Shown here in pieces: positions 1 through 24,000 of a DNA stretch of 24,000 nt. Where the stretch lies: assembly GCF_048300925.1 (NCBI RefSeq), contig NZ_CP133759.1. One strand, 5' to 3'. The notes below the pieces were generated by a model, which did not search any database, was not told the origin of the DNA, and saw only the letters and a program-made list of their open reading frames with translations. The position numbers and the translations under genes were made by a program. Source of the DNA: Thermithiobacillus tepidarius DSM 3134. Its GTDB lineage: Bacteria > Pseudomonadota > Gammaproteobacteria > Acidithiobacillales > Thermithiobacillaceae. Within the stretch, counting starts at the first letter, position 1. Each line of letters starts with the position of its first letter.

Positions 1-896
1 GCCGCGCACAGCACGCGCTCAAGCAGGCGCTGATCAACCCGGAACCGCTGGATCTCAGCGGGCTGGACTTCGCGGACGTGCGGCCCAGCGCCGCCGGCCC
101 GGCCGGCGCCGCGTCCGGCGATCTGGCCCTGATCCGGGGTGAAGGGCGGCTGCGGGGCACGCTGGCGCCGCTGGAGGCGCAGGCGCTGCGCGCCCATCTG
201 TCGCCCATCGAAATCGCCCACATCCATCTGGAACTCGATGACCCGGGCAGCGCCATCGACATCTTGCGGCGCGGCACCCTCTTCGAGCCGCGCAAGCTGG
301 CCTACCACGTCGAGCTCTTGAAGGTTCTCTACCAGCAGCAGCGGCTCGAAGCCTATGCGGAGGCGCTGCTGTCCCTGTACCTGACCCTGTGGGGCGCCGG
401 GCAGAGCCTGCGCCAGCGCCTGCTCGACCTCGGCTTCCGCCTGGGCCGCCACCCCCTGCTCGAACACCTGCTGGACGTGGATGCCGGCGAAGGCGATCTG
501 GCCCTGCTCGCCAATGCCTGGGGCCTGCATGTGCCGCTGGCTGCCATCCCCTTCAGCAATCCGCCGCTGGTCGAGGAGCGCCTGCGGACGCAGATCAGCA
601 TGGTGGGCAGCGACAGCGACGATCGCATCCTGCAGGAGTTCGACCAATTGCTGGAGTTCGGCCAAGTGGAAGAGGCCATCGACCACCTGGAAAGCGCAGT
701 CCACACCAGCCCGCAGGAAGGCCTGTACTATCTTCCGCTGATGGAAATGTACGAGCGCATGGGCGACCTGAACCGCTTTACCCGCTTTACGGAAAGCATC
801 CTGCACGGAGAGCAGCTGCCTCCGGAAGACACCCTCCGGCTCATGATTGAAGTTGGCGATCGCTTAAAGGGCCAAACCAGTAGACGCGCTGTTTGA
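1..896 (+). CDS. Helical TPR-like repeat protein, 5' end cut by the window edge
   Basis: Frame 3 is open from base 3 to TGA at 894-896, with no stop upstream of the listed GTG at 78. GC3 bias is strong. The sequence is all-helical and repeat-like (e.g. LEFGQVEEAIDHLESAVHTSPQEGLYYLPLMEMYERMGDLNRF). Its stop overlaps the GAGG Shine-Dalgarno (SD) sequence of the next gene. Confidence 0.6.
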   Translation, partial: RAQHALKQALINPEPLDLSGLDFADVRPSAAGPAGAASGDLALIRGEGRLRGTLAPLEAQALRAHLSPIEIAHIHLELDDPGSAIDILRRGTLFEPRKLAYHVELLKVLYQQQRLEAYAEALLSLYLTLWGAGQSLRQRLLDLGFRLGRHPLLEHLLDVDAGEGDLALLANAWGLHVPLAAIPFSNPPLVEERLRTQISMVGSDSDDRILQEFDQLLEFGQVEEAIDHLESAVHTSPQEGLYYLPLMEMYERMGDLNRFTRFTESILHGEQLPPEDTLRLMIEVGDRLKGQTSRRAV

Positions 897-903
897 GGTA
901 TTC

Positions 904-2121
904 ATGACCATTACGCCCTTCCCCACCCGTGAAATCCTCGTGCTGACCGTCGGCATGGACACGCGCAAGCAGGCCGTGTTCCGCATGGCTTTCAAGATGT
1001 ACAGCAAGGCCCAGTACCGGCTGCTGGAGCCCGGCGAGAGTCAACGTCCGCAACTGGCCATCGTCGATATCGACGGGCCCGACGGCATCGGCCTGTGGGA
1101 TCAGTTCCGCGCCGAGCATCCTGAGCTGCCCGCCCTCATCGTGTCGGTGCACCCGGTGGACAACTCGCCGGTGCCGGTACTGCAAAAGCCGGTGCGCATG
1201 GAAAACCTCTTTCCGCAACTGGAGGCCCTGCGCAGCGGCAGGCCGACCGGCGCCCCCCCCGCCGCGCCGATCCAGATCCGGCAGGCCGGTGCCGCCCCGG
1301 CGGCCAGCACTCCGCAGCCTGCGGTCGCGCCTACGGCCAGCCGGCCTGGCGCGAGCGCACCGGCCGCGGGTGGTCCTGCGACGCCGGAGGCAGCTCCGGG
1401 AGCCAACCGGCCCGCGGCCCCTGCCAGCAGCGCCATCTCCGAGCGCTTGGCCGTGGGCATCCGGCCGGAGGACGTGGAATACTTCGATCCGCGGCAAGGC
1501 CTGTTCGGTCTGCTGCAAATGATCCGGCGGGATCGCATTCCCGCCACGGTGGTGGATGCCGGCGGCCGGAAGCTGATGATCGTCCATCCCGAGGAGAACG
1601 AAGTGCGCCTGCTGGTAGCAGAAGAGTCCCTGCAGCAGGCCGCCCGCCGCGAGCAGGATCAGTTCCGGGCCCGCACGCCGCAGGCCGGCGACGAGGACGG
1701 CAGCGGGGCCCTGCGGCAGCTCACCTTCATGGCGCTGCTGTGGCAGGTGGCCATCTGGAGTGCCAACGGCCGCCTCATGAAAACCCTGCCGCTCAATATG
1801 CCCGTGCAGCTCAAGCACTGGCCCAACCTGACGCGCCTGGCCCCCATACCCAACGCCCTGCGCATGGCCGCCTTCCTTGTGCGCTCGCCGGCGCACCCGG
1901 TCCTGATGGCCAAGATGCTGCAGGTGGCTCCGGCCGACATCTTCAACTTTCTGGCCGCCGCGCATAGCCTGGATCTGCTGCAGCTCCCCCAGGCCCGGCC
2001 AGCCACCGAGCGGAGCGAGAGCATGGCCCCGCCCCCGGCCCAGCCGCAGGCCGCGCCGGCCGCCGCCAAGCCGCAGCAGGGCTTCCTGAACCGCTTGCTG
2101 AGGAAAATCGCCGGCCTGTAG
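904..2121 (+). CDS. Receiver-like (degenerate REC) protein with Pro/Ala-rich linker, unknown C-terminal domain and C-terminal amphipathic helix
   Basis: ATG at 904 lies 5 nt after GAGGT. The N-terminal ~110 aa has a CheY-like beta/alpha pattern: ILVLTVGMD / LAIVDIDGPDG / ALIVSVH / VLQKPV with the K-P pair. The acidic DD pair after strand 1 is missing. Residues ~110-175 are low-complexity P/A-rich. The protein ends in QGFLNRLLRKIAGL. Confidence 0.7.
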   Translation: MTITPFPTREILVLTVGMDTRKQAVFRMAFKMYSKAQYRLLEPGESQRPQLAIVDIDGPDGIGLWDQFRAEHPELPALIVSVHPVDNSPVPVLQKPVRMENLFPQLEALRSGRPTGAPPAAPIQIRQAGAAPAASTPQPAVAPTASRPGASAPAAGGPATPEAAPGANRPAAPASSAISERLAVGIRPEDVEYFDPRQGLFGLLQMIRRDRIPATVVDAGGRKLMIVHPEENEVRLLVAEESLQQAARREQDQFRARTPQAGDEDGSGALRQLTFMALLWQVAIWSANGRLMKTLPLNMPVQLKHWPNLTRLAPIPNALRMAAFLVRSPAHPVLMAKMLQVAPADIFNFLAAAHSLDLLQLPQARPATERSESMAPPPAQPQAAPAAAKPQQGFLNRLLRKIAGL

Positions 2122-2193
2122 CGGGCTGCGCCGTCACGTACAAGGAGTGCGCCGGCCGCGTGCCGGCCGGATCATCCACAAGGAGAGCAGGAC

Positions 2194-2733
2194 TTGAGAC
2201 AGGACAACAAAATCATCTTTACCGGCCCGGTGGGCGCCGGAAAGACGACCGCCATCGCGGCCATCAGCGACACGGCTCCGGTCAAGACCGACGCGGCGGC
2301 CTCGGACATGACCCTGAACCGCAAGGGCTACACCACCGTCGCCATGGATTACGGCGTGCTCCGCCTGGATGAACAGACCAAAGTGCACCTGTACGGCACG
2401 CCGGGGCAGGAGCGCTTCGACTTCATGTGGGACATCCTGACCAAGGGCGGGCTGGGCCTGGTGCTGATGCTGGACAATACCCGCAAGAACCCGCACAAGG
2501 ATCTGCATTTCTTCCTGAATGCCTTCAAGGACTTCATCGAGCACGTGCCGGTGGTCATCGGGGTGACCAAAACGGACCTGAGCGCTTCCCCCAGCATTAC
2601 CGAATACGCCGAAGCGCTGAGCCAGAAGGGCATGCGCCCACCCATCTTCGAAGTCGACGGCCGCAGCCGCGAGGACGTCAAGAACCTGGTGATGGCATTG
2701 CTCTTTTCCATTGACCCCGGTCTAGAAGGCTAA
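2194..2733 (+). CDS. Small Ras-superfamily GTPase, MglA/CvnD-like
   Basis: TTG start at 2194 is 8 nt after AGGAG (2181-2185). G1 is GPVGAGKT. G3 is LYGTPGQERF, which lacks the Ras Asp. G4 is TKTD. TTVAMDYG...GTPGQERFDFMWD...GLVLMLD matches my memory of conservon CvnD-type GTPases. Confidence 0.85.
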   Translation: MRQDNKIIFTGPVGAGKTTAIAAISDTAPVKTDAAASDMTLNRKGYTTVAMDYGVLRLDEQTKVHLYGTPGQERFDFMWDILTKGGLGLVLMLDNTRKNPHKDLHFFLNAFKDFIEHVPVVIGVTKTDLSASPSITEYAEALSQKGMRPPIFEVDGRSREDVKNLVMALLFSIDPGLEG

Positions 2734-2735
2734 GC

Positions 2736-3371
2736 ATGGCAGTTGAACTCACCCTGGCCGGCGAGCTGTACGCCCAGGCTACCCCCGCCGGCGCCTTTTA
2801 CGCCGTAGCCAGTCCCCAGCCCGACAACAGCCGGCAGACCCTGCTGAGCATCCTGCGCCACGGCGAACACAGCCCGCTCAGCGACGGCCAGGTGCTGGAG
2901 TGGACCGGAGCCGACAGCGTCGAGGACGGTTTGAAGGTATTGTTCCGCCTGCAGCGCCTGGGACTGGTGCGCGGCGTCGAAACTCCCATGCCCGCCCCCC
3001 AGGAGCGCCTGGAGGACGTGCTCCCGGCCCTGATCGGCCGTCTTTCGGACAAGGGCAAGGCGGTGCTGGCGGACGACAACGGTTTCTATCTTGCGGCCAG
3101 CGGCTACCCCCACGAAGCCGCGGAAGAGCTGGCCGGCTTGGCCGGCGACCTGCTGGCCCTGCACGCGCGCCATGGCCGCCTGCTGAAGAACAACCTGAAG
3201 CTGGCCACCGAGGCCTGGGCCCTGGTGGACCCGGCCGGCCGCTCCGAACTCGGCTTCTGGCCGCTGTACATCGGCAAGCAGAATTTCGTGCTCATCATCG
3301 GCGAGACGCCGCGGCTGCAGAATCAGGAATTCGTCACCCTGATCCAGGCGCTGAACAACCGCTATGCCTGA
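2736..3371 (+). CDS. Hypothetical protein; C-terminal half Roadblock/LC7-like, N-terminal half possibly winged-helix-like
   Basis: ATG at 2736 is 2 nt after the GTPase stop, with AGAAGG 6 nt upstream. Residues ~95-211 follow a helix-strand-strand-helix-strand-strand-helix order (LEDVLPALIGRL / KAVLADDNGFYLAASG / EAAEELAGLAGDLLAL / AWALVDP...LGFWPLYIG / NFVLIIGE / EFVTLIQALNNR). The fold assignment is inferred, not demonstrated. Confidence 0.65.
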   Translation: MAVELTLAGELYAQATPAGAFYAVASPQPDNSRQTLLSILRHGEHSPLSDGQVLEWTGADSVEDGLKVLFRLQRLGLVRGVETPMPAPQERLEDVLPALIGRLSDKGKAVLADDNGFYLAASGYPHEAAEELAGLAGDLLALHARHGRLLKNNLKLATEAWALVDPAGRSELGFWPLYIGKQNFVLIIGETPRLQNQEFVTLIQALNNRYA

Positions 3372-3409
3372 GCGAAACCCGGTGCCGTGGTCGAGCCTCC
3401 GACTTTGGG

Positions 3410-3438
3410 CTGACCATTTCAGAAATATCGACTACACT
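3410..3438 (+). promoter_or_regulatory. Possible internal sigma70-type promoter (CTGACC-N17-TACACT) ahead of the Roadblock gene
   Basis: Hexamers at 3410-3415 and 3433-3438 have a 17-nt spacer. They lie in the only long, AT-richer gap of the cluster (3372-3487). Confidence 0.3.
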
Positions 3439-3447
3439 GTATTTCAT

Positions 3448-3466
3448 TCGATCCCGAAAGGATCGA
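3448..3466 (+). promoter_or_regulatory. Stem-loop TCGATCC-CGAAA-GGATCGA in the leader of the Roadblock gene
   Basis: Perfect 7-bp inverted repeat with a 5-nt loop, read directly. Each arm holds a GATC. It lies ~20 nt upstream of GGAG (3477-3480) and ATG 3488. No U-tract follows, so it is not a typical terminator. Confidence 0.4.
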
Positions 3467-3487
3467 GATTTGCCTTGGAGATGCAAC

Positions 3488-3850
3488 ATGCGTGAACAGA
3501 TGCTCAAATCCGTCCTCGGTGACCTGAACGGCGCTTCCGCTGATGTCGAGGCCTCGGCGGTCATTTCAACGGACGGACTCACCATCGCCTCGATGCTCTC
3601 GGCCGGGATGGACGAGGATCGGGTCGGCGCCATGTCCGCCGCCATGCTGTCCCTGGGCGACCGGACGGCGGCCGAACTGAGCCGGGGGGAACTGGAACAG
3701 GTGATGGTCAAGGGCGAGAACGGCTACATCCTGCTCATCCATGCAGGCAAGGACGCCGTCCTGACGGTGATCGCCCGCAAGGAAGCCAAGCTGGGCTTGG
3801 TGTTCCTGGATGCCAAGCGCGCCGCCAACAGCATCGCCGAGCTGCTCTGA
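3488..3850 (+). CDS. Roadblock/LC7 domain protein (MglB/CvnB-like)
   Basis: ATG at 3488 is 7 nt after GGAG. The 120-aa product shows the typical Robl_LC7 pattern (VEASAVISTDGLTIAS...DEDRVGAMSAAMLSLGDRTAAEL..GELEQVMVKGENGYILLIHAGKDAVLTVIARKEAKLGLVFLD). The listed ORF start at 2900 is an out-of-frame overlap artefact. Confidence 0.9.
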   Translation: MREQMLKSVLGDLNGASADVEASAVISTDGLTIASMLSAGMDEDRVGAMSAAMLSLGDRTAAELSRGELEQVMVKGENGYILLIHAGKDAVLTVIARKEAKLGLVFLDAKRAANSIAELL

Positions 3851-3861
3851 CACGTCCGGTT

Positions 3862-3884
3862 CCGGGGGTGCTCACCGCCCCCGG
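3862..3884. terminator. GC-rich hairpin (CCGGGGG-N9-CCCCCGG) between convergent Roadblock gene and rimO
   Basis: 7-bp perfect stem read directly, 12 nt after the 3850 stop. There is no clear U-tract, so terminator function is uncertain. Confidence 0.3.
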
Positions 3885-3998
3885 GGATCTCCCGCACGCC
3901 GCCTTGCGGGACTTGCGCCTCCTCTCTGCCTTGCCGCCGCCCCGCTTCAGCCGGAGTGCACGCGGCACCCGCTCCCGACAGCCACGGGCGGCAGCCTC

Positions 3999-5339
3999 TC
4001 ACACCAGCTCCGCCACCAGGTCATGCTCCTCGCTGGCCACCACCCGCGCCGTGACGAACTCGCCCACCACCGCCTGACCGGCGCCCTCGATGAAGACCAT
4101 GCCGTCGATCTCCGGCGCGTCGCGGAAGCTGCGGCCGATGGCCAGGTCCTGGCTGGGATCGACCTCGTCCACCAGGACCTGTATCGTCCTGCCCACCTGC
4201 TCGGCCAGCTTGGCGGCGCTGATCTCCGCCTGCAGGGCCATGAGCCGCGCCTTGCGTTCCTCGCGCAGCTCCGCCGGCACGGTATTGGGCAGTGCGTTGG
4301 CGGCGGCGCCCTCCACCTCCGAGTAGGTGAAGCAACCGACGCGGTCCAGGCGCGCTCCGCGCAGGAAGTCCAGCAGCAGCTCGAAATCGGCTTCGGTCTC
4401 GCCGGGAAAACCGGTGATGAAGGTGCTGCGGATGACCAGATCCGGACAGGCGGCGCGCCATTGGGCGATGGTCTGCAGATGGCTCTCGGCGCCGCCGGGA
4501 CGGCGCATGGCCTTGAGCACCGCGGGACTGGCGTGCTGCAGGGGCACGTCCAGATAAGGCAGGATCCGGCCCTCGGCCATGAGCGGCATGAGCTCGGCCA
4601 CGTGGGGATAGGGATAGATGTAGTGCAGCCGCACCCAGGCCCCGAGCGAGCCCAGGGCCTGGGCCAGTTCGGTCAGGCGCGTCTTCACCGGCCGCCCACC
4701 CCAGAAGTCGGTGCGGTATTTGAGGTCCACGCCGTAGGCGCTGGTGTCCTGGGAGATCACCAAAAGCTCCTTGACCCCCGCCGCCACCAGGTTTTCCGCC
4801 TCGCGCAGCACCTCGCCCGCCGGGCGGCTGACGAGATCGCCGCGCATGCCGGGGATGATGCAGAAGGTGCAGCGGTGATTGCAGCCCTCGGCGATCTTGA
4901 GATAGGCATAGTGGGCCGGGGTGAGCTTGATGCCCTGCGGCGGAACCAGGCTGGTGAAGGGGTCGTGCCGGGGCGGCAGCGCCTCGTGCACCGCCGCCAT
5001 CACCGCCTCGGTCTGATGCGGCCCGGTCACCGCCAGCACCTGCGGATGGGCCGCGCGCACCTGTTCCTCGCGGGCGCCCAGACAGCCGGTGACGATCACG
5101 CGGCCGTTCTCGGCCAGCGCTTCGCCGATGGCGTCGAGGGATTCCTCCACCGCTGCGTCGATGAAGCCGCAGGTATTGACCACCACCAGGTCGGCATCCT
5201 CGTAGCTCGGCGCCACGGCGTAGCCCTCGGCGCGCAGCTGGGTCAGGATGCGCTCGGAGTCCACCAGCGCCTTGGGACAGCCCAGGGAGACGAAACCGAC
5301 CTTGGGCACGGATTGCAACGGGGTTTTGCGGGTTTTCAC
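3999..5339 (-). CDS. rimO: Ribosomal protein S12 methylthiotransferase RimO
   Basis: Full-length colinear similarity to E. coli RimO from memory ([36 protein letters not shown], radical-SAM [12 protein letters not shown]-terminal TRAM). GTG start sits after GAGGAA. Confidence 0.95.
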
Positions 5340-5351
5340 GAATTCCTCAAG

Positions 5352-5822
5352 CTAACTTTGCGGCGGCAGCACCTGGGCTTCGCCGCCGGTCTTGGCGTCA
5401 ATGGACAGCTGCGTGATGCCGGAGTCCACCTTCTTCAGGCTGCGCGCGGGCGTTACCGTCACCGGCAACCCATCGCGGTAGGCCTTGTTGATGTCGACCG
5501 GACTGATCATGGTCTGGCCGTCATCCCGCACCTGCTCCGTGGCCACGAAGGCGGGGTGATTGGGATTGATGGGCGATTTCTGGTTGCCCGTGTTCAACAC
5601 GGCCGTGACGTCCGAGGTGGCGGTGCCGCCCGCCGCCGCCTTGGCCAGCTCGGATTTCACCGTGCTGATGGCCAGATTGAAGTTGCTCTTCAATTCCGCG
5701 GCGGCGGCGCGATCGGGCTCGTCCGGCTGCTTGAAATAATAATCCAAAGCGAAGACCAAGACACCGATCAAGGTGCCGATGATGATGAGCGTCCAGGCGG
5801 AAACGGTTTTCTTCACAGCCAT
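5352..5822 (-). CDS. Hypothetical protein with a single N-terminal membrane anchor
   Basis: ATG at 5822 is 7 nt after AAGGAG. The N-terminal TM helix is WTLIIIGTLIGVLVFALDYYF, followed by a soluble Ala/Thr-rich domain. The stop lies 12 nt before the rimO start. I recognise no family. Confidence 0.7.
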   Translation of the reverse strand: MAVKKTVSAWTLIIIGTLIGVLVFALDYYFKQPDEPDRAAAAELKSNFNLAISTVKSELAKAAAGGTATSDVTAVLNTGNQKSPINPNHPAFVATEQVRDDGQTMISPVDINKAYRDGLPVTVTPARSLKKVDSGITQLSIDAKTGGEAQVLPPQS

Positions 5823-5931
5823 GGCTGATCTCCTTTTATCAGATTGAACCGCGTCTTTTCACATTTTTATGAACCTAGCCCAGCTCGATTGGCCAGATTA
5901 GCCTCCGGCAAGCGACCGGGAGAAGGGGCTT

Positions 5932-5960
5932 TTGACGTAAGCGGCCTTTGTCCAGATAAT
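5932..5960 (+). promoter_or_regulatory. Putative sigma70 promoter of glyQS operon (TTGACG-N17-GATAAT)
   Basis: Hexamers at 5932-5937 and 5955-5960 have an exact 17-nt spacer. They lie in the AT-richer divergent intergenic region, ~45-60 nt upstream of glyQ. Confidence 0.5.
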
Positions 5961-6021
5961 AGCTATCCAAAATCAGCGAACGACGGTCCCCGCGACCGCT
6001 TCTTTGCCACAGAGAGCCAGC

Positions 6022-6897
6022 GTGACCTTTCAAGAACTCATCCTCAGCCTGCAGGACTACTGGTCCGCCCAAGGCTGCGTGCTGCTCCAGCCCCTGGACA
6101 TGCCGGTGGGCGCGGGCACCTTCCATCCGGCCACCTTTCTGCGCGCCGTCGGCCCGGAACCCTGGCGCACCGCCTATGTGCAGCCCTCGCGCCGGCCCGC
6201 CGACGGCCGCTACGGCGAGAACCCGAACCGGCTGCAGCATTACTACCAGTTCCAGGTCATCCTGAAGCCCAATCCCACCGATATCCAGGAGCTCTATCTC
6301 GGCTCCCTGCGCCGCATCGGCATCGATCCCACGGTGCATGACATCCGTTTCGTGGAGGACGACTGGGAGTCCCCCACCCTGGGCGCCTGGGGCCTGGGCT
6401 GGGAGGTCTGGCTGAACGGCATGGAAGTGACCCAGTTCACCTACTTCCAGCAGGTGGGCGGCCTCGACTGCCACCCCGTCACCGGCGAGATCACCTACGG
6501 CCTGGAGCGGCTGGCCATGTACCTGCAGGGCGTGGAGAGCGTCTACGACCTGGTGTGGACGCCCGGCGTCAGCTACGGCGACGTCTATCACCAGAACGAG
6601 GTGGAACAGTCCCGCTACAATTTCGAGCTGGCCGACACCGCCGAGCTCTTCGACCGCTTCTCCGCCGCCGAGACCGAGTGCGAAAAACTGCTGGCGGCGG
6701 ACCTGCCCCTGCCCGCCTACGAGCGCGTGCTGGAGTGCTCCCATTTCTTCAACCTGCTGGATGCCCGCCACGCCATCGGCGTGAACGAGCGCGCCCGCTT
6801 CATCGGCCGGGTGCGCAACCTGGCCCGCAGCGTGGCGCAGGCCTACTATGCCCGGCGCGAAGCCCTGGGCTTCCCGTTGCTGGAGGGCAAGGCATGA
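6022..6897 (+). CDS. glyQ: Glycine--tRNA ligase alpha subunit
   Basis: [35 protein letters not shown]...[20 protein letters not shown] is the canonical GlyQ pattern. I prefer the GTG start at 6022 (AGAGAG 5 nt upstream). The in-frame TTG at 6004 from the ORF track is an alternative. Confidence 0.95.
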
Positions 6898-8975
6898 GCG
6901 TGCGCGATCTCATCCTGGAAATCGGCTGCGAGGAAATCCCGGCCAAGGACCAGCAGCCGCTGGCCCGGGCCCTGGGCGAAAGCCTGCTGGCCGCCCTCGG
7001 CGAGGCGCAGATCGCCGCCGGCGAGTGCCGGACCTTCGCCGCCCCGCGGCGCCTGGCCGTGCTCCTGCGCCACGTGGCCGGCGAGCAGGCGGCACGCGAG
7101 CTGATCAAGCGCGGCCCGGCCGTGGATCGCGCCTTCGATGCCGCCGGCAACCCCACGCCGGCATTGCAGGGCTTTGCCCGCGCCAACGGCGTGGAGGTGA
7201 CGCAGCTGGAGCGCATGGCCCTCGACAAGGGCGAGTTCCTGGTCTACCGGCAGGTGGAAGCGGGCCGCCCCACCGCGCAGGTGCTGCCGGAGCTCATTGC
7301 CCAGGTCGTCAGCCGCCTGCCGTTGCGCAAGCGCATGCGCTGGGGCAGTTCGCAGGCCAGCTTCGTGCGTCCGGTGCAGTGGCTGCTCGCCCGCTTTGGC
7401 GAGGAGGTGCTGCCGTTGCACTGCTTCGAGCTGACAGCCGGCGGCGTCAGCTACGGCCACCGGGTGACGCACCCGCAGGCGGTCGCCGTGACCGAACCCG
7501 CCGATTATGCCGCCTGCCTGCTGGAAGCCAAGGTCATGGCCGACTTCGACGCCCGGCGCGCGCGCATCGGCGAGGAGGTGCGCCGCCTGGCCGCCGAGCT
7601 GGGCGGGGTGGCCCTCATGCCCGAGACCCTGCTGGACGAGGTCACCGGCCTGGTGGAATGGCCGGTGGTGCTGGCGGGCGCCTTCGAGGAAGCCTATCTG
7701 GCCATCCCGCCGGAGGTGCTGACCACGGTGATGATTCAGCACCAGCGCTACTTCCCCGTGCTGCGCGAGGCCGGCGGCAAGGCGCTGCTGAACCGCTTCA
7801 TCTTCGTCGCCAACCTGGAAAGCCGCGACCCGGCCGCGGTGATCCACGGCAACAGCCGCGTGCTGCGCGCCCGGCTGGCCGACGCCGACTTCTTCTGGAA
7901 CGAGGACCGCAAGCGCCCGCTGGCGGCGCGCCGGCCCGAGCTGGAGCAGGTGCTGTTCCAGCAGGGCCTGGGCAGCCTGCTGGACAAGAGCGAGCGCCTG
8001 GTGCGCCTGGCGCCCATGCTGGCGGGCGCGGTGCGGGCGGACGCGGAGGCCGTGCGGCGGGCCGCCGAGCTGTGCAAGTGCGACCTGCTCACGGGCATGG
8101 TCGGCGAGTTTCCGGAGTTGCAGGGCATCATGGGCGGCTACTACGCGCGCCATGACGGCGAAAGCGCCGCGGTGAGCGCCGCCATCGGCGGGCACTATGC
8201 GCCGGCGGGGCGCGCCGACGCCATCCCGCTGGATGCCGGCGCCCAGGCCCTGTCCCTGGCGGACAAGCTGGACACCCTGGCCGGCTTTTTCGGACTCGGC
8301 CAGATCCCGAGCGGCGACCGGGACCCCTTCGCCCTGCGCCGCGCCGCCCTCGGCATCCTGCGCATCCTGCTGGAGGGCGAAATCGTCCTGGACCTGCCGG
8401 CGGCCATCGAGGCGGCCGCGGCGGCCTACGGCAACCTCCTCGCCGGCCGCAACCCCGGCTTCGAGGCGCAGCTTTTCGATTTCTTCCTGGAGCGTCTGCG
8501 CGTCTTCTTCCGCGAGGAAGGCTTCGCGCCCGACCTCGTGGAAGCGGTGCTCAGCCTGCGCCCCGGCGATCCCCTGGATGCCCGCAGCCGCCTGGAGGCC
8601 CTGAGCCGCTTCCGCAGCCGGCCCGAAGCCGAGGCCCTGGCCGCGGCCAACAAGCGCATCGGCAACATCCTGCGCAAGGAAGGCATCACCGAAACCGGCG
8701 CGGTGCGGGTCGAGCTGCTGCGCGAGGACGCCGAAAACGCCCTGTGGACGGCCTGGCAGGCGCTGCAGGCCCCGACCGAGGCGCTGCTCGCCGTCGGCGA
8801 CTACGGCCCGGCCCTGGACCTGTTGGCCGGCCTGCGCGGGCCGGTGGACCGCTTCTTCGACGAGGTGATGGTCATGGCCGAGGACCCGGCCCTGCGCGCC
8901 AATCGCCTGGCCCTGATCGGCACCCTGCGCGGCGCTTTCCTGCGCATCGCCGATTTCTCCCTGCTGCAGGGCTAG
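6894..8975 (+). CDS. glyS: Glycine--tRNA ligase beta subunit
   Basis: ATG at 6894 overlaps the glyQ stop (ATGA). [18 protein letters not shown] is the typical GlyS N-terminus, and the product is 693 aa. The ORF-track start at 6555 is an upstream in-frame extension inside glyQ. Confidence 0.95.
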
Positions 8976-8976
8976 C

Positions 8977-9522
8977 ATGGTCAAGCTCGTCATCCTGGAC
9001 CGCGACGGCGTCATCAACGAGGACAGCGACGCCTTCATCAAGTCGCCGGCGGAATGGGAACCCATTCCCGGCGCCCTGGAAGCCATCGCCCGCCTGAACC
9101 GGGCCGGCTACAAGGTGGTGGTCGCCAGCAACCAGTCGGGCGTCGGCCGCGGCCTCTTCGACGTGCAGACCCTGGCCGCCATCCACCAGCGCCTGCGCAG
9201 CGAGCTGCTCAGCATGGGCGGGCACATCGATGCCATCTTCTACTGCCCGCATCACCCGGAGGAGGGCTGCCGCTGCCGCAAGCCGGCGCCGGGCCTCTTC
9301 GAGGAGATCCGCGAGCGCTTCAACACCGCCCTGGAAGGGGTGCCGGCCGTGGGCGACAGCCTGCGCGACCTGGAGGCCGCGCGCGCGGCCGGCGCCATGC
9401 CCATCCTGGTGCGCACCGGCAAGGGCGAAGCCACCCTGGCCAAGGGCCAGGTGCCGGCCGACGTGCCCGTCTATGAAAACTTGGAAGCCGTGGTCAAAGC
9501 CCTGCTGGCCAATCCCGCATGA
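8977..9522 (+). CDS. gmhB: D-glycero-beta-D-manno-heptose-1,7-bisphosphate 7-phosphatase (HAD family)
   Basis: Contains the HAD motif I DRDGVIN, then VASNQSGVGRG, the Zn-binding CPHHPEEGCRCRKP motif, and GDSLRD. The start is 1 nt after the glyS stop. Confidence 0.9.
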   Translation: MVKLVILDRDGVINEDSDAFIKSPAEWEPIPGALEAIARLNRAGYKVVVASNQSGVGRGLFDVQTLAAIHQRLRSELLSMGGHIDAIFYCPHHPEEGCRCRKPAPGLFEEIRERFNTALEGVPAVGDSLRDLEAARAAGAMPILVRTGKGEATLAKGQVPADVPVYENLEAVVKALLANPA

Positions 9523-10223
9523 TTACCCTGCGCACCCTGCTGTTCTATGTCGGTTTCTGGTTGTGGACCCTGCTCTGGGGCATCATCACCCTGCTGACCG
9601 CGCCGTTGCCCAGATCGGTCAGCTACCGCTCCTGCGCTTTCTGGGGGCGGGTCGCGATCGCCTGGCTCCGGCTGAGCTGCGGCATCCGCTACCGGGTCGA
9701 GGGCCGGGAACACATCCCCGCCACGCCGGTGGTGATCGTTGCCAATCACCAATCCGCCTGGGAGACCCTGGCCTTTTTGAATGTCTTCCCGCGCTTTGCC
9801 TACGTGCTGAAACAGGAGCTCTTCCGTCTGCCGATCTTCGGCTGGGCGCTCAAGCTGTCCTGGCCCATCGGCATCGATCGCAAGGCCGGGCGCGATGCGG
9901 TGCGGCAGGTGCTGCGCGAGGGGGAAAAGCGCATCCAGGCTGGGGTGTCGGTGCTCGTCTTCCCGGAAGGCACCCGCCAGCCGCCCCATGAGCTGGGGCG
10001 CTTCGCCTCCACCGGCGCCGGCCTGGCGGTGAAGACCGGCGTGCCGGTGCTGCCCGTGGCCCATAATGCCGGCCACTGCTGGCCGCGCAACGATTGGCGC
10101 AAATATCCGGGCACCATCGAAGTCCGCATCGGCGCGCCCCTTTCCAGCAAGGGCAAGACCGCTGTGGTGCTCAACGACGAAGTGCACGACTGGATCGCCG
10201 ACCAGCTGCCGGACATGGCCTGA
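9519..10223 (+). CDS. 1-acyl-sn-glycerol-3-phosphate (lysophospholipid) acyltransferase, PlsC family
   Basis: ATGA overlap with gmhB. N-terminal TM segment, acyltransferase motifs VANHQSAWE and VFPEGTR. Confidence 0.85.
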   Translation: MITLRTLLFYVGFWLWTLLWGIITLLTAPLPRSVSYRSCAFWGRVAIAWLRLSCGIRYRVEGREHIPATPVVIVANHQSAWETLAFLNVFPRFAYVLKQELFRLPIFGWALKLSWPIGIDRKAGRDAVRQVLREGEKRIQAGVSVLVFPEGTRQPPHELGRFASTGAGLAVKTGVPVLPVAHNAGHCWPRNDWRKYPGTIEVRIGAPLSSKGKTAVVLNDEVHDWIADQLPDMA

Positions 10224-10307
10224 GCCCTCCTGCGCCGAAAGCCCGTTGCGGGCCGGGGCGCCCACCCCAAAGATAGGTGCTCCCGCGACCAAGCACAGAG
10301 GAGCGCC

Positions 10308-10595
10308 ATGACTGCCCAAGCCCTGACCGAAGCCATCGGCTGGACCAGCTCGTTCATCCTGCTGCTGACCATCGGCAAGCAGATCCACAAGCAATGGCAG
10401 GCGGGCTCCAGCGAGGGCGTGTCCAAGTGGCTCTTCATCGGCCAGATCGCCGCCTCCTCGGGCTTCTCGCTGTACAGCTGGCTGCTGCACAACTGGGTTT
10501 TCGTGGTCACCAACGTGCTGATGCTGGCCAGCGCCCTGCTCGGCGTCGCCATCACCCTGCACCAGCGCCGCCGCGCGGCCGCGCAGCAGCCCTAG
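10308..10595 (+). CDS. Small 3-TM membrane protein, SemiSWEET/PQ-loop-like
   Basis: ATG follows AGAGGAG. The 95-aa product has three hydrophobic helices. It aligns by eye with bacterial SemiSWEETs, with KQIHKQW in place of the PQ motif region (K replaces P). Confidence 0.55.
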
Positions 10596-11497
10596 CCGCG
10601 GCCGCGCGTGGCCGTCTTGCCGGGGCGCGCGTGCTTTTCCACGAACTCGATGATGCGCCCGGCCACGTCCACGCCGGTGCTGGTCTCGATGCCCTCCAGG
10701 CCGGGCGTGGAGTTGACTTCGATGACCACCGGCCCGGCCGCCGACTGCAGCATGTCCACGCCGGCGATGTTGAGGCCCAGGGTGCGGGCCGCCTGCACCG
10801 CCAGCGCCCGCTCCGCCGCCCCCAGCTTGATCCTTTCCGCCCGCCCGCCGCGATGCAGGTTGGAGCGGAATTCGCCCGGCTTGGCCTGTCGCCGCATGGC
10901 GGCGATCACCCGGCCGCCCACCACGAAGGCGCGGATGTCGGCGCCCTGGGCCTCCTTGATGAACTCCTGCACCAGGATGTCGGCCCGCAGCTCCATGAAG
11001 GCGTCGATCACGCTCTCCGCCGCCTGCTGGGTTTCGGCCAGCACCACGCCGATGCCCTGGGAGCCGGACAGGAGCTTGATCACCAATGGCGCGCCGCCCA
11101 CTTGGCGGATCACGTCGTCCACGTCGTGGGGCGAGTGGGCGAAGCCGGTGACCGGCATGGCCACGCCGGCGCGGGCCAGCAGCTGCAGGGAACGCAGCTT
11201 GTCGCGGGCGCGGGCGATGGCCACCGACTCGTTGGCCGAGTACACGCCCATCATCTCGAACTGGCGCAGCACCGCTGTGCCATAGAAGGTGATGGAGGAG
11301 CCGATGCGCGGGATCACCGCGTCGAAGCCCTGCAGCACCTCGCCCTTGTAGATGACCTGCGGCTTGCGCGAAGTGATGTTCATGTAGCAGCGCAACGGAT
11401 CAATGACGCGCGCCTCATGCCCGCGCGCCTGCGCCGCCACCATCAGGCGCTGGGTGGAGTAGAGCTTGCGGTTGCGGGACAGGATGGCGATCTTCAC
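10592..11497 (-). CDS. rimK: Ribosomal protein S6 L-glutamate ligase RimK (ATP-grasp)
   Basis: MKIAILSRN...YSTQRL..AA..RGHE..VIDPL.CYMNI...[22 protein letters not shown]...N is canonical RimK. The product is 301 aa. Confidence 0.95.
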
Positions 11498-11934
11498 GGC
11501 TCAGGCACTCCGGCCAGGAAGGATTGCTCGGGATCCACGACGAAGCGCCCGACCATGGCGCTGCGGCCCAGCAGCATGCGAAAGCGCATGCTGTCGCGTC
11601 TGGTCAGGGTCATCTCGATGGGCCAGGACTCGCCCATGAGCAGCACGGAGGTGACGATGACCGGCCGCAGCGTGCGATGGCCGCCCGAATCGGTCACCCA
11701 GCGTTCGTCCACCTGGGGCGCCTCGCAGCGGTAAACCAGCAGATCGTTGTCCTGCAGCGGGTGCAGCCAGAAGCGCAGCCAGCGCTGCCCGCGCCGGCGC
11801 AGGCGCTCGATACGGAAGGTGTGCAATGCTGAGGTCTTGGCGCCGGTGTCCACCTTGGCCTTGATGGCGGGGATGCCCAGATCGGGCAGGCTCACCCACT
11901 CGCGCCAGCCCAACACCCAGAGTCCGCGGTCCAT
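11494..11934 (-). CDS. Retropepsin-like 'ATP-dependent zinc protease' family protein (RimB-like RimK partner)
   Basis: [31 protein letters not shown] carries the DTGA aspartic-protease-like motif typical of the PF05618-type proteins encoded next to rimK. It overlaps rimK by 4 nt. Confidence 0.8.
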
Positions 11935-11940
11935 GCCGGC

Positions 11941-12264
11941 CTATTGCGGCGCATAGAAGGTCAGAAGCGGCAGCTCGCCGTGGCGGATGGAGCGCACGAT
12001 GAAGCCCGCCCGCCCCGGCTGCCGCGTTTCCAGCGCGGCGTGGCACAAGGAGGCCTCGCCGGCGATGGTGGCGAAGAGCACCTCCAGCTCCAGAGGATCC
12101 ACGCGCAGGCTGCCGAAGGGATCGCGCGGATCGGCCGGATTGGGCCGCCAGAACAGGCGCGGCATCCAGCCCTTGCCCTGCACCGCCGGGTGCTGATACA
12201 ACGCGACACAACGGCGCCCCAGCGCCTCCAGATCCCTGACTTCCTCAGCAGCGCTCCGCTCCAT
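11941..12264 (-). CDS. Hypothetical 107-aa protein, first gene of the rimK operon
   Basis: ATG at 12264 is directly preceded by GGGGAGAAGG. GC3 bias is strong. The stop is 6 nt before the next gene's start. The ORF-track extension to 12579 crosses the divergent cyaY start and has no SD. I recognise no family. Confidence 0.65.
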   Translation of the reverse strand: MERSAAEEVRDLEALGRRCVALYQHPAVQGKGWMPRLFWRPNPADPRDPFGSLRVDPLELEVLFATIAGEASLCHAALETRQPGRAGFIVRSIRHGELPLLTFYAPQ

Positions 12265-12424
12265 CCTTCTCCCCGGCGCAAAACCCTTGCCCGCCGCGGC
12301 CCTTGCCGTCATCATTGAACGTCGAAGAACCGCCCTGCGGGCGTGACGTATAAAATCCATCCCATTATGAGCACCCGCCTCCGCCGCCACAAGGGGAGCG
12401 CGGGAGCACGCGAGCGAGTGAGAC

Positions 12425-12751
12425 ATGAGCCAGGAGAACTTCCCCATCCTTGCCGAAAACAGCATCCGCGCCCTGGTCCATAAATTGGAGCAGGCCGAAG
12501 GCGCGGAAGATCTGAGCGTAGACCTCATCGACGGCGTCCTGCATGCCGAATTCGAGGACGGCAACCAGATCATCATCAACAGCCAGTCCAGCGCCCGGCA
12601 ACTCTGGCTGGCCAGTCCCCTGGGCCCGGCCCACTTCGACTACGATGCGGCCAGCGGGACCTGGAGGGACGAGCGCAGCGGCGAGCCGCTGGAACGCGCG
12701 CTGGAGCGGGTGCTCAGCCTGAAGCTGGGCGCGCCGGTGTCCCTGGGCTGA
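12425..12751 (+). CDS. cyaY: Iron-sulfur cluster assembly protein CyaY (frataxin homologue)
   Basis: DGVLHAEFEDGNQIIINSQSSARQLWLAS..G..HFDYD...W.DERSGE matches the CyaY pattern of E. coli from memory. Confidence 0.9.
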   Translation: MSQENFPILAENSIRALVHKLEQAEGAEDLSVDLIDGVLHAEFEDGNQIIINSQSSARQLWLASPLGPAHFDYDAASGTWRDERSGEPLERALERVLSLKLGAPVSLG

Positions 12752-12767
12752 GCGCGGCGAGGTGACC

Positions 12768-13241
12768 ATGGCCGAGCGGCGCTATTGGCTCATGAAGAGC
12801 GAACCCAGCGAGTTTTCCATCGAGGACCTGCAGGCCCGCCCCGGCCAGACGGAGCCCTGGGATGGGGTGCGCAACTACCAGGCCCGCAACTTCATGCGCG
12901 CCATGCAGGCGGGCGACGGCGTGCTCTTCTACCACTCCAACTGCGAGCTGCCCGGCGTGGTGGGGGTGGCGGAGGTCGCCTGCACCGCCTACCCCGATCC
13001 CACCCAGTTCGACCCCGGCGACAAGCACTTCGACCCGCGGTCCCGGCCGGAAGACCCGCGTTGGTCGCTGGTGGAAGTGAAGTTCGTGCGCCGCTTCCCG
13101 CGCACCGTCAGCCTCGACGCGCTGCGCAGCACCCCGGGGCTGGAAGACAACCCGGTGGTGCGCCGCGGCAACCGCCTCTCGGTGCTGCCGGTCAGCCCGG
13201 CGGAGTGGGACATCATCCTGGCGCTCGGGGACGGCGGGTGA
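12768..13241 (+). CDS. EVE (PUA-like) domain protein
   Basis: YWLMKSEPSEFSIEDL...WDGVRNYQARNFMRAMQAGDGVLFYHSN...PGVVGVAEV...AYPDPTQFD...PRWSLVEVKF is the canonical EVE signature. The GTG at 12762 is an alternative start. Confidence 0.85.
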   Translation: MAERRYWLMKSEPSEFSIEDLQARPGQTEPWDGVRNYQARNFMRAMQAGDGVLFYHSNCELPGVVGVAEVACTAYPDPTQFDPGDKHFDPRSRPEDPRWSLVEVKFVRRFPRTVSLDALRSTPGLEDNPVVRRGNRLSVLPVSPAEWDIILALGDGG

Positions 13242-13921
13242 GCGGCATCGCCCTCTACCACCACTGGTCCTCCCCCGCCTGCGCCCGCCTGCGCTTGGCT
13301 CTCGGCGCCAAGGAGCTGGATTATGACAGCCGGCCGCTGGCCTACACGGATTTCGGCACGCCGCTGGACCTCGGCTTCGACCGCAAGCTGCCCATCGTGG
13401 AGTGGCCCGACGGCAGCCGCGGCAATGACAGCCTTGCGCTGCTACTGGAGTTGGAACACCGCTATCCCGCACCCGCCCTCCTGGAGGGCGTGGTGGCGGC
13501 AGCGGAATGGCAGGCCTTCCTGGACTGGCGCGCCCGCCTGGAGCCCCTGCTCGCCCGCCTGATCGCGCCGGTGCGCCCCGGCTTTGCCGAGATCGGCGGC
13601 GAGCCGGACGCCCTGGCTCTCTACAAGGAGGAGTGCGTGCAGCGCTTCGGCATGAGCCCCGAGGCCCTGTCCAACGACCGCTACGACGGCTTCCTGCAGC
13701 TGGAGCGCCTGGGCCGCCTGCGGGAGCTGGCCCGCCAACTGGCCAAGACCCGCTTCTACGCCGGCCGCCTCTCGCTCATCGACGTCATCCTCACCGCCGA
13801 CTTCAATCTGCTGCGGCTCCTGGACGGCGTTACCGTCCCGCTGGACCTCATGTATTATTTTCAGCGAGTGGCGGAGGCCTGCGGCGCCGATCTGGACGCC
13901 GGGCTCCAGCAAACCACGTAA
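13238..13921 (+). CDS. Glutathione S-transferase-like protein
   Basis: GTG at 13238 overlaps the EVE stop (GTGA). A thioredoxin-like N-terminus (ALYHHWSSPACARLRLAL...LPIVEWPDG) is followed by a helical C-terminal domain. The ORF-track start at 12785 is an out-of-frame overlap with the EVE gene. Confidence 0.6.
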   Translation: MSGIALYHHWSSPACARLRLALGAKELDYDSRPLAYTDFGTPLDLGFDRKLPIVEWPDGSRGNDSLALLLELEHRYPAPALLEGVVAAAEWQAFLDWRARLEPLLARLIAPVRPGFAEIGGEPDALALYKEECVQRFGMSPEALSNDRYDGFLQLERLGRLRELARQLAKTRFYAGRLSLIDVILTADFNLLRLLDGVTVPLDLMYYFQRVAEACGADLDAGLQQTT

Positions 13922-13946
13922 TCAGCGAACACAAGAGGGGAAATCC

Positions 13947-14282
13947 ATGACCTACGCCGAACTGCTCACTGCCCTGCACCAGCTGCTCGACTACCCGATC
14001 CTGGCGGTCGACAGCGACCCCGCCGCCACCCTGGGCGCCGCCCAGGCCGGGCGGCTGGACGACAAAATCCTGGAAAAGGCCTTGCTGGACATCTACGCCG
14101 GCAACCAGTGCAGCGGCATCGACAGCCCCGTCCAGCGCAACGAGACCATCGCCGCCCTCGGACAACTGCGGTTGCAGACCATGCGCGACGATGCCGACCC
14201 GCGGGACTTTCGCCGGGTGCTGATGCTGTCCCAGCAGATCGACAAGGCCTTCGACAACGAGGCCCTGGCCCAGAAGGGCTGA
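13947..14282 (+). CDS. Hypothetical 111-aa protein
   Basis: ATG is 6 nt after GAGGGG, and GC3 bias is present. A strong hairpin follows. I recognise no family. Confidence 0.6.
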   Translation: MTYAELLTALHQLLDYPILAVDSDPAATLGAAQAGRLDDKILEKALLDIYAGNQCSGIDSPVQRNETIAALGQLRLQTMRDDADPRDFRRVLMLSQQIDKAFDNEALAQKG

Positions 14283-14285
14283 AAT

Positions 14286-14308
14286 GCGGCGCCCATGATG
14301 GGCGCCGC
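14286..14308. terminator. Bidirectional terminator hairpin GCGGCGCCC-ATGAT-GGGCGCCGC
   Basis: Perfect 9-bp GC stem with a 5-nt loop lies between convergent stops at 14282 and 14321. ATTTCA follows on the minus strand. Confidence 0.55.
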
Positions 14309-14320
14309 CCGGCGACCCGG

Positions 14321-14839
14321 CTACCTGGCGTAGTAGCTGGCCACGCCTTCGAGCACCGTCTTCAGCTCCTGCGCCGCCTTCTCGGCGGCGCGGTACTGCT
14401 TGATGTTCATGGCCTTGGCCTCGGCCACCGGATCCACCACCCCCAGCACCACGCGCTGGCCCTTGCCGCCGGGCGCCGTTTCGCGGAACAGGGTGAAGCG
14501 ACACGGAATGAGCAGGCTGATGTAGGGGTCCTCCTTGATCGCCTGCGCCAGGTACTGGGATTTGCACGCCAGGATCAGCTTGTTGTCGATCTGCATGTCG
14601 TACTTCTTCATGCCCTGATCGATGTGCTGTATCTGCAGCACTTCCCAGTTCTGGCCGCCCAACTCGCTCTGCAGCCTCTCCAGCACGCCGCCGATGTCGG
14701 CATTGCCGGGCAGGTAGACCACGTAGGCTTGGCCGTGGCGCTGCACCTCGGCGGCCTGGGCGGGAACGGCGCTGATCAGAAGCAGGGAAAACAAGAGAGC
14801 GAACTGCTGCGCGACATGCCTTAGGGTGAACATATCCAC
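14321..14839 (-). CDS. Secreted DUF302 domain protein
   Basis: ATG is 5 nt after AGGAGG. The signal peptide ends AQA|AE. The core ILACKSQYLAQAIKEDPYISLLIPCRFTLF resembles the DUF302 signature. Confidence 0.75.
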   Translation of the reverse strand: MDMFTLRHVAQQFALLFSLLLISAVPAQAAEVQRHGQAYVVYLPGNADIGGVLERLQSELGGQNWEVLQIQHIDQGMKKYDMQIDNKLILACKSQYLAQAIKEDPYISLLIPCRFTLFRETAPGGKGQRVVLGVVDPVAEAKAMNIKQYRAAEKAAQELKTVLEGVASYYAR

Positions 14840-14936
14840 CTCCTGAGGGACCGCACGGGCCCCGAGTGCCCACCTCCCTGCAGCTATACATGCTTATGCC
14901 TGAAAGTATAGCTCAGGTCGGGACGGACCGAGCAGC

Positions 14937-15785
14937 TCAAGGAGAGCCGGCACTCCAGTCCGTCGCCTTCACCGTCCGCCCGGAACGGGCGAAGATCCAG
15001 GCCAGCCCCACGCCCGCCATTAGCGCGTGCCGCTCCTCCACGAGGGGACTGTCGCGGAAGGCCGCGCCGGCCAGGCTGTCGTAGCGCACGAAGCCGCCCA
15101 GCCAGTAATCCTGCTTGAAGCGCCGGCTCAGGGTGAGGGTCAGGCGCGCGCCGCTGTAGCCGCCGGGCGCGGCATAGGCCGGGCGCGCGGCCGTGGCGAG
15201 GGCGGGAGCGACACTGTAGTAATAGTGGTGGTACTTGCTATCGGCGAAGACGGGGCCGGCTGCCAGGCCGAAGCGCCAGACGCGCCCGGGCCCTGTGTTG
15301 AGCCAGTCCATGCCTAGATGCGGCTGCGAGACCCAGCCCACGCCCTGCCAGCGGGACAGGTCCTCGGCCACGGCGACCGCCGCCCGCAGCGGAAAATTCA
15401 GCGTGAAGCGGGGCCCACGCGCAGACTGGTGCAGCAGCAATTCCACGGAAGGGCCGATCTCCAGGGTGGGGTCCAGATCGGGCATGCCGGCGCGCGGGCC
15501 GCCATCGCTGCTGCGCACCGGCGTGGCGGCGTTGGCGCTGATGTCCAGCTGCACGCGCTCGGTCTGCAGGAGCAGGCCGCGCACCTGCTGGCGGTCGATG
15601 CGCAGGACCTCGCCCCGGTAGATCACATATGGTAGAGGCAGGTAGTAATTGCGCCGCTCGCTAGCGCCGCGGTACTCGGGCAGGTTCAGCACCGCCAGCC
15701 CCGCGCCCAATTCCCAGAGCGGCAAGTCTTGCGCCGCCGACCAGCCCGGCAAGCCGAGCAGCAGCAGTGCGACGCTCAGGCGCAT
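14937..15785 (-). CDS. MipA/OmpV family outer-membrane protein
   Basis: Signal peptide MRLSVALLLLGLPGWSAAQD. MipA-like motifs include WELGAGLAV..LPEYRGA......LPLPYVIYRGE and a C-terminal YYYSV...RYDSLAG.AFRDSPLV...AGVGLAWIF. The start is uncertain: ATG 15785 gives a normal signal peptide, and ATG 15845 is an alternative. Confidence 0.8.
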   Translation of the reverse strand: MRLSVALLLLGLPGWSAAQDLPLWELGAGLAVLNLPEYRGASERRNYYLPLPYVIYRGEVLRIDRQQVRGLLLQTERVQLDISANAATPVRSSDGGPRAGMPDLDPTLEIGPSVELLLHQSARGPRFTLNFPLRAAVAVAEDLSRWQGVGWVSQPHLGMDWLNTGPGRVWRFGLAAGPVFADSKYHHYYYSVAPALATAARPAYAAPGGYSGARLTLTLSRRFKQDYWLGGFVRYDSLAGAAFRDSPLVEERHALMAGVGLAWIFARSGRTVKATDWSAGSP

Positions 15786-15915
15786 CCGGCAGCGCCGGAA
15801 GGCATCCGCGTGGCGTTCGACGACAAGGTGGATGAGCGTATTCATGACCGGCATCCCACGGCTTTGGGGCAGTATGCGCCCCCACCGGCCCGGGCGGCAA
15901 GACGCGGCTCCAGGC

Positions 15916-15944
15916 TTGCGCATCAGAGTACATAGCCATATAAC
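15916..15944 (+). promoter_or_regulatory. Putative sigma70 promoter of the PilZ gene (TTGCGC-N17-TATAAC)
   Basis: Hexamers at 15916-15921 and 15939-15944 lie in an AT-rich divergent intergenic region, ~45 nt upstream of ATG 15989. Confidence 0.4.
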
Positions 15945-15988
15945 TATCCGCTGACTCAAAAATAAAAAGAAGCGGAGTGGATGTCACG

Positions 15989-16867
15989 ATGGAACTGCAA
16001 ATCGTCTCAAGCACAGAGATCCCCCTGGGGTCTCCCCTGCCTTGGCCGCTGTACGATGGGGAAGGCAGACTGCTGCTCGACGCCGGTTTTGTCGTCGAAT
16101 GCGAATCACAACGGGATATTCTCCTCGGTCACGGCGTGTACCGGAATGCCGCCCAGGCGGCCATGGGATCGGCGGCGATCCCGGATGCGGGGGATGGCAA
16201 TGAGGACGGCCCCGGCGCGGCCTTCGAACGCATGGGCCTGCAGATGGGCACGCCCGTGCAGCTGACGGACGGCCAATCCCGCTATTTCGGCCGTCTGATC
16301 GGCTACATCCGCGACAAAAGCCTGCTGGTCTCCACTCCCATCGTGAACGGCGTGCCCCTGCTCCTGAAGGCGGGGGAGCAGTTCACGTTGCGCGCCTTCA
16401 CCGGCAAGAACGCCTACGCCTTCGACAGTGCCGTGATGCGTACCCAGAGCTTCCCCGTGCACTACCTGCACATGAGCCTGCCGCTGGACGTGCGCGAAGC
16501 CCCGCTGCGCCGGTCCGTGCGGGCGCCGGTCAAGCTCCTCGCCGCGCTCCTGCCCACCGGCGACGGCCGCTCCTGGCCCGCCCAGGTGATGGACATCGCC
16601 ACCTCGGGCGCGATGCTCGCCTCCCCCTACCCGCTGGACGACGCCGCCGGCGGCCTGAAGCTGAATCTGCCCATCCGGCTGGAGGGGACCGACTTCAACC
16701 TGAAGCTGCCCGTGGTCGTCCGCAACCGCCATCCCAAGGACCAGCACGCCTATCGCTACGGCGTGGAATTCCAGCAACTGTCCACCAGCGACCGGCTGGT
16801 GCTGCAGAACCTGGTCTACCAGACCCTCTGCGCGCAACGCGCCTACGGCGCCTTCGCCACGGGTTGA
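15989..16867 (+). CDS. PilZ domain protein with YcgR-like N-terminal domain (putative c-di-GMP receptor)
   Basis: ATG at 15989 is 11 nt after GGAG. The C-terminal domain has RRSVR (RxxxR), then ~27 aa later DIATSG, a variant of D/NxSxxG. Before it comes a beta-rich PilZN-like region (GRLIGYIRDKSLLVSTP...FTLRAF). The GTG at 15977 is an alternative start. Confidence 0.8.
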   Translation: MELQIVSSTEIPLGSPLPWPLYDGEGRLLLDAGFVVECESQRDILLGHGVYRNAAQAAMGSAAIPDAGDGNEDGPGAAFERMGLQMGTPVQLTDGQSRYFGRLIGYIRDKSLLVSTPIVNGVPLLLKAGEQFTLRAFTGKNAYAFDSAVMRTQSFPVHYLHMSLPLDVREAPLRRSVRAPVKLLAALLPTGDGRSWPAQVMDIATSGAMLASPYPLDDAAGGLKLNLPIRLEGTDFNLKLPVVVRNRHPKDQHAYRYGVEFQQLSTSDRLVLQNLVYQTLCAQRAYGAFATG

Positions 16868-16868
16868 C

Positions 16869-16884
16869 CGGCGCACGTGCGCCG
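16869..16884. repeat. 16-nt perfect palindrome CGGCGCACGTGCGCCG
   Basis: Read directly. It starts 2 nt after the PilZ gene stop and lies 60 nt from the 3' end of the convergent tRNA. It could fold as a 6-bp stem with an ACGT loop. Confidence 0.4.
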
Positions 16885-16944
16885 CCGCTCGGGGCCATGC
16901 GCGGCCCTGGGCGCGATTCAGGAACAAACGGGGGAGAAGGAAAA

Positions 16945-17021
16945 TGGCGCGCGGTATAGGATTCGAACCTATGACCTTTGGCGTCGGAGGCCAACGCTCT
17001 ATCCAGCTGAGCTAACCGCGC
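16945..17021 (-). tRNA. tRNA-Arg (anticodon CCG)
   Basis: Hand-folded 77-nt cloverleaf. Acceptor GCGCGGT/ACCGCGC, D arm GCTC-AGCTGGATA-GAGC, anticodon arm TTGGC-CTCCGAC-GCCAA (CCG), T arm ATAGG-TTCGAAT-CCTAT, discriminator G, encoded CCA. Confidence 0.95.
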
Positions 17022-17077
17022 GGGTTGGAACCCATAATGATAATGCGTACGCGGGCCGGTGTCCACGGCCGCGCCGG

Positions 17078-17860
17078 CTATTCGGCGATGCGGACGCGCT
17101 TGATGCCGTGACAGCGGCCGCTGTCCGCATCGAGCTGGATGAACACGGCACTGAGGGTGGCGGGGCCGCTGGCGGTCTCCAGCCGTTCCGGCAGCTTGCT
17201 CAGGAAGCGCTTGACCGTCTTGTCCTTGTGCATGCCGATGACCGAATCGTAGGTGCCGGTCATGCCGACGTCGGTGATGTAGCCCGTGCCCTGGGGCAGG
17301 ATGCGCTCGTCGGCGGTGGGGATGTGGGTGTGGGTGCCGACCACGGCGGAGACGCGGCCGTCCAGGTGCCAGCCCATGGCGGTCTTTTCGCTGGTGGTCT
17401 CGCAGTGCATGTCCACCAGGATCATCTTCAGGTCGGCGGGCCGTTCGGCCAGCACCGCGTCGGCGGCCGCGAAGGGGCATTCCAGGCTGGGGTGCATGAA
17501 AGCCTGGCCCATGAGATTCAGCACGCCCACCTTGTCGCCGGCGGCGGTCTCGCCCACGTACCAGCCGCTGCCGGGCGTACCGACGGGGTAATTGTGCGGG
17601 CGCAGCAGGCGCGGCTCGCCGACGATGTAGGTGAGAGCCTCGCGCTTGTCCCAGATGTGGTTGCCCGAGGTGATCACGTCCACCTCCTGCTCGAACAGCT
17701 CCAGGCAGATCTTCTCGGTGACGCCGAAGCCGCCGGCGGCGTTCTCGGCGTTGACCACGATGAAGTCGAGGGCCAGCTTGTCCTTCAACTGCCGCAGGTT
17801 GTTGAGCAGCACCCGCCGCCCGGGCTCGCCCACCACGTCGCCCACAAAGAGCAGATTCAT
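17078..17860 (-). CDS. YmdB-like metallophosphoesterase (TIGR00282-type)
   Basis: MNLLFVGDVVGEPGR...DFIVVNAENAAGGFG.T......L....VDVITSGNHIWDK is the characteristic YmdB family N-terminus. GTHTHIPTADERILP is also present. Confidence 0.85.
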   Translation of the reverse strand: MNLLFVGDVVGEPGRRVLLNNLRQLKDKLALDFIVVNAENAAGGFGVTEKICLELFEQEVDVITSGNHIWDKREALTYIVGEPRLLRPHNYPVGTPGSGWYVGETAAGDKVGVLNLMGQAFMHPSLECPFAAADAVLAERPADLKMILVDMHCETTSEKTAMGWHLDGRVSAVVGTHTHIPTADERILPQGTGYITDVGMTGTYDSVIGMHKDKTVKRFLSKLPERLETASGPATLSAVFIQLDADSGRCHGIKRVRIAE

Positions 17861-17952
17861 AGATCACCATGGCTGAATGACACGCGCCCCATGATACCCG
17901 AAGCGGGAAACGGGAACCACGCCGGCCGCCCCGGCGAAAGGCCCATGGGGCG

Positions 17953-18549
17953 TCAGCGCTGGCGCGCCGGGTAGAAGCGCCGCTCCGTCTGCACGCCGTC
18001 CAGGGGCACATCCCAGGATTCCCGCGGCAGGGCCGGCACCCGCTGCAGCTCGTAGGCCAAGCCGACGGCGCGGGGGCGGCGCCAGCGCCGCTGGCGGGCC
18101 AGATGCTGCAGGGCGCGGTCGTAGAAGCCGCCGCCCATGCCCATGCGCCCGCCCTGCGCGTCGAAGGCCACCAGCGGCGTGAGCACCAGATCCAACTGGC
18201 GCGCGTGACGCCAGTGGCGCCGGTGGACCTCCGGTTCGGGGATGCCCAGCCGGTTGGCGCGCAGAGGCGTGCCGATGCGCACCGGCGCGAAGCGCAGCGA
18301 CTCGCCGTAGAGGGGATCCAGCACCGGCAGGTAGGCGTGCTTGTTCAGGCGCAGGGCGCGCAGGAGCAGGGGCGCGGGATCGATTTCGCCGTCGCCGGCC
18401 CAGTAGAAGGCGATGTGGCGGGCGCGGCGAAACACGGGCTGCTTGCTCAGCTCGCGGGCGAGAGTGCGGGCGGCGCGGCGCGCCTCGTCGGGCGGCACGG
18501 CACGGCGCAGGCGGCGCATTTCCCGGCGCAGCGCCTTTTTAGTCAACAT
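17953..18549 (-). CDS. ygfA: 5-formyltetrahydrofolate cyclo-ligase
   Basis: Starts at ATG 18549 (MLTKKALRREMR.LR). Contains FYWAGDGEIDP and the C-terminal GGRMGMGGGFYDR motif. It sits directly downstream of the 6S RNA, as in E. coli ssrS-ygfA. Confidence 0.85.
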   Translation of the reverse strand: MLTKKALRREMRRLRRAVPPDEARRAARTLARELSKQPVFRRARHIAFYWAGDGEIDPAPLLLRALRLNKHAYLPVLDPLYGESLRFAPVRIGTPLRANRLGIPEPEVHRRHWRHARQLDLVLTPLVAFDAQGGRMGMGGGFYDRALQHLARQRRWRRPRAVGLAYELQRVPALPRESWDVPLDGVQTERRFYPARQR

Positions 18550-18587
18550 GCAGGAAAAAGAGGAAAAAAGCGGGAAGGGCAAAACAA

Positions 18588-18762
18588 AGCCCCCCGCCTG
18601 TGCCGTAAGCCGTATCCCTTGAACCTGGAGATCAGGTGGGCGCCTCCACGTCGCTTCAGGCTACTCGGTTGAGCGGCACACCACGACGGTATTAGAAGCT
18701 CCCCGGGCATAGACATGTTGGTTCAAGAATCTACCTGAGCTATACGAACACCGCAGGGGGTA
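18588..18762 (-). ncRNA. ssrS: 6S RNA (boundaries approximate)
   Basis: Lies between zapA and ygfA, the conserved ssrS locus. The minus-strand sequence CCCCCUGCGGUGUUCG...GGUUCAAGGGAUACGGCUUACGGCACAGGCGGGGGG resembles E. coli 6S (GAUGUUCG... and GGUUCAAGGGUUACAGCCUGCGGCGG) from memory. The 5' and 3' ends can pair as a long closing stem. Confidence 0.7.
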
Positions 18763-18772
18763 TGGCTCAACC

Positions 18773-19093
18773 TTATCCCCAATGGAGAACACTGTCAACC
18801 ATGCCCTGCAGGCGCTCGACGAGCTCGTCCAAGTCGGCCTGCTGAGCGGCCGCCTGGGCGCGCAGCTGCACCACTTCGGCGGCCAGGTTGAGGGCCACCA
18901 TCAGGGTCAGACGGTCGGTGCCGGCCACCTTGCCGGCGCTCCGCGCTTCGTGCAGTTGCTGGTCCAAGTAGGCGGCGGCCTCCACGAGCACGGCCGCCTC
19001 CGACGGCGGGCAGGCAATCCGGTAGGCCTTGCCGAGCAGCTGGATGTCGATGATCTCGGTACCCGGCGCCCGGCTGGGGCGATCATCCACCAT
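18773..19093 (-). CDS. zapA: Cell division protein ZapA
   Basis: IDIQLLGKAYRIACPPSEAAVLVEAAAYLDQQL.EAR...KV.GTDRL.LMVALNLAAE is canonical ZapA. I prefer the start at ATG 19093 (GAGGAG 7 nt upstream). ATG 19123 is an alternative. Confidence 0.85.
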   Translation of the reverse strand: MVDDRPSRAPGTEIIDIQLLGKAYRIACPPSEAAVLVEAAAYLDQQLHEARSAGKVAGTDRLTLMVALNLAAEVVQLRAQAAAQQADLDELVERLQGMVDSVLHWG

Positions 19094-19325
19094 GGCTGTG
19101 CTCCTCGACCGGCTCCAGTTCATTCAGCAACCGCTCCAAGCGGCCGCAGACCTCTTCCTGGCGCTCGCGCAGGCGGCGGTTCTCCGCCTGCAACTGTTCG
19201 ATCTGGCTGGACAGGGCCTGCAGGCGGAACTGGCCGCCATCCACCTGTTCACGCCGCTGCGATTGATAGTCCGCCAGGACGGATTCCAACTGCTTGAGAA
19301 GGTTGTCGAAACGGGGATCCTGCAA
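19083..19325 (-). CDS. Coiled-coil protein upstream of zapA (ZapB-like)
   Basis: 80 aa with heptad-rich sequence (LKQLESVLADYQSQ...IEQLQAENRRLRERQEEV). TTG is the only available start, with AGAGG 9 nt upstream. It overlaps the zapA start by 11 nt. Confidence 0.6.
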   Translation of the reverse strand: MQDPRFDNLLKQLESVLADYQSQRREQVDGGQFRLQALSSQIEQLQAENRRLRERQEEVCGRLERLLNELEPVEEHSHGG

Positions 19326-19367
19326 TGGGAAGGCCTCTGAAGGAAGGTAATGCCTTGTTTAGGATGA

Positions 19368-19395
19368 ATACTAGTTTAGTTTAACGCGTTGGCAA
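19368..19395 (-). promoter_or_regulatory. Putative sigma70 promoter for the zapB-like/zapA/ssrS block (TTGCCA-N16-TAGTAT on minus strand)
   Basis: Read on the minus strand in the AT-rich gap between the rep stop (19413) and the TTG start at 19325. Confidence 0.4.
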
Positions 19396-19412
19396 GCGCC
19401 CGTCACGGCGGG

Positions 19413-21428
19413 CTAGCCCTTGCCGGCCAGCATCTGCCGCAGCTGGGCGATGGTGCCCTGCGCCACCGCCTGGTGCTGATCGGGGCTGGACTCATCGCCC
19501 TCCCAGCGCAGGTCTTCGGGCGGCAACTCCTCCAGAAAACGCGACGGCTCGCACTCCACCATCTCACCATAGCGCTTGCGCCGGGCGGCCAGGCTGAGGG
19601 TCAAGGTGTACTGGGCACGGGTCAGGCCGACGTAGGCCAGCCTGCGCTCCTCCTCGATGTTGTCGGTGTCGATGCTGTTGCGGTGCGGCAGGATGCCTTC
19701 TTCCATGCCGACCAGGAAGACGTGCGGAAACTCCAGGCCCTTGGCGGCGTGCAGGGTCATCAGGCGGACCTCGTCGCTGTCGCCGGCCTCGCCCTGGCGC
19801 TCCAGCACGGAAAAGAGGCTCAGGCGGTTGAGCAGCTCCGGCAGAGTTTGCGGACCGTCGTCCTGCTCGGTCATGCGCTGCATCCAGTCGAAGAGGCTGT
19901 TGACGTTTTCCATGCGGCGCAGCGCGCCGCGCTCGTCGCACTGGTCCTTGAGGTAGCCCAGATAGTCGATTTCCTCGGGCAGGCTGCGCAAGGTGGCGCA
20001 GACCTCCTGATCGGTGGCGGCGCTCTTTTCCACGCGCTCGGCCATGCGATTCACCCACTGGCCGAACTGGCGCAGGGCCTCCAGCCCGCGGGCGGGCAGG
20101 TGCTCGGCCAGGCCCTCCTCCCACACGGCGGCGAAGAGCGAGAGATCGTGCTGCTGGGCGAAGTTGCCCAGGGCTTCCAGGGTGGCGCCGCCGATGCCGC
20201 GGCGCGGCGTGTTCACGGCACGCAGAAAGGCCAGATCGTCATCGGGGTTGGCCAGCAGGCGCAGATAGGCCATCACGTCCTTGATCTCGCTGCGCTCGAA
20301 AAAGGAGGTACCGCCGGAGATCTGGTAAGGCACATGGGCGGCGCGCAGGGCGGTCTCGAAGGCGCGCGCCTGGTGGTTGCCGCGGTAGAGGATGGCGAAG
20401 TCGCCGAAGCGGGCCTTGCGCTGGAACTTCTCCGCCAGCAGCAGACTGACCACCCGCTCCGCCTCGTGCACCTCGTCCTGGCAGCGCACCACGCGGATCG
20501 GCTCGCCATGGCCCAGGGTGCTCCACAGCTGCTTTTCGTAGAGATGGGGATTGTTGGCGATCAGCCGGTTGGCGGCATTGAGAATGCGCCCCATGGAGCG
20601 GTAGTTCTGCTCCAGCTTGATCACCTGGAGTTCGGGGAAGTCCTGGCTCAGGCGGTGCAGGTTCTCGGCTTCGGCGCCGCGCCAAGCGTAGATGGACTGG
20701 TCGTCGTCGCCCACGGCGGTGAGATTGCGGCGGTTGCCGAGCAGCCACTTGATGAGCTGGTACTGGGCGCTGTTGGTGTCCTGGTACTCGTCCACCAGCA
20801 GGTAGCGGATGCGCTCCTGCCAGGTGGCGCGCGCCTCGGGATCAGTGGCGAAGAGGTGATTGGGCAGATTGATCAGATCGTCGAAGTCCACGGCGCTGTA
20901 TGCCTTCAGCGCCCGCTGGTAGAGCGGGTAGAGGCGGGCTGCGCGCTGATGCAGCGGATCGCCGTCCAGGGGCACGTCCTCCGGCATGAGACCGGCGTTC
21001 TTGAAGCGCGAGATGCGCCCTTGGATGGCCTCGGCCAGATCGCCGTCGCCGTCATGCTCCTTCAGCAGATCGCGCACCACACCGACGCTGTCGCCGGCGT
21101 CGAGAATGGAGAACACGGGCTTGTAGCCCAGGCGGTGGATCTCCTGGCGCAGGATGTTGAGGCCCAGGCTGTGGAAGGTGGAGACGATGAGGCCGCGGGT
21201 CGGCTTGCCCTGACAGAGCTGGGCCACCCGCTGCTGCATCTCGCTGGCCGCCTTGTTGGTGAAGGTCACGGCGCAGATGTGCTTGGCGGCCACTTCGTGG
21301 CGCTCGATGAGGTGGGCAATCTTGTGGGTGATGACGCGGGTTTTGCCAGACCCCGCCCCGGCCAGCACCAGCATGGGACCGTGGACGTGCGTGATGGCGG
21401 CGTGCTGCTGCGGATTCAACTCGGACAT
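19413..21428 (-). CDS. rep: ATP-dependent DNA helicase Rep (UvrD/Rep superfamily 1)
   Basis: Starts at ATG 21428. LNPQQHAAITHVHGPMLVLAGAGSGKTRVITHKIAHLI...CAVTFTNKAASEM closely follows the E. coli Rep N-terminus from memory. The product is 671 aa (E. coli Rep is ~673). The ORF-track start at 21560 extends into the upstream SDR gene. Confidence 0.88.
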   Translation of the reverse strand: MSELNPQQHAAITHVHGPMLVLAGAGSGKTRVITHKIAHLIERHEVAAKHICAVTFTNKAASEMQQRVAQLCQGKPTRGLIVSTFHSLGLNILRQEIHRLGYKPVFSILDAGDSVGVVRDLLKEHDGDGDLAEAIQGRISRFKNAGLMPEDVPLDGDPLHQRAARLYPLYQRALKAYSAVDFDDLINLPNHLFATDPEARATWQERIRYLLVDEYQDTNSAQYQLIKWLLGNRRNLTAVGDDDQSIYAWRGAEAENLHRLSQDFPELQVIKLEQNYRSMGRILNAANRLIANNPHLYEKQLWSTLGHGEPIRVVRCQDEVHEAERVVSLLLAEKFQRKARFGDFAILYRGNHQARAFETALRAAHVPYQISGGTSFFERSEIKDVMAYLRLLANPDDDLAFLRAVNTPRRGIGGATLEALGNFAQQHDLSLFAAVWEEGLAEHLPARGLEALRQFGQWVNRMAERVEKSAATDQEVCATLRSLPEEIDYLGYLKDQCDERGALRRMENVNSLFDWMQRMTEQDDGPQTLPELLNRLSLFSVLERQGEAGDSDEVRLMTLHAAKGLEFPHVFLVGMEEGILPHRNSIDTDNIEEERRLAYVGLTRAQYTLTLSLAARRKRYGEMVECEPSRFLEELPPEDLRWEGDESSPDQHQAVAQGTIAQLRQMLAGKG

Positions 21429-21444
21429 GTGCGGGTTCTTTACT

Positions 21445-22176
21445 TTAAAGGCGATGAATCTTGTCCACCCGCGCCTGGGCGGTGGGCTTGAGGACGATCT
21501 GGTCGATGTTGACGTGGGCGGGGCGGGTAGCGGCCCAAACGATGGCATCGGCCACGTCATCGGCGGTCAGCGGCTGCAGGCCCGCGTAGACCGCGGCGGC
21601 GCGCCCGGCGTCGCCGGCGAAGCGCACCAAGCTGAATTCGGTCTCCACCAGGCCGGGATCGACCTCGGTGACGCGGATGGGCTCGCCCAGCCACTCCAGC
21701 CGCATCGTCTCGCTGATGGCGCGCACGGCATGCTTGCAGGCCGTGTAGCCGGCGCCGCCGACGTAGGTCTCCAAGCCGGCGACGGAGCCGATGTTGACCA
21801 CGTGGCCGGCGCCGGAGGCACGCAGTTGCGGCAGCAGGGCCTTGCTCATACGGGCCAAGCCCAGGACGTTGCTTTGATACATGGCCAGCCACTTGGCCTC
21901 ATCCAGCTCGGCAAGGGGCTCCAGGCCCAGGGCGCCGCCGGCGTTGTTCACCAGCACGTTGAGCGCCGGCACCCGGGCGGCAAAGGCGGCCACGCTGGCC
22001 GCATCAGAGACGTCCAGCGGCAGGGCGACCGCGCCGATCTCATCGGCCAGCGCCCGCAGGCGCTCCCGGCGCCGGGCGCCGATGAACACCTGGAAGCCCG
22101 CGTCCGCCAGCTGGCGGGCGACGGCGGCGCCGATGCCGCTGGAGGCGCCGGTGACGACGGCAGTTTTCCGGGTCAT
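21445..22176 (-). CDS. Short-chain dehydrogenase/reductase (SDR) family oxidoreductase
   Basis: Contains TGASSGIG cofactor motif, NNAG, and catalytic YTACKHAV (YxxxK). Confidence 0.9.
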   Translation of the reverse strand: MTRKTAVVTGASSGIGAAVARQLADAGFQVFIGARRRERLRALADEIGAVALPLDVSDAASVAAFAARVPALNVLVNNAGGALGLEPLAELDEAKWLAMYQSNVLGLARMSKALLPQLRASGAGHVVNIGSVAGLETYVGGAGYTACKHAVRAISETMRLEWLGEPIRVTEVDPGLVETEFSLVRFAGDAGRAAAVYAGLQPLTADDVADAIVWAATRPAHVNIDQIVLKPTAQARVDKIHRL

Positions 22177-22182
22177 GGGATT

Positions 22183-22455
22183 TCAGCCAAAGCGATAGCG
22201 CTTGCGGATCGGCGCCAGCACTTCCCAGGTGCAGGACAGGCCGGCGGGAAAGGTGACCAGGTCGCCCGCCCCTACGCGCACCGGCACACCGCCATCCGGC
22301 GTGACGAGGACCTGCCCTTCCAGAATATAACAGGTCTCCTGCTCGTCATAGGTCCAGGGAAAGCGGGAGGTCTCCTTCTGCCAGACAGGCCAGCGGCCGA
22401 CACCCAGCGCTTCGAGGATTTTCTGGTCCGGATTGCTTTGCACTTGGATGGTCAT
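22183..22455 (-). CDS. Small cupin domain protein (Cupin_3/DUF861-like)
   Basis: ATG at 22455 is 5 nt after AAGGAAG. ETCYILEGQVLVTPDGG..V.VGAGDLVTFPAGLSCTWEV is the typical pattern. The ORF-track start at 22530 has no SD. Confidence 0.75.
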   Translation of the reverse strand: MTIQVQSNPDQKILEALGVGRWPVWQKETSRFPWTYDEQETCYILEGQVLVTPDGGVPVRVGAGDLVTFPAGLSCTWEVLAPIRKRYRFG

Positions 22456-22529
22456 GATCGCTTCCTTCGGACAAAGAGACGGGAATCGTGCTGGGCGTGC
22501 GGCACGGCAGGCAACGCGGATGCGGGCCA

Positions 22530-22558
22530 TTGCCCCCGTTGCGGGCGCGCTTTATGTT
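22530..22558 (+). promoter_or_regulatory. Possible sigma70 promoter of the globin gene (TTGCCC-N17-TATGTT)
   Basis: Hexamers at 22530-22535 and 22553-22558, ~30 nt upstream of ATG 22589. The match is weak. Confidence 0.3.
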
Positions 22559-22588
22559 ATGGCATTCATCGGCATCTGTGGAGGCCCC

Positions 22589-22993
22589 ATGTCCGAATCC
22601 GAACCCAAACCCGCGCTACGCAAGCTGCAGCCGCTTTGCGCCCAGATACCGCTGCCTACCATCCGGGCGGTGGTGGATGACTTCTACAACCGCATCCAGC
22701 AACACCCCACCCTGGCGGAGCCCTTCGCCGCCGTGAGCGACTGGGAGCTGCACAAGGATCGCCTGACCCACTACTGGTGGACGGTCATGGGCGGCCAGCC
22801 CTACCGCAACTACGGCTACGCTCTGGGCGACAAGCACGCGCCCGTGGGCATCACCCATGCGCTGGTGGACGACTGGCTGGCGCTCTTCTACGAGACCCTG
22901 CTCGATCACCTGGAACCGGAGCTGGCACAGCGCTGGCTGCGCCTGGCCCAGGGCATCGGCGAATCGCTGCGACTCATGTTCGCCCGAGACTAG
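22589..22993 (+). CDS. Truncated haemoglobin (bacterial-like globin family)
   Basis: ATG follows GTGGAGG. VDDFYNRIQQHP carries the TyrB10 context. HYWWTVMGGQPY and KHAPVGI (proximal His context) are also present, followed by WLALF. Confidence 0.7.
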   Translation: MSESEPKPALRKLQPLCAQIPLPTIRAVVDDFYNRIQQHPTLAEPFAAVSDWELHKDRLTHYWWTVMGGQPYRNYGYALGDKHAPVGITHALVDDWLALFYETLLDHLEPELAQRWLRLAQGIGESLRLMFARD

Positions 22994-23092
22994 CGGCGCC
23001 CGCGACCCCACCTCCATCTTCCGGGGAGGATCGTGCCCCCTCGTCGCACTGACACGATAGGTCGTCCGTGTGCGTCACCCGCCCGGGCCGAT

Positions 23093-23107
23093 TGACAAAT
23101 TTTGTCA
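23093..23107. promoter_or_regulatory. 15-bp perfect palindrome TGACAAATTTTGTCA, nested in a longer imperfect inverted repeat; candidate activator site
   Basis: Read directly. It is flanked by CGGGCCG (23084-23090) and CGGCCCG (23110-23116), giving a 33-nt imperfect inverted repeat (23084-23116). GTCACCC repeats at 23074 and 23104, 30 bp apart. The palindrome centre is ~65 bp upstream of the sigma54 -24 box. Confidence 0.45.
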
Positions 23108-23162
23108 CCCGGCCCGCAGTCCATCCAGCAGAAAACCAGGTTTTTCCTCACTTCCCGCCTGT

Positions 23163-23178
23163 TGGCACCCGATTTGCT
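23163..23178 (+). promoter_or_regulatory. Sigma54 (RpoN) promoter TGGCAC-CCGAT-TTGCT
   Basis: tTGGCACccgatTTGCTa matches the -24/-12 consensus YTGGCACG-N4-TTGCW, with exact GG/GC spacing. It lies in a 300-nt intergenic region, ~115 nt upstream of the next CDS. Confidence 0.6.
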
Positions 23179-23293
23179 ATCCCCGCTAGGCAGTCAATTT
23201 TTTGACGCCCAAGAAACCAACCTAGGTTACTGATTTTACATGTCTTTTCGCCAAAGGCCTCTTCAGAAGCAGTCGTAACAGAGGAAGCAAATC

Positions 23294-24000
23294 TTGATTA
23301 CAAATTATTTGAGCCGAGCCCGCACCGGGTTCTTCGCCCTTCTTTTGCTTTTTTCCGCTGCGCCCGCCATGGCGGAGCAACCCCAGAAACAAGCCTTTCC
23401 AGAAAACGCCTACGAGCTGCCGCTGAGTCAAAAAAATGACTTGCAGGCCGCCCTCAACAAGCATCGCGTCGTACGCCTGCAGCCGGGCGACTACAGCTCC
23501 GCCGGGACCATCACCTTGGACAGCTGCCAGCAGCTCTATGGCGTAGCGGGCAGCACCAAGCTGTCCAAGGTGGTCGTCAAGGGCGGCACCGCCGGCGCGG
23601 TCCTGAGCGGCGTGCAGAGCGGCCTGGAGTTCCCGGCTTCCAGCCTGGTGACCCACGACAACCTGTTCCAGCGCATCACCGGCGTGGTGACGGTCAACGG
23701 CGCGACCCTGGAAAACAACGTGTTCCTGGATCTCTACGGCCAATTCAAGTTCGACAACAGCGGCGGCGGCTACATGAAGAATAACCGCTTCGTGCGCATG
23801 ACCTCGCAGGGCTACAACCCGGCTTTCGTGCACAAGGGCGACCCCGCCCGCAAGACCGGCGGCAACGTGTGGGTGTGGACCAACATGCTGTCCCCGCCCG
23901 GCGACGCCATGTACCTGGACAACCAGACCGATGCCACCTTCGTCGGCATCGACGCCGAGTCCTGGAACTACTCCCGCCAGGGCAGCAAGGCCATGCTGAC
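23294..24000 (+). CDS. Secreted protein, possibly right-handed beta-helix fold; 3' end cut by the window edge
   Basis: This ORF is not in the supplied track because it has no stop inside the window. TTG at 23294 is 6 nt after GAGGAAG. The frame stays open with high GC3 to base 24000. The signal peptide is FFALLLLFSAAPAMA|EQ. Repeated short G/N-rich strands occur (VVVKGGTAGAVLSGV, VTVNGATLENNVFLD, YMKNNRFVRM). The in-frame ATG at 23240 is followed by TAA at 23276. Confidence 0.65.
   Translation, partial: MITNYLSRARTGFFALLLLFSAAPAMAEQPQKQAFPENAYELPLSQKNDLQAALNKHRVVRLQPGDYSSAGTITLDSCQQLYGVAGSTKLSKVVVKGGTAGAVLSGVQSGLEFPASSLVTHDNLFQRITGVVTVNGATLENNVFLDLYGQFKFDNSGGGYMKNNRFVRMTSQGYNPAFVHKGDPARKTGGNVWVWTNMLSPPGDAMYLDNQTDATFVGIDAESWNYSRQGSKAML

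Follow-up and report, generated by a model that had tools for sequence, protein, structure and literature searches.

The five genes at the start of the window (the whole stretch of 24,000 nucleotides analysed, from contig NZ_CP133759.1 of Thermithiobacillus tepidarius DSM 3134) appear, from an item-by-item match to the published description, to be a Group 3 MglA system, one of those catalogued in beta- and gamma-proteobacteria (Wuichet and Søgaard-Andersen, 2015, Genome Biol Evol 7:57; PMC4316618). The best explanation overall, to which we give a probability of about 0.7, is a Group 3 MglA GTP/GDP switch with Roadblock proteins as GAPs and with the products of genes 1 and 2 regulating it. The first-pass annotation of this DNA had proposed a nucleotide-dependent switch, in our judgment rightly, while not recognizing a described system; in this latter respect it has to be revised, as the cluster is orthologous to the Group 3 MglA systems (PMC4316618) and to the 'mgl operon' of Snodgrassella (Meng et al., 2024; PMC11112851).

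Gene cluster and conserved gene order

Five co-directional genes had been annotated, and the respective open reading frames are present on the plus strand exactly as listed (3/78-896, 904-2121, 2194-2733, 2736-3371, and 3488-3850), separated by gaps of 7, 72, 2, and 116 nt, with the NCBI gene calls for the identical contig matching their boundaries. They are real genes and not chance frames, because each has many homologues. The composition originally proposed, of a TPR-like protein, a REC-like protein with a Pro/Ala-rich linker, a Ras-superfamily GTPase, and a divergent and a canonical Roadblock protein, also stands. The features are as follows:

1..896, plus strand: gene 1, 3' part (last 297 codons), TPR-like protein; cut by the window edge
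904..2121, plus strand: gene 2, 405 aa, Group 3 'conserved protein of unknown function'; homologues lie upstream of the GTPase
934..1236, plus strand: gene 2, predicted atypical receiver domain, residues 11-111 (profile, Foldseek, alignment)
1237..1461, plus strand: gene 2, linker, residues 112-186; disordered, Pro/Ala-rich, pLDDT <50
1462..1983, plus strand: gene 2, orphan C-terminal domain, residues 187-360; pLDDT ~96
2080..2118, plus strand: gene 2, terminal helix GFLNRLLRKIAGL, residues 393-405; basic, amphipathic, conserved
2194..2733, plus strand: gene 3, 179 aa, putative MglA-family Group 3 small GTPase (Pfam, motifs)
2736..3371, plus strand: gene 4, 211 aa, MglB-1-type protein (AF2, Foldseek, alignment)
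2769..2978, plus strand: gene 4, N-terminal domain, residues 12-81, with an invariant TPAG motif
3009..3365, plus strand: gene 4, predicted divergent Roadblock domain, residues 92-210 (AF2, Foldseek)
3372..3487, plus strand: intergenic stretch of 116 nt, genes 4 to 5; stem-loop at 3447-3467
3488..3850, plus strand: gene 5, 120 aa, canonical MglB-2-type Roadblock/LC7 protein (Pfam Robl_LC7, 9e-17)

The frame of gene 1 does end at 896, but the gene is incomplete in the window: the full protein has 532 aa and its gene starts about 700 nt to the left (7105-8703 in L001 numbering). A sixth co-directional gene, of 144 aa, is found upstream of gene 1 and shows no conservation at the other loci compared. 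Gene 3 starts with a TTG codon. The stem-loop in the gap between genes 4 and 5 (L001 11254-11274) is a terminator-like match with a weak T-run; this gap measures 21-116 nt in other taxa, and its 116-nt version with the stem-loop is lineage-specific. The GC content of the cluster (0.65-0.71) is inside the range of the window, and the surroundings are housekeeping genes (kdsD-lpt-rpoN, rimO, and glyQS). As annotated, no kinase is encoded nearby, no kinase gene being found either within the 24-kb window or over the 10 kb on its left side, which had been suggested for inspection for a sensor kinase.

Synteny, proposed earlier as a check, is borne out: the order of TPR-like protein, REC-like protein, GTPase, long Roadblock, and short Roadblock is kept in nine genera; Acidithiobacillus, Snodgrassella, Neisseria, Chromobacterium, Methylomonas, Steroidobacteraceae, Sedimenticola, and Thiotrichaceae all show it, and the genes on either side are unrelated. 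The TPR-like gene 1 belongs to the conserved five-gene unit. The gamma-proteobacterial loci add a PAS protein and a PF12974 extension. No kinase is linked to the module in the nine genera examined, and none of the loci examined has a type IV pilus gene next to it. The GTPase is 59-74% identical to its orthologues across three classes, suggesting long vertical conservation, and the class appears to be a chromosomal, vertically inherited switch module of the beta- and gamma-proteobacteria and Acidithiobacillia.

The 2015 survey describes Group 3 GTPases with "TT" in G2, "GTPGQ" in G3, and "D-G/A-R" in G5, a partner with a receiver-like N-terminus, a variable linker, and an orphan C-terminal domain, and two coupled MglB/Roadblock genes (PMC4316618). 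The cluster has the same clade signature (TT, GTPGQ, and a DAR-type G5), the same neighbor, with a REC-like N-terminus, a variable linker, and a conserved C-terminus without a Pfam match, the same 1:2 ratio of GTPase to Roadblock proteins, one divergent and one canonical MglB, and the same taxonomic range; nothing defining differs. In Snodgrassella, mglA is assigned to Group 3 and accompanied by mglB-1 and mglB-2 (Meng et al., 2024); the gene order is identical and the GTPase is 66% identical. One difference is in G4, whose Lys is retained here (TKTD), while Group 2 and 3 members often do not have it, according to PMC4316618. Five features go beyond the available portions of both papers (PMC4316618; PMC11112851): the place of the TPR-like gene 1 in the conserved unit, the largely conserved receiver phospho-acceptor pocket in gene 2, the conserved basic amphipathic helix that ends gene 2, the additional N-terminal domain on the first Roadblock protein (MglB-1), and the PAS and PF12974 extension of the gamma-proteobacterial versions.

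Component proteins

The gene 3 product matches Pfam families ATP_bind_1 (1e-15) and Ras (2e-8), and its nearest solved structure by sequence is MglA, a weak match (3e-6, 31 bits). It possesses G1 GPVGAGKT, G2 TT47-48, G3 GTPGQ72, G4 TKTD, and G5 DGR155-157, of which TT, GTPGQ, and D[GA]R do not vary in the family alignment; the G1, G3 (GTPGQE), and G4 motifs annotated before are likewise invariant or nearly so. The protein carries the Group 2-5 catalytic signature, with Gln72 lying within GTPGQ and Thr in place of an intrinsic Arg finger. Among 6,294 matches, the best 120 are 66-99% identical; orthologues from the three classes have 72% mean column identity, and gene 3 is 59-74% identical to its orthologues versus 32-39% to Group 2/5-type GTPases. 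The likeness to CvnD, pointed out in the first-pass annotation, is real, as conservon GTPases share TTVA[ML]DFG...GTPGQxRFxFMW and a G5 of DAR.

The two Roadblock genes differ in how readily they are recognized. Gene 5, a canonical Roadblock/LC7 protein as annotated, matches Roadblock structure 7f8m (3e-24) and CvnB5 (2e-9), and 55 of its 120 residues do not vary among 8 orthologues, drawn from three classes. Gene 4 as a whole has 410 homologue matches. Its C-terminal half is below threshold for Pfam Roadblock (0.0038), but its predicted structure (AF2, pLDDT 92.6) retrieves Streptomyces Roadblock 3kye, MglB (6hjm/6h5b), and Ragulator with Foldseek, in agreement with the earlier suggestion of a Roadblock fold. 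Its N-terminal domain has no Pfam or PDB match. Gene 5 carries the Asp-Gly pair (STD29-G30L) that usually marks the MglB partners of Groups 2-5 (PMC4316618), and gene 4 has a variant, D113-x-x-G116.

Homologues of gene 2 (350-480 aa; 75 word-index matches, 1,687 clusters at 50% identity) lie directly upstream of the GTPase at every locus examined. No Pfam family is matched, including Response_reg, yet the REC-like reading made from the sequence is supported: the N-terminus has profile matches to the PhoP REC domain (1e-4) and other REC structures, and in the AF2 model (pLDDT 82 overall, >90 in folded parts) it resembles CheY, the CikA pseudo-receiver, and the CpaE N-domain (Foldseek, TM ~0.6), so a receiver fold is predicted. 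In the alignment, D19, D55, D57, and K95-P96 are invariant and position 81 is usually Thr/Ser, a largely conserved pocket that retains both the Lys-Pro pair and the phospho-acceptor Asp; the first acidic residue, however, is replaced by an invariant Met18, and phosphorylation may not occur for this reason. The linker varies in length and composition among homologues. The C-terminal domain consists of an alpha/beta sub-domain, a WPNLTR motif, and a three-helix, winged-HTH-like end, with G289, R290, W306, P307, N308, L309, T310, R311, and R320 invariant; it has no Pfam, PDB-sequence, or fold match among the matches listed. In the best 150 gene 2 matches, mostly proteins of 350-480 aa, it is placed at the C-terminal end. 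The tail, G(L/F)LxRLLxK(I/V)xGL across the family, is predicted as a helix at 394-404 (AF2), with a net charge of +3 and a hydrophobic moment of 0.65, which is marginally above shuffled sequences (5% reach it); this helix may serve to target the membrane or to bind a partner, and could alternatively be a protein-binding peptide.

At the N-terminus of the full-length gene 1 product is a transmembrane helix (residues 17-35, KD19 hydropathy 3.05), after which comes a basic stretch. The protein also has a low-complexity stretch and a cytoplasmic part that is helical or TPR-like, and its C-terminal motif, FGQVEEAIDxLE...LMEMYER, is conserved. The TPR-like call holds for the composition, but the assignment to TPR families is marginal: TPR_14 reaches 23.7 bits on the fragment (cutoff 23.5) and falls to 13 bits with the whole protein, and the TPR_19 match is likewise marginal. 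Full-length homologues are found upstream in Acidithiobacillus (42% identity, 2e-96) and Snodgrassella (24% identity, 2e-26), and Chromobacterium has a 470-aa gene with faint TPR matches in this position. Membrane anchoring is not universal, since the gamma-proteobacterial homologues are short and soluble, without the transmembrane helix.

Relatives and alternative explanations

The resemblance to two paradigms, MglA and the conservon, as pointed out in the first-pass annotation, is confirmed, while the notion of a novel chimera is not: MglA Groups 2-5 have one catalytic signature in common, and the conservon GTPases are sister to Group 3, hence the mixed look. That annotation had also set against its own reading a GTPase family with an assigned role and the same neighborhood; the family and the described neighborhood were found, an experimentally assigned role was not. 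The conservon/mfp operon (CvnA-D; MfpB-E; Group 2) is similarly tight, with a sister GTPase (32-35% identity, same G2/G3/G5), a CvnB-related Roadblock partner, and a logic that is likely the same, of a Roadblock GAP (MfpD) and an accessory GEF (MfpC; PMC11343762). The Group 3 cluster differs in having two Roadblock genes, REC-like and TPR-like partners, and another gene order, while in CvnD there is an insert of 8 residues and G4 is of the NxF(D) type. At the fold level only, gene 4 recalls Ragulator-Rag, in which Roadblock pairs (LAMTOR2/3 heterodimers) are a small-GTPase platform. Among the Group 5 PATAN-MglA-MglB clusters, one on a Thermus plasmid, DUF4388-GTPase-Roadblock, has a three-part logic analogous to the one here, and its accessory protein also ends in a wHTH, a linker, and a short helix, but gene 2 is not related to that protein at the sequence level, with no profile similarity to the PATAN protein or to DUF742.

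It is possible, if somewhat unlikely, that an unlinked, orphan histidine kinase or a chemosensory CheA phosphorylates Asp55 of gene 2 and so links two-component input with the GTPase cycle, functionally like CvnA: the conservon GTPase is the closest characterized biochemical relative, the phospho-acceptor pocket is nearly complete, and the gamma-proteobacterial versions add a PAS sensor protein. However, a kinase, CvnA-type or other, is adjacent in none of the nine genera, a metal ligand is lost through the invariant Met at the position of CheY Asp12, the domain goes unrecognized by Pfam Response_reg, and no DUF742 homologue is detected by Pfam or profile-profile comparison. Quite improbable, to our mind, is a transcriptional output, with gene 2 as a DNA-binding REC and winged-HTH protein whose promoter activity is gated by the GTPase and Roadblocks. 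A DNA-binding role was suggested in the 2015 survey, from a Phyre2-based REC and wHTH assignment (PMC4316618), and both the confirmed REC fold and the three-helix and hairpin pattern at 318-360 of the AF2 model agree with it, but none of 16 family members has an HTH or DNA-binding Pfam match at E<=10, no DNA-binding wHTH is found by PDB sequence or fold among the matches listed, the HTH-type DUF742 protein of the sister system is reported to be a GEF and not a DNA binder (PMC11343762), and the conserved basic amphipathic helix, together with a partner anchored in the membrane, speaks for a place there and not at the nucleoid.

We also doubt strongly that the cluster is a direct orthologue of the polarity module MglA-MglB-RomR of Myxococcus xanthus and Bdellovibrio, with gene 2 as RomR and gene 1 as SgmX or the Bdellovibrio TPR partner, and with the identity of the cell poles as its output. 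The component types are similar, a GTPase without the Ras Asp in G3 and a Roadblock regulator, a REC and Pro-rich protein, a TPR partner, and a possible link to type IV pili, and among solved GTPase structures MglA comes closest in sequence. Nevertheless, this likeness is weak, and the Group 1 hallmarks are missing (Thr for the Arg finger, GTPGQ versus TVPGQ), the C-terminal domain of gene 2 is an orphan in a fixed architecture and not RomR-like, and no RomX-like gene is present. Several of the carrier genera, moreover, are presumably cocci or coccobacilli, for which pole-to-pole switching is not an obvious need. The partners here also share one operon; in Myxococcus and Bdellovibrio, romR lies apart from mglA (PMC4316618). 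Finally, a mobile anti-phage defense or stress island that contains a GTPase by chance is effectively refuted: while the cluster has several genes with mostly unannotated products and the P-loop region weakly matches mad8 in PADLOC (E 0.007), none of the six proteins has a meaningful PADLOC match, no integrase or repeat boundaries are seen, and the housekeeping surroundings, the GC content, and the identity of the GTPase across three classes all argue against it.

Proposed mechanism and output

In the Group 3 switch that we favor, the GTPase would alternate between GTP and GDP states, and the two Roadblock proteins would, by analogy, form a platform binding it and stimulating hydrolysis. This platform is likely a heteromer of the gene 4 and gene 5 products, as these genes are co-conserved and divergent. 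MglB is the GAP of MglA, and in the Group 2 system MfpD, a Roadblock protein, is reported as the GAP of MfpB, with MfpC as its GEF (PMC11343762); the GAP role proposed here follows from these two cases and from the Asp-Gly pair of gene 5, with its variant in gene 4. The REC-like protein may be a regulator (GEF-like) or an effector, possibly switching via the conserved Asp55 pocket and held at the membrane or on a partner by its C-terminal helix, and the TPR-like protein may be a scaffold or an effector, membrane-anchored in this lineage; the transmembrane helix of the latter and the conserved basic amphipathic tail of the former suggest this membrane or scaffold role. As to the output, we would guess first that the module controls type IV pili or behavior on surfaces, the link to the pili coming from analogy and from one phenotype of an orphan paralogue. 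According to Tn-seq data cited by Meng et al. (PMC11112851), gut colonization benefits from each of the three mglB genes.

Composition, class and conservation of the module

The cluster comprises five co-directional genes separated by 7, 72, 2 and 116 nt, an arrangement in which the ORF reading agrees with the first-pass annotation. The gene calls of a public assembly carrying identical DNA (GCA_000423825.1, contig AUIS01000022) also agree with these ORFs, and from this contig the full product of gene 1, which the window edge cuts, is read as 532 aa.

Genes of the module (positions in the window)
3/78-896, + strand, gene 1, TPR-like protein
904-2121, + strand, gene 2, receiver (REC)-like protein with a Pro/Ala linker
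2194-2733, + strand, gene 3, MglA-family GTPase
2736-3371, + strand, gene 4, long Roadblock protein (MglB-1 type)
3488-3850, + strand, gene 5, short Roadblock protein (MglB-2 type)

The composition of one GTPase and two Roadblock proteins, as originally read, stands, with Pfam matches of gene 3 to ATP_bind_1 (1e-15) and Ras (2e-8) and of gene 5 to Robl_LC7 (9e-17), and with a Roadblock fold for gene 4 (AF2 model and Foldseek). The TPR-like label of gene 1 holds in part, as Pfam matches to TPR exist but are marginal. The lack of a kinase gene, pointed out earlier for the window, was confirmed, with no histidine kinase found in the 24 kb, in the adjoining 10 kb on the left side, and none beside the module in the eight other genera examined.

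While this composition was right, the view that the system had not been described was wrong, as the cluster matches the Group 3 MglA class (PMC4316618, PMC11112851). In the survey that split prokaryotic MglA homologues into five groups (Wuichet and Søgaard-Andersen, 2015; PMC4316618), Group 3 is “almost exclusively” beta- and gamma-proteobacterial, including Neisseria, Xanthomonas and Stenotrophomonas, and its gene neighbourhood is highly conserved. In Groups 2-5, a Thr replaces the arginine finger of MglA and GTPGQ is common to all, while in Groups 2 and 3 G5 takes the unusual form “DAR” and G4 often departs from the consensus [NT]KxD. The GTPase of the window carries T47-T48 and GTPGQ72, the signature common to Groups 2-5, along with D155-x-R157. 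According to the same survey, the N- and C-terminal ends of the Group 3 neighbour protein are conserved, match no Pfam family and are joined by a variable linker, Phyre2 predicting a receiver-like fold for the first end and a winged-HTH-like one for the second; gene 2 likewise has no Pfam family match, and possesses a REC fold, a disordered variable linker and a confidently modelled C-terminal domain. One or two MglB genes are described as coupled to the Group 3 GTPase, those of 1:2 systems falling into separate clades, and here two divergent Roadblock-fold proteins are encoded directly downstream of the GTPase. A direct parallel is Snodgrassella, whose mglA is assigned to Group 3 by Meng et al. 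(2024; PMC11112851) and whose “mgl operon” they give as mglA, mglB-1 and mglB-2, with mglB-3 as a further, orphan gene; its GTPase is 66% identical to that of the window, and its five genes are collinear with the window's. Since the published motifs and gene neighbours match and the Snodgrassella orthologue is assigned to Group 3, the cluster, judged from motifs, neighbours and identity contrasts, is a member of this known class, and not a new system. Meng et al. report a third, orphan mglB for nearly all Group 3 genomes; no further Roadblock paralogue was found within the 24-kb window.

The mixture of MglA and conservon paradigms proposed in the first-pass annotation is simply a sister-group signature, as this signature is shared by Groups 2-5 and Group 3 is a sister group. 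The pattern TTVAMDxG...GTPGQxRFxFMWD, given there for CvnD, proved accurate: real conservon GTPases (Group 2) share TTVA[ML]DFG...GTPGQxRFxFMW and DAR with the window GTPase (G2, G3, G5), the latter having DGR at G5, with DAR in many members of its family. Conservons differ, however, in having a CvnA-type membrane histidine-kinase-like protein adjacent, present in all the real conservons compared (from actinobacterial plasmids). Their CvnD GTPases carry an 8-residue insert before G2 and an NxF(D)-type G4, whereas the window GTPase has no insert, possesses TKTD, and is 32-35% identical to them. A likeness to the CvnB-type Roadblock is found in gene 5 (Streptomyces CvnB5, 3leq; E 1.7e-9), but no module product or isolated domain has a Pfam match to DUF742 (CvnC/MfpC).

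The five genes keep their order (TPR-like, REC-like, GTPase, long Roadblock, short Roadblock) in eight further loci, from beta- and gamma-proteobacteria and from Acidithiobacillus, with flanks that vary by genome. A gene 2 homologue lies upstream of the GTPase in every locus examined. In line with the taxonomic range described for Group 3, close homologues of the system occur in Neisseria, Snodgrassella, Chromobacterium, Aquitalea, Chromatiales, Methylomonas and Acidithiobacillus.

Comparison loci with the five-gene order (product lengths in gene order)
Acidithiobacillus (L015): 509, 385, 188, 212, 120 aa
Snodgrassella (L014): 492, 382, 178, 219, 121 aa
Chromobacterium (L026): 470, 355, 180, 210, 120 aa
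Neisseria gonorrhoeae (L016): five-gene order
Methylomonas (L024): five-gene order
Steroidobacteraceae (L025): five-gene order
Sedimenticola (L007): 246, 471, 179, 219, 120 aa
Thiotrichaceae MAG (L009): 238, 546, 180, 213, 120 aa

A co-directional ORF of 144 aa without Pfam match lies just left of the window, upstream of gene 1 (6569-7003 in L001, the public stretch that includes the left flank). It was considered as a sixth component and rejected, as it has no counterpart in the other loci compared or in their gene maps, and as a promoter-like site separates it from gene 1. With this gene unconserved and gene 1 syntenic, the conserved unit is therefore one of five genes. The site in question, TTGACA-16-TATGTT (L001 7000-7027), lies between the 144-aa gene and gene 1; as the region has no other sigma-70-like match, it is weak evidence that the operon begins at gene 1.

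The accessible text of the Wuichet and Meng papers names only the last four genes, and the conserved upstream TPR-like gene is an addition to it. Also beyond that text are the five-gene unit as such, the tail helix and the near-intact receiver pocket of gene 2, the N-terminal domain of MglB-1 and the gamma-proteobacterial PAS extension. These additions may help later work, the category of the system being unchanged by them.

Component proteins

The GTPase has M. xanthus MglA as its closest solved relative by sequence (3e-6), and in the alignment of the two the R-T of MglA G2 is replaced by T-T. Aligned with homologues from Acidithiobacillia, Neisseriales and gamma-proteobacteria (29 in all), it belongs to a family with a mean column identity of 72%, in which G1 (GPVGxGKT), G2 (T47-T48), G3 (G68-T-P-G-Q72) and G5 (D155-x-R157) are invariant. 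G4 is TKTD in the window and TK[TM]D in most of the 29, with the Lys lost (TRLD or TQTD) in two gamma-proteobacterial loci. The module orthologues are 59-74% identical to it, and the GTPases of conservons, Thermus and Ralstonia 32-39%.

For gene 2, the AF2 model (pLDDT 82 overall, above 90 in the folded parts) divides the protein into four parts: residues 11-111 adopt a receiver fold, 112-186 are a disordered linker of Pro and Ala, 187-360 make up a confidently modelled C-terminal domain of about 170 residues, and 394-404 are a short terminal helix. The receiver-like reading of the first pass is upheld by profile matches to PhoP-type REC structures (1e-4) and by Foldseek matches to CheY, to the pseudo-receiver of CikA and to N-domains of CpaE. 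D55 (at the position of CheY D57), D19 (CheY D13) and K95-P96 (CheY K109-P110) are invariant, position 81 is as a rule Thr or Ser, and an invariant Met occupies the equivalent of CheY D12; by these residues the domain does not appear obviously dead. The C-terminal helix follows a family-wide motif, G(L/F)LxRLLxK(I/V)xGL; in the window it reads GFLNRLLRKIAGL, with a hydrophobic moment of 0.65, reached by 5% of shuffles, and a net charge of +3. Values of this order are found in the membrane-targeting helices of MinD and FtsA, and the tail may tether the protein to the membrane or bind a partner as a peptide.

The C-terminal domain of gene 2 has no Pfam or PDB-sequence match, nor any among the folds returned, and, by sequence comparison, is a large orphan family of 1,687 clusters at 50% identity (1,153 below 1e-10), with W306-P-N-L-T-R311 invariant. 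In the 150 best matches the domain is placed C-terminally, in proteins mostly of 350-480 aa, the shorter of which may be fragments. That this domain, or the N-terminal domain of gene 4, is a cryptic DUF742 was rejected at the sequence level: profiles of genes 2 and 4 were compared with five real DUF742 proteins from plasmid conservons, the tail region in local mode, and all hhalign probabilities were <1%. A kinship with Roadblock proteins gave nothing in hhalign, and no signal was found for one with PATAN/DUF4388 (one Thermus protein compared). A loose architectural analogy between gene 2 and the DUF742 proteins remains (motif, wHTH, linker, terminal helix), the latter likewise having a short, Leu-rich helix such as LLERILDALEKL at their end. 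The Thermus PATAN protein, encoded on a Thermus oshimai plasmid in a DUF4388 (PATAN)-GTPase-Roadblock cluster followed by protoglobin and EAL-domain genes (L020 3357-7113), ends in a wHTH, a linker and the short helix GLLQRVLRALF. The tail architecture of the PATAN and DUF742 proteins thus parallels that of gene 2, with sequence homology not detectable.

Gene 5 is a canonical Roadblock protein, matching an archaeal Roadblock structure at 3e-24 and having 55 of its 120 residues invariant among eight orthologues. For gene 4 the Pfam match is sub-threshold only, but the AF2 model (pLDDT 92.6, from a 44-sequence alignment) has a textbook alpha-beta-beta-alpha-beta-beta-beta-alpha Roadblock fold at residues 92-210, which Foldseek matches to the Streptomyces Roadblock protein 3kye, to MglB and to Ragulator subunits, preceded by an additional helical domain (residues 12-81) with an invariant TPAG motif. 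Genes 4 and 5 are mutually very divergent (hhalign probability <1%). Apparent relatives of gene 4 in Streptacidiphilus and Oscillospiraceae, 32-43% identical over 39-65 residues, were dropped as likely chance.

The homology of gene 1 to its counterparts extends along the whole protein in Acidithiobacillus (42% identity, 2e-96) and Snodgrassella (24%, 2e-26). By hydropathy, its N-terminal helix is strongly hydrophobic (residues 17-35, KD19 = 3.05) and a basic stretch is next, so that most of the protein is probably cytoplasmic. The gamma-proteobacterial gene 1 is shorter, at about 240 aa, lacking the TM helix and keeping the C-terminal TPR-like motif.

Possible mechanism

The analysis shows which proteins make up the module, how they fold, that they are conserved together and which catalytic signature the GTPase has; a mechanism can be proposed by reference to established systems. 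MglB is the GAP of MglA (PMC3199381) and, in the sister Group 2, the Roadblock protein MfpD is reported as the GAP of MfpB (PMC11343762), and because of these precedents the products of genes 4 and 5 would be a platform that binds the GTPase and stimulates hydrolysis. Their strict co-occurrence and mutual divergence suggest that they form a heteromer, for which precedents exist in the Ragulator subunit pairs among the fold matches of gene 4 and in the MglB-MglC interactions reported in Myxococcus. As the GTPase has no intrinsic arginine finger, an arginine may be supplied in trans, and one may speculate on R209 or the near-invariant R33 of gene 4, R45, R59 or R111 of gene 5, or R290, R311 or R320 of gene 2. 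Gene 2 is the best candidate for a GEF, regulator or effector, and gene 1 for a scaffold or effector.

For gene 2, the 2015 survey suggested a transcription factor, a proposal now weakened, as gene 2 has no Pfam match to an HTH family, its amphipathic tail is conserved and its gene 1 partner is membrane-anchored; moreover, MfpC, an HTH-type DUF742 protein, is reported as the GEF of MfpB (PMC11343762). The conserved Asp pocket of gene 2 would fit a phospho-relay fed by a kinase encoded elsewhere, for which the genomes of the nine genera offer no support. As a true orthologue of the Group 1 polarity module, the cluster fails on the defining catalytic features: Group 1 MglA has an arginine finger beside the G2 Thr, and TVPGQ, whereas the window GTPase has TT and GTPGQ. 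The notion of a defence island finds no support in PADLOC.

A bolder reading would make the conserved unit a five-component, kinase-independent, membrane-proximal G-protein machine, in which the TPR-like and REC-like proteins would act together as a receptor/GEF or as an effector. With its orphan C-terminal domain (WPNLTR) and an amphipathic tail like that of MinD, gene 2 would then stand for a new class of regulators of bacterial GTPases. The two Roadblock proteins, long and short, would be obligate partners in a heterodimeric GAP platform resembling Ragulator, and an invariant arginine of one of them or of gene 2 would replace the missing finger in trans. We would give this combination roughly one chance in four.

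Bacteria have so far yielded few small GTPases that follow a GAP/GEF logic. Group 3 systems are widespread, the gene 2 family by itself comprising over 1,600 clusters at 50% identity; their carriers include pathogens and symbionts (Neisseria, Xanthomonas, Stenotrophomonas, Snodgrassella), and their components are extremely conserved, the GTPase across three classes. The literature search returned no Group 3 experiments beyond Snodgrassella, and an experimental phenotype within the class for the orphan mglB paralogue only. According to Meng et al. (PMC11112851), mutation of this mglB-3 gives a colonisation advantage in a non-native host and motile flares at the soft-agar colony edge, Tn-seq data cited there find all three Snodgrassella mglB genes beneficial for gut colonisation, and a link to type IV pili is hypothesised by analogy with Myxococcus. 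The five-gene unit, the probable membrane tether, the near-intact receiver pocket and the candidate trans-arginines provide handles for such work.

Local variation and neighbouring genes

In the gamma-proteobacterial modules two co-directional genes, absent from the module of the window, directly follow the short Roadblock gene, encoding a PAS protein of about 157 aa and a PF12974 (Phosphonate-bd) protein of about 249 aa, and this extension may be a sensory input.

PAS and PF12974 genes after the short Roadblock gene (co-directional with the module)
Methylomonas, L024 9082-10316
Steroidobacteraceae, L025 9017-10248
Sedimenticola, L007 9135-10379

Another variable element is the gap between genes 4 and 5.

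Intergenic feature (positions in the window)
3372-3487, + strand of the module, AT-richer gap of 116 nt with an 8-bp stem-loop (3447-3467) and a weak T-run

As the equivalent gap is merely 21-58 nt in the other taxa compared, it is lineage-specific, with possible roles as internal promoter, attenuator or RNA-stability element.

The N. gonorrhoeae locus (NZ_CP119140.1, a 2.17-Mb chromosome filed in PLSDB as a plasmid) has the module in order at L016 2700-6550, with frame breaks in the REC-like, GTPase and long Roadblock genes, for which pseudogenisation and assembly indel errors are indistinguishable. On a Ralstonia solanacearum megaplasmid (L019 4617-8705), a GTPase 38% identical to gene 3 belongs to a cluster of seven small or unannotated genes adjoining hrpG (124 aa, the GTPase, 436, 135, 123, 188 and 126 aa), which may be another uncharacterised MglA-family neighbourhood.

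The module is flanked on the left by kdsD-lptC-lptA-lptB-rpoN-hpf-ptsN-hprK on the opposite strand, and on the right by rimO (convergent) and glyQS. A 155-aa protein without Pfam match, whose N-terminus reads hydrophobic, adjoins rimO (5352-5819, - strand). Some 12 kb downstream of the module are genes for the MltA-interacting outer-membrane protein MipA (14937-15956, - strand) and for a YcgR-like protein of PilZNR+PilZ type that is likely to be a c-di-GMP receptor (15977-16864, + strand), and the window also encodes a UvrD/Rep helicase (19413-21557, - strand) and a bacterial-globin/protoglobin-like protein (22433-22990, + strand).

Follow-up and report, generated by a model that had tools for sequence, protein, structure and literature searches.

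Group 3 MglA systems are widespread, with their accessory family alone amounting to 2,103 clusters at 50% identity, and to our knowledge none of them has been studied biochemically. In the survey of Wuichet and Søgaard-Andersen (2014, Genome Biol Evol; PMC4316618), the MglA GTPases of Groups 2–5 are recognized by three motifs: G3 reads GTPGQ, G2 has a threonine where the arginine finger would be, and G5 is DAR-like. [quoted passage not shown] The N- and C-terminal regions of the accessory protein were described as conserved and without a Pfam model, and its linker as variable; the N-terminus was likened to a receiver, a winged helix was predicted by Phyre2 for the C-terminal part, and transcriptional control was suggested as the function (PMC4316618). 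The only functional hints on Group 3 systems that were found come from Snodgrassella, where Tn-seq indicates that mglB genes aid bee-gut colonization and where mutation of an orphan mglB leads to better colonization of a non-native host (PMC11112851). Neisseria, Xanthomonas, and Stenotrophomonas are named as Group 3 carriers (PMC4316618). Acidithiobacillus and the bee-gut Snodgrassella are added to the carriers by the loci fetched for the present analysis.

RomR of Myxococcus xanthus is a polar partner of the MglA/MglB switch that acts together with RomX, and it consists of an N-terminal receiver, a long Pro-rich spacer, and a C-terminal interaction module, the C-terminus being a Glu-rich acidic region. 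The RomR gene is unlinked to mglA (PMC4316618), and the role of RomR–RomX is itself under revision, from GEF to effector (PMC13408092). A further system for comparison is found in the actinobacterial conservons (CvnA–D; MfpB–E), whose small helix-turn-helix protein (DUF742, MfpC) is reported to be a GEF of the Group 2 GTPase (PMC11343762).

Gene order and assignment to Group 3

The window analyzed here is a stretch of 24,000 nucleotides from Thermithiobacillus tepidarius DSM 3134. An open reading frame at positions 904–2121 (+ strand) encodes a 405-residue protein and is genuine, as judged from the list of reading frames, its homologues, and its match to the protein of PMC4316618. A Shine-Dalgarno sequence, GAGG, lies at 895–898 (+), 5 nt before the ATG at 904, and overlaps the stop codon of the upstream gene (894–896), which suggests translational coupling of the two genes.

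The upstream gene, of which the 3′ part occupies positions 1–896 (+), starts 703 nt upstream of the window (L003:12290) and encodes a 532-residue protein with Pfam matches to TPR_14 and TPR_19. This TPR partner has an N-terminal transmembrane segment (residues 17–36, Kyte-Doolittle 3.05) and is itself membrane-anchored. A likeness to the FimV C-terminal motif found no support in NCBIfam or the PDB, and Rfam returned nothing for the 740-nt gap that precedes the TPR gene.

Downstream, positions 2194–2733 (+) encode an MglA-family small GTPase (Ras-like, of Group 3 type) with Pfam matches to ATP_bind_1, Ras, and Roc. MglA is its best sequence match in the PDB and thus its closest solved relative. 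The translation has a P-loop GPVGAGKT, a G2 with Thr-Thr (YTTV), a G3 of GTPGQ, and DGR, and lacks an intrinsic arginine finger; read against PMC4316618, it agrees with the motif description of Groups 2–5. Two Roadblock genes follow on the same strand. The first (2736–3371, +) encodes a 211-residue protein of MglB-1 type with a divergent Roadblock/LC7-like C-terminal half (weak Robl_LC7 match, residues 108–153, E = 0.0038) and is conserved in the fetched loci; the second (3503–3850, +) encodes a 115-residue canonical Roadblock/LC7 protein of MglB-2 type (Robl_LC7, E = 9e-17), with PDB matches to 7f8m (E = 2.8e-24) and CvnB5 3leq (E = 3.3e-9).

The order of TPR gene, accessory gene, GTPase, Roadblock-like gene, and Roadblock gene is kept in essentially all of 75 loci fetched from Acidithiobacillia, Neisseriales, other Betaproteobacteria, and some Gammaproteobacteria, and the GTPases share 56–79% identity across loci. 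By tblastn, a TPR homologue directly precedes the accessory gene in 71 of the 75; in two of the remainder (L066 and L070), the TPR position holds a shorter reading frame that lacks a transmembrane segment, overlaps the accessory start codon, and looks TPR-like by eye. Linkage to the GTPase also holds at the level of genomes. When 151 genomes were sampled across the class, the C-terminal domain of the accessory protein was present in 21, all 21 of which encode the GTPase, and in none of the 127 genomes that lack the GTPase.

The match in gene order and description identifies the 405-residue protein as the accessory protein of a Group 3 MglA system. As in PMC4316618, its gene stands immediately before a Group 3 mglA and two mglB-like genes, the taxa are Beta- and Gammaproteobacteria, including Neisseriaceae, and the protein has conserved N- and C-terminal regions, a receiver-like head, a variable linker, and no Pfam match. 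The winged helix is represented by three helices in the present models, which Foldseek supports weakly, at E-values no better than 1.3, and no feature found here contradicts membership. As for function, we lean toward a membrane-tethered regulator of, or scaffold for, the neighboring GTPase switch, acting by the mechanism proposed in the final section.

The receiver-like N-terminal domain

Residues 10–112 (931–1239, +) form a divergent CheY-like receiver, as indicated by profile comparison with the PDB, AlphaFold2, Foldseek, and conservation. The family profile matches PhoP and other receiver domains in the PDB (E = 1.6e-4), placing D55 on the phospho-acceptor and K95-P96 on the conserved Lys-Pro, while a search with the single sequence reaches NtrC-type receivers at E ~0.1 at best. 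The Pfam model Response_reg (PF00072) gives no match at E up to 0.1 and is precomputed for none of 75 homologues. For the full protein, Pfam and NCBIfam return nothing but a sub-threshold NtrX receiver match, with no RomR-type match in NCBIfam.

The full AlphaFold2 model, a single chain as are all models used here, has a mean pLDDT of 82, with values of 92–97 for the blocks of the N-terminal domain. A Foldseek search with the model returns receiver structures (best E = 1.9e-4, target TM-score 0.67), in agreement with the degenerate receiver that the initial annotation had proposed. The modeled elements run β1-α1-β2-β3-α3-β4-β5-α5, and the complete (βα)5 fold is not reached, α2 and α4 being absent. 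The same shortening is seen family-wide in the spacings, which are 33–36 for D19–D55 and 14 for S81–K95, compared with 44 and 22 in CheY.

The landmarks D55, S81, and K95-P96, singled out from the sequence at the outset, are present and conserved. Among 99 divergent relatives, position 55 is Asp in 87 and Asn in 11, position 81 is Ser or Thr in 86, and K95 and P96 are kept in 98 and 99, respectively. D57 is also conserved, more strongly than D55. The acidic pair after strand 1, which had been called missing, is half retained: its first position is Met or another hydrophobic residue, whereas the second, D19 of Gly-Met-Asp, is invariant in close relatives and acidic in 82 of the 99 distant ones (76 Asp, 6 Glu). 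From its position after strand 1, D19 is the putative equivalent of CheY D13.

Most active-site residues are therefore kept. The initial annotation held that the protein may not be phosphorylated, and the evidence points both ways; phosphorylation of D55 by a histidine kinase encoded elsewhere, or by a small phosphodonor, would switch the activity of the protein. Such a working phospho-receiver would concern the input only and would be compatible with a membrane-tethered regulator. The conservation of D19, D55, Ser/Thr81, and K95-P96 fits it, as does the distribution of conservation within the domain, which peaks in α1 and the β5-α5 segment; in established receivers these form the kinase-docking face. 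We consider it somewhat unlikely, however, given that no kinase gene occurs in any of the 75 loci, that the acceptor is Asn in about one relative in nine and is less conserved than D57, that the first acidic residue is lost, that the Pfam receiver model does not match, and that α4 is absent family-wide, the usual output face of a receiver being α4-β5-α5.

The linkers and the C-terminal domain

The receiver is followed by an Ala/Pro-rich disordered spacer, residues 113–186 (1240–1461, +; pLDDT 39–54). Its low-complexity stretch, already noted from the letters, comprises 71 residues (113–183) with 34% Ala and 21% Pro and is disordered in the AlphaFold2 model; across relatives the spacer varies from 31 to 127 residues.

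Residues 187–365 (~180 residues) constitute the domain that the initial annotation was unable to place. It is folded in the model at pLDDT ~97, and placement proved just as hard here, with no Pfam or significant PDB match. The profile of the domain finds nothing below E = 1 among PDB sequences, Foldseek with the model finds no PDB neighbor below E = 0.5, and Pfam, searched at E up to 10 with the C-terminal domains of 40 members of the family, gives no consistent match. Several candidate identities were rejected. A Roadblock or longin fold for the α/β part, the first guess from the order of secondary structure, yields no Foldseek match below E = 0.5 and no Roadblock structure among the matches, and hhalign assigns a probability of ≤0.2% to kinship with either neighboring Roadblock family. 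DUF742 (PF05331; CvnC, MfpC) matches neither the 40 members at E up to 10 nor the full protein, and a likeness to the SEA complex is not significant (Foldseek E = 3.2).

Two subdomains can be distinguished. The α/β subdomain, residues 187–311 (1462–1836, +), is supported by the model (pLDDT ~97) and by conservation; invariant in it are W280, G289-R290, and the W-P-N-L-T-R motif (residues 306–311, nt 1819–1836). The second, residues 312–365 (1837–1998, +), is a winged-helix-like unit of three helices in the model (318–327, 332–339, and 343–355), with weak Foldseek matches to winged helices such as 2yu3 (E = 1.3). Helix 3, the putative recognition helix, is hydrophobic; among the 99 relatives, Phe, Tyr, Ala, and Ser dominate in it, with a median of 0 Lys/Arg and a net charge of 0. 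The whole winged helix carries a charge of only ~+1.

A second flexible linker, rich in Ala, Pro, and Gln (residues 366–391; 1999–2076, +; pLDDT 48–63), leads from this domain to the C-terminus. Its length across relatives is 14–54 residues.

The C-terminal helix and the proposed role of the protein

The protein ends in a cationic amphipathic helix, QGFLNRLLRKIAGL (2077–2118, +), which its moment, charge, conservation, and MinD-like pattern mark as a candidate membrane-targeting sequence. The initial annotation had called the tail amphipathic and MinD-like; the first description holds, and the second holds against the MinD of this genome. The last 11 residues have a hydrophobic moment of 0.78, the highest of 395 windows in the protein, and a net charge of +3; shuffling yields a moment as high as that of the last 14 residues in 1% of cases; and the tail ranks 3 among 2,931 candidate reading-frame tails in the genome. 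The genome’s own MinD ends in GGFFARLFKRGR, and a pattern of G-F-Φ-x-R-L-Φ-basic-basic (Φ, hydrophobic) is common to both tails. The AlphaFold2 model places a helix at residues 394–404 with moderate confidence (pLDDT ~70), terminal and behind the disordered linker.

The tail is kept in 98 of the 99 divergent relatives, and the HeliQuest-type discriminant exceeds 1.34 in 58 and lies at 0.68–1.34 in 40 more. Moment, positive charge, and hydrophobic face are conserved more than residue identity, as in the variant tails SLFGKILQKISG and MLQRLMSRLAVKE; some polar-face positions are conserved as well, for example the Arg in G-L-L-x-R. As with the membrane-targeting sequences of MinD and FtsA, the helix is short, C-terminal, cationic, amphipathic, and placed behind a flexible segment, whereas the remainder of the protein is unrelated to either. 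It exceeds the MinD tail of the genome in both length and hydrophobicity, with six hydrophobic positions and a moment of 0.78 versus 0.55, so binding may not need dimerization. With every sequence property of the MinD/FtsA type, the tail is probably a membrane anchor.

An amphipathic helix and a TPR protein are both absent from the text of PMC4316618. The conserved C-terminal helix, the loss of α2 and α4 from the receiver, the α/β subdomain that has no PDB neighbor, the non-basic recognition helix, and the transmembrane TPR partner are new relative to that description.

In the proposed mechanism, the C-terminal helix on its flexible linker would bind the cytoplasmic face of the inner membrane, as do the tails of MinD and FtsA, and would thereby keep the folded C-terminal domain, that is, the α/β part with W-P-N-L-T-R and Gly-Arg together with the non-basic winged helix, at the membrane. 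There, the C-terminal domain would engage the MglA-type GTPase, the two Roadblock (MglB-like) partners, or both, either to recruit them or to regulate the nucleotide cycle. The cut-down receiver, with its highly conserved α1 and β5-α5 segments, would be the input or docking end and may contact the upstream transmembrane TPR protein or an unlinked kinase.

The tail might instead be a protein-docking peptide that fits a groove of the TPR protein or lies on the GTPase. TPR domains commonly bind C-terminal peptides, and in Myxococcus the C-terminal helix of MglB docks on MglA. The near-constant TPR gene in front of the accessory gene, counting the TPR-like short reading frames of two further loci, and the conserved polar-face positions such as the Arg of G-L-L-x-R would fit such docking. 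We nevertheless regard it as doubtful: in distant relatives the physical character of the tail outlasts residue identity, and its pattern is that of the membrane tail of the genome’s own MinD. Moreover, gammaproteobacterial loci in which the TPR partner has lost its transmembrane anchor retain the helix, which would there be the sole membrane link.

An unlikely elaboration of the membrane-tethered reading makes the C-terminal domain the catalytic or exchange partner of the Group 3 MglA, active only at the membrane. It would supply an arginine finger (the invariant R290 or R311) or act as a GEF; through the helix, the GTPase and a Roadblock heterodimer would come together as a Ragulator-like membrane platform; and the receiver would take in the input, joined in many relatives by an oxygen-binding di-iron (ODP) sensor. 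If the domain were indeed a GEF or an arginine-finger donor, this would explain how the finger-less MglA proteins of Groups 2–5 accomplish hydrolysis or exchange.

A response regulator whose winged helix binds DNA and whose GTPase module controls expression, as suggested by Wuichet and Søgaard-Andersen (2014; PMC4316618), is very unlikely: the receiver-like N-terminal fold, the three-helix unit that closes the C-terminal domain, the winged-helix domains among the weak Foldseek matches, and the published Phyre2 prediction speak for it, but the putative recognition helix has no net charge and a median of 0 Lys/Arg, the whole winged helix carries only ~+1, Foldseek gives no significant match to a DNA-binding winged helix, no Pfam DNA-binding model matches the full protein or 40 members, and the conserved membrane-type helix would keep the domain off the nucleoid. 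Taken together, a MinD-like tail that is conserved and a winged helix that is not basic point to a membrane-bound switch rather than a transcription factor.

The membrane-tethered regulator or scaffold can be set beside the systems introduced above. The initial annotation had described a peripheral-membrane scaffold with RomR-like architecture. The layout of receiver, long Pro-rich spacer, and C-terminal module, at similar size, and an anchor-type tail sequence bear this out in part, and RomR is a fitting comparison, as the gene lies just before those for an MglA-family GTPase and two MglB-like Roadblock proteins. The acidic C-terminal region of RomR is absent, however; in its place are a folded ~180-residue domain and a helix of charge +3 that would bind the membrane. 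The accessory gene also always adjoins the GTPase gene, unlike that of RomR, and the GTPase belongs to Group 3 and lacks an intrinsic arginine finger. The protein may therefore be called RomR-like in layout, a likeness of description and not of demonstrated descent.

The conservons, whose GTPases form a sister group and have the same atypical motifs, share a Roadblock GAP-type partner, a helix-turn-helix accessory protein, and a membrane-associated complex. Their membrane component is a transmembrane histidine kinase, in contrast to the transmembrane TPR protein and receiver-like protein found here. As an analogy only, the eukaryotic Ragulator-Rag system likewise brings together a membrane-anchored scaffold, Roadblock-fold dimers, and a small GTPase on a membrane surface. 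The 405-residue protein differs in having no LAMTOR1 homology and in its putative anchor, which is an amphipathic helix and not an acyl chain.

The accessory protein and its family

The accessory gene (904-2121, + strand) encodes 405 residues. A GAGG (895-898) lies 5 nt ahead of its ATG and shares bases with the stop codon of the preceding gene. No Pfam model matches the full protein, and the sole NCBIfam match, to the NtrX receiver, is sub-threshold. A word-indexed search returned 74 homologues at E 1e-43 or better, from Acidithiobacillus, Sulfuritortus, Aquitalea, Crenobacter, and Vogesella, a few of which carry the annotation “response regulator”, or even that of a “histidine kinase”. When 1.84 billion representative proteins were searched with a profile, 2,103 clusters matched at E≤1e-3, of which 485 did so at E≤1e-30, mostly of 350-450 residues and matching end to end.

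In 2014, Wuichet and Søgaard-Andersen defined Group 3 of the MglA systems, which occurs in Beta- and Gammaproteobacteria (PMC4316618). Their accessory protein has conserved termini without Pfam models and a variable linker; Phyre2 likens its N-terminus to a receiver and its C-terminal part to a winged helix, and the authors suggested that it regulates transcription. The present protein meets this description at each point tested and is thus a member of a catalogued, uncharacterised family. Amphipathic helices and TPR proteins go unmentioned in the text of that study, and no paper combining these features turned up in the literature searched.

Receiver-like N-terminal domain

The family profile matches PhoP and other receiver domains (E=1.6e-4), placing D55 at the phospho-acceptor and K95-P96 at the conserved lysine-proline. 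An AlphaFold2 model built from 38 sequences is confident (pLDDT 92-97), and Foldseek matches it to receiver structures only, among them AdeR (E=1.9e-4, target TM-score 0.67), CheY, and Spo0A. Its elements run β1-α1-β2-β3-α3-β4-β5-α5; therefore, α2 and α4 are missing. These deletions are a family trait: D19 and D55 are 33-36 residues apart across the family versus 44 for D13-D57 of CheY, and the S81-K95 spacing is 14 versus 22 for T87-K109.

Conservation was counted in 99 relatives, down to ~21% identity. Position 19 is D in 76 and E in 6, position 55 is D in 87 and N in 11, and D57 is found in 98. S or T occupies position 81 in 86, while K95 is present in 98 and P96 in all 99. Within the domain, conservation is highest in α1 and β5-α5. 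The initial annotation was therefore right about the receiver landmarks (D, S, and K-P). It had also called the acidic pair missing, which is true of one half; the other is kept as D19, which we take from its place after strand 1 to be the equivalent of CheY D13.

A classical phospho-switch remains a rival explanation, one compatible with our main reading. The domain keeps most of the residues for receiver phospho-chemistry but has lost part of the α4-β5-α5 face that normally serves for output; none of the 75 fetched module loci contains a kinase gene, and in one gammaproteobacterial branch the acceptor is replaced by Asn. In this Chromatiales and Thiotrichaceae branch (loci L066:5974-7131 and L070:5983-7116), C-N-M-D stands in place of I-V-D-I-D, and the Asp two residues on, the Lys-Pro, and the C-terminal helix are kept. 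Phosphorylation at the canonical site is very unlikely in this branch.

Amphipathic tail and C-terminal domain

After a second linker of Ala/Pro/Gln, the protein ends in QGFLNRLLRKIAGL. Over the last 11 residues the charge is +3 and the hydrophobic moment, on the Fauchère-Pliska scale, is 0.78, the highest among the 395 windows of the protein, and the moment of the last 14 is matched by 1% of shuffles. Ranked against those of all 2,931 candidate coding ORFs in the 2.99-Mb genome, the tail comes third, and only six of the ORFs combine a moment ≥0.70, a charge ≥+2, and a hydrophobicity ≥0.4. An amphipathic, cationic tail is present in 98 of 99 divergent relatives, its character preserved even where residues differ; a HeliQuest-type discriminant is above 1.34 for 58 of them and from 0.68 to 1.34 for the other 40. 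The likeness to MinD proposed earlier is seen with the genome's own MinD, which ends in GGFFARLFKRGR and has the pattern G-F-Φ-x-R-L-Φ-basic-basic (Φ, hydrophobic) in common with the tail. Of the fetched loci in which the 3′ end is complete, just one, in Paludibacterium denitrificans (L030:5977-7335), encodes a protein without this tail; the orthologue there is ~50 residues longer with an unrelated, non-amphipathic end. A frameshift or an error of assembly close to the 3′ end seems to be the cause.

The spacer noted earlier as Pro/Ala-rich low complexity (residues 113-183; 34% Ala, 21% Pro) is disordered in the AlphaFold2 model and ranges from 31 to 127 residues across relatives. It leads to a folded C-terminal domain (CTD, residues 187-365) with pLDDT ~97 in the full model and likewise in a CTD model made separately from 40 sequences (model pLDDT 88.9, pTM 0.79). 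The first part is α/β, with invariant W280, G289-R290, and W-P-N-L-T-R (306-311); the second is modelled as three helices resembling a winged helix. As in the initial annotation, the domain could not be placed: neither Pfam (40 members tried) nor PDB sequences gave a match, Foldseek returned nothing below E=0.5 and only weak winged-helix matches, and profile similarity to the neighbouring Roadblock proteins is absent.

We infer a mechanism in three steps. The tail would tether the protein to the inner membrane; the CTD, acting as recruiter or nucleotide-cycle regulator, would engage the GTPase and/or the Roadblock proteins; and the head, with its well-conserved α1 and β5-α5, would be the input or docking end. 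This agrees in outline with the RomR-like peripheral-membrane scaffold first proposed. Membership of RomR is unsupported, because RomR carries an acidic C-terminal region that is absent here. In a rival reading, the tail would instead bind a protein, either the TPR partner or the GTPase. The protein could also be a DNA-binding regulator, but helix 3 of its winged-helix part, with a family-wide median of zero Lys/Arg, is unlike a DNA-recognition helix.

In Group 2 (actinobacterial conservons), the sister group, the Roadblock protein is reported as GAP; a small helix-turn-helix protein, DUF742 (MfpC), is reported as GEF (PMC11343762).

The five-gene module and related genes

The upstream TPR partner (532 aa; window 1-896 and L003:12290-13888, a stretch extending upstream) has an N-terminal transmembrane helix (residues 17-36), an Ala/Pro linker, and TPR-like repeats. 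In two gammaproteobacterial loci (L066:5232-5981, L070:5250-5990), the partner is only ~247 aa, is without the transmembrane helix, and its gene runs into the start of the receiver-like gene. Shortly upstream of the window, a ~740-nt gap (L003:11553-12290; G000:C1:2837552-2838289 of the source genome) separates the TPR gene from the divergent kdsD-lptCAB genes; its only ORF, of 240 aa, is without a Pfam match, and Rfam gave nothing there at E≤1. The module's promoter and regulatory region may lie in this gap.

Downstream, the small GTPase (2194-2733) has MglA as its best solved relatives and carries the motifs of Groups 2-5 (GTPGQ, T-T in G2, no arginine finger). A 211-aa gene (2736-3371) starts 2 nt past its stop codon; the product has a sub-threshold Roadblock match in its C-terminal half (residues 108-153, E=0.0038) and no match in its N-terminal half. 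The 115-aa protein that follows (3503-3850) is a canonical Roadblock, 60-86% identical across loci versus 36-64% for the 211-aa protein. This five-gene order is kept in essentially all 75 loci, taken from species-representative genomes. Among 151 genomes sampled across the class, the CTD is found in 21, all with the GTPase and usually adjacent to it; three have the GTPase without the CTD, and the other 127, without the GTPase, all lack the CTD.

In the literature searched, functional data on Group 3 systems were found for Snodgrassella only (PMC11112851), in which mutation of an orphan mglB made colonisation of a non-native bee host more successful and mglB genes were beneficial in the gut by Tn-seq. 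Its authors hypothesise a link to type IV pili.

The source genome has two more Group 3-like GTPase paralogues (G000:C1:1819948-1820475 and G000:C1:1987655-1988182, both - strand), 51% and 41% identical to that of the module; tblastn found no Roadblock or accessory homologue within ~6 kb of either. In 27 betaproteobacterial loci, a gene for an ODP-family di-iron protein lies directly upstream of the TPR gene (in L069, 438 aa with a 13-nt gap). The source genome has an ODP gene 270 kb from the module (G000:C1:2569678-2570820; L088:697-1842), paired with an orphan Roadblock/LC7 gene 18 nt after it (122 aa, 32% identical to the 115-aa Roadblock). This ODP protein has a di-iron metallo-β-lactamase fold (E=5e-70) and, at 253 aa, is shorter than the betaproteobacterial ones. 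The placement of the ODP genes suggests that Group 3 MglA switches take input from a sensor of oxygen (O2) or iron.

What the first reader, a model, noticed from the sequence alone, without database searches (positions are those of the whole stretch)
23040..23300. Sigma54 promoter with upstream palindromes and a downstream inverted repeat controlling a secreted protein gene
**Seen directly.** A 300-nt intergenic region contains four elements:
- **Promoter box.** tTGGCACccgatTTGCTa (23163-23178) is a near-consensus -24/-12 box.
- **Upstream palindrome.** About 65 bp upstream lies the perfect palindrome TGACAAATTTTGTCA (23093-23107). It is nested in CGGGCCG...CGGCCCG arms, with GTCACCC repeated 30 bp apart and a further TGACAC at 23050.
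- **A/T-tract palindrome.** AAAACCAGGTTTT (23132-23144) lies between them, where a bending protein site would be expected.
- **Downstream repeat.** GTCAA-TTTT-TTGAC (23193-23206) sits around the predicted start site.

**Established knowledge.** Sigma54 promoters need an enhancer-binding ATPase bound ~70-150 bp upstream, often with IHF-mediated bending.

**Inference.** The TGACA/TGTCA palindrome is the activator site, and the downstream repeat is a possible operator. No enhancer-binding-protein (EBP) gene is visible in the window.
Basis: partly seen in the sequence, partly recalled or inferred. Interest (0 to 1): 0.6.

Follow-up and report, generated by a model that had tools for sequence, protein, structure and literature searches.

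The report
PilR-type sigma-54 promoter for secreted glycanase
This is a real-looking sigma-54 promoter whose upstream palindrome is the same docking site found in front of pilus genes in this genome and in many other bacteria. The pilus regulator PilR therefore probably also switches on a secreted sugar-polymer-cutting enzyme; this is a well-supported but fairly ordinary extension of a known control circuit.

Summary
All four elements are at the stated coordinates.

**Sigma-54 box.** TGGCACCCGATTTGCT is one of only 7 exact consensus matches in the 2.99-Mb genome. It is the only recognisable promoter in the gap.

**Upstream palindrome.**
- TGACA-N5-TGTCA occurs 4 times in the genome. Each copy lies 55-70 bp upstream of a co-oriented GG-N10-GC box.
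- The other three copies serve a short type IV pilin (plus a divergent pilin), a lytic transglycosylase and a sigma factor. A one-mismatch copy precedes the pilW operon.
- Across the public species collection the composite pattern gave 61 loci. In 26 of them a pilin gene starts just downstream.
- I read the palindrome as a PilR site. pilS-pilR lie about 2.19 Mb away, inside pilBC-pilSR-pilD.

**Conservation.** A sister genus has a homologous promoter with every element at the identical position, but it drives an unrelated GHL15 hydrolase.

**Downstream repeat.** It equals the published FleQ box and recurs at flgA/flgB, fleQ and fliL. Whether it acts as an operator or as a downstream enhancer is open.

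**A/T palindrome.** It is unique in the genome, is not conserved in the sister genus, and is no IHF match.

**Gene product.** A 718-aa secreted double beta-helix, GH55/PL6-like.

**Limits.** No expression data could be obtained. Earlier notes of this scan report the same palindrome at pilA promoters in other genomes.

The parts
23050..23055 (+). Distal half-site TGACAC, at -113 from the TGG of the promoter box
   Evidence: Read. The sister-genus promoter has TGACG at the identical offset of -113.
23073..23080 (+). Distal half-site CGTCACCC, with GTCACC at -89
   Evidence: Direct repeat D1. G001 has GTCACC at the identical offset of -89.
23093..23109 (.). Proximal enhancer palindrome TGACAAATTTTGTCACC, centred about -89 from the predicted start. 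Proposed PilR dimer site.
   Evidence: It is one of 4 exact TGACA-N5-TGTCA copies in the genome, all paired with sigma-54 boxes. The motif lies at pilin promoters in G000, G001 and G280 and in 26 of 61 loci of the species collection. The offsets -70 and -59 are conserved in G001.
23132..23144 (.). A/T-tract palindrome AAAACC-A-GGTTTT between enhancer and promoter. Possible intrinsic bend; function unproven.
   Evidence: It is unique in the genome and is no IHF match at up to 1 mismatch. It is not conserved as a palindrome in G001; only an A/T run at about -22 to -17 from the box is shared.
23163..23178 (+). Sigma-54 -24/-12 promoter TGGCACCCGATTTGCT. The predicted start is near 23189.
   Evidence: Exact consensus. 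rpoN is present in the genome. No sigma-70-like promoter lies in 22950-23320. G001 has the homologous box AGGCACCCGTCTTGCTATCCCGC.
23193..23206 (.). Inverted repeat GTCAATTTTTTGAC at about +5 to +18. It is FleQ-box-like and could also form a 5' RNA hairpin.
   Evidence: Its reverse complement, GTCAAAAAATTGAC, equals the P. putida FleQ consensus quoted in PMC6120874. G001 has GTCAACATATTGAC at the identical offset of +30. Similar boxes lie at the flgA/flgB, fleQ and fliL promoters. The hairpin was predicted.
23282..23288 (+). Shine-Dalgarno GAGGAAG
   Evidence: Read; it lies 5 nt before the TTG start.
23294..24000 (+). 5' part of the 718-aa gene for a secreted double beta-helix protein (P0001). 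The gene ends at genome position 2864441, beyond the window.
   Evidence: ORF and signal peptide. Homologs cover 93-100% of the length. AF2 model pLDDT 91.2. Foldseek matches to GH55 and PL6 at E about 1e-6. It stands alone, because a convergent ilvA gene follows.
23427..23440 (.). Second FleQ-like box GTCAAAAAAATGAC (1 mismatch) inside the coding region
   Evidence: It lies in a variable part of the protein alignment. It could be chance.

Best explanation
The 300-bp gap holds a sigma-54-dependent promoter that drives a single gene for a secreted double beta-helix polysaccharide-depolymerase-like protein.

**Proposed mechanism**
- RNA polymerase with sigma-54 binds TGGCAC-N5-TTGCT (23163-23178). 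It forms a closed complex that cannot open by itself.
- A dimer of the response regulator PilR docks on the palindrome TGACA-N5-TGTCACC, centred near -89. PilR is phosphorylated by the PilS kinase and is encoded about 2.19 Mb away in the pilB-pilC-pilS-pilR-pilD cluster.
- Further PilR subunits probably dock on the half-sites at about -115 and -139, which lie three and four helical turns away. An active ATPase ring then assembles.
- The roughly 60 bp of DNA between enhancer and promoter loops, and ATP hydrolysis opens the promoter. Transcription should start near 23189.

**Regulon.** The gene belongs with the pilin genes, the minor-pilin operon, a lytic transglycosylase and a sigma factor.

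**Second input.** A FleQ-type box at about +5 to +18 probably lets the flagellar master regulator act on the same promoter. It could block it, or it could activate it from an atypical downstream site.

**What is shown**
- The motifs, their genome-wide pairing and their positional conservation.
- Their association with pilin genes across phyla.

**What is inferred**
- Which protein binds each site.
- The direction of the FleQ effect.
- The transcription start.
For: **Promoter**
- Exact sigma-54 consensus, one of 7 in the genome.
- rpoN is present.
- No sigma-70-like promoter or terminator in the gap.

**Palindrome paired with sigma-54 boxes**
- All four exact palindromes are followed by a co-oriented GG-N10-GC box, and the control pattern gave none.
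- Their genes are a short pilin with a divergent ComP-like pilin, a DUF4124-SLT transglycosylase, and a sigma factor.
- A one-mismatch copy with a sigma-54-like box precedes the pilW operon.

**PilS-PilR**
- A PilS with the 6TM_PilS domain and a REC-AAA-HTH_8 regulator sit between pilC and pilD.
- The regulator is 58-59% identical to Pseudomonas proteins named PilR.

**Other genomes**
- Sister genus G001 keeps the sites at the sigma-factor, transglycosylase and pilin loci.
- G001 also has a homologous copy of this promoter, with elements at identical offsets of -113, -89, -70, -59 and +30.
- An unrelated family (G280) has two exact tandem palindromes 100-120 bp upstream of a sigma-54 pilin promoter; I also read a third, degenerate copy about 20 bp further upstream.
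- The species-collection scan gave 61 loci. In 26 a pilin N-terminus begins within 700 nt of the box, in all but two of them within about 200 nt. These come from Zetaproteobacteria, Acidobacteria, Aquificota, Desulfobacterota and Gammaproteobacteria.

**Other activators.** By coordinates, several of the other enhancer-binding-protein genes have high-scoring sigma-54 boxes within a few kb of them, so these activators probably act locally.

**FleQ box**
- The repeat is identical to the published consensus.
- Similar boxes lie at flgA/flgB, fleQ and fliL.
- FleQ is known to act downstream of RpoN sites (reference title seen).
Against: - There are no transcript data.
- The published P. aeruginosa PilR consensus, as quoted in PMC8035640 (TGT-N11-ACA), is not present here by inspection. 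The assignment to PilR therefore rests on comparative genomics, not on a footprint.
- The exact palindrome count (4) is within the range of simulated genomes.
- The composite pattern is at background in about 400 other genomes of the class. The box is therefore not universal among bacteria that have PilR.
- Two exact FleQ-like boxes sit at non-flagellar places.
- Pfam matched only a generic receiver domain in the fleQ-position protein.
- There is no IHF site to help bend a short loop.
Confidence: 0.7

Rival explanations
1. The promoter is sigma-54 dependent, but the palindrome is bound by a different enhancer-binding protein of this genome, one of the ten others. That regulator happens to co-regulate pilins and surface-related genes.
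For: The genome encodes eleven proteins with a full sigma-54 activator domain. Fis-type HTH domains are similar to one another. The published P. aeruginosa PilR consensus does not match. The composite motif is rare elsewhere in the class.
Against: The motif tracks pilin promoters across five or more phyla. PilR is the only enhancer-binding protein known to be dedicated to pilin genes. PilS-PilR are embedded in the pilus assembly cluster. By coordinates, several of the other enhancer-binding-protein genes have strong sigma-54 boxes within a few kb of them.
Confidence: 0.12
2. The downstream inverted repeat acts as RNA, not as a protein site. It forms a 5'-terminal stem-loop (GGCAGUCAA-UUUU-UUGACGCC) that stabilises the mRNA against 5'-end-dependent decay.
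For: The predicted fold puts the repeat in an 8-bp hairpin within the first 21 nt of the predicted transcript. In G001 the arms are conserved while the loop letters differ. That pattern fits a hairpin as well as a palindromic protein site.
Against: The leader fold is not unusual (z = -1.85). In G001 only the 5-bp core can pair, which makes a weak hairpin. The identical 14-mer recurs in non-transcribed-looking intergenic places and at flagellar promoters upstream of sigma-54 boxes, which fits a DNA site.
Confidence: 0.2
3. The motifs are chance matches in an AT-richer gap, and the gene is transcribed by read-through from the upstream globin-like gene or from an unrecognised sigma-70 promoter.
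For: No terminator follows the upstream gene. Motif scans alone are not evidence of function. The palindrome count is not significant by itself.
Against: Five elements sit at base-for-base identical offsets in a second genus, while the sequence between them has diverged. All four palindromes pair with sigma-54 boxes. No sigma-70-like promoter was found.
Confidence: 0.05

Closest known systems
PilS-PilR / sigma-54 control of the pilin gene pilA (Pseudomonas aeruginosa, Geobacter sulfurreducens, Myxococcus xanthus, Dichelobacter nodosus)
   Same: - There is a -24/-12 promoter, with upstream sites for an NtrC-family response regulator about 80-140 bp from the start.
- PilS and PilR are encoded with the pilus genes.
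- The regulon reaches beyond pilA to surface and cell-wall genes. This is reported for Geobacter and D. nodosus, as summarised in PMC6058289.
- From memory, the TGTC core matches the tandem (C/G)TGTC repeats footprinted in P. aeruginosa (Jin et al. 1994). I did not check this here.
   Different: - The target is a secreted GH55/PL6-like double beta-helix protein, not a pilin.
- The site is a clean TGACA-N5-TGTCAC palindrome, not the quoted TGT-N11-ACA.
- A FleQ-type box sits just after the start.
- The same control cassette drives an unrelated hydrolase in the sister genus.
FleQ boxes of Pseudomonas (GTCaNTAAAtTGAC / GTCAaAAAAtTGAC) at flagellar and exopolysaccharide promoters
   Same: - The sequence is identical to the P. 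putida consensus on the reverse strand.
- It is placed next to or downstream of an RpoN promoter, as at flhA, fliE and fliL in P. aeruginosa.
- The target is a polysaccharide-related gene. A possible second box lies 234 bp away, and pel has two boxes (from memory).
   Different: - In Pseudomonas the exopolysaccharide targets (pel, psl, cdrA) have sigma-70 promoters.
- Here the box lies on a sigma-54 promoter that already has another activator's enhancer.
- FleQ binding and a c-di-GMP response are untested in this lineage.
GH55 beta-1,3-glucanases and two-domain PL6 alginate lyases; RbmB biofilm-matrix lyase
   Same: - It has two tandem right-handed beta-helices and is secreted.
- Foldseek gave E values from 1.4e-6 to 2.5e-6 to PL6 (8bwk) and GH55 (5m5z, 3eqn, 8jhh) structures.
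- Some homologs are named GH55 by NCBI.
   Different: - Identity is only 10-12% and TM-scores are 0.2-0.26.
- The Pfam Beta_helix match is below its cut-off.
- Catalytic residues were not examined, so the substrate is unknown.

Membership tests
Sigma-54 (RpoN) dependent promoter | GG-N10-GC with flanks close to TGGCAC-N5-TTGCW | tested here: met
   Exact match at 23163-23178. It is one of 7 in the genome.
Sigma-54 (RpoN) dependent promoter | The genome encodes RpoN and enhancer-binding ATPases | tested here: met
   One PF04552 match at 2832758-2833234. Eleven full PF00158 matches.
Sigma-54 (RpoN) dependent promoter | Intergenic, co-oriented with a downstream gene, and conserved in relatives | tested here: met
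   It lies 116 nt before the TTG start. A homologous box is present in G001.
Sigma-54 (RpoN) dependent promoter | Transcription starts about 12 nt after the GC and depends on rpoN | not testable with these tools
This needs 5'-RACE and an rpoN mutant.
PilR-dependent enhancer | The same upstream site is present at pilin gene promoters of the same genome | tested here: met
   Site C precedes the short pilin and the divergent ComP-like pilin. A one-mismatch site precedes the pilW operon.
PilR-dependent enhancer | PilS-PilR two-component system is present | tested here: met
   A 6TM_PilS kinase and a REC-AAA-HTH_8 regulator lie between pilC and pilD. The regulator is 58-59% identical to named Pseudomonas PilR proteins.
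PilR-dependent enhancer | The site is associated with sigma-54 pilin promoters in other lineages | tested here: met
   26 of 61 loci have a pilin directly downstream. G280 does too, and so does G001.
PilR-dependent enhancer | Match to the published P. aeruginosa consensus TGT-N11-ACA, as quoted in PMC8035640 | tested here: not met
   By inspection of 23040-23160, no TGT-N11-ACA is present. The same paper notes that the Lysobacter PilR target also lacks it.
PilR-dependent enhancer | Direct binding by PilR and loss of expression in a pilR mutant | not testable with these tools
   Needs EMSA or footprinting, DAP-seq, and genetics.
FleQ box | Match to GTCaNTAAAtTGAC / GTCAaAAAAtTGAC | tested here: met
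   The reverse complement of 23193-23206 is GTCAAAAAATTGAC. The consensus was quoted.
FleQ box | The same box occurs at flagellar promoters of the genome, and a FleQ ortholog is present | tested here: inconclusive
   - Boxes lie in the flgA/flgB gap, upstream of the fleQ-position gene and upstream of fliL.
- The regulator sits in the fliS-fleQ-fleS-fleR-fliE order, but Pfam matched a generic receiver domain, not the FleQ domain.
- Two exact boxes are at non-flagellar sites.
IHF site between enhancer and promoter | Match to WATCAANNNNTTR in the looping region | tested here: not met
   No match with up to 1 mismatch between 23108 and 23162. The only such match in the gap is the downstream repeat itself.
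Glycoside hydrolase family 55 | Sequence and fold of two tandem beta-helices with GH55 catalytic residues | tested here: inconclusive
   - The fold is shared (Foldseek about 2e-6), but equally with PL6 lyases.
- The profile against the PDB gave MnLam55A at E 0.026 and the AlgE4 epimerase at 2.6e-4.
- Catalytic residues were not examined.

The most novel reading that the evidence does not exclude
This is a portable two-input control cassette. It consists of a PilR enhancer, a sigma-54 promoter, a FleQ box at the start site and a conserved leader. It has been kept base-for-base in spacing across two genera while its cargo was exchanged between unrelated secreted glycan-cleaving enzymes (GH55/PL6-like here, GHL15 in the sister genus). 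It would integrate the pilus regulator (PilR) and the flagellar/c-di-GMP regulator (FleQ) at one sigma-54 promoter, so that matrix-remodelling enzymes are made only in the surface-attached, pilus-on state.
Probability: 0.25. Interest if true: 0.55.

Novelty: new member of a known kind. Interest (0 to 1): 0.4.

Why it matters
- **A new PilR target.** It adds a concrete, testable target to the PilR regulon: a secreted polysaccharide-depolymerase-like enzyme. The lineage is a Thermithiobacillus-like sulfur oxidiser of the Acidithiobacillia, where this regulation has hardly been studied.
- **A usable search pattern.** TGACA-N5-TGTCAC followed by a sigma-54 box finds pilin promoters in at least five phyla. 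The pattern can be used to annotate PilR regulons in uncultured genomes.
- **A regulatory question.** The conserved FleQ-type box on the same promoter, and the cargo swap between genera, are small but clean cases for asking how two enhancer-binding proteins share one sigma-54 promoter. They also bear on how control regions outlive the genes they drive.
- **An annotation fix.** The full 718-aa gene appears to be under-called in public gene sets.

Tried and rejected
**Gave nothing**
- Orthologous gap comparison: the protein has no homolog in 60 relatives. The only in-genome paralog (61% identical) has no such promoter.
- Promoter-module scan of the species collection: a strict pattern found nothing, possibly because near relatives are left out of that collection.
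- Metagenome scan with the box plus following letters: 10 unrelated hits, none with the enhancer or the repeat.
- NCBIfam could not tell PilR from other NtrC-family regulators.
- Literature look-ups did not yield a footprinted PilR motif that could be compared letter by letter.

**Rejected**
- IHF site at the A/T palindrome.
- Outer GC-rich arms as a functional hairpin or terminator: there is no T-run, and the arms are not conserved in G001.
- Plus-strand ORFs downstream of the gene as an operon: they are antisense shadows of ilvA and a hydrolase gene.

**No clear result**
- Class-wide scan of 400 genomes: the composite pattern is at background outside the family.
- The context of the paralog gave no clear exopolysaccharide cluster.
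Full report
**1. Observation**

Reading 22700-24000 confirms every element at the stated coordinates:
- TGACAC at 23050-23055.
- GTCACCC at 23074 and again at 23104 (family D1).
- The palindrome TGACAAATTTTGTCA at 23093-23107, inside longer imperfect arms 23084-23099 / 23101-23116.
- AAAACC-A-GGTTTT at 23132-23144.
- TGGCACCCGATTTGCT at 23163-23178, with no mismatch to TGGCAC-N5-TTGCW.
- GTCAA-TTTT-TTGAC at 23193-23206.

The gap lies between a globin-like gene ending at 22993 and a TTG-initiated ORF at 23294 that has a GAGGAAG ribosome-binding site and a signal peptide. No sigma-70-like promoter and no intrinsic terminator were found in 22950-23320.

**2. Genomic setting**

The window is positions 2838992-2862991 of a single 2.99-Mb contig with 66.8% G+C.

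The downstream ORF runs to 718 aa. It stands alone. The plus-strand ORFs after it are antisense shadows, and the real neighbours are a convergent threonine dehydratase gene and a hydrolase gene.

rpoN lies about 6 kb before the window. Eleven genes carry a full sigma-54 activator domain, and none is near; the closest is about 170 kb away.

The organism is a Thermithiobacillus-like member of the Acidithiobacillia. Its PilR is 83% identical to that of Thermithiobacillus plumbiphilus and about 60% identical to Acidithiobacillus proteins. From memory, the size and G+C also fit T. tepidarius; I did not check this.

**3. Is the sigma-54 box more than chance?**

- The exact 11-position consensus occurs 7 times on both strands of the genome. 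From base composition I estimate about 2.
- With a rough weight matrix built from remembered frequencies, the site ranks 11th of 272 hits above threshold.
- About 25 of the lower hits are one repeated element and can be ignored.

**4. The palindrome defines a regulon**

TGACA-N5-TGTCA occurs only four times in the genome. Simulated genomes give 0-4 copies, so the count alone means little. The four copies, however, share several properties:
- All have A/T-only spacers.
- All are followed by C.
- All are intergenic by inspection.
- All are followed after 40-55 nt by TGG-N9-TGC on the same strand, whereas the reversed control pattern gave no match.

The four downstream targets are:

| Site | Genome position | Target |
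|---|---|---|
| A | 135189 | a sigma-70-family sigma factor, followed by sspB |
| B | 136920 | a secreted DUF4124-SLT lytic transglycosylase; a second, one-mismatch copy lies 41 bp upstream |
| C | 2215012 | a 66-aa Geobacter-type short prepilin, plus a divergent ComP-like pilin with its own sigma-54 box |
| D | 2862084 | the present gene |

A one-mismatch copy (TGACGGAATTTGTCAC) with a sigma-54-like box precedes the operon containing pilW.

**5. Which activator?**

One of the eleven activators sits in the order pilB-pilC-pilS-pilR-pilD. Its partner kinase has the PilS six-helix membrane domain. It is 58-59% identical to Pseudomonas proteins named PilR. By coordinates, several of the other activator genes have strong sigma-54 boxes within a few kb of them.

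The decisive comparative test was a scan of one genome per prokaryotic species for TGACA-N5-TGTCAC, a gap of 37-59 nt, then TGGCAC-N5-TTGC.
- It returned 61 loci. For uniform composition I estimate about 6 by chance.
- In 26 of them a type IV pilin N-terminus (GFTLIELM...) begins within 700 nt downstream of the box, in all but two within about 200 nt.
- These 26 come from Zetaproteobacteria, Acidobacteria, Desulfurobacteriaceae, Desulfovermiculus, Porticoccus and Lysobacterales.

A further family of the same class (G280) has two exact tandem copies 100-120 bp upstream of a sigma-54 pilin promoter; by eye there is also a third, degenerate copy about 20 bp further upstream.

The palindrome is therefore a pilin-promoter enhancer in many phyla, and PilR is the natural candidate.

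There are two caveats:
- The P. aeruginosa consensus quoted in PMC8035640 (TGT-N11-ACA) is absent here. That paper notes the same for a Lysobacter PilR target.
- The composite pattern is at background in about 400 other genomes of the class.

Earlier notes of this scan describe the same palindrome at pilA promoters in other genomes. I used them as leads only.

**6. Phylogenetic footprint**

G001 is the only other genome of the family and belongs to another genus.
- It keeps the palindrome and sigma-54 box before the orthologous sigma-factor gene.
- It keeps them before the transglycosylase gene, again with two sites 41 bp apart, and before the pilin pair.

G001 also has a homologous copy of the present promoter. 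Measured from the first base of the box, both genomes have these elements at the same offsets:

| Offset | Element |
|---|---|
| -113 | TGAC(A/G) |
| -89 | GTCACC |
| -70 | TGACA |
| -59 | GTCACC |
| +30 | GTCAA-N4-TTGAC |

The letters after the -12 element (GCTATCCC) and parts of the leader are shared too, while the sequence between the elements has diverged.

The outer GC arms and the A/T palindrome are not conserved.

The cargo differs. G001's copy drives a 452-aa GHL15 (PF14885) lipoprotein. G000 has no homolog of that protein, and G001 has no homolog of the beta-helix protein.

**7. The downstream repeat**

Its reverse complement, GTCAAAAAATTGAC, is letter for letter the FleQ consensus proposed for P. 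putida (GTCAaAAAAtTGAC). It is also close to that of P. aeruginosa (GTCaNTAAAtTGAC). Both are quoted in PMC6120874.

In this genome there are 17 boxes with zero or one mismatch and an A/T-rich spacer. They include:
- one in the flgA/flgB gap between divergent sigma-54 boxes;
- one about 90 bp before the activator gene that occupies the fleQ position (fliC-flaG-fliD-fliS-x-fleQ-fleS-fleR-fliE-fliF);
- one 87 bp before the fliL sigma-54 box.

A one-mismatch copy lies inside the present gene at 23427-23440.

Two other exact copies are at non-flagellar sites. The authors of PMC6120874 themselves warn that the motif is not specific in P. fluorescens.

[quoted passage not shown] 2002, seen). It is also known to repress pel (PMC3424551, abstract). 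The box at about +5 to +18 could therefore repress or activate.

Two alternatives remain:
- A 5' RNA hairpin is predicted, but the leader fold is not exceptional (z = -1.85).
- The repeat is also the only IHF-like match with at most one mismatch in the gap.

**8. The A/T palindrome**

It is unique in the genome. It is no IHF match and is not conserved as a palindrome in G001. Only an A/T run about 20 nt before the box is shared. A bending role is possible but unsupported.

**9. The product**

- Pfam gives only sub-threshold beta-helix matches.
- There are 114 homologs in scattered phyla, and NCBI names a few of them GH55.
- The AlphaFold model is confident (pLDDT 91.2, pTM 0.92). It shows two tandem beta-helices after a disordered signal peptide.
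- Foldseek finds PL6 alginate lyases and GH55 glucanases at E about 1e-6, and also RbmB and phage tailspikes. Identity is 10-12% and TM-scores are low.
- I read it as a secreted polysaccharide depolymerase of unknown substrate.

**10. Verdict**

This is a sigma-54 promoter with a PilR-type enhancer, which makes it a new regulon member of a known kind. The FleQ input and the cargo swap are the less ordinary parts and remain inference. No expression data could be obtained.

Noticed in passing
L005:4378-4578 (+), genome 2215378-2215578: A 66-aa prepilin whose mature part is about 52 aa ([32 protein letters not shown]...). It is a Geobacter-type truncated pilin in an Acidithiobacillia genome. It is followed by a 124-aa ORF and an ABC-2 permease gene, and it is divergent from a ComP-like 169-aa pilin.
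   Followed up: partly
L029:5021-6640 (-), genome G001 contig C1: The sister genus carries a homologous copy of the whole control region, with enhancer half-sites, sigma-54 box, FleQ-like box and leader at identical offsets. It sits in front of an unrelated GHL15-family lipoprotein. Neither genome has the other's cargo gene.
   Followed up: yes
window 23294-24000 and beyond (L001:386-2542): The gene seems under-called in public gene sets. The matching cluster representative is only 426 aa (the C-terminal 59%), and the first-stage track listed an antisense ORF instead. Homologs and the structure model support the full 718 aa.
   Followed up: partly
L004:3189-4301 (+), genome about 135.2-136.3 kb: A sigma-70-family sigma factor gene, followed by sspB, has the PilR-type palindrome and a sigma-54 box. 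This is conserved in G001. A Salinisphaera aquimarina locus (L094) shows the same arrangement before a sigma-factor-like ORF. It suggests a PilR to sigma-factor cascade.
   Followed up: partly
genome-wide, e.g. 11134, 70972, 350718 ... 2951911: About 25 identical copies of TGGCACGCGACATGCT lie inside a repeated, IS-like element. They are false positives for sigma-54 scans.
   Followed up: no
genome 418557 and 492886: Two further exact GTCAAAAAATTGAC boxes share the 17-mer GTCAAAAAATTGACGAT. One lies about 100 bp before an M23 peptidase gene next to an rpoH-like sigma factor gene. The other lies after a Mg-chelatase-like gene. These are non-flagellar contexts.
   Followed up: partly
L049, L052-L054, L057, L059, L066, L068, L078, L087, L098, L100, L106, L107 and others: In Steroidobacteraceae and related MAGs, a conserved TGACAATTCCTGTCAC plus sigma-54 box precedes small 55-80-aa ORFs rather than pilins. 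This is a lineage-specific target of the same kind of enhancer.
   Followed up: no
window 23427-23440: A second FleQ-like box, GTCAAAAAAATGAC, lies 234 bp after the first, inside a variable part of the coding region.
   Followed up: partly
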